In this document: piece by piece, positions 1-43,029 of the stretch
Layout of the letters: each line of letters starts with the position of its first letter
How positions within the stretch are numbered: the first letter of the stretch is position 1
DNA from: a virus
Taxonomy: Duplodnaviria > Caudoviricetes
Direction: 5' to 3' (one strand)
Virus record (IMG/VR): IMGVR_UViG_3300044795_000055
Location: 1-43,029 of that record
DNA length: 43,029 nucleotides
Position numbers and translations under genes: made by a program
Notes under the pieces: generated by a model
Databases searched by the model: none
What the model was told of the DNA's origin: nothing
Seen by the model: only the letters and a program-made list of their open reading frames with translations

Positions 1-13
1 AGGGTTTAGGGCT

Positions 14-31
14 ATTCCAGACATTGCAGAC
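14..31. repeat. One arm of an 18-bp inverted repeat (partner at 42968-42985); candidate origin element
   Basis: attccagacattgcagac versus the reverse complement of 42968-42985, attccagacattgtagac (17/18). Confidence 0.7.
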
Positions 32-67
32 CCCCCATACCCATACCACCCGACTTCATGCATATGC

Positions 68-1204
68 TCATAAAGCGTCCAGCCTGTAGCCGCCGCCTTT
101 CCCGGTTTTGACAGCCAGCCGCTTGTCCTTCCATCGAGCGTGACCTTTCCTCACCATCCGGTTGAGCGCTTTCTGAACCGACATCGAGCTGATTCCGCAA
201 TCGTTAGCGAGGCGCACCCCACTCACATAAGCCCCGGCTTCAATTGAGGGCATCAACTCATCGAGAACGGTCAGGATGTGCGCCTCGAGCTGAGTCTGGC
301 GCACCTCGTAGTAGGGACCGTCGCTCACAAATTGCGTTAGGTCCTTGTCCTGATGAACCGCGAGCATCAGGTCTTTCCTGACGTCGCGGCCTCGCACCGC
401 GAACACCCGCATGATCTGCTCCGGGTTCATCGGGTCTGCTCCCTGCGGATCGGCTAACACCATGGACCCCGACACCCCAGCGACTGCGGTGTAGCTGCGG
501 TTGATCAGCTCATGCGGGTCTACCCAGACCTTGCCCTTGAGCTTGCCTGAGTGGTTCGCGAGGCTAATGACGAGGTGACGCTGCAGTGCGAACTGATCGA
601 ACTTCGCCGTCTGCCCGTAATCGACCTCAGTGACACGCGACCCAGCGATAGGTCCTGGCGCATGACCACGCCAGATTTGACGCACAATCTCTTCAGTGTC
701 GATCAGGACCAGGCGCACCTTCGGATGACTGCTCAGCCAAAAGCCGAGCCACGAGCGGAAAGCCATCTCCTCGCCATATTTGTCCGCGAGCTTGATCAAG
801 CGCTCGCGATTGAAGACATGGCAACCATCAGGTACGGTGGCGACGCCCAGCGTCGCCATCCGTTCCTTGATGCGTTGGTTGTCGTCTTCACCGAAAAGTG
901 CCAGACACTCTGCCTGAGCGCACTGGTAACCCAAGAACGTGCTGCCCTCAGCGATTGCCAACATCAGCTGGAGCTGCAGCCAGGACTTGCCGATTTTCGG
1001 TCTGCCGACCAGCACCCAGGCACCGGGGAATAGCCAGTCCTGAACAAGCGGGTAGCGCTCGATGTCGGGCGCGGCGGCAATCTCCGCCAGGGTGTCGGCG
1101 TGTTCTTTCCCGGCCTGCTCGACTAGTTCGCCATAGCGATAGGTGGCGCGGCGCTTTTCTTCGGGTGTCTGCGGCTTGCCGTTGCCGGGGCGTGACTCTG
1201 CCAT
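68..1204 (-). CDS. AAA-family (RepA/AAA_25-like) replication ATPase/helicase with possible C-terminal winged HTH
   Basis: Walker A GRPKIGKS, acidic motif LFGEDD, Walker B LVLIDT; C-terminal LANDCGISSMSVQKAL looks like an HTH. Confidence 0.8.
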   Translation of the reverse strand: MAESRPGNGKPQTPEEKRRATYRYGELVEQAGKEHADTLAEIAAAPDIERYPLVQDWLFPGAWVLVGRPKIGKSWLQLQLMLAIAEGSTFLGYQCAQAECLALFGEDDNQRIKERMATLGVATVPDGCHVFNRERLIKLADKYGEEMAFRSWLGFWLSSHPKVRLVLIDTEEIVRQIWRGHAPGPIAGSRVTEVDYGQTAKFDQFALQRHLVISLANHSGKLKGKVWVDPHELINRSYTAVAGVSGSMVLADPQGADPMNPEQIMRVFAVRGRDVRKDLMLAVHQDKDLTQFVSDGPYYEVRQTQLEAHILTVLDELMPSIEAGAYVSGVRLANDCGISSMSVQKALNRMVRKGHARWKDKRLAVKTGKGGGYRLDAL

Positions 1205-1216
1205 GAGGATCCCCGG

Positions 1217-1474
1217 TCACGGTGCAGGCGCGACGTTGTTGCTCCCGTGGTTGCTACGTTTGGGTTGCAGACGTTGGCGACGTCGGGCAAGCCAGCGCTC
1301 GACGTCCTCGCGCCGGTACATGACCTTGCGCTCGCTCAATCTCGTGACGTCCGGTCCCTTGCCCTTGGCGCGCAAGGCATAGAACGTGCTTTTGCCCATG
1401 CGCAGGTACTTGATGAGTTCAGCGGGGGTGAAGAACTCCTGCGCATCCGGCGGAGGTGTGGCTTTTGCTTTCAC
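1217..1474 (-). CDS. AlpA/excisionase-like HTH DNA-binding protein
   Basis: FTPAELIKYLRMGKSTFY...GKGP...KVMYRREDVERWL pattern; divergent from the integrase. Confidence 0.82.
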   Translation of the reverse strand: MKAKATPPPDAQEFFTPAELIKYLRMGKSTFYALRAKGKGPDVTRLSERKVMYRREDVERWLARRRQRLQPKRSNHGSNNVAPAP

Positions 1475-1479
1475 TAGGG

Positions 1480-1800
1480 ATCTCCCTGTGTACCGTGCCC
1501 TTGTCCCCTACGGTCCCCGGAGGTGTAGCCCGCACCGTCCGAGAGTGGCGCGTTCTACGCCCCTTGACAGCCCTCCTGCAAGCTTGGCGGGAGCACCACG
1601 GGACAGCAACGATACCAGGCACATGGCTTGCTAAAATCCCTTGTGACTCGAGGGGTTACATCGATGTACATGAAATATGATGTTTTAGATCGGGGACTTT
1701 CGGGGTCCATCGTGGTATGTTCTAGTCCTTGGGAACCAATGACTTAGGACTGTGTCGAACCCCGTAGGACCAGACGAGTCTTTACGGGAATGCATCCCAC
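1480..1800. other. Candidate attP / xis-int control region
   Basis: Non-coding gap between xis and int with repeated GTCCCC/GGGGAC-like words, a 12-bp palindrome TACATCGATGTA (1657-1668) and an AT-rich patch. Confidence 0.45.
1617..1632 (+). promoter_or_regulatory. Sigma54-like -24/-12 motif upstream of integrase
   Basis: aGGCAC-atggc-TTGCT matches TGGCAC-N5-TTGCW spacing. Confidence 0.4.
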
Positions 1801-1824
1801 CAACGATACGAGGACAATACGCCG

Positions 1825-3234
1825 ATGAGCCAACCTGCCGAAAAGATGGCTGCACCTAAGCGCAAGGTACGCCGCCTCAAGACCCCGCTGCGCGAGATCA
1901 CCCCAGACCGCGCCGCCAAGGAACCCAGCCTGCGCCCTGGCAAGCTCTGGATCATGCGTTGCGGAAGGCGCGAAGGTCTGGGAGTCCAGATCACCCCGGC
2001 AGGCACCCGGTCGTGGTGCGTAACCTTCACCAATCGAGCCACCGGCAAGCAAGAGCAGCTCGTGATCGGTCGGGTCGGACGCTTGCCCTGGAAGTCCAAG
2101 GCGGGCGATGACAATAGCGTCCTGCGCCAGTGGGAGATCTACGCGGGACAGGCGACTGGCTATGCGCCGAAGTCCATTACTCGCAAGGCCGAAGAACAAC
2201 GCACCGGCAAGCACACGCTGCATCAGGTCAACGAGCAGTACATCAAGCTGATGGCTGACCCGAAGCTCAGCAACAAGCCGCTGGCGCTGGGCAGTCAGAC
2301 CCGCTACCGCAAATGCACCAATCTCCTGGCGTTTGCGTTCAACGCCACAAACCGGGACATCTTCACGATCACCAAGAAGGATGTCCTCGACGGGTTTCCG
2401 TTGCTCTGCCACATCCCCCTCGAGCGTCGCCCAAAAGGCACGCGCATGCGTGGAGGCAAGGCGGCGGCTTACAACGCTATGCGCCACTTCCAGCTGCTCT
2501 GGGAGTTCGCCGCCAAGCAGACCGATGAAGCGCGCCCCCGCTGTCCGTACAGTGTGGTCGACAAGTTGGTCGTGAAACCTGCGCCACGTTCGTTCAAGAT
2601 TTTCGAGCGCTTCATCCCGGTGTTCTGGCACAGCGCAGCGCGGATCCCGCACGACAACGGCATGAAGGCTGCGGGTCCGGTGTGGGCGTTATACCTGCGC
2701 GCGGTGCTGCTGACGGGTTGCCGCCTCACCGAAATGCTTCGGGTCAAGTGGAGCATGATCGACCTCGACGCGCAGACCATCACCTTCCCCGCCCAGGTGC
2801 GAGGTGAGAACGAGGCACACACCAAGAATCGCGCAGAGCATGTCTTCCCCATCGGCAAGTGGCTTGCAGCCGCGCTACGGGCGCACAAGAAGAATCACGA
2901 CCCGGCTTGGAAGGACGATTACGTCTTCACCTACCCGCACGGGTGCCGCTACGCGGGCCTGCGGATGTCTAACACAAAGCGTGTGGTCGCAAAGCACCGC
3001 GCCATGATGGGGAAGGACAACTACTACTTCATCCACAACCTGCGGCACTCGTTCTCGTCGGTCATGGTGAAGCTCGACGTGCCATTCCTCAGCGAGAAGA
3101 AGATGCTGAACCACGTCGTGAAAGACGTGACGGGTACTTATCCATACATCCCGCCTGACACAATCCGCCCGCACACGCAAAGGGTCGAGGATTGGATCTT
3201 GGAGCAGGCTGGAGTCACAAAGGAGGGAAAGTGA
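1825..3234 (+). CDS. int: Tyrosine recombinase / phage integrase with N-terminal arm-binding domain
   Basis: Catalytic set LLTGCR, TKN, HNLRH, LNH, TGTY; N-terminal GLGVQITPAGTRSW arm-binding motif. Confidence 0.92.
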   Translation: MSQPAEKMAAPKRKVRRLKTPLREITPDRAAKEPSLRPGKLWIMRCGRREGLGVQITPAGTRSWCVTFTNRATGKQEQLVIGRVGRLPWKSKAGDDNSVLRQWEIYAGQATGYAPKSITRKAEEQRTGKHTLHQVNEQYIKLMADPKLSNKPLALGSQTRYRKCTNLLAFAFNATNRDIFTITKKDVLDGFPLLCHIPLERRPKGTRMRGGKAAAYNAMRHFQLLWEFAAKQTDEARPRCPYSVVDKLVVKPAPRSFKIFERFIPVFWHSAARIPHDNGMKAAGPVWALYLRAVLLTGCRLTEMLRVKWSMIDLDAQTITFPAQVRGENEAHTKNRAEHVFPIGKWLAAALRAHKKNHDPAWKDDYVFTYPHGCRYAGLRMSNTKRVVAKHRAMMGKDNYYFIHNLRHSFSSVMVKLDVPFLSEKKMLNHVVKDVTGTYPYIPPDTIRPHTQRVEDWILEQAGVTKEGK

Positions 3235-3497
3235 AGGATCGTGACTATGGACCTTGCGCTATCGATGAGTGTGACAACCAACGACGCAAGTTCTCACCCA
3301 TCTGCGCCCAGTGTTCAGCGAACAACCACTATTGGGAGAAAAAGATAGCGAAGTCAGGTGTACAGGTGGTGCGCGAGCGTCAGCACGCTTTGGCGAAGTG
3401 GCAGCACCGGATGATCTACTACTGTAATCAGGAAACCCAACCGAGGAGAATATCTAATGTCGTCAGAATCTTCCCAGCGCGCTCCCAGCAACGGTAA
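3231..3497 (+). CDS. Small Cys-rich (putative Zn-binding) protein
   Basis: GTG start overlaps the int stop, RBS AAGGAGG upstream; CAIDEC...CAQC motif. Confidence 0.6.
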   Translation: MKDRDYGPCAIDECDNQRRKFSPICAQCSANNHYWEKKIAKSGVQVVRERQHALAKWQHRMIYYCNQETQPRRISNVVRIFPARSQQR

Positions 3498-3771
3498 GTG
3501 GACCCCGGAGCAACGCGCGCGGCTGTCAGCTTCGATGAAGCGTGCCCGCCGCAAAGCGGGTGCGTCTTGGTTCAAGAAGGCGCGCAGAGGTCGACCCCCT
3601 GCGGACATCGCGCGGACGAGCGCTGGGACCATCAGGGTGCCGAATCACATCTACGTCCTCGCGAAGCGACTGCGGACATTGACGCGCGCGCATATAGTGA
3701 CCCAGGACGGCGACGTCGATGACTTGGCGATGACTGCGATAGCTTTAACTCGTGAACTGTTAGGAGAGTAG
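3457..3771 (+). CDS. Basic putative DNA-binding protein (NUMOD3-like and AT-hook-like motifs)
   Basis: RBS GAGGAG; WTPEQRARLSASMK and RRGRPP motifs. Confidence 0.6.
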   Translation: MSSESSQRAPSNGKWTPEQRARLSASMKRARRKAGASWFKKARRGRPPADIARTSAGTIRVPNHIYVLAKRLRTLTRAHIVTQDGDVDDLAMTAIALTRELLGE

Positions 3772-3777
3772 AGAGAG

Positions 3778-4179
3778 ATGATCAAACTGGATGACAACCT
3801 GCTGGCAATGTGGGTCGTAGAGATCCGCCAGGGCGACCTTGAGGGCAACTGGATGGCAAGCCTGTCGAAGCGCGAGAGCGGGTACGAACTCGACTACCGC
3901 TTCCGTTGGTATGTGGATGACAAGGCGCACGATTCGGAGGACAAACGCGACTTCTTTGTAGCGAGGCTCAATCCAGCCATCACGGAAGAGAAGATGGCAA
4001 TTGAGCATGGACACGAGTACTACGAGTTTATGAAGAAGCACGCAGGCCGCGAAGTGAACAGTTGGGAGCTGATCCGGGGCGCGCGCACGACTAAGGAGTT
4101 CGCTGAGGTGCTGAAGCGCATGCCAGGCATGCACACCAAGACGCTGACCGAAGAAGAAGCGCGAGCGAGGGGACTATGA
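3778..4179 (+). CDS. Hypothetical protein
   Basis: Tandem operon spacing, purine-rich leader, globular-looking composition. Confidence 0.7.
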   Translation: MIKLDDNLLAMWVVEIRQGDLEGNWMASLSKRESGYELDYRFRWYVDDKAHDSEDKRDFFVARLNPAITEEKMAIEHGHEYYEFMKKHAGREVNSWELIRGARTTKEFAEVLKRMPGMHTKTLTEEEARARGL

Positions 4180-4283
4180 CCTGCGACTGCTGTGGCGCAA
4201 TCGTGGCAGGAAACATCTGCGCAGTGTGTGGCTGCGTCTTGTGGGATGACGACGATCTGGAGGACGATGACGACGATGACTAG
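4176..4283 (+). CDS. 35-aa zinc-ribbon microprotein with poly-Asp tail (not in ORF track)
   Basis: ATGA overlap with upstream stop; MTCDCCGAIVAGNICAVCGCVLWDDDDLEDDDDDD. Confidence 0.65.
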   Translation: MTCDCCGAIVAGNICAVCGCVLWDDDDLEDDDDDD

Positions 4284-4367
4284 TGAAAGGAGGTCAACCA
4301 CGGCAAGACCACAAACTGGAATACAGTGACTGATTTTTTCGCTAGAAGATAACGAACTCCATCCCTG

Positions 4368-4394
4368 AGACCCCGCTTCGGCGGGGTCTTTTTA
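4368..4394 (+). terminator. Rho-independent terminator between convergent operons
   Basis: agaccccgc-ttcg-gcggggtct followed by a T run. Confidence 0.88.
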
Positions 4395-4913
4395 TTCCCG
4401 CGCGATCTCCAAGAACACCGAGAGCGCACTCAGCTGATCGGGCATCACAGCGACGTTGTCACCATAGCCCAGGTTGCAGGGCTTGAACATGTCTTGGAAC
4501 CGCTGGCGACTGATGCAGCCCAGGATGGCGAGCGTGACCGGGGTCTGGATCTGCACCGCGATGCAAGCGTCGGCTTTGAAGTCGGACACCTTGGGGAAGA
4601 CGATGTGGGGATTCGGTCCCCCATAGTGGATCGTCTTCACCTGCAGCGTGTACCCGTGGTAGTTGTGCAGGTCCACACCGTTGTCGCCCCCCAGGTAGAT
4701 GGCTTTGTCGATGCTGATGCCCAGCTCGCGGGCCACCACATACTCACCCATGGCACCAATGTAGTGAGACCCAAAGTCGGTGATGCTGTTATCGATGCGG
4801 CGGCTTTTGACTCCGAGCGCAGCTTTGAATGCCTGACGCTTCAGCGCGAAGACGTGGATGACCGGCAGATCCCACTCATCGAGCGTGCAGATAACCGGCA
4901 GCGGTGCGCTCAC
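4392..4913 (-). CDS. PD-(D/E)xK restriction-endonuclease-like protein
   Basis: GAMGEYVVA...GDNGVDL...LQVKT pattern; GTG start overlaps upstream stop. Confidence 0.6.
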   Translation of the reverse strand: MSAPLPVICTLDEWDLPVIHVFALKRQAFKAALGVKSRRIDNSITDFGSHYIGAMGEYVVARELGISIDKAIYLGGDNGVDLHNYHGYTLQVKTIHYGGPNPHIVFPKVSDFKADACIAVQIQTPVTLAILGCISRQRFQDMFKPCNLGYGDNVAVMPDQLSALSVFLEIARE

Positions 4914-5221
4914 GACATATCGACCTCGCGCAGTACCCAGCGTCCTCGAGACTTCCGCCAACCGTGAACTAACACGCGGATCCCGGCTTTGCGCAGCACC
5001 GGGAGCGCGGGGCTGTCGGTGATCTTCGCTACGCGCTTCGCGACGTTGGATGCGGACGTCGCCTGCACCCCCACTATGTCGTCACCGACAGCCACCACGT
5101 CGATGATGCCGAAAAGATCCTGTCGGACGTGCGCGTATGGATTCCAGCGCTCGACTACCTGCACGAGCGGATACCCCCGCTCTCGCATCTCAGCGAGGGT
5201 ACGCTGCGTCGGAGATGTCAC
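4910..5221 (-). CDS. Holliday-junction-resolvase-like PD-(D/E)xK nuclease
   Basis: MRERGY..V..VE...QDLFGIIDVVAV...GVQATS; GTGA-coupled start. Confidence 0.65.
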   Translation of the reverse strand: MTSPTQRTLAEMRERGYPLVQVVERWNPYAHVRQDLFGIIDVVAVGDDIVGVQATSASNVAKRVAKITDSPALPVLRKAGIRVLVHGWRKSRGRWVLREVDMS

Positions 5222-5439
5222 TTCGCTTTTGGGGGTTGCACCTGGGGCGGCGGCAGTGTCTGTTTCGCCGGTTCCGCCGGGTTCTTTATCGCGACAATGA
5301 AGCCATCGACTGCCGTCACGATGGCAGCGATCAACGCCAGCACTTCCCCGTTGAACAGGTGTGCAACAGTTCCGGCAGCGAGGATAGCGGTGATCGACGC
5401 GAGGATGGGTGATGCCCAGACCATCCATGAGTTGCTCAT
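5218..5439 (-). CDS. Holin-like small membrane protein
   Basis: Two hydrophobic helices and a Pro/Lys-rich C-tail at the end of the late operon. Confidence 0.5.
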   Translation of the reverse strand: MSNSWMVWASPILASITAILAAGTVAHLFNGEVLALIAAIVTAVDGFIVAIKNPAEPAKQTLPPPQVQPPKAK

Positions 5440-5666
5440 GGTCGCCTCCGGTTCATCGCGCGGCGCACCGCACCTGGCTTAGCGTCCATACGGAACCCGT
5501 AGCCAATGTCGGCGGCTTTGGGATTTGGGTCCACGAGCTGTCGCTCGATGGTGATCCTCGACAGCCAGCGGGACTCGTGTCGACCGCCGCTACGCTGCGA
5601 TTTTAGAGCTTCGGGCGGGCTGATTTGCCTCGTCCGAGGCGGCGTGATGTTCAGCTTCGATGCCAC
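5436..5666 (-). CDS. Small basic hypothetical protein
   Basis: RBS AGGAGG before GTG; stop coupled to the next gene. Confidence 0.55.
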   Translation of the reverse strand: MASKLNITPPRTRQISPPEALKSQRSGGRHESRWLSRITIERQLVDPNPKAADIGYGFRMDAKPGAVRRAMNRRRP

Positions 5667-5865
5667 GACGACCTCCTGTGTACAAGACAGGTAAGAACAC
5701 GAGTACCGCCCAGGCGGCGGCGATGATAATCCCGGCCTGCGACTGCAACCACATTGCCCAGGCGAAGAGCGCGAACGTCAGCACGAGCGTAATGACGAGG
5801 ACAACGCGAGCTTGTAGCACGCCCAATGCGACGTTCGCGCCGGTCAGCAACTCGAGGAGGTTCAT
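5590..5865 (-). CDS. Membrane protein, holin candidate
   Basis: Two to three transmembrane segments and a polar C-tail; ATGA-coupled start. Confidence 0.55.
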   Translation of the reverse strand: MNLLELLTGANVALGVLQARVVLVITLVLTFALFAWAMWLQSQAGIIIAAAWAVLVFLPVLYTGGRRGIEAEHHAASDEANQPARSSKIAA

Positions 5866-6095
5866 TGTCGTACCTCGCCACCGAGATCGAAGGGTTTCAC
5901 TTCCTCCGCATCCGGCAAGCTGTCACCAAACTCACCTTGCTCCTGTTTGAGCTCTACGCTGCGCAACTTCGCCCATGCGTTAGTGAGTGCGACGGCAGTG
6001 TTAGGGTCCTTAGTCTTCGCGAGCATCTCGCACAGCTTGTTTTTCACGAGGATCGAGATTGCCTCATCTGACTGCAGCTGCCTGGGCTTTTTCAT
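5862..6095 (-). CDS. Hypothetical protein
   Basis: ATGA overlaps at both ends. Confidence 0.65.
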   Translation of the reverse strand: MKKPRQLQSDEAISILVKNKLCEMLAKTKDPNTAVALTNAWAKLRSVELKQEQGEFGDSLPDAEEVKPFDLGGEVRQ

Positions 6096-6388
6096 GTCAG
6101 CTTAACGGCAGGCTTGAAGAGTTGGTTCTTCAGCGTCATCAGCACGTCCTCTTCGCTCCCGAGCTTCGCTCCCGCGACCATGTAGATCGGCGGGCGACCG
6201 GGAGCGGTGTAGGGAGTCACCGAGATCGGGGTGCCCGCCGTGAACGGGGGACCCGGCGGCGCGGCTGCGGCTTGGGCTTGCGGGGCTTGGACCCGCGTTT
6301 GGCCTGCTGGCGTGACCGTGGGCGTGGCAGTAGATTTTTTTTCCCCGGCAGCAACGTCCGGTTTTTCAGGGGGCTTTTTAGTGATCAT
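6092..6388 (-). CDS. Pro/Ala/Thr-rich hypothetical protein
   Basis: RBS GAGGTG; coupled to downstream gene. Confidence 0.6.
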   Translation of the reverse strand: MITKKPPEKPDVAAGEKKSTATPTVTPAGQTRVQAPQAQAAAAPPGPPFTAGTPISVTPYTAPGRPPIYMVAGAKLGSEEDVLMTLKNQLFKPAVKLT

Positions 6389-6391
6389 GGG

Positions 6392-8389
6392 TCACCTCGT
6401 TTGGTCGTCCATCTCCGATAGTGCGAGCGCTCCGGTGCCTATGGCGGCGTTAGAGCGCGGCTGGCGCGGAGTGTACGCCGGGGCATTGCGAGCGGCAGTG
6501 CGCCGCTCAGCTCGCTCGACTATTCGATGACTGCCCACATGCCCCATCAGTACGCGACGCATCGCTGCGCGCGCTGCCACAGCTGCTGCGGTAGCTGCGA
6601 GTGCTGTAGTAGGTAGTGCCTTGTGTATCCATCCTTCCACAAGCGCTGCGCCACCTACCCCGACTGCTCCCAGGCCGAGCGCACCTCCGAGCATTTGGTT
6701 CGCGACACGAAACTTCTCGCCTAACGATGTCTGCGCCAGCCTGCCAATGAAGTTCATGGGATGGAATAATCCCGTGGGAGCTGGACCCAGGTCTTGCACG
6801 AGGCTGCGGTTGTAGCGCGCCATGTCAGCCATGGGTTGCAGTCCGCCAGTGATCTGGCGACCCGATTGCTGTGCCTGCAGCACTAATTGAGCGGAAATGT
6901 TGCCGTTGGGCAACCTCGAGTCTTCGATGACATAGCTATTGTTGATTCGCTCGCCAGCAGCGCGCCATTGCGCCGCCAATTCAGGATCGGTGCGCAGCAT
7001 GTGTTCATCGAGCGTCGTTTGCAGCACATCCGCGATATTTCGCCCAATCATGCCGCCGACGTAAGTACGGATCTGAGCAGGAGTCAAAATCGACGTGTCA
7101 GTGACTGCGTTGACCTCATTTCGCATCCTGTCCCAGTTGCCGCGAAGCTCTATCATGTGTCCATGCATTTCTTGAGCAGTTCTCAGTCCAAGAGCGCGTT
7201 GCTGCATCGCGCGGGCGTCGCGCATCAGTGAACCTTGCAAATTTCGCCGCTGCAGAGCGTTCACTGCCGGATCTTCGATGGTATTGATCCACTGGTCAGC
7301 ATTCCTGATGTTTTCGCTGAGCGTCGAGTTGATGATTCGGTGGTTGTAATCCAGACCCCTCTGGACATCTCCACTAAGTCCTCTCGCCCATCCGCCACCG
7401 TAAGTCCCACGCACCGCTGCTCTGTCTGCGTGAGCGTCAGCGCGGACACGCTCAAGTTCGGCAGGTTCCACTGGATGGTTGCCCGCAAGACCGACCGATT
7501 CGCGAGCGTTGCGGTTGTTGACGACCTCGTGCCGCCTGCTCAAACCCTCATCAAGTTTCCTTCGGCCTGAGATCTGCGCCAGAGGTCCTTCGGGAATGTA
7601 GTAGCCCGCCTGCCGCGCCGCGAGTGCCGGATCCGCTGCGGGCTGCAGGCCGCGATTGAAGCGTTCTGCAGCGGCACCTACACGGGCAGAAATTCCAGTG
7701 GCTTCGCCCGCCGCACCGACTGCTCGACCGAGTGGTCCGAGTGCGAAGGGTGCTGCGATGTCGCTGACGTCTTGACCGACAGTGCGAATACGCTGCGCAG
7801 TTTCGGGGCTGACACCGAGCGATTCCGCCGCCCGCGCAGTCGGTTCCGCAACGCCCCACTTCAATGCTGTCGAGATGCCACCGACAGCCTTCCCCGGTAG
7901 GTAACCGACTGCCTTAGCGACGTTCGCGCCACGTTGGCTTTCGGGATCCAAGCCTGTCTGCTTCGACCAGAAGTTGTTGGGGTCCTGGCTGTAGGTGTAC
8001 TGCTGCTGGACCTGATGGAAGACGTCCTTCATCTTCGCCCAGCCCTGATCGAACGCTTGACCGGCAGTGGCGTGATATTTCTCGACTGCCTCGTCTTCAG
8101 CGTTCATGCCCGCGTAGATACCAGCCGCTGCACCCGCAGCTGTCGCTCCCAGGCCGGTTCCCATCTGGAAGATAGGCTCAGCAACGGTCTGTGATGCCTT
8201 CTTCGCTGCATTCGCCCAGAAGCTGGGTGACTCAGCTGCCTGCCCGCCTCCTCCTCCCTGCATCCGCCGCGCCGCTTCCTCCACGATGGTTTCCTGCGGT
8301 GGCGTGCCGCCGCCACCTGGCGCATCGGGCACAAACCCACCTTGCTGCTGTGGTTGGGTTCCGCCAGGAGGGTCCGGTACGAACGGCAT
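6392..8389 (-). CDS. Putative internal virion / DNA ejection protein
   Basis: Large Ala/Gly-rich protein with FVPD repeats at the N-terminus and hydrophobic Gly-rich segments; last of the post-fibre cluster; TAATG-coupled start. Confidence 0.6.
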   Translation of the reverse strand: MPFVPDPPGGTQPQQQGGFVPDAPGGGGTPPQETIVEEAARRMQGGGGGQAAESPSFWANAAKKASQTVAEPIFQMGTGLGATAAGAAAGIYAGMNAEDEAVEKYHATAGQAFDQGWAKMKDVFHQVQQQYTYSQDPNNFWSKQTGLDPESQRGANVAKAVGYLPGKAVGGISTALKWGVAEPTARAAESLGVSPETAQRIRTVGQDVSDIAAPFALGPLGRAVGAAGEATGISARVGAAAERFNRGLQPAADPALAARQAGYYIPEGPLAQISGRRKLDEGLSRRHEVVNNRNARESVGLAGNHPVEPAELERVRADAHADRAAVRGTYGGGWARGLSGDVQRGLDYNHRIINSTLSENIRNADQWINTIEDPAVNALQRRNLQGSLMRDARAMQQRALGLRTAQEMHGHMIELRGNWDRMRNEVNAVTDTSILTPAQIRTYVGGMIGRNIADVLQTTLDEHMLRTDPELAAQWRAAGERINNSYVIEDSRLPNGNISAQLVLQAQQSGRQITGGLQPMADMARYNRSLVQDLGPAPTGLFHPMNFIGRLAQTSLGEKFRVANQMLGGALGLGAVGVGGAALVEGWIHKALPTTALAATAAAVAARAAMRRVLMGHVGSHRIVERAERRTAARNAPAYTPRQPRSNAAIGTGALALSEMDDQTR

Positions 8390-10749
8390 TACTGCCAAGT
8401 CCCCGACTGACCGTTGACGATAATCTTGTCGCCTTTCTTGATGCGACCGGCATCGAACGCTGCCTGTGCATCGGCGTTACTTTCAAATATCGCGCCACCA
8501 CCGGGTTTGTATTGCTCGTAGGTGGGAGTTTGCTGTCCCGATTGCTGAATTGCCGCTGCCGTCTGCCCGAGCGCAGTAGACGGGTTATCAGGGTTGAACC
8601 CGCGTTGCGACGCATCTCTCACGATCTTCAGCAGATTCTCGCCGCGCAACACTGCGTCCTGTGCCTCCAAATCGCCCTGCAGCACCGCATTCTGGATTTG
8701 TATCGATGCCACGATCCCTTCATGCAGCGCAGAGTAACCGTGCCAGGCAGGTAGTTCCCTGTCAGCGCGGCGTTGCTGCTCGTCGGTCGACACGCCTTGC
8801 TTGGAAAGTGACTGCTTCAGCTCAGCGCGCGCTTCCTCGAGTATCGTGACATAGCGCTGCAATTCCGGTGAGGTGTAGGTGTTATTGAGCCAACCGGCAC
8901 CGTGTTCCTCGTATCCCGCCATAGCGGCGAGGACCTTCTGCTCAAGCTGCGTGTCACCACCGGGCGTCGCGGCGGCGAACTGCTTGGCAGCGCCATCCAG
9001 TTGCTCGTAGATCCCGCCGGGTTTAATCAAAGGCCAGGTCGACAGGACCGAGTTGGAAATGCGCTTCGCCATGGTGCGAGCCATCCATTGGCGGAAGAGT
9101 ATCGCTTGACTGCCCGATGCCGCTGCTTCAGCGAACTGTTCCGGTTTCCAGTCGGGATGCTCCATGAGGCCACCCTCGATAACCATCGCTAACTTGCGTG
9201 CCGGTACGTTTACGCCCGCCGCCTGCATTGCCCAGGCTATCGGACCAATCCTGGGATCCGCCATGTTTACGCCACCGACAAACTGCTTGGCGGCGTAAGC
9301 CTCCACGATCTTCTGGAACGCGAGAGCATTGTCCGCCATGCCCTTGCTGATCTGCGTGGTGGCATCAAACATCTTGAAGGCAGTTGCGATCTTCGCCTGG
9401 TCTGCGTTCAGCTGGTCCCCCTCAATCCGCATCGTCATCTCCGCTGCCTTGTCGGCAGCGTCGGCGCGGCCTGCGTAAGCTTCCTCGAGCGTCTTGTAGG
9501 TGTCTTGCATGTGCTGCATGTGGTCTTTGAGAGCGTTGTAATGGTTCTGCCATTGATCAACCGCATCATGGAACTGGTTCTCCGCGCCCTCAGAGACTCC
9601 TTTCACGATGCCAGCGGTGGCACCCAGCATGCCGAGAGCGCTGACACGGGTGGCTTTGCCGCCGAGCGCTGCGAGGATCGAGAGCATCGGAGTGAGGTGC
9701 ATGACATTCGCCATAGCCGCCTGCCGGGTGGGCGTGTGATTCGCCCATTGCGTGAGCTTCTCGTCGTCCGAGAGTTCCTGCTTGGCCTGCATGATCTTCA
9801 GGTTAGCTTCCTGGGTGCGCGCATCATTAGCGATACGCATGTTTCTCTGCATGTCAGCCGTAGCACTATTGACGATTGCGAGCTGCTCATTGAGTGCGGC
9901 TGGCACAGCTTTGAAGAGCGTATCGAGCGCTTGCTGATCTACGCCCGCTTTTGTCAGCAGTGCGGCTTTCGCCTGCTCGATTGCATTAGCCCATTGCGCA
10001 TCGAGATTGGTCGCCGCTGGGTGATTGGGGTCACCCACCATCGGTCCACCCTGCCAACCAATCGCTTTCCGCAGTGCCGCGTTGTACGGTGCCCACGGGG
10101 CGAAACCCTCTTTGTTGTACATCAGGGTCGCGACCTGGGTCTGTTGAGCGGGGCTAGCCATCCCAGCACTAGAGACTTGAGCGACGTCGATTCCGGCCTG
10201 CGGCGCATATTTCTTCCAGTTGGTATTGGTGATCTGGTACAGCCCCTGCGCTGTGTGAGTGGAGTCATACATGTAGTTCAGCGCTGTTGGGTCGCCGCTC
10301 GCGTCCTCATAGTGCTGAATGAGCGGTAGCGCTTGCTCTGCAGTCATACGGACAGGACCCATGCCCTGGTCGCCCTGCACCCGATAGGCACCAGGCTGAG
10401 TCTGCGGGGTCTGTACGGAGGGACCGGCAGTCTGAGGCACCGTCTGCTGATCAGGTGTAACGGGAGTCGCTTTTTGAGTTCCCCAAAGGTCGCCGCCTAC
10501 CCCCGGAAGTCCATATCCCGCCTGCTGAGGTTGCTGCGCGGGAGGCTTAGCAAGCGGACCCAGCGGTGGAGCATTCAAATTGGGCTGCATGAAAGTGCCA
10601 GGTGTCTGGAAAGGAGCAGGTTGTGCCGGTGCCATCTGGAACTGCGGTGGCGGCGTCGTCTGTGTCATGGGCACAGCACCACCACCGATATCACCCTGCG
10701 GCGCAGATGGGTCGGCAAAGCTGCTCAGCCAATTGGGGTCAGCGTTCAC
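8389..10749 (-). CDS. Internal virion / ejection protein with Rpf-like lytic transglycosylase domain
   Basis: IQHYE-ASGD...AQGLYQITNTNW...ASPAQQTQVA...EGFAPW resembles the Rpf transglycosylase motif; coiled-coil middle. Confidence 0.72.
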   Translation of the reverse strand: MNADPNWLSSFADPSAPQGDIGGGAVPMTQTTPPPQFQMAPAQPAPFQTPGTFMQPNLNAPPLGPLAKPPAQQPQQAGYGLPGVGGDLWGTQKATPVTPDQQTVPQTAGPSVQTPQTQPGAYRVQGDQGMGPVRMTAEQALPLIQHYEDASGDPTALNYMYDSTHTAQGLYQITNTNWKKYAPQAGIDVAQVSSAGMASPAQQTQVATLMYNKEGFAPWAPYNAALRKAIGWQGGPMVGDPNHPAATNLDAQWANAIEQAKAALLTKAGVDQQALDTLFKAVPAALNEQLAIVNSATADMQRNMRIANDARTQEANLKIMQAKQELSDDEKLTQWANHTPTRQAAMANVMHLTPMLSILAALGGKATRVSALGMLGATAGIVKGVSEGAENQFHDAVDQWQNHYNALKDHMQHMQDTYKTLEEAYAGRADAADKAAEMTMRIEGDQLNADQAKIATAFKMFDATTQISKGMADNALAFQKIVEAYAAKQFVGGVNMADPRIGPIAWAMQAAGVNVPARKLAMVIEGGLMEHPDWKPEQFAEAAASGSQAILFRQWMARTMAKRISNSVLSTWPLIKPGGIYEQLDGAAKQFAAATPGGDTQLEQKVLAAMAGYEEHGAGWLNNTYTSPELQRYVTILEEARAELKQSLSKQGVSTDEQQRRADRELPAWHGYSALHEGIVASIQIQNAVLQGDLEAQDAVLRGENLLKIVRDASQRGFNPDNPSTALGQTAAAIQQSGQQTPTYEQYKPGGGAIFESNADAQAAFDAGRIKKGDKIIVNGQSGTWQ

Positions 10750-11894
10750 GACGGTGGTCCTGTAGTCCCGACAGGCAGATCACCACTCACGCTCGACGTC
10801 ATCCCCGAGAGATCGAGCGGTGCTACTGGTCCCAGCGAGGCAGTGATCTGGTTCTGCACGTCGGGCGAACTCATGTAGTTCTGGATAGCTTGTCCCGACT
10901 GGTTCGCCTGGTTCTGCGCCTGCCAGCCCTGGATCCCTGCCATGATGGTTTGGCCTATCCCCGCCGCACCGGACGCTGTCGCTGCTGTCTTTCCTCCCTG
11001 TCCCGCAACCTGTCCGCCACCGCTCGCGGTGCCGAGCTGCGTCGCGATGCCGCCCAGGATCTGCTGCAAGTACTGCGAGACCTGCTGATCGTTCTGCAGC
11101 TGCGTCTGTACGGCAGTCGTCGTACCACGCAGTCCGAGATTTGACTGATTCAGCGCATTGGTGAGCAGACTGTTATAGGTACTCGTTACTGAACCCAGCG
11201 CACCCTGCGCCATCTGTAGATTCTGAGCTTCCAACTGTTGTCCGAGGATGGCTGCGTTGTTATCGATCTGCTGGTATGCCGCATCTCGTGCGCTCGAGTT
11301 CATGTTGCCCGAGGCCGCGAGCTGCTGATTGACCATGGCGCGCTGCGCCTGGACCTGCGAGGTGATCTGCTGATTCTGCGCGGAGGTCAGATTGCCGGTG
11401 CCGTACTGCTGTGCTGCGCCGAGGAGTTCCTGCGCCGCGCCAGTCTGACCGGCGATAGCCTGACCCATGGGTCCGCCGACCGTACCCTGCCCGGTCAGCT
11501 GACCATAGGTGCCGGTACTCATCGCTTGCGCAGGATTGACGGTCGATTGGATCTGCCCAGCGGCAGCTTTCCCGGCCTGCGTTGCCTGCCCCGCCTGGTA
11601 GAGACCGACACCACCAGCTGCGAGGCCACCGAGCGTACCGGCGAGCGGTGACTGCAGGAAATTGCCAATGCCGGTGCCGAGCGTCGACAGCCAGTTGTTC
11701 GATGGAGTACTTGCAGTCGGCGCGGCAGGCGTGCCGGTCGCCGGGGGCGCTGCGTTATAGCCACCGGCAGATCCACCGGCAGGGGTTGCCGTTCCTCCCG
11801 GTAACGCAGCGGCTTGCATCGATGGATCTGTCGCCACCCCAGGAGATGCCGCCGGAAAGCCGCTGAGATCTGGTGTGGTAGTGCCATCTGCCAT
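10746..11894 (-). CDS. Gln/Gly/Ala-rich ejection (pilot-like) protein
   Basis: Low-complexity Q/A/G helical composition, hydrophobic Gly segment, position after fibre. Confidence 0.55.
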   Translation of the reverse strand: MADGTTTPDLSGFPAASPGVATDPSMQAAALPGGTATPAGGSAGGYNAAPPATGTPAAPTASTPSNNWLSTLGTGIGNFLQSPLAGTLGGLAAGGVGLYQAGQATQAGKAAAGQIQSTVNPAQAMSTGTYGQLTGQGTVGGPMGQAIAGQTGAAQELLGAAQQYGTGNLTSAQNQQITSQVQAQRAMVNQQLAASGNMNSSARDAAYQQIDNNAAILGQQLEAQNLQMAQGALGSVTSTYNSLLTNALNQSNLGLRGTTTAVQTQLQNDQQVSQYLQQILGGIATQLGTASGGGQVAGQGGKTAATASGAAGIGQTIMAGIQGWQAQNQANQSGQAIQNYMSSPDVQNQITASLGPVAPLDLSGMTSSVSGDLPVGTTGPPS

Positions 11895-11897
11895 AAA

Positions 11898-13022
11898 TCA
11901 CCCGATAGGCAGTGCTGCCATGAGTGCCTGGAGCTGCGTGCCGATGTTCGCCGCGCCTGCCTGCGCATTCTTCGATTGCAAGATGTTCCAACCCTGGTAG
12001 GCAGGCGGATTGGTGGTATTCCCCGCGCCCATCACCGTCTTGCTGGTGTACGCACCCGACTGCCACTGTCCGATAAGACCAACCACCGCAGCTTGCATGG
12101 CATTGGCGAAAGGCGTGCCATGGGCTGTCGTCCAAGAGTTGCCAGCCCCAATTGTCAGCGACTGACCGTTCGCTGACTTAGATGCCAAATAGGGAGCGAC
12201 AACCTGCTGATAAAGAGTTTGCGCGGTAGAGAGCGGCGAGACCTTTCCCGACTGCATGGCGGAATTGATCTGACTGAAGATGTCGTTGGTGAAAGCCTGT
12301 TCACCCATGCGCCCGTAGTACTGCTCAAGTGGCGTGGAATGCCCTGGTGAATTGTTCTTCGCGTCGAACACGCCCGCTAACATCGTCATGTTCTGTGCAG
12401 CAGTCAGCGAGCTCGCGATAGTCGGGTCTTTGTTGAATTGCGGTGCGTAGTTCTCCAGTGCCATCGTTTCGGGATCCGCCTTGCCGCCGCCGAAAGCGGA
12501 GGAAATCGCACCGACCGCACCACCGATGACTGCACCGACGAGCGCACCTTCGGGACCGACGACCGCGCCGATGGTGGCACCCGTCTGGGCACCGCGCAAC
12601 GCATCTCCGCCCGTATTGCCCGACTGCCAGTTCTGAGCAAACTGATAGAGCGACACGGCACCTGCGAGCGGACCCGCTACCGCACCGATTGCGCCCGACA
12701 TCCCTCCCAGCGCTCCGGTGCGCGCCGCGAGCGCAGCGGCATTGACTGCCGCGCCCCCGTAACCCGCGACGCCACCTTGCTGGATGCCCTGGATGATGTT
12801 TCCCAGGTTGGCGACGTCGGATGCGAAGCCGCCGACTGCACTCGAGGACGACCCAAACATGCCGAGGTTGCTACCGAGCTTGGCAGCAGATTGCGCGGCC
12901 TGTATGTCACCCTTGAGGCCACCCTGCTGGATGTCCTGGGCGATACCCATGCCCTGCTGGATGTCGGTCAGCCACGCAGTGCCTGCGGTGCCGCCGACGT
13001 TGCCACTGAAGGGGTCAGCCAT
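11898..13022 (-). CDS. Glycine-zipper virion/ejection protein
   Basis: GAQTGATIGAVVGPEGALVGAVIGGAVGAI glycine zipper. Confidence 0.55.
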   Translation of the reverse strand: MADPFSGNVGGTAGTAWLTDIQQGMGIAQDIQQGGLKGDIQAAQSAAKLGSNLGMFGSSSSAVGGFASDVANLGNIIQGIQQGGVAGYGGAAVNAAALAARTGALGGMSGAIGAVAGPLAGAVSLYQFAQNWQSGNTGGDALRGAQTGATIGAVVGPEGALVGAVIGGAVGAISSAFGGGKADPETMALENYAPQFNKDPTIASSLTAAQNMTMLAGVFDAKNNSPGHSTPLEQYYGRMGEQAFTNDIFSQINSAMQSGKVSPLSTAQTLYQQVVAPYLASKSANGQSLTIGAGNSWTTAHGTPFANAMQAAVVGLIGQWQSGAYTSKTVMGAGNTTNPPAYQGWNILQSKNAQAGAANIGTQLQALMAALPIG

Positions 13023-13209
13023 TGGGCTGGATCGGTTCCTTCAGTTCACCGTTGCCCGGTGGCGGCGCGGGCGCGGGTACGTTCTGACCCTCCATCTGCC
13101 GCCGCAACTCCCCGAGCACTTTCGACACTTTGCCGAAAGGACCATCCTGCATACAGGCGACGAGTTCGTTGACCTGATCGAGCGTGAAAGTAAACGTGAA
13201 GGTCTGCAT
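13015..13209 (-). CDS. Small protein, possible tail fibre chaperone
   Basis: RBS AGGAG before ATG at 13209; directly downstream of the fibre gene; 64 aa. Confidence 0.5.
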   Translation of the reverse strand: MQTFTFTFTLDQVNELVACMQDGPFGKVSKVLGELRRQMEGQNVPAPAPPPGNGELKEPIQPNG

Positions 13210-13217
13210 GTGCGCTC

Positions 13218-16109
13218 CTAAAATCCACTGATACCGCCCCAATAAACACCATACAAGACGACTCCGACGATGGTGATTTCTATCAATGTTCTATTGCCCA
13301 TACCCATTGGCACCCCCGGTTTAACACCGTTGAGCCACCCCATTCCACCGCCATCGCTCGACCAGTTCCAGTCATTAACGATGTTTCCGTCCGGTCCTCC
13401 CTGCCAAGCAACGACCTTGAAACTGGAGTAGTCAGCATTGAAAACACCTGTGATGTAGATGGTTGGCATGTACAACCCGTCAGCTTCCGCCATACCGAGG
13501 TCGATGTACCAGAAACTCCCTTGCCTCAGATCAATGGTGTAATTCCCTCCTGAGTACTGTGCAAACCCCTGCGACCTGATAGGTCCATACACTGCTATGC
13601 CAGTGCTATTAGTCTGGAACTGCCCGACGTTAAGGCCGGGAACGAAGTTATTGCTGCCCGTCCACGCTTGATTGCCTGCCAACGTCGGAAGTCCTGTAGG
13701 CGCAGGCAGCGTTGCCGTGCCGAGCAGGCTGAAGTTACCGGCAGAATTCCAACTGAGGCAGTTGGCTGCGCTTGGCCCAATCCAGCCAGCGCTTGGACTC
13801 CTGCTGACACTCAAACCGTAGGGCGCACCGCTAAATGCAAAATTCCAGTTGCCGTTACCATCACCAGTGAACGTACCCGTTGACCTACCGAGCGATACGT
13901 CACCCTGCCCGCCAATCCTGAAAAGCTGACCATAGGGAGCGTTAGCGCTTTCGACCAACAACGCAGCGCGCATCGAATTGTCCCCTGCGACGATATGCAC
14001 TCCGTTGTACACACCGGGGAAGACTGGCGCGCCTACAAATTCCGCCAGCCACTGGAGAGTCTGCGGGTTCTGTGGAGCTTGAACTTTGAAGACGGTGGCT
14101 ACATCCGCACTGAGCAGCACGGGCGGCGTGAGCGAGCCACCACCTCCACCTCCCGGCAGCGTTGCGGTGCCGTTAAGCGTGAAGTTTCCCGCTGCATCCC
14201 ACGACAGATTGTTGGGCGAGGGACCAATAGAACCGCTGCCATCACTGCTGACGGTTTGAAAGACCGGCGTACCGCCACTCTTATTCACCCTGAAATCAGT
14301 GTTGAAAATGTTTGCTCCGATGCTAAAGGTATTCGGTCGAGCGACTCCTGCGACGTCGTTCCAGTCCACGCCAATCACACCCGCGCCGCTGAGGACCGGA
14401 ACGAGAGCCATCGCAGGAGTCCAAAAATTTATCCCGGCTGCCTTCGTGAGACTCGTTATCCCACCACCTGTTACGTTCCCGGTGAACGTCACATCCCCGC
14501 TGAACGTCTGCGGCTGCGTGAAGGTGTTAGCGCGCTGCGTGCCCGCGACCTGAGTCCAGTCGAGCGCAATCGTGCCCATGTCGGTGATCGGGTTGGGCGT
14601 GAGGATCACCCCGGCTGCAGAGGAAGGACCGGCCTGCGAGATCACGACACTAATGACACCCGCTGCCGCTTGGTTTATCCATGCCGTGCCGTTCCAGACG
14701 AGGAGGTTGCCTGCGACCGGGTTGGTCAGGCTGACGTCGGTGAGGTTGGCGAGCGCACCGAGATCGACGTCGCTGGGGGAGCTGTTCACCCATTCAGTCC
14801 CGTTGAACATCAATGCCTGTCCGGTCTGGGCATTGGTGATCTGAACATTGGTCAGGATGTCGAGCGGGAACTGCGCGTCACCTTCAAACGAGAAGTGGAT
14901 GTTGGAATCCCAGATCATCTTGCTCGAGACAGGCATATCGACAAGCCCGCCTTTGCCAAGACCACCGGAACCATCCCCGCGAATGAAGAAAAACGGACCA
15001 TAGCGGGACCACGCAGGTTCGACATTGAACGCACTGTCGTTAGCGTTAGTGCCCGCTGCGATCCACACTCCATTGGAGTTGCCAACGGGCGGCGAAGCTT
15101 GGTCGCTAAAGGAGGCAACGTACTGGGGGGTTGTGCGAGAAGTCGATGCTTCAGGAATACCAACCTCAAGCACGGCACTGCCCGCCGGGAGCGTCGAGGC
15201 AGGCGCGTGGATCCGCACCATGTCCTGCTGCACATTGATGGGCGGGGGCGTGACTGCAGCGCCCTCATTGATGCCCACAAGAAATCCGCTCTCACCGGGA
15301 TTGCAGGAAATGTTGACCGTGGGAGCGGCATTGCCCAGTTTCGGAGCAAAGAAGTAACTGCCCTCAGTCGTCCAGTTCATCCCCTGCTGATGCGGATTTG
15401 GACCCAAGTAACCGTGCCCATCTGCCCACACTTGGAAAAAAGCACCCGCGTCAGTCATCTCAGCCGGGTTGTAGACAAAGAAATCCGCGACAGCCTTAAA
15501 CCCGTGGATCACGGAGCTGCCACCGAAAGTCCAGTTGCCAGCGTTGTCCCACATCAACTGGCTGGGCGGGCAACCGAGCGCTCCCCCGCCATCTGGTTCC
15601 AAGATCAGACTGTTTCCGGTCGGCCACGTCACCATACCAACCTGGCCCGCCGCATTAGCCCAGATCAGATGCTGACCGTTCGCGTCGTTCACGCTGAAAG
15701 GCGCAGTGAAGATCCCGCTGGCATATGGGATCTGCCACGCCTGTCGCTGCGCGTTGTACATGAAGTTGATGAGCGCACCCGCCGCCAGTTGCCCCGCCTG
15801 CATCTCTGAACCATCCGGGTTCAGGATCGGCATCGCGCCGAGTCCGTTGAGGTTCAGCGTGGAGGCGGCGGTATTGGTGTTCGCGATGCGGACGATGACC
15901 TGTAGCCCATCGGTCAGCGAGGCGTACTGCGTATTCGGGGTCTGGACGGTGTAAGCGTTTGTGGTCCCACCGTCAGCGTAAAAGTTGCTGTAGGTCGATA
16001 GCGTGTTAATCGCGATGTTGAGAGCGCTGAAGCTATCATCGAGGTATTTCAGCGGCAGCGGACCTACGTCGTCCGCGAACTGGTGCAGACCGTATACGTT
16101 AGCTGCCAT
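13218..16109 (-). CDS. Tail fibre / receptor-binding protein
   Basis: N-terminal anchor (YLDDSF..L; NTAASTLNLNGLG), LTDV..TNP..GNLLVWNGTAWIN repeats, ANTF..QTF repeats, beta-rich modules. Confidence 0.82.
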   Translation of the reverse strand: MAANVYGLHQFADDVGPLPLKYLDDSFSALNIAINTLSTYSNFYADGGTTNAYTVQTPNTQYASLTDGLQVIVRIANTNTAASTLNLNGLGAMPILNPDGSEMQAGQLAAGALINFMYNAQRQAWQIPYASGIFTAPFSVNDANGQHLIWANAAGQVGMVTWPTGNSLILEPDGGGALGCPPSQLMWDNAGNWTFGGSSVIHGFKAVADFFVYNPAEMTDAGAFFQVWADGHGYLGPNPHQQGMNWTTEGSYFFAPKLGNAAPTVNISCNPGESGFLVGINEGAAVTPPPINVQQDMVRIHAPASTLPAGSAVLEVGIPEASTSRTTPQYVASFSDQASPPVGNSNGVWIAAGTNANDSAFNVEPAWSRYGPFFFIRGDGSGGLGKGGLVDMPVSSKMIWDSNIHFSFEGDAQFPLDILTNVQITNAQTGQALMFNGTEWVNSSPSDVDLGALANLTDVSLTNPVAGNLLVWNGTAWINQAAAGVISVVISQAGPSSAAGVILTPNPITDMGTIALDWTQVAGTQRANTFTQPQTFSGDVTFTGNVTGGGITSLTKAAGINFWTPAMALVPVLSGAGVIGVDWNDVAGVARPNTFSIGANIFNTDFRVNKSGGTPVFQTVSSDGSGSIGPSPNNLSWDAAGNFTLNGTATLPGGGGGGSLTPPVLLSADVATVFKVQAPQNPQTLQWLAEFVGAPVFPGVYNGVHIVAGDNSMRAALLVESANAPYGQLFRIGGQGDVSLGRSTGTFTGDGNGNWNFAFSGAPYGLSVSRSPSAGWIGPSAANCLSWNSAGNFSLLGTATLPAPTGLPTLAGNQAWTGSNNFVPGLNVGQFQTNSTGIAVYGPIRSQGFAQYSGGNYTIDLRQGSFWYIDLGMAEADGLYMPTIYITGVFNADYSSFKVVAWQGGPDGNIVNDWNWSSDGGGMGWLNGVKPGVPMGMGNRTLIEITIVGVVLYGVYWGGISGF

Positions 16110-16431
16110 GTGCCATCACTCCCTCGATAAACTTGTGCAACTGGTCGTGCAGCGCGTGCCAGGTCGAGAGTTCCTCTTCGGTGCGCCACTTGTCGGGCAT
16201 CGCCAGCAAGCGGTTACTCGCGCGCGAGTCCTTCATGGCATGCGCTAGTGCCTCATGCGCTAGCGAGTGGTGCAGCATCCAGTTGCCGGTCACCGGACCC
16301 TTGAGCGGCGAACAGGGAACACTAAAGCGCTTCAGGTAAGCGGTATGGCGCAAGTCGTGCGCCGCGAGCCAGCGCTCGAGCGCAATGCGGTCGTCCACAA
16401 AAAGCGCGCCGAATCGGGTCACGACAGCCAT
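16099..16431 (-). CDS. His/Trp-repeat protein of the tail module
   Basis: Three W-x3-H-x3-H helices: WLAAHDLRH, WMLHHSLAH, WHALHDQLH. Confidence 0.65.
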   Translation of the reverse strand: MAVVTRFGALFVDDRIALERWLAAHDLRHTAYLKRFSVPCSPLKGPVTGNWMLHHSLAHEALAHAMKDSRASNRLLAMPDKWRTEEELSTWHALHDQLHKFIEGVMAHGS

Positions 16432-18215
16432 CGCGGACCCACCTTGTAATCTAAGAAGAAACCGTTCAGCTCAAACTGCGTGCCATGTTGGGTGCGTACC
16501 GTGAAGCCGAGGTGCTTGCTGAAGCCCTCCGGTGCCTTGCCCCAGTAGATCATGTAATTCCGCAAGCTCTGCCACTGCACCTGATTAGCTGCATTGTTCT
16601 TCCACGGGGTGAGCTGCTCCGTAGAGTTCACCCAGTCGAGCGCACCGATATCGCCCAGCGGAATGGGATACGAGTGCGAGAGCGTGTCGAGGTGGACATC
16701 GATTGCGGGATCCGCCTGCGTGATCATCGAGACCCGGATACCGGCGCGGATTGCCTGCTTGTCGGAGAGCGGGTCACCGAAGTCCCACAAGCCCGTCATA
16801 ATCCTGGCGGCTGGCGCGTTCGCGGCCTGGTCGTCCGCAAAGAACTGGTAGAGCTTGTTGTAGATGTAGCCGAAGAGCGCGGGTCCCGAATAGTCGGGCA
16901 TGTTCGCTGAGCAGACGTGCGTGATCGGACCAATGTCGCTAGTCCAGTCCGCAAACCACCACTTGTAGTTGCTGCCGGTCGCATCGCCCTGGTAGAGGAC
17001 GAGGAAGTTACCGGACCCCATGGTCGGGTCGTTCTTGCGCACTACGTTGAACGCTGCGCACAGCAGGTTGTTGCTTTTGACCTGCCCACCGGAGATGTGG
17101 AAGAGGAACGGGGTGTAGGTCTGGAACTGCCACAGCACGGGATTGTGGTTGTTGTTCTGCCAGTCGACCGTGTCGCCGGCGCGATTGATCCAGCCCACGC
17201 TGTCGTTGTAGTGGTTGAAATCGAGGTACTGCCAGGTGCCGTCGATGCCCGAATAGTAAGCGTTATTGGCATCCGTGCTTGCCTGCATCACGGTCGTGCC
17301 AGCGATCATCCAAATGCCATAGCGGTTCGCAAAGAAAACCAAGCTGCCGTAAGCCATGACCGACTCAGGGCTGTCGGTGCCGACGATGCTGGAGATGTTC
17401 TGCCTGGTGTAGGTGCCGGTAGACCCTGTGACAGCACTACCCGCAGTGGTCTGGACCTGCGTGACATTGGCGATGACATCGATTGACTGCTCACCAAACA
17501 CATAGAGGTATCCGTTGAGCGCATACAGGGCTTTGATGTCGCTCTTCAGGTGCGAATCGCGGATGATCTCCCAGCCGCCACCCGACGTCGTGCTAAAGAT
17601 CGTGTAGGCAGGCGGCGTGTCGGTCGAGGATCCGGGGGCTGAGAAGTAGAGCGTGCGCCCGTCCGCAATCCACACCATGTTCTGATAGACAGCGATTGCC
17701 TGACCCTTGGACGGCGCACTGGGCTGACCCGTGGCACCACCAGTATTGGCGTTGCTGGTCGTATTGATCGTCGTGATAGAACTCCCGCCCTGCCACGAAT
17801 AGTAGCCACTGCTCGTGAGGATCAGTGCCGTCGTATTGTCGTACTGCGTGATATCGAGCGAACCATCGGTCGCGAGTCCGCTAGCGATTTGTTGGACCGC
17901 AGTCGCCCAGGCTGTCCCGACTTTGTACGAGAACAGATAACCGTCCAATGTGGCGATGAGCAGGTATTCCTGATTGCCGATGTTGACGTTGAAGTCGGCA
18001 TAGACCCGGTGCGCGCCGAAGTCGAAGATCGGACCCTCAGCTCCGTTGATCGAGTGCAGGTTGGAAAAGCCGATGGGCTGGCAGTTCGTTAAGTCATAGA
18101 AGCAAGCGTCCTGTGGCAGCGACATCCGGTTCGCTACCGTATTCACCGCAGCGAACTGCTTCAGCCAGTAGGTCTGAAGCGGACGCTCGCTCTTGCCTTC
18201 GATCTTCTGCGCCAC
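16419..18215 (-). CDS. Tail nozzle / packaged-DNA stabilisation protein (P22 gp10-like beta-propeller)
   Basis: ~600 aa beta-rich protein with propeller-like motifs (NMVWIADG.TLYFS, LYVFGE.SI), downstream of the adaptor. Confidence 0.7.
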   Translation of the reverse strand: MAQKIEGKSERPLQTYWLKQFAAVNTVANRMSLPQDACFYDLTNCQPIGFSNLHSINGAEGPIFDFGAHRVYADFNVNIGNQEYLLIATLDGYLFSYKVGTAWATAVQQIASGLATDGSLDITQYDNTTALILTSSGYYSWQGGSSITTINTTSNANTGGATGQPSAPSKGQAIAVYQNMVWIADGRTLYFSAPGSSTDTPPAYTIFSTTSGGGWEIIRDSHLKSDIKALYALNGYLYVFGEQSIDVIANVTQVQTTAGSAVTGSTGTYTRQNISSIVGTDSPESVMAYGSLVFFANRYGIWMIAGTTVMQASTDANNAYYSGIDGTWQYLDFNHYNDSVGWINRAGDTVDWQNNNHNPVLWQFQTYTPFLFHISGGQVKSNNLLCAAFNVVRKNDPTMGSGNFLVLYQGDATGSNYKWWFADWTSDIGPITHVCSANMPDYSGPALFGYIYNKLYQFFADDQAANAPAARIMTGLWDFGDPLSDKQAIRAGIRVSMITQADPAIDVHLDTLSHSYPIPLGDIGALDWVNSTEQLTPWKNNAANQVQWQSLRNYMIYWGKAPEGFSKHLGFTVRTQHGTQFELNGFFLDYKVGPRWLS

Positions 18216-18218
18216 GTC

Positions 18219-18485
18219 TTACACCTTGCTGGGGAACATCGGACCCATCGGCGGGGTCTGCGGGCCTGGCGCAGAACGCGCTTTGGATGGTGGCGGCGTC
18301 GGCTGACTGGGTGGTCCTGGCGGGATGGGCATCGTCGGACCCACTGCCGTGTCGGTCGGCACTGGCGGCAGCGGGAAGATGTAGGGCTTCACGAGCGTCG
18401 ACGGTGTCGCGAGCTGCGGCGGCGTCGGCAGCGGCGGGGTCGGATTTGCCGTGCTGTCAGTGATCCAATCAAATTGGGTTGCCAT
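18219..18485 (-). CDS. Proline-rich small virion-module protein
   Basis: RBS GGAGGT; fills the gap between adaptor and nozzle genes. Confidence 0.55.
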   Translation of the reverse strand: MATQFDWITDSTANPTPPLPTPPQLATPSTLVKPYIFPLPPVPTDTAVGPTMPIPPGPPSQPTPPPSKARSAPGPQTPPMGPMFPSKV

Positions 18486-18487
18486 GG

Positions 18488-19141
18488 TTACCTCCGATAA
18501 GCGTCGCGGACCCGCATGCCAAAGAAGGCGTACATTGCCGCCGTGAGTTCCCTGCCGTACTTCTGATAAAAGATGTCCGACTCCGATAGCGACTGCTCAC
18601 CAAACTTCGCCAGGTGCGCGGCGTACCAGGGCACCAACCGTTGGAAGACGATTGGCAGTACCTCGAGATCGGAATTCGTAGTGAGCGGCGGAGGCACCAG
18701 CACCACATCCCAGTCAGAGTTGTAGGGCATGTCAGGGACTGGGTTCAGGTAGACGGTGTTCGCCCCCATCATGGCGAGCGATCCAGGGCGCGTCGCGTAG
18801 AACTGGAATGCCCTGAGTTTGGTGTCCTGCTCAGTGAAGCTGAGATTCCGGCACTTCACCCGCATCGTTCCCCAGTAGATGGTCACTGAGATGACCTCGA
18901 CTACGTTCAGTCCGAGATTGGGTGGGCGACCGCGATTGACGGTCTCCACAATGTTGTACACCTCCTGACCTGCAGGCAGCATGACGTCGGTGACGAGCTG
19001 CCGCAGGCACTTGGTGTCACCCGCGATGCGGATGCGCGCGTCGTTTATATGTTGGGTGAGTACCTCATCTGACCAGAACTGCTTCCTAGCATCGGTCACG
19101 AGGCGGCGAATGCGCGCATTGTAGTCGTCAAGCGCACCCAC
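18488..19141 (-). CDS. Head-tail adaptor protein
   Basis: IRRLVTD....WSDEVLTQHINDA motif, LNPVPD, LVPWYAAHLA; follows the capsid cluster. Confidence 0.75.
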   Translation of the reverse strand: MGALDDYNARIRRLVTDARKQFWSDEVLTQHINDARIRIAGDTKCLRQLVTDVMLPAGQEVYNIVETVNRGRPPNLGLNVVEVISVTIYWGTMRVKCRNLSFTEQDTKLRAFQFYATRPGSLAMMGANTVYLNPVPDMPYNSDWDVVLVPPPLTTNSDLEVLPIVFQRLVPWYAAHLAKFGEQSLSESDIFYQKYGRELTAAMYAFFGMRVRDAYRR

Positions 19142-19151
19142 TCAAGCTCCA

Positions 19152-19646
19152 TCACCACTTCCGTTTGAGGTCATCAGAGGCTGAAAACTTCGGGTCTCCA
19201 GCCTCCGATTTCCTTCCGGGTGGCCCCTTGGGCGCGCCGGGGCGTGTGCCACCGGATTCCTCTTTTTCGTTGTCCTCCTCGTCCTTGCCGGGACCTGGCT
19301 TTGGCGGCTGACCTGGCGGCTGACCGGGCTGCGGCTTCGGATGCTCGCTGGGATCGGTTTCCTGTCCTCCACCCGGTCCATGCTGCTGTACTGAATAGTT
19401 CATCGTTCCCTCCACAAATCGGACCTTGTTGAGTACCGCAAGCGCTTCCTGATAGGTCACGCGATCTTTCAGGATGCCGAGGCAGGCGAGCGCACGTCGC
19501 TTGTCGTCCTGCTCGAGTCCGAAGATATGCCGCGCAGCTTGCATCGGTATTTCAGTAGGCTTACCCGGCGGGAAAACATAGTTCTGTCCTGCGAACCTCC
19601 CCGCCAGTTGGAAGTCGTTGCGGTTAGTGACCTGCACTTCGTTCAT
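19152..19646 (-). CDS. Capsid-associated protein with low-complexity C-terminus
   Basis: ATGA overlap with the capsid stop; P/G/Q and acidic tail. Confidence 0.6.
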   Translation of the reverse strand: MNEVQVTNRNDFQLAGRFAGQNYVFPPGKPTEIPMQAARHIFGLEQDDKRRALACLGILKDRVTYQEALAVLNKVRFVEGTMNYSVQQHGPGGGQETDPSEHPKPQPGQPPGQPPKPGPGKDEEDNEKEESGGTRPGAPKGPPGRKSEAGDPKFSASDDLKRKW

Positions 19647-20674
19647 AGGCCCGAGACTCCTTGGAACCCGGTGATGCGTGCGCAGGTCTTCGGCTTGGTG
19701 TTCACGATCTGCCAGCAATTCACGACGACGCCCAGGTATCCCAGTTGGAAGTTGGGGATCGTGCTTTCAAAGCCTGAGAAATTAAATGCGGCTTGATCGT
19801 GCCAGTACCCTGACAGGTAGTTGTTGTTGATCATGTAGATCGTGCCAGCGTCGGCTTGCGGCACATAGGGGTCCATGTAGATCGGCATGCCCGCGACGTC
19901 GAGCGCTTTGAATGCGGCGCGTGGCCTATCGCCATCCGAATCAAACGCATTTCCCGGCGTTATGACGTAACTTTCGGCACCGACAAAGTCCTGCGCGAGC
20001 GCTGCCCAGGTGGCTGCGTCAGTCACCCCAAACGAGGCATGCTCTCCACAGAAGTTGGAAAGCCCGACCTGCCACTGCAGTACTAACTTGCGAGTGGGTG
20101 ACACCCCGCCGCCGGGGCGCACATACGACTGCCACCATGTGTTCGCTGTGCGGTCGATGCCTCCATATACTGGACACTCCGTTCCGTCGTCTATGGCGGC
20201 GTCGAGACCTAACGCATGTTGGTTCGCAATGTTGGTGTTCGCGTAAGCGTCGGTCGCCATCAGATGCATCGTTGCGTTGGTCGCATCGTTCATGCGCGCC
20301 TGAATCAACGGAATGACAGCGTGGTCGATCTGCACCAGACCTTCGGTTCCGAGGAACGGGATCGGTGTCAGGACCAGCTGCAGATTGAATTCAGCGTTCT
20401 GCACACCCTGCAGTGAGGGTGGCGGCGCGAAGCTGCCGTCGTATCCCGCAGCGGATGCCACGACCATCGGGCTACCCTGCACCGGCACCGTGATGGAACT
20501 AACACCACCACCCGCCGACTGGGCGTTAGCGATGAGCGAAGCCATCAGGGGACTTGCATTATAGATCTGAATTATTAGCTGTGGGATAAACGCCCGGCGC
20601 GTAATACTTGCGAGTTCGTTGAACTGCGGAGCTTGCGCGGGTAGTTGGGGAAGCAGACCACCGGGGACTGGCAT
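19643..20674 (-). CDS. Major capsid protein (HK97 fold)
   Basis: 343 aa; IYNASPLM, GLDAAIDDG, YGGIDR..NTWW, GMPIYMDPYVP..GTIYMINN motifs; strong RBS GGAGGT; follows scaffold. Confidence 0.85.
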   Translation of the reverse strand: MPVPGGLLPQLPAQAPQFNELASITRRAFIPQLIIQIYNASPLMASLIANAQSAGGGVSSITVPVQGSPMVVASAAGYDGSFAPPPSLQGVQNAEFNLQLVLTPIPFLGTEGLVQIDHAVIPLIQARMNDATNATMHLMATDAYANTNIANQHALGLDAAIDDGTECPVYGGIDRTANTWWQSYVRPGGGVSPTRKLVLQWQVGLSNFCGEHASFGVTDAATWAALAQDFVGAESYVITPGNAFDSDGDRPRAAFKALDVAGMPIYMDPYVPQADAGTIYMINNNYLSGYWHDQAAFNFSGFESTIPNFQLGYLGVVVNCWQIVNTKPKTCARITGFQGVSGL

Positions 20675-20688
20675 AACCTAACCTCCAC

Positions 20689-21219
20689 TTACCTGCCGCG
20701 CGCCCGCCGCAGCATGTCAGCGATACCTTGATTGGCGATTTCGAGACCCTTGCGACGGTTCTCGCTGGCAGAATGTTTGCGCCAGTCGTACTCACCGTCC
20801 TGAGTAGCATTCAACGGCAGGCCCGCGAACGGAGCTGCGCCAGGGACTGCGGTCTCGCGTTGCAACCCGGCGATTCTCAGTGCCGTGTCGAAGGAACACT
20901 TCTCATCGATCACGATCTTTTCGATCTCTTCGGGATCGAAGCCCGCGTCGCGAGAGCGCTGCGCCTCTTCAGCGCGCCGCCGCCGCAGATGTTCATCGCG
21001 ACGGTGTTCCTCCTGTTTCGCTTCCCATTCCTCGCGCTTCTTCGCCTCTGCCTCGATCTTGTCCTGCAGATCGATCTCAGGGAGATGCAGGGTCTTATCG
21101 ACCTTGCGCGCTAAGCGCTTCGCGGCCTCGACAATTTCGGGATCTTTCGCCTCGAGTACCATCTCGCCATAGCGCAGATGTTTGAGCTGCAGAGGCGTGA
21201 GGTCTTCGATACCCGCCAT
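20689..21219 (-). CDS. Scaffolding protein (putative)
   Basis: Charged coiled-coil protein immediately upstream of the capsid gene. Confidence 0.65.
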   Translation of the reverse strand: MAGIEDLTPLQLKHLRYGEMVLEAKDPEIVEAAKRLARKVDKTLHLPEIDLQDKIEAEAKKREEWEAKQEEHRRDEHLRRRRAEEAQRSRDAGFDPEEIEKIVIDEKCSFDTALRIAGLQRETAVPGAAPFAGLPLNATQDGEYDWRKHSASENRRKGLEIANQGIADMLRRARGR

Positions 21220-21359
21220 TACTTTCTCCTGCCGCGACTAGTAGTTCCGTGCGGCGCGCGACCGACGTTGCGGCGCGGCTGACGTGGACTGATCGGACTG
21301 GTGGCGCGCGCCCCCCAGTTCCTGCCGAAACCACCGGCACCCGTTGTTCCTCGTGGCAT
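21219..21359 (-). CDS. 46-aa basic Arg/Gly-rich peptide (not in ORF track)
   Basis: RBS GAGGAG; MPRGTTGAGGFGRNWGARATSPISPRQPRRNVGRAPHGTTSRGRRK; TAATG coupling to scaffold. Confidence 0.7.
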   Translation of the reverse strand: MPRGTTGAGGFGRNWGARATSPISPRQPRRNVGRAPHGTTSRGRRK

Positions 21360-21361
21360 GG

Positions 21362-21490
21362 CTATCTCCTCGTGGTGCGTCGCGTCGATCTCGCCGCAGC
21401 CTGACGCAGCGGCGCGCGCGTAGTTGGAATCGCCATCTGGCGACCCGTCCGCATCCAGCTCTCCGGTATCACCCGCCGACCGTTGCTCAC
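21362..21490 (-). CDS. 42-aa basic peptide (not in ORF track)
   Basis: GTGA overlap with upstream stop; MSNGRRVIPESWMRTGRQMAIPTTRAPLRQAAARSTRRTTRR; stop lies 2 nt before the next ATG. Confidence 0.5.
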   Translation of the reverse strand: MSNGRRVIPESWMRTGRQMAIPTTRAPLRQAAARSTRRTTRR

Positions 21491-21675
21491 ACCGTGTCCC
21501 CCGGTTTGGTCAGCCGCTTGTCGTTCTTGCTGAAGCCTTTCCTGGCGGATGAGAACCCGCCCATCTCCAAGTAGCGGGGCGGATTGCGATTACGCCCATG
21601 CTCCTTGGCGTTGGATGTTGGATCACGCAGGGATCCGGCATTCGGACCTAAGAACTTACGACCACCTTGAGCCAT
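21487..21675 (-). CDS. 62-aa basic head-module protein
   Basis: RBS AAGGAG; MAQGGRKFLGP...NPPRY...GGFS. Confidence 0.7.
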   Translation of the reverse strand: MAQGGRKFLGPNAGSLRDPTSNAKEHGRNRNPPRYLEMGGFSSARKGFSKNDKRLTKPGDTV

Positions 21676-21685
21676 GACTAACTCC

Positions 21686-22159
21686 TTACATCGGTTGTGG
21701 GCCACCCGGCGGACCACCTGGCGGCAAGCCACCGGGCGCTCCCCCTGGCGGCGGACCTCCGCCACCACCACCGGCAGCGGGCGACTGATCCATGAGTGCG
21801 GACTTGAGTTCTGCCGCCATTGGCTTTTGCGCCAGTTCTTCGGTAGGTCCGAATTCTTTGGCGAGCGCAGAGAGCGCTTTCAGGACAGCTCGCCCGCGCG
21901 TTGTGTGCGAGCGAAAGATCGACACCGCATCTTCTAGGGTACGGATGGCAACTTGGACTTTGCTGTCAGCGGCGGCTTCATCGCCACGCGCGGCCTGTGG
22001 TGCCATGGCTGGCGCGCCGCCAGGAGTTGGCGGACCACCCGCTCCCATCGGAGGAGGTGGCGGCGGCATACCGGGAGGCGCACCGGGGGGCGCTCCGCCA
22101 GGTGGCGGCGCTCCGGGGGGACCACCGGGAGGTGGAAGTTGATCAGCGGGGGTAGACAT
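21686..22159 (-). CDS. Pro/Gly-rich head-module protein with a central helical core
   Basis: PPGG repeats flanking KVQVAIRTLEDAV...VLKALSALAKEFG. Confidence 0.7.
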   Translation of the reverse strand: MSTPADQLPPPGGPPGAPPPGGAPPGAPPGMPPPPPPMGAGGPPTPGGAPAMAPQAARGDEAAADSKVQVAIRTLEDAVSIFRSHTTRGRAVLKALSALAKEFGPTEELAQKPMAAELKSALMDQSPAAGGGGGGPPPGGAPGGLPPGGPPGGPQPM

Positions 22160-22167
22160 CCCCGGCT

Positions 22168-22266
22168 GGCAGTGCGCGCAGAGATTGCGCGCGCCTGCAG
22201 CGGGCTGTCAAGAACGACGGGAAACCCAGTGCCCCGTCGACACCGGGTTTCCTTGCACTGCCGTTC
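22168..22266 (-). promoter_or_regulatory. Structured intergenic RNA element (long hairpin, alternative pairings) with TTGACA box
   Basis: GGAAACCC/GGGTTTCC stem (22220-22252), outer 7-bp stem, competing GGCAGTGC/GCACTGCC pairing, TTGACA at 22211-22206. Confidence 0.5.
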
Positions 22267-22269
22267 CTT

Positions 22270-22332
22270 CTACCTGCGGCGACGACGTCCGCGACGCAAA
22301 CGTCGCAGCCGTCTTCGGCGTCGTCTTGCCAT
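22270..22332 (-). CDS. Protamine-like peptide B, 20 aa, 75% Arg (not in ORF track)
   Basis: RBS AGGAGG then ATG; MARRRRRRLRRLRRGRRRRR; mixed Arg codons. Confidence 0.78.
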   Translation of the reverse strand: MARRRRRRLRRLRRGRRRRR

Positions 22333-22423
22333 GGCGGGATCCTCCTGTAGGCACCGGGTCGGTATGTGCTACGACCCAGGTTCAGCGAGTACCCCAGCGC
22401 GCTGGCGCGACTCTACAACCGCA

Positions 22424-22507
22424 TCAACGTCCGCGTCTACGCCTGCGATTCCTGATAGCCCGACGAGTCATTCGCAAACGACGACCCCGACGACGACGAC
22501 GTGGCAT
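22424..22507 (-). CDS. Protamine-like peptide A, 27 aa, 63% Arg (not in ORF track)
   Basis: RBS AGGAGGT right after the portal stop; MPRRRRRGRRLRMTRRAIRNRRRRRGR. Confidence 0.78.
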   Translation of the reverse strand: MPRRRRRGRRLRMTRRAIRNRRRRRGR

Positions 22508-22522
22508 GACACACCTCCTGCT

Positions 22523-24319
22523 CTATGTACCTTCTGTTTGCTCCCCGGCACCATTACTCGAGCGCTTACCCTTCGTGCGCCCGCGAATTCCAGCCATTTC
22601 CGCTTTCTTCAGTTCAAATTCCTGTTGCTCTTTATGAGCTGCCGCCTCGCTGGGTTCGATGACGCTCTCCAGCTCGTGGATGAGCAACTGCCGCTCAGGC
22701 ACCGGCAGCATCTCCAGCAACGTCCTGCGCGTGATTGCTTTCGCTTTGAATAGCTGGAAGGCGAGAGCGGTGGTGTCGTCCGCGAAAATTGGACTGTTGC
22801 TGTGTGCTGTCACCTTGACCAAAAAGTCCTTCGTAAACTGGTGCAGCAGGAAGGGTTCGGTCTGTGGCTTGCCGGGGTCGACCGGAGCTTCCAAAAGCGT
22901 CGGGTCGTACTTCATCGCCACCCGCAGATAAGTTGTAGCCAAAGCCTCTAGACTGTCCTCGATGACTAGGGCACGCTTGCGAGCGCGTGATGATCCGAGC
23001 TTGGCGAGGTCCATGACGTGCCCCCCGGCACGGACGCCGGTGGGGTTCTTGCCCTGTGTGATGGGCGGCAGGCCCGACATCGTTTCAAACATCTCATCGA
23101 TCTTGTTCAGCCGTTCGTAGAGATCGGACGAGATCTCGATCTTGATGCGCTCAGCTTTTGGTCCGCCCGCTCCGGTGCCGGCGGGGTCTGGTTGGTTCAA
23201 GAACCCGCCGGGGGTGTCCAAGACGTACTGGAGTTCCGCGAGGTCACCAGGGAATCCGCTCGACGTCGAAGGCGGATGCGCCTGGAGATCCTGCAAGTGT
23301 TCGATCTGCGCCAGCACCCGGTTGCGATAGGACTGCAGCGGTTGTAGCCGCTCGACCTCACTCATGCCCCAGAAGTACCCCGGATCCGGGTTTGGGCAGA
23401 TCTGAACGAAGGGACACTCCTGTGGAATCCACCCGGTCTCCGACAGCGGACGGTCGAAGATGGGCACATCGGGGTCAGCGAGCGTGACCAATCGATAGTC
23501 GCGCAGCTCATCGTCGTAGACGTACAGCTCGCACATCTCGATGAGTTCCTCGCGCACCCGTGGCACATACTGCATCGAGACCGCAGACAGCCAATCCACC
23601 TGGGCAGCTCCGGTGCCGTGACCTGAGATGGTCCCGAGCGGGGCTTGGCTCGCCATAATGATGCGGTCGACGCCTGCCTCTTGGGTTTCCACCAGGCCGG
23701 AAGCTTGTTTGGGCAGGTCCTTCAGGATGGACTCGAGGCGCGGCAAGCCATCGAAGTTGTTGCGAAACTCCCCTTCGGTCATCTTGTACCAATGGCAGAA
23801 CGCTTCCTGGCGATTCAGCATCGCGACATCCTCGCGCAGCACCCCGAAGTTGTGCGGGTAGACGAGACCTGGATAGTGCTGATCACCTCGCCACATGGGC
23901 TTGATGAACATGCTGTCGTAGACGAGAGCGAGCAGCAGTCCGTTGCTGAAGATCAGATCGGTGTCCGACTGGTGCCAGACGTCGTTGATGTACTCGTTGA
24001 TCTTCGGCACCCAGGACATGTAGGGCTTCGGCACCCCAGCTCCCACCTGGCACGAGAAGCGCGTGGTCTCCTGGGCGTAGAGAAAGCTCGTGAGCTGATC
24101 GAGGTGAGGCCAGATGCGATTCGCTGGGGGTGGACCCATGTTCAAATCGACATTCATGTTCTCTGGCGAACCGTCTGTTCCGTAAAGCCAGTAGAAGCGC
24201 CGCGCGGTGTATTGATTGCGCCGCTCGCTGCGCGACACTCGGCAACGGTCGACCAGCTCCCTGAAGAAGTCGAAGCGCTTGAACTTGTCGCGCTTTTTGG
24301 TGCCTTCGGGGATCTTCAT
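22523..24319 (-). CDS. Portal protein
   Basis: 598 aa; NRIWPHLDQLTSFL, YFWGMSEVERL..LQ, MSGLPPITQG motifs typical of podovirus portals; between TerL and scaffold. Confidence 0.85.
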   Translation of the reverse strand: MKIPEGTKKRDKFKRFDFFRELVDRCRVSRSERRNQYTARRFYWLYGTDGSPENMNVDLNMGPPPANRIWPHLDQLTSFLYAQETTRFSCQVGAGVPKPYMSWVPKINEYINDVWHQSDTDLIFSNGLLLALVYDSMFIKPMWRGDQHYPGLVYPHNFGVLREDVAMLNRQEAFCHWYKMTEGEFRNNFDGLPRLESILKDLPKQASGLVETQEAGVDRIIMASQAPLGTISGHGTGAAQVDWLSAVSMQYVPRVREELIEMCELYVYDDELRDYRLVTLADPDVPIFDRPLSETGWIPQECPFVQICPNPDPGYFWGMSEVERLQPLQSYRNRVLAQIEHLQDLQAHPPSTSSGFPGDLAELQYVLDTPGGFLNQPDPAGTGAGGPKAERIKIEISSDLYERLNKIDEMFETMSGLPPITQGKNPTGVRAGGHVMDLAKLGSSRARKRALVIEDSLEALATTYLRVAMKYDPTLLEAPVDPGKPQTEPFLLHQFTKDFLVKVTAHSNSPIFADDTTALAFQLFKAKAITRRTLLEMLPVPERQLLIHELESVIEPSEAAAHKEQQEFELKKAEMAGIRGRTKGKRSSNGAGEQTEGT

Positions 24320-24801
24320 CGCTCGCGCACCCGGCTGACCGAGACCCCGTACTGGTTCATCGGCAGAGGCTCGCGCGGCGGGGAAGCGACATGTATCGCT
24401 TTGCCGCTCGTCTTATCCCGCCGCCACTCGTGCGGGTTGTAGGGATTGCCGAAGCCAGCATTCACGAGTTCGTTCGCCCGGTGCGTCATGCCAGCGAGGT
24501 AGTTACCCATCGGCATCGCCCGCGCCGCTATTCCTGAGCGCTTGTAGTTACGATCCGCGACCGAGTCCCCAGGTCGCGAGGGCGAAGTGTCGATGTCGGA
24601 GAGTCCCTGGAGGTCCGCCATCTCGCGCACCAGGCGCGAAGCCATGCGAACGCGCGGACTCGAGATAACCGGCGGCGTGAGAAACACCAGTTTTACGAAG
24701 GAGGGCGAGCAACCGTGCGGACACCAGGGAGTCTCGCCCGCCTCGACGCGAGTCTCGAAAGCGCCGTGCGCGGCGCACTCAAAGTTGTGAGTGACTGCCA
24801 T
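24316..24801 (-). CDS. FmdB-like zinc-ribbon protein
   Basis: N-terminal FEC..HG.FE...CPHGC followed by VKLVFLTPP. Confidence 0.65.
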   Translation of the reverse strand: MAVTHNFECAAHGAFETRVEAGETPWCPHGCSPSFVKLVFLTPPVISSPRVRMASRLVREMADLQGLSDIDTSPSRPGDSVADRNYKRSGIAARAMPMGNYLAGMTHRANELVNAGFGNPYNPHEWRRDKTSGKAIHVASPPREPLPMNQYGVSVSRVRER

Positions 24802-25168
24802 CGCACGGCACCCTGAGAGGCGCGGGTCGCTCGCGAGGCACGAGTCGCAAACGGCGCGCCTTCAGGTCGTAGATCCAGTGAGTGCCTGGCACTAGCGGCT
24901 TGGGTTCAGCCGCAAGCACCGCTCGACCGGCATGCCAGGGTTTGCCTGGAGTGGGAATCAGCTCGCCAGAGAGAATGCGCTCGATCTGGCGCGAGGCCCG
25001 AATCTGTTCGCTTTGATAGATCCACTCGCGCCCGTCCGCCTTGCGACTGACAGCGGATGCGGTGTGCTGAAAGCCGAGCGTGCGCCCGAGCAGGTTGGTA
25101 GACCAACCATGCTCACGACGCAGTGCCGTCAGCCAGTAGCGGATCTCGTCACAAGACATCCGAGACAT
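24779..25168 (-). CDS. HTH DNA-binding protein
   Basis: LRREHGWSTNLLGRTLGF...SAVSR resembles a Cro/XRE-type HTH. Confidence 0.55.
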   Translation of the reverse strand: MSRMSCDEIRYWLTALRREHGWSTNLLGRTLGFQHTASAVSRKADGREWIYQSEQIRASRQIERILSGELIPTPGKPWHAGRAVLAAEPKPLVPGTHWIYDLKARRLRLVPRERPAPLRVPCDGSHSQL

Positions 25169-25201
25169 CGGTCTCCCGATGCCCCGGCGCGCGAGCGGAC
25201 T

Positions 25202-25444
25202 CTACCCCTTCGGGCGGCGTCGACTCAAGGCAATTGCCACAAGCCCGGTCGCCAGTAGTACTAAAGTCGGGGGTTCCGGCACGCTGTGAGTGTCATCGCA
25301 ATCGTGATCACCATCGGGGGCTAAGCAGGCGCAGTTGTCGCAGTCGGCAGGATCCATCTCGTGCCGCTGCGGGAACTTGTCGTGCTTGATGAACACATCA
25401 TTCGGTCCCTGCTGCAAAAGCGCAGCTGCCACTAATTCGATCAT
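25202..25444 (-). CDS. PEP-CTERM sorting-domain mini-protein
   Basis: C-terminal VPEPPTLVLLATGLVAIALSRRR: PEP motif, transmembrane helix, Arg cluster; TAATG-coupled to TerL. Confidence 0.8.
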   Translation of the reverse strand: MIELVAAALLQQGPNDVFIKHDKFPQRHEMDPADCDNCACLAPDGDHDCDDTHSVPEPPTLVLLATGLVAIALSRRRPKG

Positions 25445-27294
25445 TAGCGCCTCCTCGTGAGCATTCTAATCGGCGGCACTGTCGGCCTGGGCACCAACCC
25501 CAATAACTGCTTCTGCCGCTCCGCAAGCTGCTGATAGAACGACGCCACCCGTGGCGCACCCATCTTCTGCTCAGCGGCATAGTTCACGTTTCCCGCCGCT
25601 AGACGGGCGCGCAACTTCTCGTGCCACATGTAGACCGCAAGCGCTGCGGCAATGACCCGGTCGTCTTTGTGACGCGCGCTGCCACCTGGCGCGCAGCCAG
25701 GTTCCTGGGTGATCCACCGCATCTCATCGAGCAGAGGCTTGCTGTGGCACACCGCAAAGCCGCGCCGGAAGTAGCCCTTGAAGAGATCCATGTACCTGTT
25801 TTTTTCTTTCAGCGTGCTTTGCGTTCCTCGAGCGATGGGATTGCGGTTGAGCGAGTCGAATCTCGTGTAGAGAAACTCGGTCATGCCACCCAGGAAGTTG
25901 TTCATCATCTGGCGCGTCTTGGTGTCCCCGATGTAGCGACCGCGACGCAAGTTGTCGACTTCAGCCAGGACTGCCGCGCCGGGACCTGTGATCTCAAGGT
26001 TCCAGGCGCATGGCGCGTACATCGCGCACAGATACACGATCACCCAGGCGAAAGCGTAGGGTTCGTAATCCGCTACCCGGAACTCAGCCACTTGCTCGAT
26101 ACGGTCGAACCAGCAACGCCAGACGCTCACGCAAAAGGCATCAGCCCAGTCGCTCGACCCATAGGCAGGGTCCGCTCCCAGCACATAGCGCCCGTTCTCG
26201 ATTGGCGAAGCGAACACACCCAGGTTGGCTATCCGGGGCGGCACTTCCGAGATGCGAGTGTGGGATAACTCCTCGCCCAGCTCTATCCGCATCGGCGTCG
26301 GTTGGTCCTCGCGGGTCACCCGTCGCATGTTGATCGTGAGATCTTTGGATGCGAAGTACTGACTGCCCGTGGTCACAAAGGCTTGCTCTGCTATCCACGG
26401 CATTTCTTGTTTCGCCATGTCAGGATCCGCGACTTTTTCTTCCGAATACCACCTGTACCAGGCAACTTGTTCCGGTGAGATCTCCTTCGTTCCCCACACA
26501 AACTCCATCACATCACCGTGGAGCGCCGCGACTTCACGCGCGAGCTCGCGCTCTTCACCAGTCATGTGTCCCTGCGTGCCCCAGTACACCTTGAACATGT
26601 TGGAATCGCGCGAGACCCGGTACATCTCGTGCGCCCACCACGACACAAAGATAGCGCGCTGCGTGATTGCTTTGTCCGCGATGCGCCACTGCTCCTCGAA
26701 ACCGTTAAATCCGTTGGCAGTCGACTCCCACAGAAACAATCTCACCGGGTTGATCTCAGCGAGCGAATTCTTCAGCGACTGGAAACTGCCTTGGTCCGCC
26801 CAGTAGGCGACCTCCGTGCCGTGACAGAAAGCATTGCCCTTGGCGCGGCCAAGCTTCACCGACTGTCCCATGCGCGTGCCAGCGATCTGATACTGCAGCC
26901 GCGACATCTTGCCGTTCTTGTGGCGGAACACGAACTCCGAGCGGTTGTGCGCGGGAGAGAAAGGCTTATAAGCCTTCGGCAAGTTGTGATAGAACTCGGT
27001 GAGCGTGGTCCTGAAGTTGACGAAGGTCTGCTCGTCCTGGGTGACCAATGTGCCATCCATGCCGCCATGAACGAATAGCCAATATAGATCTAGCGCCAGG
27101 AACACCGTCGACGCGCCGAGCTGTCGACATTTGAGAATCGTAAAGTCGTGGACCTCGTCCTCGAGTCCCTCAGCGATGCACTTGATGATCCAACGCTGCG
27201 GACCATAAGGCCGCGCCAGCCGTATCGACCCCATCTCTTTCGAGTTGATCGTCAGGCGCGAGCAGAACTTCCAGAAGTCCGCAACCGGAAACAT
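25444..27294 (-). CDS. terL: Terminase large subunit
   Basis: Walker A ILKCRQLGAST, HGTEVAYW, ESTANG, nuclease LGADPA and HKDDRVIA motifs. Confidence 0.93.
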   Translation of the reverse strand: MFPVADFWKFCSRLTINSKEMGSIRLARPYGPQRWIIKCIAEGLEDEVHDFTILKCRQLGASTVFLALDLYWLFVHGGMDGTLVTQDEQTFVNFRTTLTEFYHNLPKAYKPFSPAHNRSEFVFRHKNGKMSRLQYQIAGTRMGQSVKLGRAKGNAFCHGTEVAYWADQGSFQSLKNSLAEINPVRLFLWESTANGFNGFEEQWRIADKAITQRAIFVSWWAHEMYRVSRDSNMFKVYWGTQGHMTGEERELAREVAALHGDVMEFVWGTKEISPEQVAWYRWYSEEKVADPDMAKQEMPWIAEQAFVTTGSQYFASKDLTINMRRVTREDQPTPMRIELGEELSHTRISEVPPRIANLGVFASPIENGRYVLGADPAYGSSDWADAFCVSVWRCWFDRIEQVAEFRVADYEPYAFAWVIVYLCAMYAPCAWNLEITGPGAAVLAEVDNLRRGRYIGDTKTRQMMNNFLGGMTEFLYTRFDSLNRNPIARGTQSTLKEKNRYMDLFKGYFRRGFAVCHSKPLLDEMRWITQEPGCAPGGSARHKDDRVIAAALAVYMWHEKLRARLAAGNVNYAAEQKMGAPRVASFYQQLAERQKQLLGLVPRPTVPPIRMLTRRR

Positions 27295-28103
27295 CAAACC
27301 TCGCAGAGACCTTCACATTCGTTGATGAAGTCCATCTGACCGAAGTCCTCTGCAGTGCGGAAGTCCGCCTCGCTCAGCGGCGTGAGCGATCTATGCACAT
27401 AAAGCTTTTCGGTGCTGCCGCGATAGCCATCCCGTATCGCTTCATCCATCCGCACCGCATCGGCAAACGCTTCAGGCTCATTGTCGCGCAAGTCCTTCCA
27501 GGCGCGATCCGAGCGGTACGGACAGTAAGTGCATGCCGACTTCGGCGGCGTCGGCAACCCGTTCTTCTTGAACCACTCGAGGCAGTGCCCGCGCGTGATG
27601 CCACGCTCGACAAGCGGAAAGACGTTGCGCAAATACGGCAAGTGATTCGGCTTCATGCGCAGCGCTTCATCGGCACTGATGCCGAGAATCACTTCCGCGA
27701 GTATCCCTTCCGGCCTGCGACCACGCTTGAGTCCCAGCAGCTCGCGTTGCTTCTTGGCGAGCGGTGCTAACTTGAAATCGTGCGTGCATTGGCGCGGCAG
27801 CATGCCGTGGTCGCGCCCGGTCGTGGTCGTAAAGAATGGTGGTCCGCCGCTCCCCGACTTCGCTTGCGATACCCGCGACATGATGCTCTCGCGCAAGCGC
27901 TCGCCCGAGCGATAGCCCACCACGCAGTGGACCGGGAAGGGCAGCTGTGGAATCAGCGCTTCCAGATGCCGGTAAACCGAGGGTGGCTCAGAACCCGTGT
28001 CCGCGAAGATTGCTGCGTCGATCCCGAGCCAACCCTCACGCGCCTCGCGCAGCGCTATGTATGTCGACTGCACGCCCGCCCCGAGCGATAGGAATCGCTT
28101 CAT
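27294..28103 (-). CDS. PAPS-reductase-like PP-loop protein
   Basis: LSLGAGVQST, AIFADTGSE, RQCT.DFK, GISADE..R, PPKSAC.YCPY, terminal ECEGLC. Confidence 0.8.
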   Translation of the reverse strand: MKRFLSLGAGVQSTYIALREAREGWLGIDAAIFADTGSEPPSVYRHLEALIPQLPFPVHCVVGYRSGERLRESIMSRVSQAKSGSGGPPFFTTTTGRDHGMLPRQCTHDFKLAPLAKKQRELLGLKRGRRPEGILAEVILGISADEALRMKPNHLPYLRNVFPLVERGITRGHCLEWFKKNGLPTPPKSACTYCPYRSDRAWKDLRDNEPEAFADAVRMDEAIRDGYRGSTEKLYVHRSLTPLSEADFRTAEDFGQMDFINECEGLCEV

Positions 28104-28118
28104 GGCTAGTCCTCCGTG

Positions 28119-28349
28119 TCAGCCCGTCCATCGTGGGTAATGCCTCTGCTTGTCAGTCGAGCGTTCCACGATCTGTCCCACCCATGGCATATTCGGTCGC
28201 GGCAGGTAGCGCAGCGCGTAGCTTGGACACTCGTAGCAACCGAGTCCCGCCATGCTCGCCGCTCCGTACCAACGTCGCCGGTTGCACTCATCCTCGTGCG
28301 GACAAAGCGCATCCACCTGGGCGGGATTAATAGTTAGCGACTTGCGCAT
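28119..28349 (-). CDS. Small Cys-containing hypothetical protein
   Basis: Fills the operon gap; CPHEDEC...CYEC. An alternative frame (28106-28312) is possible. Confidence 0.4.
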   Translation of the reverse strand: MRKSLTINPAQVDALCPHEDECNRRRWYGAASMAGLGCYECPSYALRYLPRPNMPWVGQIVERSTDKQRHYPRWTG

Positions 28350-28974
28350 AATCCGGCGGCGCTCCCTGCACACCCAACCACTTCACCCGGTTGCAATCCC
28401 ACCTGTTCGCCGCCGGGTACTTCGCAGGCCCGATGTGCCGCAAGTTGCCGTCGTAAGGCCAGCCTGCCTGACACCCCCGGCACAACCAGGGACATCCCCG
28501 CATCGAACACCCGCCACTGAAGCCCGGTATGCTTCGCTGCGGACAACCCCCGGCGCAGCGCGCTATCTGCGCAAGTCCGAAATCCGGCATCGCGCCACCA
28601 AACATCACCCAGCCGCGCCACGGGTCGGGCATAGGCCAGGGATCAGGCCAGGAGGGCGGTCGTATGTGATCACCACACCACGCCCACGGGTCGCGCGCAC
28701 TCCAGGCACCGACAAACCGTTGCCACTGCCAAGGCCAGCCCCAACCCCACCACGCCTCTTCCGAAGTCACCCACGGGACCGAAGGCATCCAAGTGCCGAC
28801 GCTACTGCCGTGGCGGAACACCCGGATGCCGTGCCGCCGCAGCTCACGCGCCAGTCGGTCGCAACCACCTTCTGTCAGCTGCAAGCACCCGGTCGTGGGA
28901 TCCGACTCGAGCGTCGACTGCATCGCGTTGGTGATCACGCTCCCCATCGTCGTGAACTGCTTGCATGCCATCAT
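28327..28974 (-). CDS. Trp/Pro/Cys-rich hypothetical protein
   Basis: TGATG coupling to upstream gene; AWWGWGWPWQW and several Cys pairs. Confidence 0.55.
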   Translation of the reverse strand: MMACKQFTTMGSVITNAMQSTLESDPTTGCLQLTEGGCDRLARELRRHGIRVFRHGSSVGTWMPSVPWVTSEEAWWGWGWPWQWQRFVGAWSARDPWAWCGDHIRPPSWPDPWPMPDPWRGWVMFGGAMPDFGLAQIARCAGGCPQRSIPGFSGGCSMRGCPWLCRGCQAGWPYDGNLRHIGPAKYPAANRWDCNRVKWLGVQGAPPDYAQVANY

Positions 28975-30533
28975 CAGCGCACCCTCCGCGCACTGATCAC
29001 GCCTTTGCACTCGACACTGCCGGTAAACACTGCCTGCTGCACGCAGTAAATCGTCGCGGATGCCGCCAGATTGAAGCGCACGCGCGGCGTCGTCATTGCC
29101 ACTACGTTGCCACCCTCAACCTGCGAGGCAATCGCTAAATCAGTGTGCGTGCCATCGGTCCCCAGTGCCTGCGAGATGCCACTCGCACCCACGATCATCA
29201 GGTTGAAAGAGGTAGTCGCACTGGGTCGCCATGACCCCGTGCAAAGCACATCCCAGTCGCCCGCTGTCAGCGTCACCGAGGTCGTATTCGTAAATGCCCC
29301 GGAGGTCACTGCTGCCCACGTCGTTTCCTGATGGATGTACTCCCCGACAAACCCCGGTGCCGCATCGTTGTTGGTCGTAGTCCCCGGAATCCAGTAACCC
29401 GTGGCCGCATTCGCTTCCCACTGGATCTGCTTCGGCGGCGTGCCAAGCGCTCCACCACCGTCCGGTTCCAGAATGATCGAGTTACCTGTCGGCCACGAGG
29501 TGAGTCCTACCTGACCACCGGGTTCCGCCCACAGCATGTGATTGTCAGGCGGCGAATACCCAGGCTGCACTACCTGCCACGGTGCCGTGAACGTCGCACC
29601 CGTCGTCGGAATCCCCGAGGAATCCTCGACCTTCTTTACCCACATCACACTGTGCGCTTTCACAATCGTCGCGTTCGCACTTGAGTTCCGCTGCGCCCAC
29701 TGCACGCCTAGTACCCCAGCCCCACTCACCGTCGCAGTCCCTTCCCACACCAGCATGTTGTTGTTCACACCACCGAGCAACGCGAACTGCGCAAACATCC
29801 CAGTGGGCAACTGCGGGGCTTGCGGTCCCGACGCCCAGGTGGCATTCACTTCACCATTCATGTAGCCGTAGTAGAACTCTCCACCTCCCCACACCCACGC
29901 ACCGGGATTGGAAAAGTTCATGCACATCTGATACCCAGGCGTGTCACCCGTGGGACCACTCGGATACGGTCCCACCGCTATGCTCAAGACACACTTGTAG
30001 TAGTAAGTGCCCGCCCCCGGCAGCGTGATCTGCAGATCAGGATCCACAGTCGGCGTCGCATTGCTCGCCCGCGAGGTGTCGACTGTCTTCTCCGCCGTGA
30101 TGACAGCTCCATCAACGGCACCACCACCCCCGCCGCCAGTCGGACTCTGGTTCACCCACTTGCCGAGAGAGGCATTCCACGTCAGCACCTGTCCGTTCTG
30201 CGGATTGGAAACCTGCACATCGGACAACGCTCCGATGGAACCCCCGCCACCGCCACCTCCACCTCCCGGCCAGGGCATCACGCTCCCCGCACCGGGATTG
30301 GAATTCGGCACCGTCACCACCCCTGGCAGCGCCTCTAACCGTTGCGCAAAGCACCGCAAGCAATAGCGATTGCTCCAGCCCCAGCGCGCCGACCACCGAA
30401 ACTGTAACCAGTCGGCATGCATCCCATGAACGCTACAGCTGTACGTCTGAGGCCACGTCTGACAAATGAATGGATCCCCAGTCGGTCCCCACATCCCAGG
30501 CTGCATCACCTCCGGGTCAATCACACTGCTCAC
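28974..30533 (-). CDS. Second fibre-like protein sharing modules with the tail fibre
   Basis: LSDVQVSNPQNGQVLTWN repeat; WPTGNSIILEPDGGGALG shared with 13218-16109; C-terminal GTTTN..A..G.VGE...LTAGDWDV domain. Confidence 0.7.
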   Translation of the reverse strand: MSSVIDPEVMQPGMWGPTGDPFICQTWPQTYSCSVHGMHADWLQFRWSARWGWSNRYCLRCFAQRLEALPGVVTVPNSNPGAGSVMPWPGGGGGGGGGSIGALSDVQVSNPQNGQVLTWNASLGKWVNQSPTGGGGGGAVDGAVITAEKTVDTSRASNATPTVDPDLQITLPGAGTYYYKCVLSIAVGPYPSGPTGDTPGYQMCMNFSNPGAWVWGGGEFYYGYMNGEVNATWASGPQAPQLPTGMFAQFALLGGVNNNMLVWEGTATVSGAGVLGVQWAQRNSSANATIVKAHSVMWVKKVEDSSGIPTTGATFTAPWQVVQPGYSPPDNHMLWAEPGGQVGLTSWPTGNSIILEPDGGGALGTPPKQIQWEANAATGYWIPGTTTNNDAAPGFVGEYIHQETTWAAVTSGAFTNTTSVTLTAGDWDVLCTGSWRPSATTSFNLMIVGASGISQALGTDGTHTDLAIASQVEGGNVVAMTTPRVRFNLAASATIYCVQQAVFTGSVECKGVISARRVR

Positions 30534-30739
30534 GCTTCCTCCTCCTTGTCCTCCTCCTCGTCCTCTTCCTCTTCATCCTCGTCGTCGTCCTCTGTCACCG
30601 CTGCCGCTACCGCCAGCGCCTGCGCCAGCGAATCGATCACCCGGTTCTGCACGTCAATAATCCTCAACAACCCATCAGTCCCCGGATTGCCATCGTCCTC
30701 GTGCCCAAACCCTTTGCTCTTCTTACCCTTGAAAGCCAT
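30530..30739 (-). CDS. Small protein with highly acidic C-terminal tail
   Basis: RBS GGAGAG; 18 of the last 20 residues are D/E. Confidence 0.65.
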   Translation of the reverse strand: MAFKGKKSKGFGHEDDGNPGTDGLLRIIDVQNRVIDSLAQALAVAAAVTEDDDEDEEEEDEEEDKEEEA

Positions 30740-30740
30740 G

Positions 30741-31145
30741 TCACTCTCCCTTTAAATGATCCAGCACCGCAGCCGAATCCCCACTAAACCATCCCCGCGA
30801 GGCCGCACGCCTCATATAAGTGTCCTGCCGCCGCAAACTCCCCTCATCCCCTTGCCCTCGAGTACGCAACGTCGCTGGCGTCGCATACACCACCACTACC
30901 TCCACCTCGTGCCCTCTACGCTGCAACGGTCCCGTCACGTCCTCGACCGAAAACGGTGTCTCACACAGCACCCGCCCGCGACCACTCGTCAGCGTCGCCG
31001 CATCCCCTATGTCCCGCACATACGCCGCGCGACCCTTGGTGCTGTACGCATCGTGCGGCAAATAGTGATAACCCTCCTTCAACCGCTCACACACCCAGCT
31101 CTTGCCTGACCCAGGTACTCCCACCACTACCGTCACCCTGCCCAT
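30741..31145 (-). CDS. P-loop nucleotide-kinase-like protein
   Basis: VVVGVPGSGKS Walker A at the N-terminus; lid-like TLRTR. Confidence 0.72.
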   Translation of the reverse strand: MGRVTVVVGVPGSGKSWVCERLKEGYHYLPHDAYSTKGRAAYVRDIGDAATLTSGRGRVLCETPFSVEDVTGPLQRRGHEVEVVVVYATPATLRTRGQGDEGSLRRQDTYMRRAASRGWFSGDSAAVLDHLKGE

Positions 31146-31146
31146 G

Positions 31147-31398
31147 TCACTTCATCCCCCGCACACGTCCTCCACCCGCCCGAAACATCCCCCGCGCCGC
31201 AGCCTGCAATTGCCCCAACGCCTCCTCCGCACACGCCTGACACCCCTCAATGAAACTGTTCGTAGTCCCATTGCAGCGCGCCGGATCCGTCAGCCCCACA
31301 CGCTCCGCCCAATACCACCCCGCCTCGTGCCCTGAACAATCGTCCGTGCAAGGCTTGCCCAACGCCCGCCACCCCGCCTTGCTCGCTGGCATCGGCAT
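31147..31398 (-). CDS. Small Cys-rich hypothetical protein
   Basis: PCTDDCSGHEAGWYWA...C...SFIEGC motif; TGATG-coupled start. Confidence 0.65.
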   Translation of the reverse strand: MPMPASKAGWRALGKPCTDDCSGHEAGWYWAERVGLTDPARCNGTTNSFIEGCQACAEEALGQLQAAARGMFRAGGGRVRGMK

Positions 31399-31697
31399 CA
31401 CGGCATCCTCTTCACCCAATCCACTGGCTGCGCTCTACCTCTCATCCGTAGGTGAATCCCCAAGTTCTGCCAGCGCTGCGCCGAAGGCGACTCCTCCCAA
31501 ATCGGTATCACCCGCGAAACTGGTGCGACAAAAGAAACAGCAAGACCAACGCCCAAATCACTACCGCTAGCCACAGGATCACCCTCCTCACTGAGCATCC
31601 GCCGCATCAGTGGCGATGCGTTGTATATGTCAATAACCATCTGCGGCACCGCATACCACTCCCTCTCCACCGGATCCCAAACAAACGGATTCCTCAC
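31398..31697 (-). CDS. 99-aa protein containing a capsid-like peptide
   Basis: GTGA and TGATG coupling on either side; VPQMVIDIYNASPLM matches capsid residues 30-44. Confidence 0.65.
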   Translation of the reverse strand: MRNPFVWDPVEREWYAVPQMVIDIYNASPLMRRMLSEEGDPVASGSDLGVGLAVSFVAPVSRVIPIWEESPSAQRWQNLGIHLRMRGRAQPVDWVKRMP

Positions 31698-31927
31698 TGC
31701 GACGCACCCGCTGCGCTCGACGGCTGCGCCGCCCACCCCTGCCGCCGCGCCCAGTCATTCATCGCCGCACACGCCACACCAAACCTCCCCACCGCTTCCC
31801 CCTGCGTCCAACTCTCCCTCAAACACGCCTCCAATAACTGCCGCGCTGTCGCCTTGTCCGACTCACTCAAATGCTCACACCCCACCATCCCCAGGACTAA
31901 CGTCGCGAAGACAACCGTGTACCGCAT
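31694..31927 (-). CDS. Putative lipoprotein
   Basis: RBS GAGGAG; MRYTVVFATLVLGMVG-C signal and lipobox. Confidence 0.6.
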   Translation of the reverse strand: MRYTVVFATLVLGMVGCEHLSESDKATARQLLEACLRESWTQGEAVGRFGVACAAMNDWARRQGWAAQPSSAAGASQ

Positions 31928-32089
31928 GCCAGCTTCTCCTCATGGGCAGGTCTTCGGCGCTCCCGGCCTGCCAGCGGGTGTGGCGAACAGGTCCAAGGCG
32001 CGCCTATGAGGAGCAGGCGACGCCACCCGCCCGCGCCGCGCCAAACCATACCCCTTTGCTAGCCCCCACTCCACCCCTGTGCATAACCT

Positions 32090-32640
32090 GTGAATTTTTT
32101 TTGGGGGTGGGAAGTGTGGCGACCCCGGAGCGCCGGCGTCCGCAAGACTTGACAAACGGGAAAATCCGAGCTCGGGATTTCGGGTCCTGGGGGCGCGCCA
32201 GGACCTGGGAGCGATGTTAGATGTTAGGTCGCGCGCGCGCGCGATGTTAGGACTCGAGCTGCCGCGACCAGGGTGACCAGGCGCACGCGGGAAATCCAGT
32301 ATTCACTTCGCGCTGTGCGGAAAAGCCTATATTTCCAGGCTTTTTCGAGCGGCGCGCTAACTCGTATCGTTGCTGTTATGTTGGAAGTTAGGATCCGCGA
32401 GAGGACTCGAGGTCCAGGCATGTTAGTTGACAACGCGCGAGGTCGGCGGCAGTCACGACTGTGCGAGTTATGCCTGGACCTGGCGCGCGCACCTTATAGG
32501 GGTTACCAGGACTTCGGAGGGAGAATTGCCTTAGCACAGCTCTGGCTCAGCTGTCAAATCGGTGCCAGGGTTTGCTATGCCCAAGGCACTATGGCAGAAT
32601 GCCCGTCATTGGATAGCGCGTCAGACAGCGCGCTGAAGCG
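32090..32640. other. Repeat-rich non-coding divergence region; candidate packaging/terminus and promoter region
   Basis: T7 and G-rich tracts, (CG)7, four ATGTTAG copies, two GGACTCGAG copies, 12-bp inverted repeat 32410-32421/32470-32481, TTGACA boxes. Confidence 0.55.
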
Positions 32641-32649
32641 AGGACTCTA

Positions 32650-33030
32650 ATGAAAGTTCGTGTTCACTTTAACCTGCACACTCACTTGTGGAGTGTGGTC
32701 AGCCTGGAGCGCGGCACAGACTACGGTCGTGTGATTGCGCACGAATCGCAGCTGACGCTGAGTGACTGTACGTTCAAGGTCAGCGAATCGACCCGGCAGC
32801 GCACGCTGAAGATGAAGAAGAGGACCGTTCACGCCTATGTGGTCGGGACTTGGCAGCGTGGCGCGGGAAAGAATCTGACAGCTGCGACGGTACAGAGCTG
32901 TGGTGCGCAGCGTGTCACTTATAACCCTTTCCGTGCCGGTCATTTTCACATCGCTGGCGACGTCGCTGCCGAAGTCTGGTCAGCGCGCAAAGTCTGGTTC
33001 ATTGACCAGGCAGCCTATTTCATCCCGTAA
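32650..33030 (+). CDS. Early phage protein
   Basis: VRVHFNLH...WSV...FKVSE..RQR....KRTVHAYV.G...VTYNPF pattern familiar from phage early genes; GAGGAC leader. Confidence 0.75.
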   Translation: MKVRVHFNLHTHLWSVVSLERGTDYGRVIAHESQLTLSDCTFKVSESTRQRTLKMKKRTVHAYVVGTWQRGAGKNLTAATVQSCGAQRVTYNPFRAGHFHIAGDVAAEVWSARKVWFIDQAAYFIP

Positions 33031-33050
33031 CCCTGAGGACAATCACGACT

Positions 33051-33185
33051 ATGTACTACTTCACGACACGAGCTGCGGCGCAGGAATACGCGCTGAGCAT
33101 TTACGAGGGATTCCCTCTTTCCATTTACTACAGTGCAGCGCGTCAAGCCTGGTTTGTGGCAGCTGCGAGCGAGGACTTCCGATGA
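33051..33185 (+). CDS. 44-aa early protein (not in ORF track)
   Basis: GAGGACAAT leader; MYYFTTRAAAQEYA...; ATGA coupling to the next gene. Confidence 0.6.
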   Translation: MYYFTTRAAAQEYALSIYEGFPLSIYYSAARQAWFVAAASEDFR

Positions 33186-33406
33186 ACAAGCCTGAGACAA
33201 TCGACAACGCTGACCTGTGGGCAGCGATTCGCGGGAACCACATGTGGTCAGCTGACGCGAGCGAACTGCGCGCGTTGTTCCTGGCGCACAAAGACAGCGA
33301 TGCGTTCGCGTCGCGCGTGATTTGTGAGGCAGCGTGGCAGGTCATGCTAGCGCGGCACACTGCCGGTAACACCAAGGCTGCACTGCGCGCGATAGGTGCG
33401 CTGTGA
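33182..33406 (+). CDS. Early hypothetical protein
   Basis: CGAGGAC leader; coupled at both ends. Confidence 0.65.
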   Translation: MNKPETIDNADLWAAIRGNHMWSADASELRALFLAHKDSDAFASRVICEAAWQVMLARHTAGNTKAALRAIGAL

Positions 33407-33663
33407 AGACTTACGAGCTGATTTGCACCGACTGTGCGCTGTACATCAATGACGGCACAGAGGCAGAGGACCGTGCGACTGCGCTGCGGGTCAAGTATGC
33501 CGTGACCGATGCGGTCGGAGACTGCGGTTACTGGTATCTGACCGGCGATGAAGAAGAGTTCAGCTGGGCAGCGTGCGACTGCTGTGGCAGCAAACTTGGC
33601 GGGATGCGCCATGGCGCGACGTTGATGCGCAGCAACGCGGACAGCGGATCCGACAAAGCCTGA
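33403..33663 (+). CDS. Early Zn-binding hypothetical protein
   Basis: ICTDC...FSWAACDCCGSKLGG.RH. Confidence 0.7.
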   Translation: MKTYELICTDCALYINDGTEAEDRATALRVKYAVTDAVGDCGYWYLTGDEEEFSWAACDCCGSKLGGMRHGATLMRSNADSGSDKA

Positions 33664-33748
33664 GTGACTCTGGTTTGCCAGGTCAGAGCTGGCAAACGTG
33701 TTTCCACTCACGCGCGCGCGACAACGCGCGCATCACAAGCGAGGACCT

Positions 33749-33946
33749 ATGTTTAACCTGAAGATCACGACTGAGTCTGCAGCCTTTTTCGACACCTATG
33801 GTCGCAGCGACCCTGGCGCGGAGGTCGCGCGAATCCTGCGCCAGCTGGCAGACAAGCTGGAAAGCGACTATCCCCGTGCCAAAGACTACGCGACCATACT
33901 GGACGCAAACGGCAACGCGACGGGACTGTGGACGGTAACCCCGTGA
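33749..33946 (+). CDS. Early phage hypothetical protein
   Basis: SAAF...EVARILRQLA...DANGN pattern; CGAGGAC leader. Confidence 0.72.
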   Translation: MFNLKITTESAAFFDTYGRSDPGAEVARILRQLADKLESDYPRAKDYATILDANGNATGLWTVTP

Positions 33947-34695
33947 GTCCCGTAGCAGCTGCGGTCAGCGACACGCTGAACATCAGTAAGACCAGCAAGC
34001 TGGACGGGGTGCGGTCGTGGTCGCTTGAAGCGCTTGCGACCTGTCCAGGGTCACGGGACCTTGAGACTGGTCTGCTAGTGCCAGCGTGCGCGGGATGCTA
34101 CGCGACCACGAATTTCTATCTAATGCCCGACAGCAAGCGAGTCCGCGCTGAGAATAAAGAAGACTGGCAGCGCGACGAATGGGAAAGCGACATGGTCGCT
34201 GAGCTGCGGAAAGACCGTTGGTTCCGATGGTTCGACTCTGGCGACATGTATACGGTCACGCTAGCCTGGAAAATCTACCGGGTCATGCGCGACACGCCAC
34301 ACGTCAAGCATTGGTTGCCGACCCGGTGCCACAAGTTCGCAAAGTATGCAGAGGTCCTGGCAGCGATGCAGGCACTGCCCAATGTGATGGTGCGCTTCAG
34401 CTCTGACCATGTGGACGGGACCTATACGGAAGGTTTGCACGGGTCCTGCATCATCCCGACAGCTGACAAGCTGCCCAATGGGGTGCAGCTCTGCCACGCT
34501 GCGAACAATGACGGCAAATGCGGACCCTGCCGTGCCTGTTATGACCGGGATGTGCCAGTCATTGGCTACGTTGCTCACGGTGCCAAGATGAACAAGGTCC
34601 TGCGCGGTATCGGGATAGTTGTCGAGAAACACGCGCGGCCCGCGACCACGGCAGCTCGAGTTCCAGGCCGCGCACGCGCGAAAAAGGCAGCGTGA
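33943..34695 (+). CDS. Gp88-like (radical-SAM-like Cys cluster) protein
   Basis: SKTSKL..SWSL...CPG...C.GCYA, FRWFDSGD, HWLPTR, C..CRAC. Confidence 0.75.
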   Translation: MSPVAAAVSDTLNISKTSKLDGVRSWSLEALATCPGSRDLETGLLVPACAGCYATTNFYLMPDSKRVRAENKEDWQRDEWESDMVAELRKDRWFRWFDSGDMYTVTLAWKIYRVMRDTPHVKHWLPTRCHKFAKYAEVLAAMQALPNVMVRFSSDHVDGTYTEGLHGSCIIPTADKLPNGVQLCHAANNDGKCGPCRACYDRDVPVIGYVAHGAKMNKVLRGIGIVVEKHARPATTAARVPGRARAKKAA

Positions 34696-34758
34696 CTGCC
34701 GGAACTTTAACCCCCTTTGCTACTCTCACTCTATGCTCTGACAAAGCGAGGACAATCG

Positions 34759-35001
34759 ATGAAGACTCAGACTCAATTCACACCAGGCACGCGCGTCGCG
34801 TATGCGCGCGCATTCCTTCGGAACACCGGACAGGTCACGGGATGGGCAGCGTTCGCGCGCGGCGCAGTCGTGTCGGTCGACCCCAAACCCTTCGGTAAGA
34901 ACGTCGTGGTACGGGTCCAATGGGATGACGGCAGCGGTCCCAATGGGGTCCTGAGCTGCAACCTTGTGCGGGTCGACCGTATGCACTTGGAGGCAGTGTA
35001 A
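34759..35001 (+). CDS. Small SH3-like early protein
   Basis: F.PG.RV...G.VVSV...VRVQWDDG...NL pattern; CGAGGACAATCGATG leader. Confidence 0.65.
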   Translation: MKTQTQFTPGTRVAYARAFLRNTGQVTGWAAFARGAVVSVDPKPFGKNVVVRVQWDDGSGPNGVLSCNLVRVDRMHLEAV

Positions 35002-35267
35002 TGATTGCCACGACCTTCTTTGCCTTTCGCGGCACCATCCCGATGGTCTATGTGGACTCCATCGGGGTCAGCGCGCGCCACGCTGACGCTGCGCACGTTC
35101 GCGCATTCGCTGACCGGGCAGCTCGCGCGTCACTCATTCGCTTTCTGGTCTGGAATGACCCCAATGGTTGCTATTCCGACCGGGATCACAAGCTGGAATT
35201 CGACCGGGTCGCGACCACCGATGAGCTGCGCGCGTGCGTTCACTTGGTTGCCGATGAGATGGTGTAA
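35001..35267 (+). CDS. Early hypothetical protein
   Basis: TAATG coupling; LVWNDPNGCYSD.D motif. Confidence 0.65.
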   Translation: MIATTFFAFRGTIPMVYVDSIGVSARHADAAHVRAFADRAARASLIRFLVWNDPNGCYSDRDHKLEFDRVATTDELRACVHLVADEMV

Positions 35268-35271
35268 GCCT

Positions 35272-35523
35272 ATGCCACTCACGACTGGCAATTGGGACTC
35301 CCGGCTTTTGGACGCTGCCCACGCTTATGCCGCGAAGCGCTCGCGCGAGACCGGCAAAGCCTACGGGGTGTGGGTCAGGGATCCGCGCGTTTACGCGGCA
35401 CTGAACTGCCGCGAGAACAAAGCGATGTATGAGGCACTGGGTGCCACGCGCGTCGCGCTCTATAAACAAGGTTCACTTTCCGACAACGTCACACGAGGAC
35501 AATCCGATGAGCAAGCGTATTGA
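35272..35523 (+). CDS. Early hypothetical protein
   Basis: Fills the array gap; ATG 4 nt after the previous stop. Confidence 0.55.
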   Translation: MPLTTGNWDSRLLDAAHAYAAKRSRETGKAYGVWVRDPRVYAALNCRENKAMYEALGATRVALYKQGSLSDNVTRGQSDEQAY

Positions 35524-35770
35524 AGTCAACATGTTTCCGACACCTCCGCAGACTTTCGAGGTCGACCTGCGAATGATCAGCATCGCGCACACGCGCGTCG
35601 TGGTCACTGCCTGCAGCCAGGAGGAGGCGGAGGAGTTCGCGTTGCTGGCAGCGCAGCGCATGACCCTGGAATGGGAGGATCACGAGGACCTCACTGAAGT
35701 CGAGGTGAATGACTGTCTCAAGGTCGACCCCGACACTGGTGTCCGCACGTCGGTGGAGGTCGCGCGATGA
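35507..35770 (+). CDS. Acidic early protein (DpnD/PcfM-like pattern)
   Basis: FEV.L......VVVTACSQEEAEE.A; conserved leader motif. Confidence 0.65.
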   Translation: MSKRIEVNMFPTPPQTFEVDLRMISIAHTRVVVTACSQEEAEEFALLAAQRMTLEWEDHEDLTEVEVNDCLKVDPDTGVRTSVEVAR

Positions 35771-36144
35771 AATTCTTCAAGGCATTCCCGAAGGTCGAGT
35801 TTCCGGCGGAGGTCGCTGCGCTGGGCTTCACCGACATCTCGCGCAAGGCAGAGGGACACGCGCGCGCGGTGCTGGTCCTGCCCGACCTGGGGCGGCACAT
35901 CAACTTCTGGTGTGCCGACATCGGCGGCTATGAGGTGTACTTGGTCGAGATGTGCGAGACCGTCAGCGAAGGCATGCTCAAGGGTGCGCGCGAACCAGAG
36001 GTGTACACCATGCTGCGCGAGATACACAGCGAGCTGGATGACGCGCTCGCGCACGCGCGCAAGCTGATCAAGGGCAACAAGGTCGACGTGCGGCACGCTG
36101 CCGCACTCGCGCGCAAGGCGGCACGACAGGCGGCAAGCGAGTAG
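35767..36144 (+). CDS. Early hypothetical protein
   Basis: RBS GGAGG; ATGA coupling. Confidence 0.65.
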   Translation: MKFFKAFPKVEFPAEVAALGFTDISRKAEGHARAVLVLPDLGRHINFWCADIGGYEVYLVEMCETVSEGMLKGAREPEVYTMLREIHSELDDALAHARKLIKGNKVDVRHAAALARKAARQAASE

Positions 36145-36241
36145 GAGGTTCCAGCGACCTGCGCAGCGCCAGGGATGGCGCGGGCGCAAGTCGGTGCGAC
36201 CTTAGGCACCGGGATCTGACAAACCACACGAGGACACGAGG

Positions 36242-36871
36242 ATGAGCAACATTCCCTTTATGACCCTGACCGAGTTTCGCGCCACGGGGCGCGACGTCGA
36301 CCAGGCGGAGCTGGACTCCATCACCGGCACCGACACCGGCGGCGAGGACGGCGGGCGCGTCTACTGCGAGCGACTGTACATCAATAAGACGCTGTCGCAG
36401 CGCGCGCACGTTGGCGAACCGGACTCCTACTGCCTGACCATCATGAATGACTCTTGGGTCGGTGAGCTGCGCACGCTTGAGGCATTGCTGTACGGCTTCG
36501 CGCGTTGCGAGATGCTGCCGAAGCCTGAAGATCAGGTCCAGGCACTCATCGATGAGTGGCAGACATTCTGCCGCGATGAGGGACTGGAGTGCTGGGCTGC
36601 GGAAGAGATGCAGAACCACGGTCCCATCAATCCGGTGCAGGCGGCATACGTCGCGGACTTCATCGAGCGGTGGGATTGCTGGGTCCACGGCAAGGACCCG
36701 TTCGCGCGGCCCGCGAAGCCGACCCCAGCCGCTGACCCCAGCCGCCCGTCAGGCGAGGGTTACATACACGGGCTAGAGGCGGCGCTGCGCCAGATTCGCG
36801 ATGAGTACATCACGCTCGATGAGTGCGACATTCGCCGCATCGCGAACAATGCTCTGGAGGGCAAGCGATGA
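36242..36871 (+). CDS. Early hypothetical protein
   Basis: Conserved leader; 209-aa ORF with coding-like composition. Confidence 0.7.
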   Translation: MSNIPFMTLTEFRATGRDVDQAELDSITGTDTGGEDGGRVYCERLYINKTLSQRAHVGEPDSYCLTIMNDSWVGELRTLEALLYGFARCEMLPKPEDQVQALIDEWQTFCRDEGLECWAAEEMQNHGPINPVQAAYVADFIERWDCWVHGKDPFARPAKPTPAADPSRPSGEGYIHGLEAALRQIRDEYITLDECDIRRIANNALEGKR

Positions 36872-37158
36872 AGACTTTCGAGGTTCGCGTGACCAAGGTC
36901 GTGACCCTGGCATATCAGACAGTGGTCACGGTGCAGGCAGACGACGATGAGCATGCCATCGAGATGGCAGAGGATGCTGCCCACGCTCTCGACACTGAGC
37001 AGTGGGAAGCGGATGAAGAGTCCGACAGCGAAGAGATCTCGGTCGACGTCGACAGCGTCGATGAGCAGACAGAGGTCGACCCGACCAAGTGGTGCGACCA
37101 GTGCGGCGCGCGGAACAAGGCGGACTGCGGCTGCGGACCCCTGGCTGAGAATGACTGA
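36868..37158 (+). CDS. Acidic early protein (DpnD/PcfM-like) with C-terminal Cys cluster
   Basis: MKTFEVRVT....VTVQADDDEHAIEMAE; WCDQCGA....CGCG. Confidence 0.65.
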   Translation: MKTFEVRVTKVVTLAYQTVVTVQADDDEHAIEMAEDAAHALDTEQWEADEESDSEEISVDVDSVDEQTEVDPTKWCDQCGARNKADCGCGPLAEND

Positions 37159-37182
37159 CAAATCACACACGAGGACAATGCG

Positions 37183-37578
37183 ATGAATGACACAGTAGAT
37201 CGACTCAAGGTGCTGCGCGAGGAACTGGAGACTGCGCTCGCGGCAGTGCTGGACAATAACCCTGGACTGAAGGTCACGGTCGGGCGCGCCACTTACGACC
37301 GGCAGGGGTCCTTCACATTCAAGCTCACCGGCACATTCCCTGGCGGCGCATCGCGCGACCAGCAGGACTACGAGATGATGGCGCACTTCAACAAAGACCT
37401 ACCGCCATTTGGCACGGTGCTGGAAGCGAACGGACAGCGGATCCGAATCGTCGGCGGACGTCCGCGCGCGAACTACAACATCACGGTCGACATCCTGACC
37501 GGCGGGCGCGCCGGTAAGCGCGTCTGCTACAAGGCGGCAGACATCGCGCGCATGAAGCGTGTCGAGGAGGGCAAATGA
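37183..37578 (+). CDS. Early hypothetical protein
   Basis: CACACGAGGACAATGCGATG leader. Confidence 0.7.
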   Translation: MNDTVDRLKVLREELETALAAVLDNNPGLKVTVGRATYDRQGSFTFKLTGTFPGGASRDQQDYEMMAHFNKDLPPFGTVLEANGQRIRIVGGRPRANYNITVDILTGGRAGKRVCYKAADIARMKRVEEGK

Positions 37579-37760
37579 GCAGATTCCCGCACCTGACAGA
37601 GACCACCGTCGAGCAGCTCGTGGAGGAGGCACGAGCGCTCGATGAGGCATACGCACGCGCGGCAGAATTTGATGCCGCGCACGCTGAGGAACCACCGGAA
37701 GAGTGGGAAGACGAGGACGAGCTGCTACGGAAGGCAGCTCTGAACCGGGGGCAACCGTGA
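37575..37760 (+). CDS. Small acidic early protein
   Basis: RBS GAGGAGG; ATGA/GTGA coupling. Confidence 0.6.
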   Translation: MSRFPHLTETTVEQLVEEARALDEAYARAAEFDAAHAEEPPEEWEDEDELLRKAALNRGQP

Positions 37761-37990
37761 ACGCACAAGACAAGGCATTCTGGGACCGATACGACGCCGC
37801 GACTCCGAAGGTGCGTCTACTGAACGGTCAGAAACACGTCCGCGAGCGCACCTCCGCCGACTGCGAAGTCCTGGCGTGTGGCTGCGCGCACGACGGTCGA
37901 CGTTGGTTGCAAATGTGCCAGGCGGATTTCCACGCCTGGGACCTCGAGCACCAGAGCGCGGCCCGCGCACGCGCGAAGGAAACGAAGTGA
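37757..37990 (+). CDS. Early hypothetical protein
   Basis: GTGA coupling at both ends. Confidence 0.55.
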   Translation: MNAQDKAFWDRYDAATPKVRLLNGQKHVRERTSADCEVLACGCAHDGRRWLQMCQADFHAWDLEHQSAARARAKETK

Positions 37991-38307
37991 ACGCTAAGTT
38001 GAAACTGACAGATGAGCAACGGCAGTTCTTCCGCGAGGCAGGACGTCGCGGCGGACAAATCGGCGGCAAGGTCAAATCCGAAGCAAAGCGCGAGGCGGGG
38101 CGCAAGGGGGGATTCGCCCGCCATGCCCGCACTCGCGCGTTGCGGCAGTCGCTCGATGAGCTGCTGGCAGTCGCACGCGAGATCGGCGCATTCCTCGACA
38201 CCATTCAGGTCTATGAGCTGAACGAGGCGCAGCGGCGGGAACTGGTCGACCGTCTTTACGCCACCGTGACTGCCATCACGGCGCGCGAAAAAGGATCCGC
38301 GAAATGA
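37987..38307 (+). CDS. KGG-motif basic protein
   Basis: EAGRRGG...GG...EAGRKGG repeats. Confidence 0.6.
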   Translation: MNAKLKLTDEQRQFFREAGRRGGQIGGKVKSEAKREAGRKGGFARHARTRALRQSLDELLAVAREIGAFLDTIQVYELNEAQRRELVDRLYATVTAITAREKGSAK

Positions 38308-38501
38308 TGCAGGCTATGACCAAACGCGAACACCTGAAGCGACTGCTGTACTGGGAGATTGCCATCGCGCGCAAGCTGGAGAACACAGCAGTGCGCGAGC
38401 GGCGTTTCGAGGACGCAAACTACTACAGCAAGCAAGCCCAGGCGGCTGAGATACGCGCACGCGCGTTGCTGAAGGACGAGATCGAATGGCGCAAACCCTG
38501 A
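38304..38501 (+). CDS. Early hypothetical protein
   Basis: ATGA coupling; helical-hairpin composition. Confidence 0.55.
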   Translation: MMQAMTKREHLKRLLYWEIAIARKLENTAVRERRFEDANYYSKQAQAAEIRARALLKDEIEWRKP

Positions 38502-38701
38502 CGGTGAGGGAGGCGCGCGAGGCGGCACGCGCGTTTATCGCAATCGTGAAACAGGGGCGGCAGTGGTCGCTGAAGACAGCGATTGCCTGCCTGCCGAAGG
38601 GCTGGACCCTGGTCGACGCCTGGGAGACCGACTTCTATCCCATGACCATCGAGAATGCGACAACCACATTCCGCGCACACGCGCGACGGGAGGACAAGTG
38701 A
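38486..38701 (+). CDS. Early hypothetical protein
   Basis: Short overlap with previous gene; coupled to next gene. Confidence 0.55.
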   Translation: MAQTLTVREAREAARAFIAIVKQGRQWSLKTAIACLPKGWTLVDAWETDFYPMTIENATTTFRAHARREDK

Positions 38702-38910
38702 ACCACATCAAGATGTTCTTTCACTGCAAAAAGTGTCTGGCTGAAAGGCCGGAAGACATCTCACCACGCGACTGGACCCAGTTTGAATTCGGCACGACCA
38801 AGCTGGGCTTTCAGCTCTGGTGCCGACGTCACGAGGTGAACGTCATCCACATCGACTGCCAGGGACAACGGCACCCAGCTGATCTCAGCGAGAGCGGCGA
38901 CTTCGACTAA
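38698..38910 (+). CDS. Zn-binding phage hypothetical protein
   Basis: RBS GGAGG; FFHCKKC...SPRDW...G.Q.WCRRHE.NV motif. Confidence 0.68.
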   Translation: MNHIKMFFHCKKCLAERPEDISPRDWTQFEFGTTKLGFQLWCRRHEVNVIHIDCQGQRHPADLSESGDFD

Positions 38911-39908
38911 CGCCCCTCGCGCGTCGCGTTACCAACCGCTAAGCCGCCTTCGGGCGGCTTTTTTTCGCGTGCCAGAATTGCGCGACCTAGGACTTCCGCG
39001 ATTTGCGGGACAATCGCGTTCCCGAGCGCTTGCAGTCGGTCCACCCGAGCGGGTATCCCATGAGCCACTCGACCCACGTTGGGTTCAGTGCGCCATTGAT
39101 CTCTTGCGCTGTTAGATGTTGTTTCAGTTTCGCCCTCGAGCGCGCGCCGCCCCACTTGCACAGCGCTGCGCCGCCCGTGTCGGTCACTGCTGTCGGTGTA
39201 GGCCAGGTCCGCCCCCGAGCTCCATCCTGACGCACCCAGTCGGTCAGACTGGTCCCCGGATGTGCGTTGGATGTTGGTGTATTGCGGGATCCGCTCGCTT
39301 TCGCGTCGCCAACTGTCGGTGTAGGCCAGCGATTCTGTCGCGCCATGGACTCGAGGCTCAAGCGCACCGGACCAACTCGACCCATCGCACCTCCCTGGTT
39401 GCTCCCGTAACTCACTGCTGCGGGAGTTGGCAATGATCCAGATTCGGTCCCGACGGTGAGGGGCACCAACTGCGGAAGCGGGAATACAATGCCATTCCGC
39501 ATCGTACCCGAGCGAGGCCAAGTCACAGAGGACGGTGTCGAATCCTGAAACAAACAAGCCTGGGACATTTTCAATGATTGCGTAGCGGGGTCGTACCTCG
39601 CGAATGATACGAGCGTACTCAGACCAGAGTCCGCTACGGGCACCGGCCAGACCAACTCCTTTGCCTGCAACACTGGTGTCCTGACACGGGAATCCTCCGG
39701 TAGTGACGTCGCACTCGATTCCATCGGCAACCAATCGAGCTGCCGTGAGGTGTCGGATGTCTCCGTAGCAGATGACGTCAGGCCAATGTTTGTGGAGGAC
39801 TGCGCGGCAGTAAGGTTCGATTTCGCAGAACGCGACGGTGCGGAATCCAACTCGCTCAAGTCCGAGCGAGAACCCTCCGATTCCGGCGAAGAGATCGAGG
39901 ACACGCAT
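38907..39908 (-). CDS. DNA (cytosine-5) methyltransferase, alpha polypeptide
   Basis: Motif I DLFAGIGG, IV GGFPCQD, VI ENV, VIII HRRDR, X LGNAIVPQ. Confidence 0.92.
   Translation of the reverse strand: MRVLDLFAGIGGFSLGLERVGFRTVAFCEIEPYCRAVLHKHWPDVICYGDIRHLTAARLVADGIECDVTTGGFPCQDTSVAGKGVGLAGARSGLWSEYARIIREVRPRYAIIENVPGLFVSGFDTVLCDLASLGYDAEWHCIPASAVGAPHRRDRIWIIANSRSSELREQPGRCDGSSWSGALEPRVHGATESLAYTDSWRRESERIPQYTNIQRTSGDQSDRLGASGWSSGADLAYTDSSDRHGRRSAVQVGRRALEGETETTSNSARDQWRTEPNVGRVAHGIPARVDRLQALGNAIVPQIAEVLGRAILAREKKPPEGGLAVGNATREGR
38941..38965 (+). terminator. Rho-independent terminator of the early array, embedded in the 3' end of the opposing methylase gene
   Basis: aagccgcc-ttcg-ggcggctt followed by a T run. 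Confidence 0.85.
38987..39724 (-). CDS. Overlapping-frame methyltransferase beta polypeptide (start uncertain)
   Basis: Long open alternative frame with LPTP/WPTP repeats and motif IX-like LNPTWVEWLMGYPLGWTD. Confidence 0.7.
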   Translation of the reverse strand: MESSATSLPEDSRVRTPVLQAKELVWPVPVADSGLSTLVSFARYDPATQSLKMSQACLFQDSTPSSVTWPRSGTMRNGIVFPLPQLVPLTVGTESGSLPTPAAVSYGSNQGGAMGRVGPVRLSLESMARQNRWPTPTVGDAKASGSRNTPTSNAHPGTSLTDWVRQDGARGRTWPTPTAVTDTGGAALCKWGGARSRAKLKQHLTAQEINGALNPTWVEWLMGYPLGWTDCKRSGTRLSRKSRKS

Positions 39909-40023
39909 CACCAGGGAGGGTGCGAGACAGGATCGACCTGCCGTGACAAACACGGGGCAGCGAGGACAATCAGCTGGAACCCCATGCCTCTACGCGCGAC
40001 GTAGAACGCTCGCACCGCTAAGC

Positions 40024-40884
40024 TTAACCTGAAAGCACTTCTTTGGCACCCGCAACGCCAGTCGGTGCCTGCACCTGGGGCTTGAAAGCCTCGTCCACCG
40101 TCAGCTCGCCATCCCTGATTGCGTTCGCGATGCCGGTGAGCGTCGCCACCTCCTCGATGCCAATATCGTCCAGGCCGCGCACGCCAAGCACCGCGAAGAT
40201 CTGCTCGTCGGTCGCACCCTGCTTGTGCAGGAACCCCATCACATCGGCGCGCCGGTCCACGAGGGTCTTCGCGTCGCCCGCCACGATCTTGAGCGCATCC
40301 TCGTACACATCCCACCACAGCGCTCGCGGCACACCGTGGAAGATTGCGTTGCGGAGCGCAATCGAGGAGGCGGCATTGCCGGTCATCACGATCATGTCGG
40401 TGCTGTAGCGCTGACCGTAGCGGTTCACGATGCGGCGCTGCGCCTCGATGCCGATGCCGTTGTTGTATTCAAGGTCGATGAAGACTCCTCGAGCGGTGAT
40501 GATCTCGCGCCCCTCCTCGTGAATCCACGCGAGCGAGCGGCAGTTGCCCCAGGCACAGGTCACGATCTCCGCGAGTCTGATCGATGCACCTTTGATCATC
40601 TTCACCACACCCTGCTCGCGGCGCGGCAGCGCATAGATGCACTCGCTGGCGATTTTGGTGCTGAGCGTTGCCATCGAGCGGCTGCGTTCTTTGAAAGTGG
40701 TGACCGAGCGGGGGAACTCGCGGGCAGTCGCGACTTCGACGCTCGACACCACGACGCCGAAGCTCCGTGGATCCACGATCTTGAGCGAGGTGCCTGGCGG
40801 CTTCGGCAGATCCTCCACCATGTTGAGTTGTACTTGCGGTTGCTCCACCTTCGGTGGCGGGGCTTTCGGTTTAGGTGCTGGCAT
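40024..40884 (-). CDS. Putative single-strand annealing / recombination protein
   Basis: EVATAREFPRS, CIYALPR, GASIRLAE...WGN motifs; clustered with the YqaJ-like exonuclease. Confidence 0.55.
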   Translation of the reverse strand: MPAPKPKAPPPKVEQPQVQLNMVEDLPKPPGTSLKIVDPRSFGVVVSSVEVATAREFPRSVTTFKERSRSMATLSTKIASECIYALPRREQGVVKMIKGASIRLAEIVTCAWGNCRSLAWIHEEGREIITARGVFIDLEYNNGIGIEAQRRIVNRYGQRYSTDMIVMTGNAASSIALRNAIFHGVPRALWWDVYEDALKIVAGDAKTLVDRRADVMGFLHKQGATDEQIFAVLGVRGLDDIGIEEVATLTGIANAIRDGELTVDEAFKPQVQAPTGVAGAKEVLSG

Positions 40885-41089
40885 GTTTGTTTCCTCCTAG
40901 GAGTGCGTACTCGAGGTCGTGCCGGTTGCACTCGTCCTCTTCAATTACAAAGACTGCCACGATGCGATACTGCTGCGGGTACGGGCATTCCCGCCCGATG
41001 CGCTCCCGCATCTCCTTCATGGTGGCAGTGATCCCCCAACCTGGCGCGAGGCATCTGCCTTTCGCCATGTAAAACCGCAGCGGTTTCAT
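40871..41089 (-). CDS. Hypothetical protein
   Basis: ATGA coupling; fills the operon gap. Confidence 0.5.
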   Translation of the reverse strand: MKPLRFYMAKGRCLAPGWGITATMKEMRERIGRECPYPQQYRIVAVFVIEEDECNRHDLEYALLGGNKHAST

Positions 41090-41520
41090 TTCTGCACATG
41101 CGGGTCGGTGTTCCACTCGACTTCGCGGTAGCAGGAATCAGAAGTGTCTTCTTCGCGGCGCGCGACAATCCAATTGTTGATGTCGTCTGCCCTGATGATG
41201 CCACCGCTCTTCGGGAGCGTTGCAATGAACACCCGCTTGAAATCCTGATGGTTCATCCAGGCAAAGCGGCTGACCGTGCCTTCCCAACATTTCTCAGGCG
41301 CATCATCCCGGTCTGCGTCATCAGCAATCAACGATTCGGTCTCCCAATCGATCTCGCGACCCGGTGGAACGAAGTGATTGAGGATGTTCAACGCGAGGTC
41401 CGCAGGCCCGCTCCCCTCGTAGCCCACCTCAAACCCCATCGGGGAATGATGCCTGACTGACCACGGGATGTTGGTCTTCACTGTGCCATCGTCTTCACGC
41501 CAGATTTTCACGTCGTCCAT
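41086..41520 (-). CDS. DUF6166-like protein
   Basis: HHSPMGFEVGYEGSGPADLALNIL signature; RBS AGGAGG. Confidence 0.7.
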   Translation of the reverse strand: MDDVKIWREDDGTVKTNIPWSVRHHSPMGFEVGYEGSGPADLALNILNHFVPPGREIDWETESLIADDADRDDAPEKCWEGTVSRFAWMNHQDFKRVFIATLPKSGGIIRADDINNWIVARREEDTSDSCYREVEWNTDPHVQK

Positions 41521-41528
41521 ATGTCCTC

Positions 41529-42449
41529 CTACCTCAGTCGGAACACTCGGAACTCCGCTATCGAGCGGAACTGCGCCAGCAGCTCAGGATGCGCCGCAGC
41601 GAATGCCTTCTGATCAAAGCGGTTGCTAGTCTGGCTACGCCAGGTCGCGAGCAGATGGTGATGTTGGTCGATAAGCCCACCGGCGTCGCCCATGTACGAT
41701 TTCAACTCGACTTCGATCTCATCTCCCTCTTTCTCAGCGAGACCTTGACGCGCGCGAGCTTGCTTGAGGTCAGTGATTGCCTTCAGGATTTCCTCATTCG
41801 CAATCACGGTGCGCCCGAATGATGCAGGCCAGCGCTTGTCAGCGTCCTCGAGTGACACCGGATCCGGCGGCGTATCGGTTTCGACGTAGTGCCAGAACTT
41901 GGTCGCCTGGTCGATGATCATCTGCGCCAGGTCCTCGTTGTACTCGACAACATAGTGGCGGGCATCGTTGCCGCCGACGAGCGCACCGACGTGGAAGCGA
42001 GGCAAGCGCGTCACGATCATGTAGTGCATGACCTGCAAGACGTACCTGATCGGGATCTGGTCGGTGCCACGCTCGCCAAACTCGTCAGCCATGAATTTGT
42101 CGGCGCACTTGATCTCGACGCCTTCCATCGGACTCTCGGTGATGCCATCGAGGTGCCCGATGAGGAACGGGATGGTGTCCGAGCGGTAGAGCTTCTTCGG
42201 GTTGTGGTGAATCTTCCGCCCCAACTCTTCGCTGAGCCAATCTCGTACCACTGGCTCAAGGCGTGATCCCCAGCCAGGACGGGAATTCGGTTCACGTTCC
42301 CTGGCTGGCGCGACCGGCAGCTTGCCGGTCTTCTCCATCCAGAGGTCCATCGGAGTCTTGCGCGGGTCCTTACCGCAGTACGCCCACGCATCGCTCCCGC
42401 CCAGGCCGGTCGCTCGCTCAGCGAGCTGCTTGTTTGTAAGGGATGTCAT
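41529..42449 (-). CDS. YqaJ-like (lambda exo family) recombination exonuclease
   Basis: GLGGSD, WGSRLEP, GHLDG, VEIK, YVLQVMHY, FW.YV..D.PP. Confidence 0.9.
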   Translation of the reverse strand: MTSLTNKQLAERATGLGGSDAWAYCGKDPRKTPMDLWMEKTGKLPVAPAREREPNSRPGWGSRLEPVVRDWLSEELGRKIHHNPKKLYRSDTIPFLIGHLDGITESPMEGVEIKCADKFMADEFGERGTDQIPIRYVLQVMHYMIVTRLPRFHVGALVGGNDARHYVVEYNEDLAQMIIDQATKFWHYVETDTPPDPVSLEDADKRWPASFGRTVIANEEILKAITDLKQARARQGLAEKEGDEIEVELKSYMGDAGGLIDQHHHLLATWRSQTSNRFDQKAFAAAHPELLAQFRSIAEFRVFRLR

Positions 42450-42793
42450 TGCAGTGTCCTCCGTGCTTCTAGGCGCATGAAGTGCCCTCGCAACTTCTCG
42501 CGAGGGATCTCAAACATGTGCCACGCATAGCCCAGGTCAGGCACTGGCTCAGCCACCATGTCTGGCACGTTAGGCAGTAGCGCTTGCTTGGCATCCTGAC
42601 AGTCCTCATTGCTAGGCATGCGCTCAGGTCGTTGAACCACCAAGTGCCAACCCGTCCACTCGGTGAATGGTGCTTCGCAGAAGACAAACGCTCTCAGGTC
42701 ATCGCGTCGCCCGTAGACGCAAGCGTCAGGTGGACAGCCTGGTTCAGCACGCATCAGTTGCGTATTGCGTTCTAAAAGCCTCCAGCGGTTCAT
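42446..42793 (-). CDS. Hypothetical phage protein
   Basis: RBS GGAGG; GWHL...RMPS.ED...AK..L...WHMFE pattern. Confidence 0.6.
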   Translation of the reverse strand: MNRWRLLERNTQLMRAEPGCPPDACVYGRRDDLRAFVFCEAPFTEWTGWHLVVQRPERMPSNEDCQDAKQALLPNVPDMVAEPVPDLGYAWHMFEIPREKLRGHFMRLEARRTLQ

Positions 42794-42925
42794 TAGCGTG
42801 ACCCTCCCCTAGGTACGGGAAAGCTGACAGCGGCGCGCCTGCGCCGGCGGGCGCGGGCTGGCAGCGAATTTCGACCGGATCCGTGCTTTCGGTACGCTGC
42901 GAGCTGAAACTGACGAGTTGGAAGT

Positions 42926-42941
42926 TGGCACGGTGTATGCA
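42926..42941 (+). promoter_or_regulatory. Sigma54-like motif
   Basis: TGGCACG-gtgt-aTGCA, one mismatch to consensus. Confidence 0.3.
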
Positions 42942-42967
42942 ACGCGCGCGCGACCATATATAAAGAT

Positions 42968-42985
42968 GTCTACAATGTCTGGAAT
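42968..42985. repeat. Inverted-repeat arm (partner at 14-31)
   Basis: gtctacaatgtctggaat, preceded by AT-rich atatataaa. Confidence 0.7.
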
Positions 42986-43029
42986 TCTGGTGGGAGCGGC
43001 GACCGCGCGCTCTCTTTGATAGATAGGGT

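Follow-up and report, generated by a model that had tools for sequence, protein, structure and literature searches.

Arginine- and lysine-rich micro-genes downstream of the portal gene are a conserved class in a large group of uncultured podovirus-like phages

The portal-to-capsid region of the window

The window, which is the whole stretch of 43,029 nucleotides analysed here, is the record of a temperate podovirus-like phage that encodes an integrase, a terminase large subunit, a portal and an adaptor that are both SU10-like, and a capsid protein of the HK97 fold. Profile and structure matches place the portal gene between the genes for the terminase large subunit and the HK97-fold capsid protein. 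Behind the portal stop codon, on the minus strand, lie two short ORFs, each led by an AGGAGG Shine-Dalgarno (SD) sequence, as an earlier note on this DNA had described. The arginine counts claimed there were reproduced by the translated ORFs, and the mixed codon usage was likewise found, with all six kinds of arginine codon in each ORF (micro-ORF1: CGT9, CGC2, CGG2, AGG2, CGA1, AGA1; micro-ORF2: CGC4, CGT4, CGA3, AGA2, CGG1, AGG1). The anatomy given in that note holds for the two ORFs, but it overlooked a leader, a 3′ hairpin, a −35-like box, further basic head ORFs and a lineage in which the genes have been relocated. The genes of the region are as follows.

25444–27297, minus strand: terminase large subunit, giving the context of motor-driven packaging (phrog_2, E = 8e-10)
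22523–24319, minus strand: portal protein, 598 aa, SU10-like (phrog_104, E = 6.7e-5; PF23899, SU10_portal, E = 3.9e-4, below cut-off)
22514–22519, minus strand: Shine-Dalgarno sequence AGGAGG of micro-ORF1, read from the sequence
22424–22507, minus strand: micro-ORF1, MPRRRRRGRRLRMTRRAIRNRRRRRGR, 27 aa, 17/27 Arg, net charge +17, start 15 nt past the portal stop
22341–22346, minus strand: Shine-Dalgarno sequence AGGAGG of micro-ORF2, read from the sequence
22270–22332, minus strand: micro-ORF2, MARRRRRRLRRLRRGRRRRR, 20 aa, 15/20 Arg, net charge +15, 190 nt past the portal stop
21686–22159, minus strand: Pro/Gly-rich protein, 157 aa, with counterparts of 130–170 aa across the portal–capsid gene gaps inspected
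21487–21675, minus strand: basic protein, 62 aa, NPPR motif, net charge +8, with counterparts of 60–68 aa across the portal–capsid gene gaps inspected
21362–21490, minus strand: basic ORF, 42 aa, 11 R/K and 1 acidic residue; its GTG start overlaps the preceding stop, and it is a putative gene
21219–21359, minus strand: basic ORF, 46 aa, net charge +11, 11 R/K, AGGAG-led, with a clear homologue in locus L004
20689–21219, minus strand: putative scaffold protein, 176 aa, assigned by position and charged composition, without a family match
19643–20674, minus strand: major capsid protein, HK97 fold, net charge −11 (phrog_9953, E = 7e-24; best Foldseek match 6j3q, E = 3e-11)

The net charge of the capsid protein ranges from −5 to −16 across 116 relatives. 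The Pro/Gly-rich protein, which lies between the micro-ORFs and the scaffold gene and is kept in the relocated lineage too, matched only unnamed Uroviricota clusters in the ESM Atlas; the 62-aa NPPR protein, a candidate capsid-interior protein, gave no family match in family-profile searches or the ESM Atlas. Lower-GC relatives often carry a basic ORF of 51–57 aa directly 3′ of the portal gene, and in the portal–scaffold gaps of three loci (L017, L138, L152) ORFs that look by eye like HNH endonucleases are inserted beside the micro-ORFs.

The portal has 1710 homologues, many with PF23899. No cultured relatives were found: identity of at least 40% in portal and terminase large subunit was reached only by two metagenomic GenBank genomes, and capsid protein matches among cultured phages show only 22–25% identity. 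Elsewhere in the window, an 80-aa ORF in the terminase–portal gap (25202–25444, minus strand) ends in a PEP-CTERM sorting motif (PF07589 and TIGR02595, both above cut-off), which suggests a Gram-negative host with an exosortase and a phage-encoded surface peptide. Immediately upstream of the terminase gene lies a PAPS-reductase-like gene (27294–28103, minus strand; phrog_424, E = 4e-38), and GC skew is strong at 28000–32000 (−0.18 to −0.37, the coding strand being G-rich), with a change of sign near 32 kb.

Over both strands of the window, three SD-led ORFs of 8–40 aa with at least 40% Arg+Lys are present, including the two micro-ORFs. The third (30517–30576, minus strand) was dismissed because it reads the Asp/Glu tract of a 69-aa ORF (30530–30739) in another frame; eight of its nine arginine codons are AGG. 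The summed charge of the window's micro-peptides (+32) is the family maximum, the median being +9. Searches of Pfam, PHROG, NCBIfam and PDB with the window peptides gave no match, with 0 matches for both in the PDB sequence search; the sensitivity of such searches is low for short, biased sequences.

Conservation, composition and coding of the micro-genes

Portal loci were gathered from viral, metagenome and genome collections (184 sequences, 183 with the portal); 144 loci with the portal stop and 700 nt downstream were kept, a duplicate of the window (L003) was excluded, and dereplication at 90% portal identity left 95 loci, the window included. A micro-ORF was counted if it was SD-led, 8–40 aa long, at least 40% Arg+Lys and started no more than 700 nt from the portal stop. 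The scan of related phages' portal–scaffold gaps that the earlier note had proposed returned equivalents in 86 of these 95 loci (76 of 95 at 50% Arg+Lys), with one micro-ORF in 53 loci, two in 32 and three in 1. Against this stand 0/95 for the antisense strand, 1/79 upstream of the portal gene and 0/202 further downstream; dinucleotide shuffles of the post-portal regions were positive in 10/1900 cases at 40% Arg+Lys and in 2/1900 at 50%. Coarser dereplication left 45 of 51 loci positive at 70% portal identity and 14 of 16 at 50%. Most of the loci missed by the main criterion have a basic C-terminus after a longer N-terminal part; with a C-terminal criterion 90/95 loci were positive (controls 0/95 and 0/137), and two loci (L034, L173) held no peptide by any criterion applied.

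The reverse test points to the same place. The DNA pattern of the commonest peptide was found at 120 loci; upstream DNA was too short for a verdict at 43 of them, and of the 77 assessable loci 76 lie no more than 900 nt downstream of this portal family. A generic Met-Ala-Arg6 pattern was discarded: its 15 loci were a mixture in which one group member stood beside basic ORFs like those of microviruses and the N-terminal parts of longer proteins. Seven distant phage records, including SU10, showed no post-portal equivalent. Both metagenomic GenBank genomes of the group contain two micro-ORFs each; these lack annotation, and hypothetical CDSs are annotated over them on the opposite strand. The micro-genes are thus a real, conserved and unannotated class in a large group of uncultured podovirus-like phages. 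As a separate observation, Arg-rich short ORFs or N-termini occur amid other gene content in the viral contigs L199 (~2513–3271), L195 (1681–2523) and L192 (~2476–2523), one near baseplate genes and two without a PHROG match; these are possible independent cases.

The 120 peptides of the family are 9–28 aa long (median 13) and consist of 42% Arg, 21% Lys, 9% Gly and 8% Ala, with ~1% acidic residues; hydrophobic residues have a median of 0 and a mean of 4%, Trp is absent, Ser makes up 3.8% and Cys occurs in 4/120 peptides. The C-terminal residue is R or K in 118/120, and W, F or Y lies within the last four residues in 3. The protamine-like composition claimed in the earlier note describes the window peptides (63–75% Arg) but not the family as a whole, which is better called polycationic. 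Identical peptides are encoded by differing codons across loci, and 78 pairs of sequences, picked at no less than 85% identity and mutually non-independent, differ by 279 synonymous and 60 non-synonymous codon changes. The Arg share of the basic residues rises from 0.52 at GC < 0.5 to 0.78 at GC ≥ 0.58, total R+K being nearly constant; the exchange of Lys for Arg as GC drops, together with the synonymous codon changes, indicates that charge is under selection and not the exact sequence. These data also bear on the idea that the micro-ORFs arose by chance or simply reflect DNA that is GC-rich or repetitive. With its six codons, arginine turns up often in the off-frames of GC-rich DNA, and the ORF at 30517–30576 is an artefact of this sort; the strand, position and shuffle controls, the synonymous variation and the persistence of the micro-ORFs over GC 0.39 to 0.65 all contradict such an origin, leaving it a negligible probability.

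The SD sequence is of the AGGAG/AGGAGG/GGAGG type in 92/120 micro-ORFs, the stop codon is TAA in 89/120 (vs. 23/86 portal genes), and CGT makes up 36% of micro-ORF Arg codons (vs. 18%). Strong SD sequences, TAA stops and CGT enrichment suggest heavy translation. A late gene position and a high positive charge, in a phage whose host is probably Gram-negative, as indicated by the PEP-CTERM gene, would also suit cationic membrane-active peptides that aid lysis or weaken the outer membrane. However, cationic lysis peptides are amphipathic, a character that the micro-peptides lack along with hydrophobic residues, Trp and any signal or membrane segment, and the holin-like hydrophobic ORFs of the window are ~16 kb distant; a membrane-active role is very unlikely.

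Flanking RNA elements and the relocated lineage

The micro-ORFs of the window are flanked by four RNA or promoter-like elements.

22410–22415, minus strand: −10-like hexamer TAGAGT of a putative internal promoter for micro-ORF2; the window is without a good −35 box
22347–22409, minus strand: putative structured leader of micro-ORF2, consisting of a G-run, TGAAC, a stem (22354–22379), TGCC and the SD sequence
22210–22268, minus strand: long terminator-like hairpin, core 22220–22252 (z = −3.22 against dinucleotide shuffles; terminator-like match)
22182–22211, minus strand: putative σ70-type promoter TTGACA-18-CAATCT for the downstream head genes, which failed a consensus scan

The window-type leader order (G-run, GAAC-type linker, stem, GCC, SD) comes with an outer stem of 4–8 bp in 9 of 13 clade loci, and a similar −10-like hexamer lies upstream of the last micro-ORF in 12/13 (vs. 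1/13 within the portal gene); leader motifs and hexamer were both chosen by eye on these same 13 loci. The leader spacer of micro-ORF2 by itself is no more stably folded than its shuffled versions (z = −0.02). We take the order of the leader's elements, judged by eye, to resemble the fluoride riboswitch topology minus the ligand-binding core. Rfam searches of leaders and spacers, including a set of 15 loci, gave 0 matches, and otherwise only sub-threshold chance matches. The pattern used to look for further leaders of the window type was too permissive: a basic micro-ORF came next at 3 of its 120 loci, and all three belonged to contigs already in the data set. A crude, generic σ70 score for promoters upstream of the last micro-ORF was positive in 27/86 loci (vs. 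25/86 and 18/86 in portal controls), and because it barely exceeds these controls, a promoter of their own is only likely for the micro-ORFs, and for part of the clade.

Downstream of the last micro-ORF the picture is more uniform. The hairpin there has a median z of −3.2, and 76% of the 86 loci have a z below −2, as compared with 5% within the portal gene (z scores from mononucleotide shuffles). In 58/86 loci TTGAC[AT] lies within the 150 nt that follow the last peptide (antisense 3/86).

One subgroup, other than that of the window, has a leader that is an H-type pseudoknot. Across 22 sequences, picked by the motif itself, pairing is found in 94.5% of cells; there are 17 double changes, and 0/500 shuffles scored as high. 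Of the six pseudoknot pairs, only one has double changes in this set. Further compensations were seen by eye in L098, L123, L147 and L162. The leader model built from this set (R1), which contains the SD and start columns, has 39 matches in 96 sources and none in the window; all 28 matches with E < 0.01 lie directly 5′ of basic micro-ORFs, and the remaining 11, which are weak, are at other places. The subgroup pseudoknot is an RNA motif without an Rfam match. Two further leader types precede the last micro-ORF in L029, L030, L032, L033, L035, L036 and L040–L064, one a tandem GA internal loop after a clear −35/−10 pair and the other a C-rich hairpin. In L064 a tRNA-Met(CAT) follows right behind the micro-ORF, ~544–620 nt past the portal stop; a tRNA scan of the 95 portal gaps gave 1 match. 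Leader types thus vary among subgroups, and the peptides remain alike.

The ORF1-type peptide is found in L001, L004–L006, L014 and a relocated lineage. Its core pattern occurs in eight contigs, two with the peptide behind the portal gene and six in a distant, long-branched lineage, placed by a quick version of the portal tree. Each of the six encodes a portal of this family, with an SD-led micro-ORF after the portal gene in 0/6, and carries the ORF1-type peptide away from it, mostly within arrays of Arg-rich ORFs; the upstream gene in 5/6 is a homologue of the window's 598-aa putative tail-nozzle gene. In these contigs (L207, L208, L210–L213; G001–G006) several SD-led Arg-rich ORFs of 12–63 aa stand behind the putative tail-nozzle gene, and the arrays are the largest basic micro-gene dose seen. 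The non-Arg residues of the ORF1 type (L, M/Q, T, A, I) stay in register in the two distant lineages, which suggests micro-gene transfer or a type-specific role.

The relocated contigs bear on whether the micro-ORFs act in cis. A short ORF followed by an intrinsic-terminator-like hairpin is the layout of an attenuator, and the micro-ORFs could be leader peptides that govern read-through from portal to head genes by attenuation or translational coupling. Pairing of the coding sequence with the downstream hairpin is, however, no better than in synonymous recodings (median z −0.16, 7% below −2, n = 86), so that an antiterminator within the coding region is not evident; sensing of a single tRNA is impossible with mixed Arg and Lys, a new −35-like box follows the hairpin, and the head genes of the relocated lineage run with a micro-ORF-free gap. 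The relocation with an empty portal gap and the absence of special coding–hairpin pairing argue for a diffusible product, and cis-acting leader peptides are highly improbable.

Structured RNA on the flanks of the ORF, the 28 strong leader matches before basic micro-ORFs and the constant register of the ORF1 type are what would be expected of arginine-rich-motif RNA-binding regulators that recognise the pseudoknot or hairpin next to them and govern late gene expression. The arginine-rich motifs of lambda N, HK022 Nun and retroviral Rev/Tat belong to larger proteins whose targets are sequence-specific. The micro-peptides are like them in their Arg-rich stretch, their length and the RNA hairpins nearby, and the ORF1 type could form a helix, but they stand alone and exchange Arg and Lys. 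T4 gp32, which binds a pseudoknot within the leader of its own mRNA (PMC535899, in the part of the source available), offers a further parallel: here, too, a pseudoknot lies just 5′ of the SD sequence of a gene for a (putative) non-specific nucleic-acid binder; gp32 is nonetheless a folded ssDNA-binding protein and the micro-ORF product a peptide of 10–27 aa, and the pseudoknot is supported in one subgroup, which is not that of the window. Most micro-peptides are moreover 10–15 residues of R, K and G with Arg and Lys freely exchanged and without an effector region; leader types differ by subgroup while the peptides stay alike, copy number goes up to arrays, and there was no PDB match. RNA regulation is therefore unlikely as the main job of these peptides, although a feedback role like that of gp32 may accompany another.

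A putative gene-encoded counter-ion

The reading preferred here, at a probability of roughly 55%, is that the micro-ORFs encode a polycation, made in bulk, that would partly neutralise phage DNA during late packaging and would probably enter the capsid. The ORFs would be translated from a short and abundant late mRNA; the peptide would be a diffusible, sequence-non-specific polycation with DNA as its main target, acting in packaging or in the virion, where some of it would probably stay, and free peptide may feed back on its own structured leader. Support for this reading comes from the conservation of the micro-ORFs, the selection on charge, the signs of high output, the late structural context, the relocation with its hint of action in trans, the acidic capsid protein, the additional basic ORFs in the portal–scaffold gap and the precedent of microvirus J/VP8. 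Full neutralisation of the DNA was computed to take ~5,400 copies, or ~60% of the DNA mass, so that only partial neutralisation is plausible. A more specific version is tentative and somewhat doubtful: a stand-alone, protamine-like peptide from a dedicated mini-transcript, at hundreds to thousands per capsid, might tune pressure and stability, its dose set by copy number and by binding to the leader pseudoknot, and its micro-gene mobile between lineages.

Findings on other motor-packaging phages count against the preferred reading. Motor-packaging phages lie off the line that relates capsid charge to genome charge and have no capsid R-arms, and Mg2+ and polyamines are thought to be used instead, according to the available part of one source (PMC7096446). 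In lambda, spermine leaves DNA spacing unaltered at wild-type density and 30% of the genome length stays unejected, as stated in the excerpt available (PMC3632124); since spermine makes lambda ejection incomplete, a strong condenser could harm delivery. The physical job proposed for the micro-peptides, the screening of DNA charge in a motor-filled capsid, is that of polyamines and Mg2+ in these two partly available sources, but the micro-peptides are gene-encoded, bear +5 to +17 per molecule and come in one to three copies or in arrays (PMC7096446, PMC3632124).

Polycations bind RNA and ribosomes as readily as DNA, which argues against a DNA-specific role. The peptides could be real polycations that are not packaged and act only inside the cell, by compacting the host nucleoid, coating RNA or ribosomes, or organising replicated phage DNA. 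The evidence from charge selection, expression and relocation is equally compatible with such an intracellular role, which is also free of the problems of capsid space and ejection. On sequence alone, the three roles named in the earlier note, on packaged DNA, in shielding it after ejection and on the host nucleoid, are equally compatible with the data. Against an intracellular role, host-takeover genes are usually early, whereas the micro-ORFs keep company with genes for virion structure, also where they have been relocated, and the head module contains other basic ORFs beside them; a purely intracellular role is considered rather unlikely. A sponge for small polyanions such as polyphosphate or signalling nucleotides, for example in counter-defence, could be proposed from the charge alone, but the near-universal presence of the micro-ORFs in the clade differs from the patchy occurrence of counter-defence genes and 10 residues allow no binding pocket, which makes this function as improbable as attenuation.

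Two groups of encoded nucleic-acid-condensing proteins are comparable to the putative counter-ion. Fish protamine, baculovirus P6.9 and adenovirus mu/VII belong to eukaryotic systems under phosphorylation or proteolytic control, and proteins of the protamine/P6.9 type have Ser-rich phosphorylation sites or Cys cross-links. Their likeness to the micro-peptides lies in composition only, namely Arg clusters and a near absence of acidic and hydrophobic residues; unlike protamines, the two window peptides together contain a single Thr and neither Ser nor Cys, most relatives mix Lys and Arg, and homology was not detectable in Pfam, NCBIfam or PDB searches, whose sensitivity is low for short, biased sequences. 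Closer in kind are microvirus J and gokushovirus VP8, Arg/Lys-rich DNA-packaging peptides within the capsid, as described in the part available of one source (PMC11281519). These too are very short phage peptides, separately encoded beside capsid genes, with a proposed DNA-packaging role, but the same partly available source sets them in an ssDNA T=1 capsid with no terminase motor and has them anchored in the capsid by a C-terminal aromatic residue (PMC11281519), whereas the micro-peptides belong to a portal–terminase dsDNA phage of HK97 fold, are shorter (median 13 aa) and end in R or K (118/120). With neither an aromatic anchor at the C-terminus nor an ssDNA setting, the micro-peptides are not members of the J/VP8 family.

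No description of tailed-phage genes for a DNA-neutralising polycation was found in full-text literature, in which subscription papers are sparsely covered. The 2022 catalogue of small phage genes by Fremin and colleagues, or its supplements, may list these ORFs without a function. Annotation misses such micro-genes, as trypsin-based virion proteomics would, and the class may therefore be hidden in other phages. If the preferred reading is true, a widespread group of tailed phages supplies a counter-ion from its own genome, and capsid pressure and ejection would be genetically tunable. The usual view, in the available part of the source, is that Mg2+ and host polyamines rather than encoded basic peptides balance DNA charge in motor-packaging phages (PMC7096446); conservation of an encoded polycation throughout a deep and abundant clade would be an exception to it.
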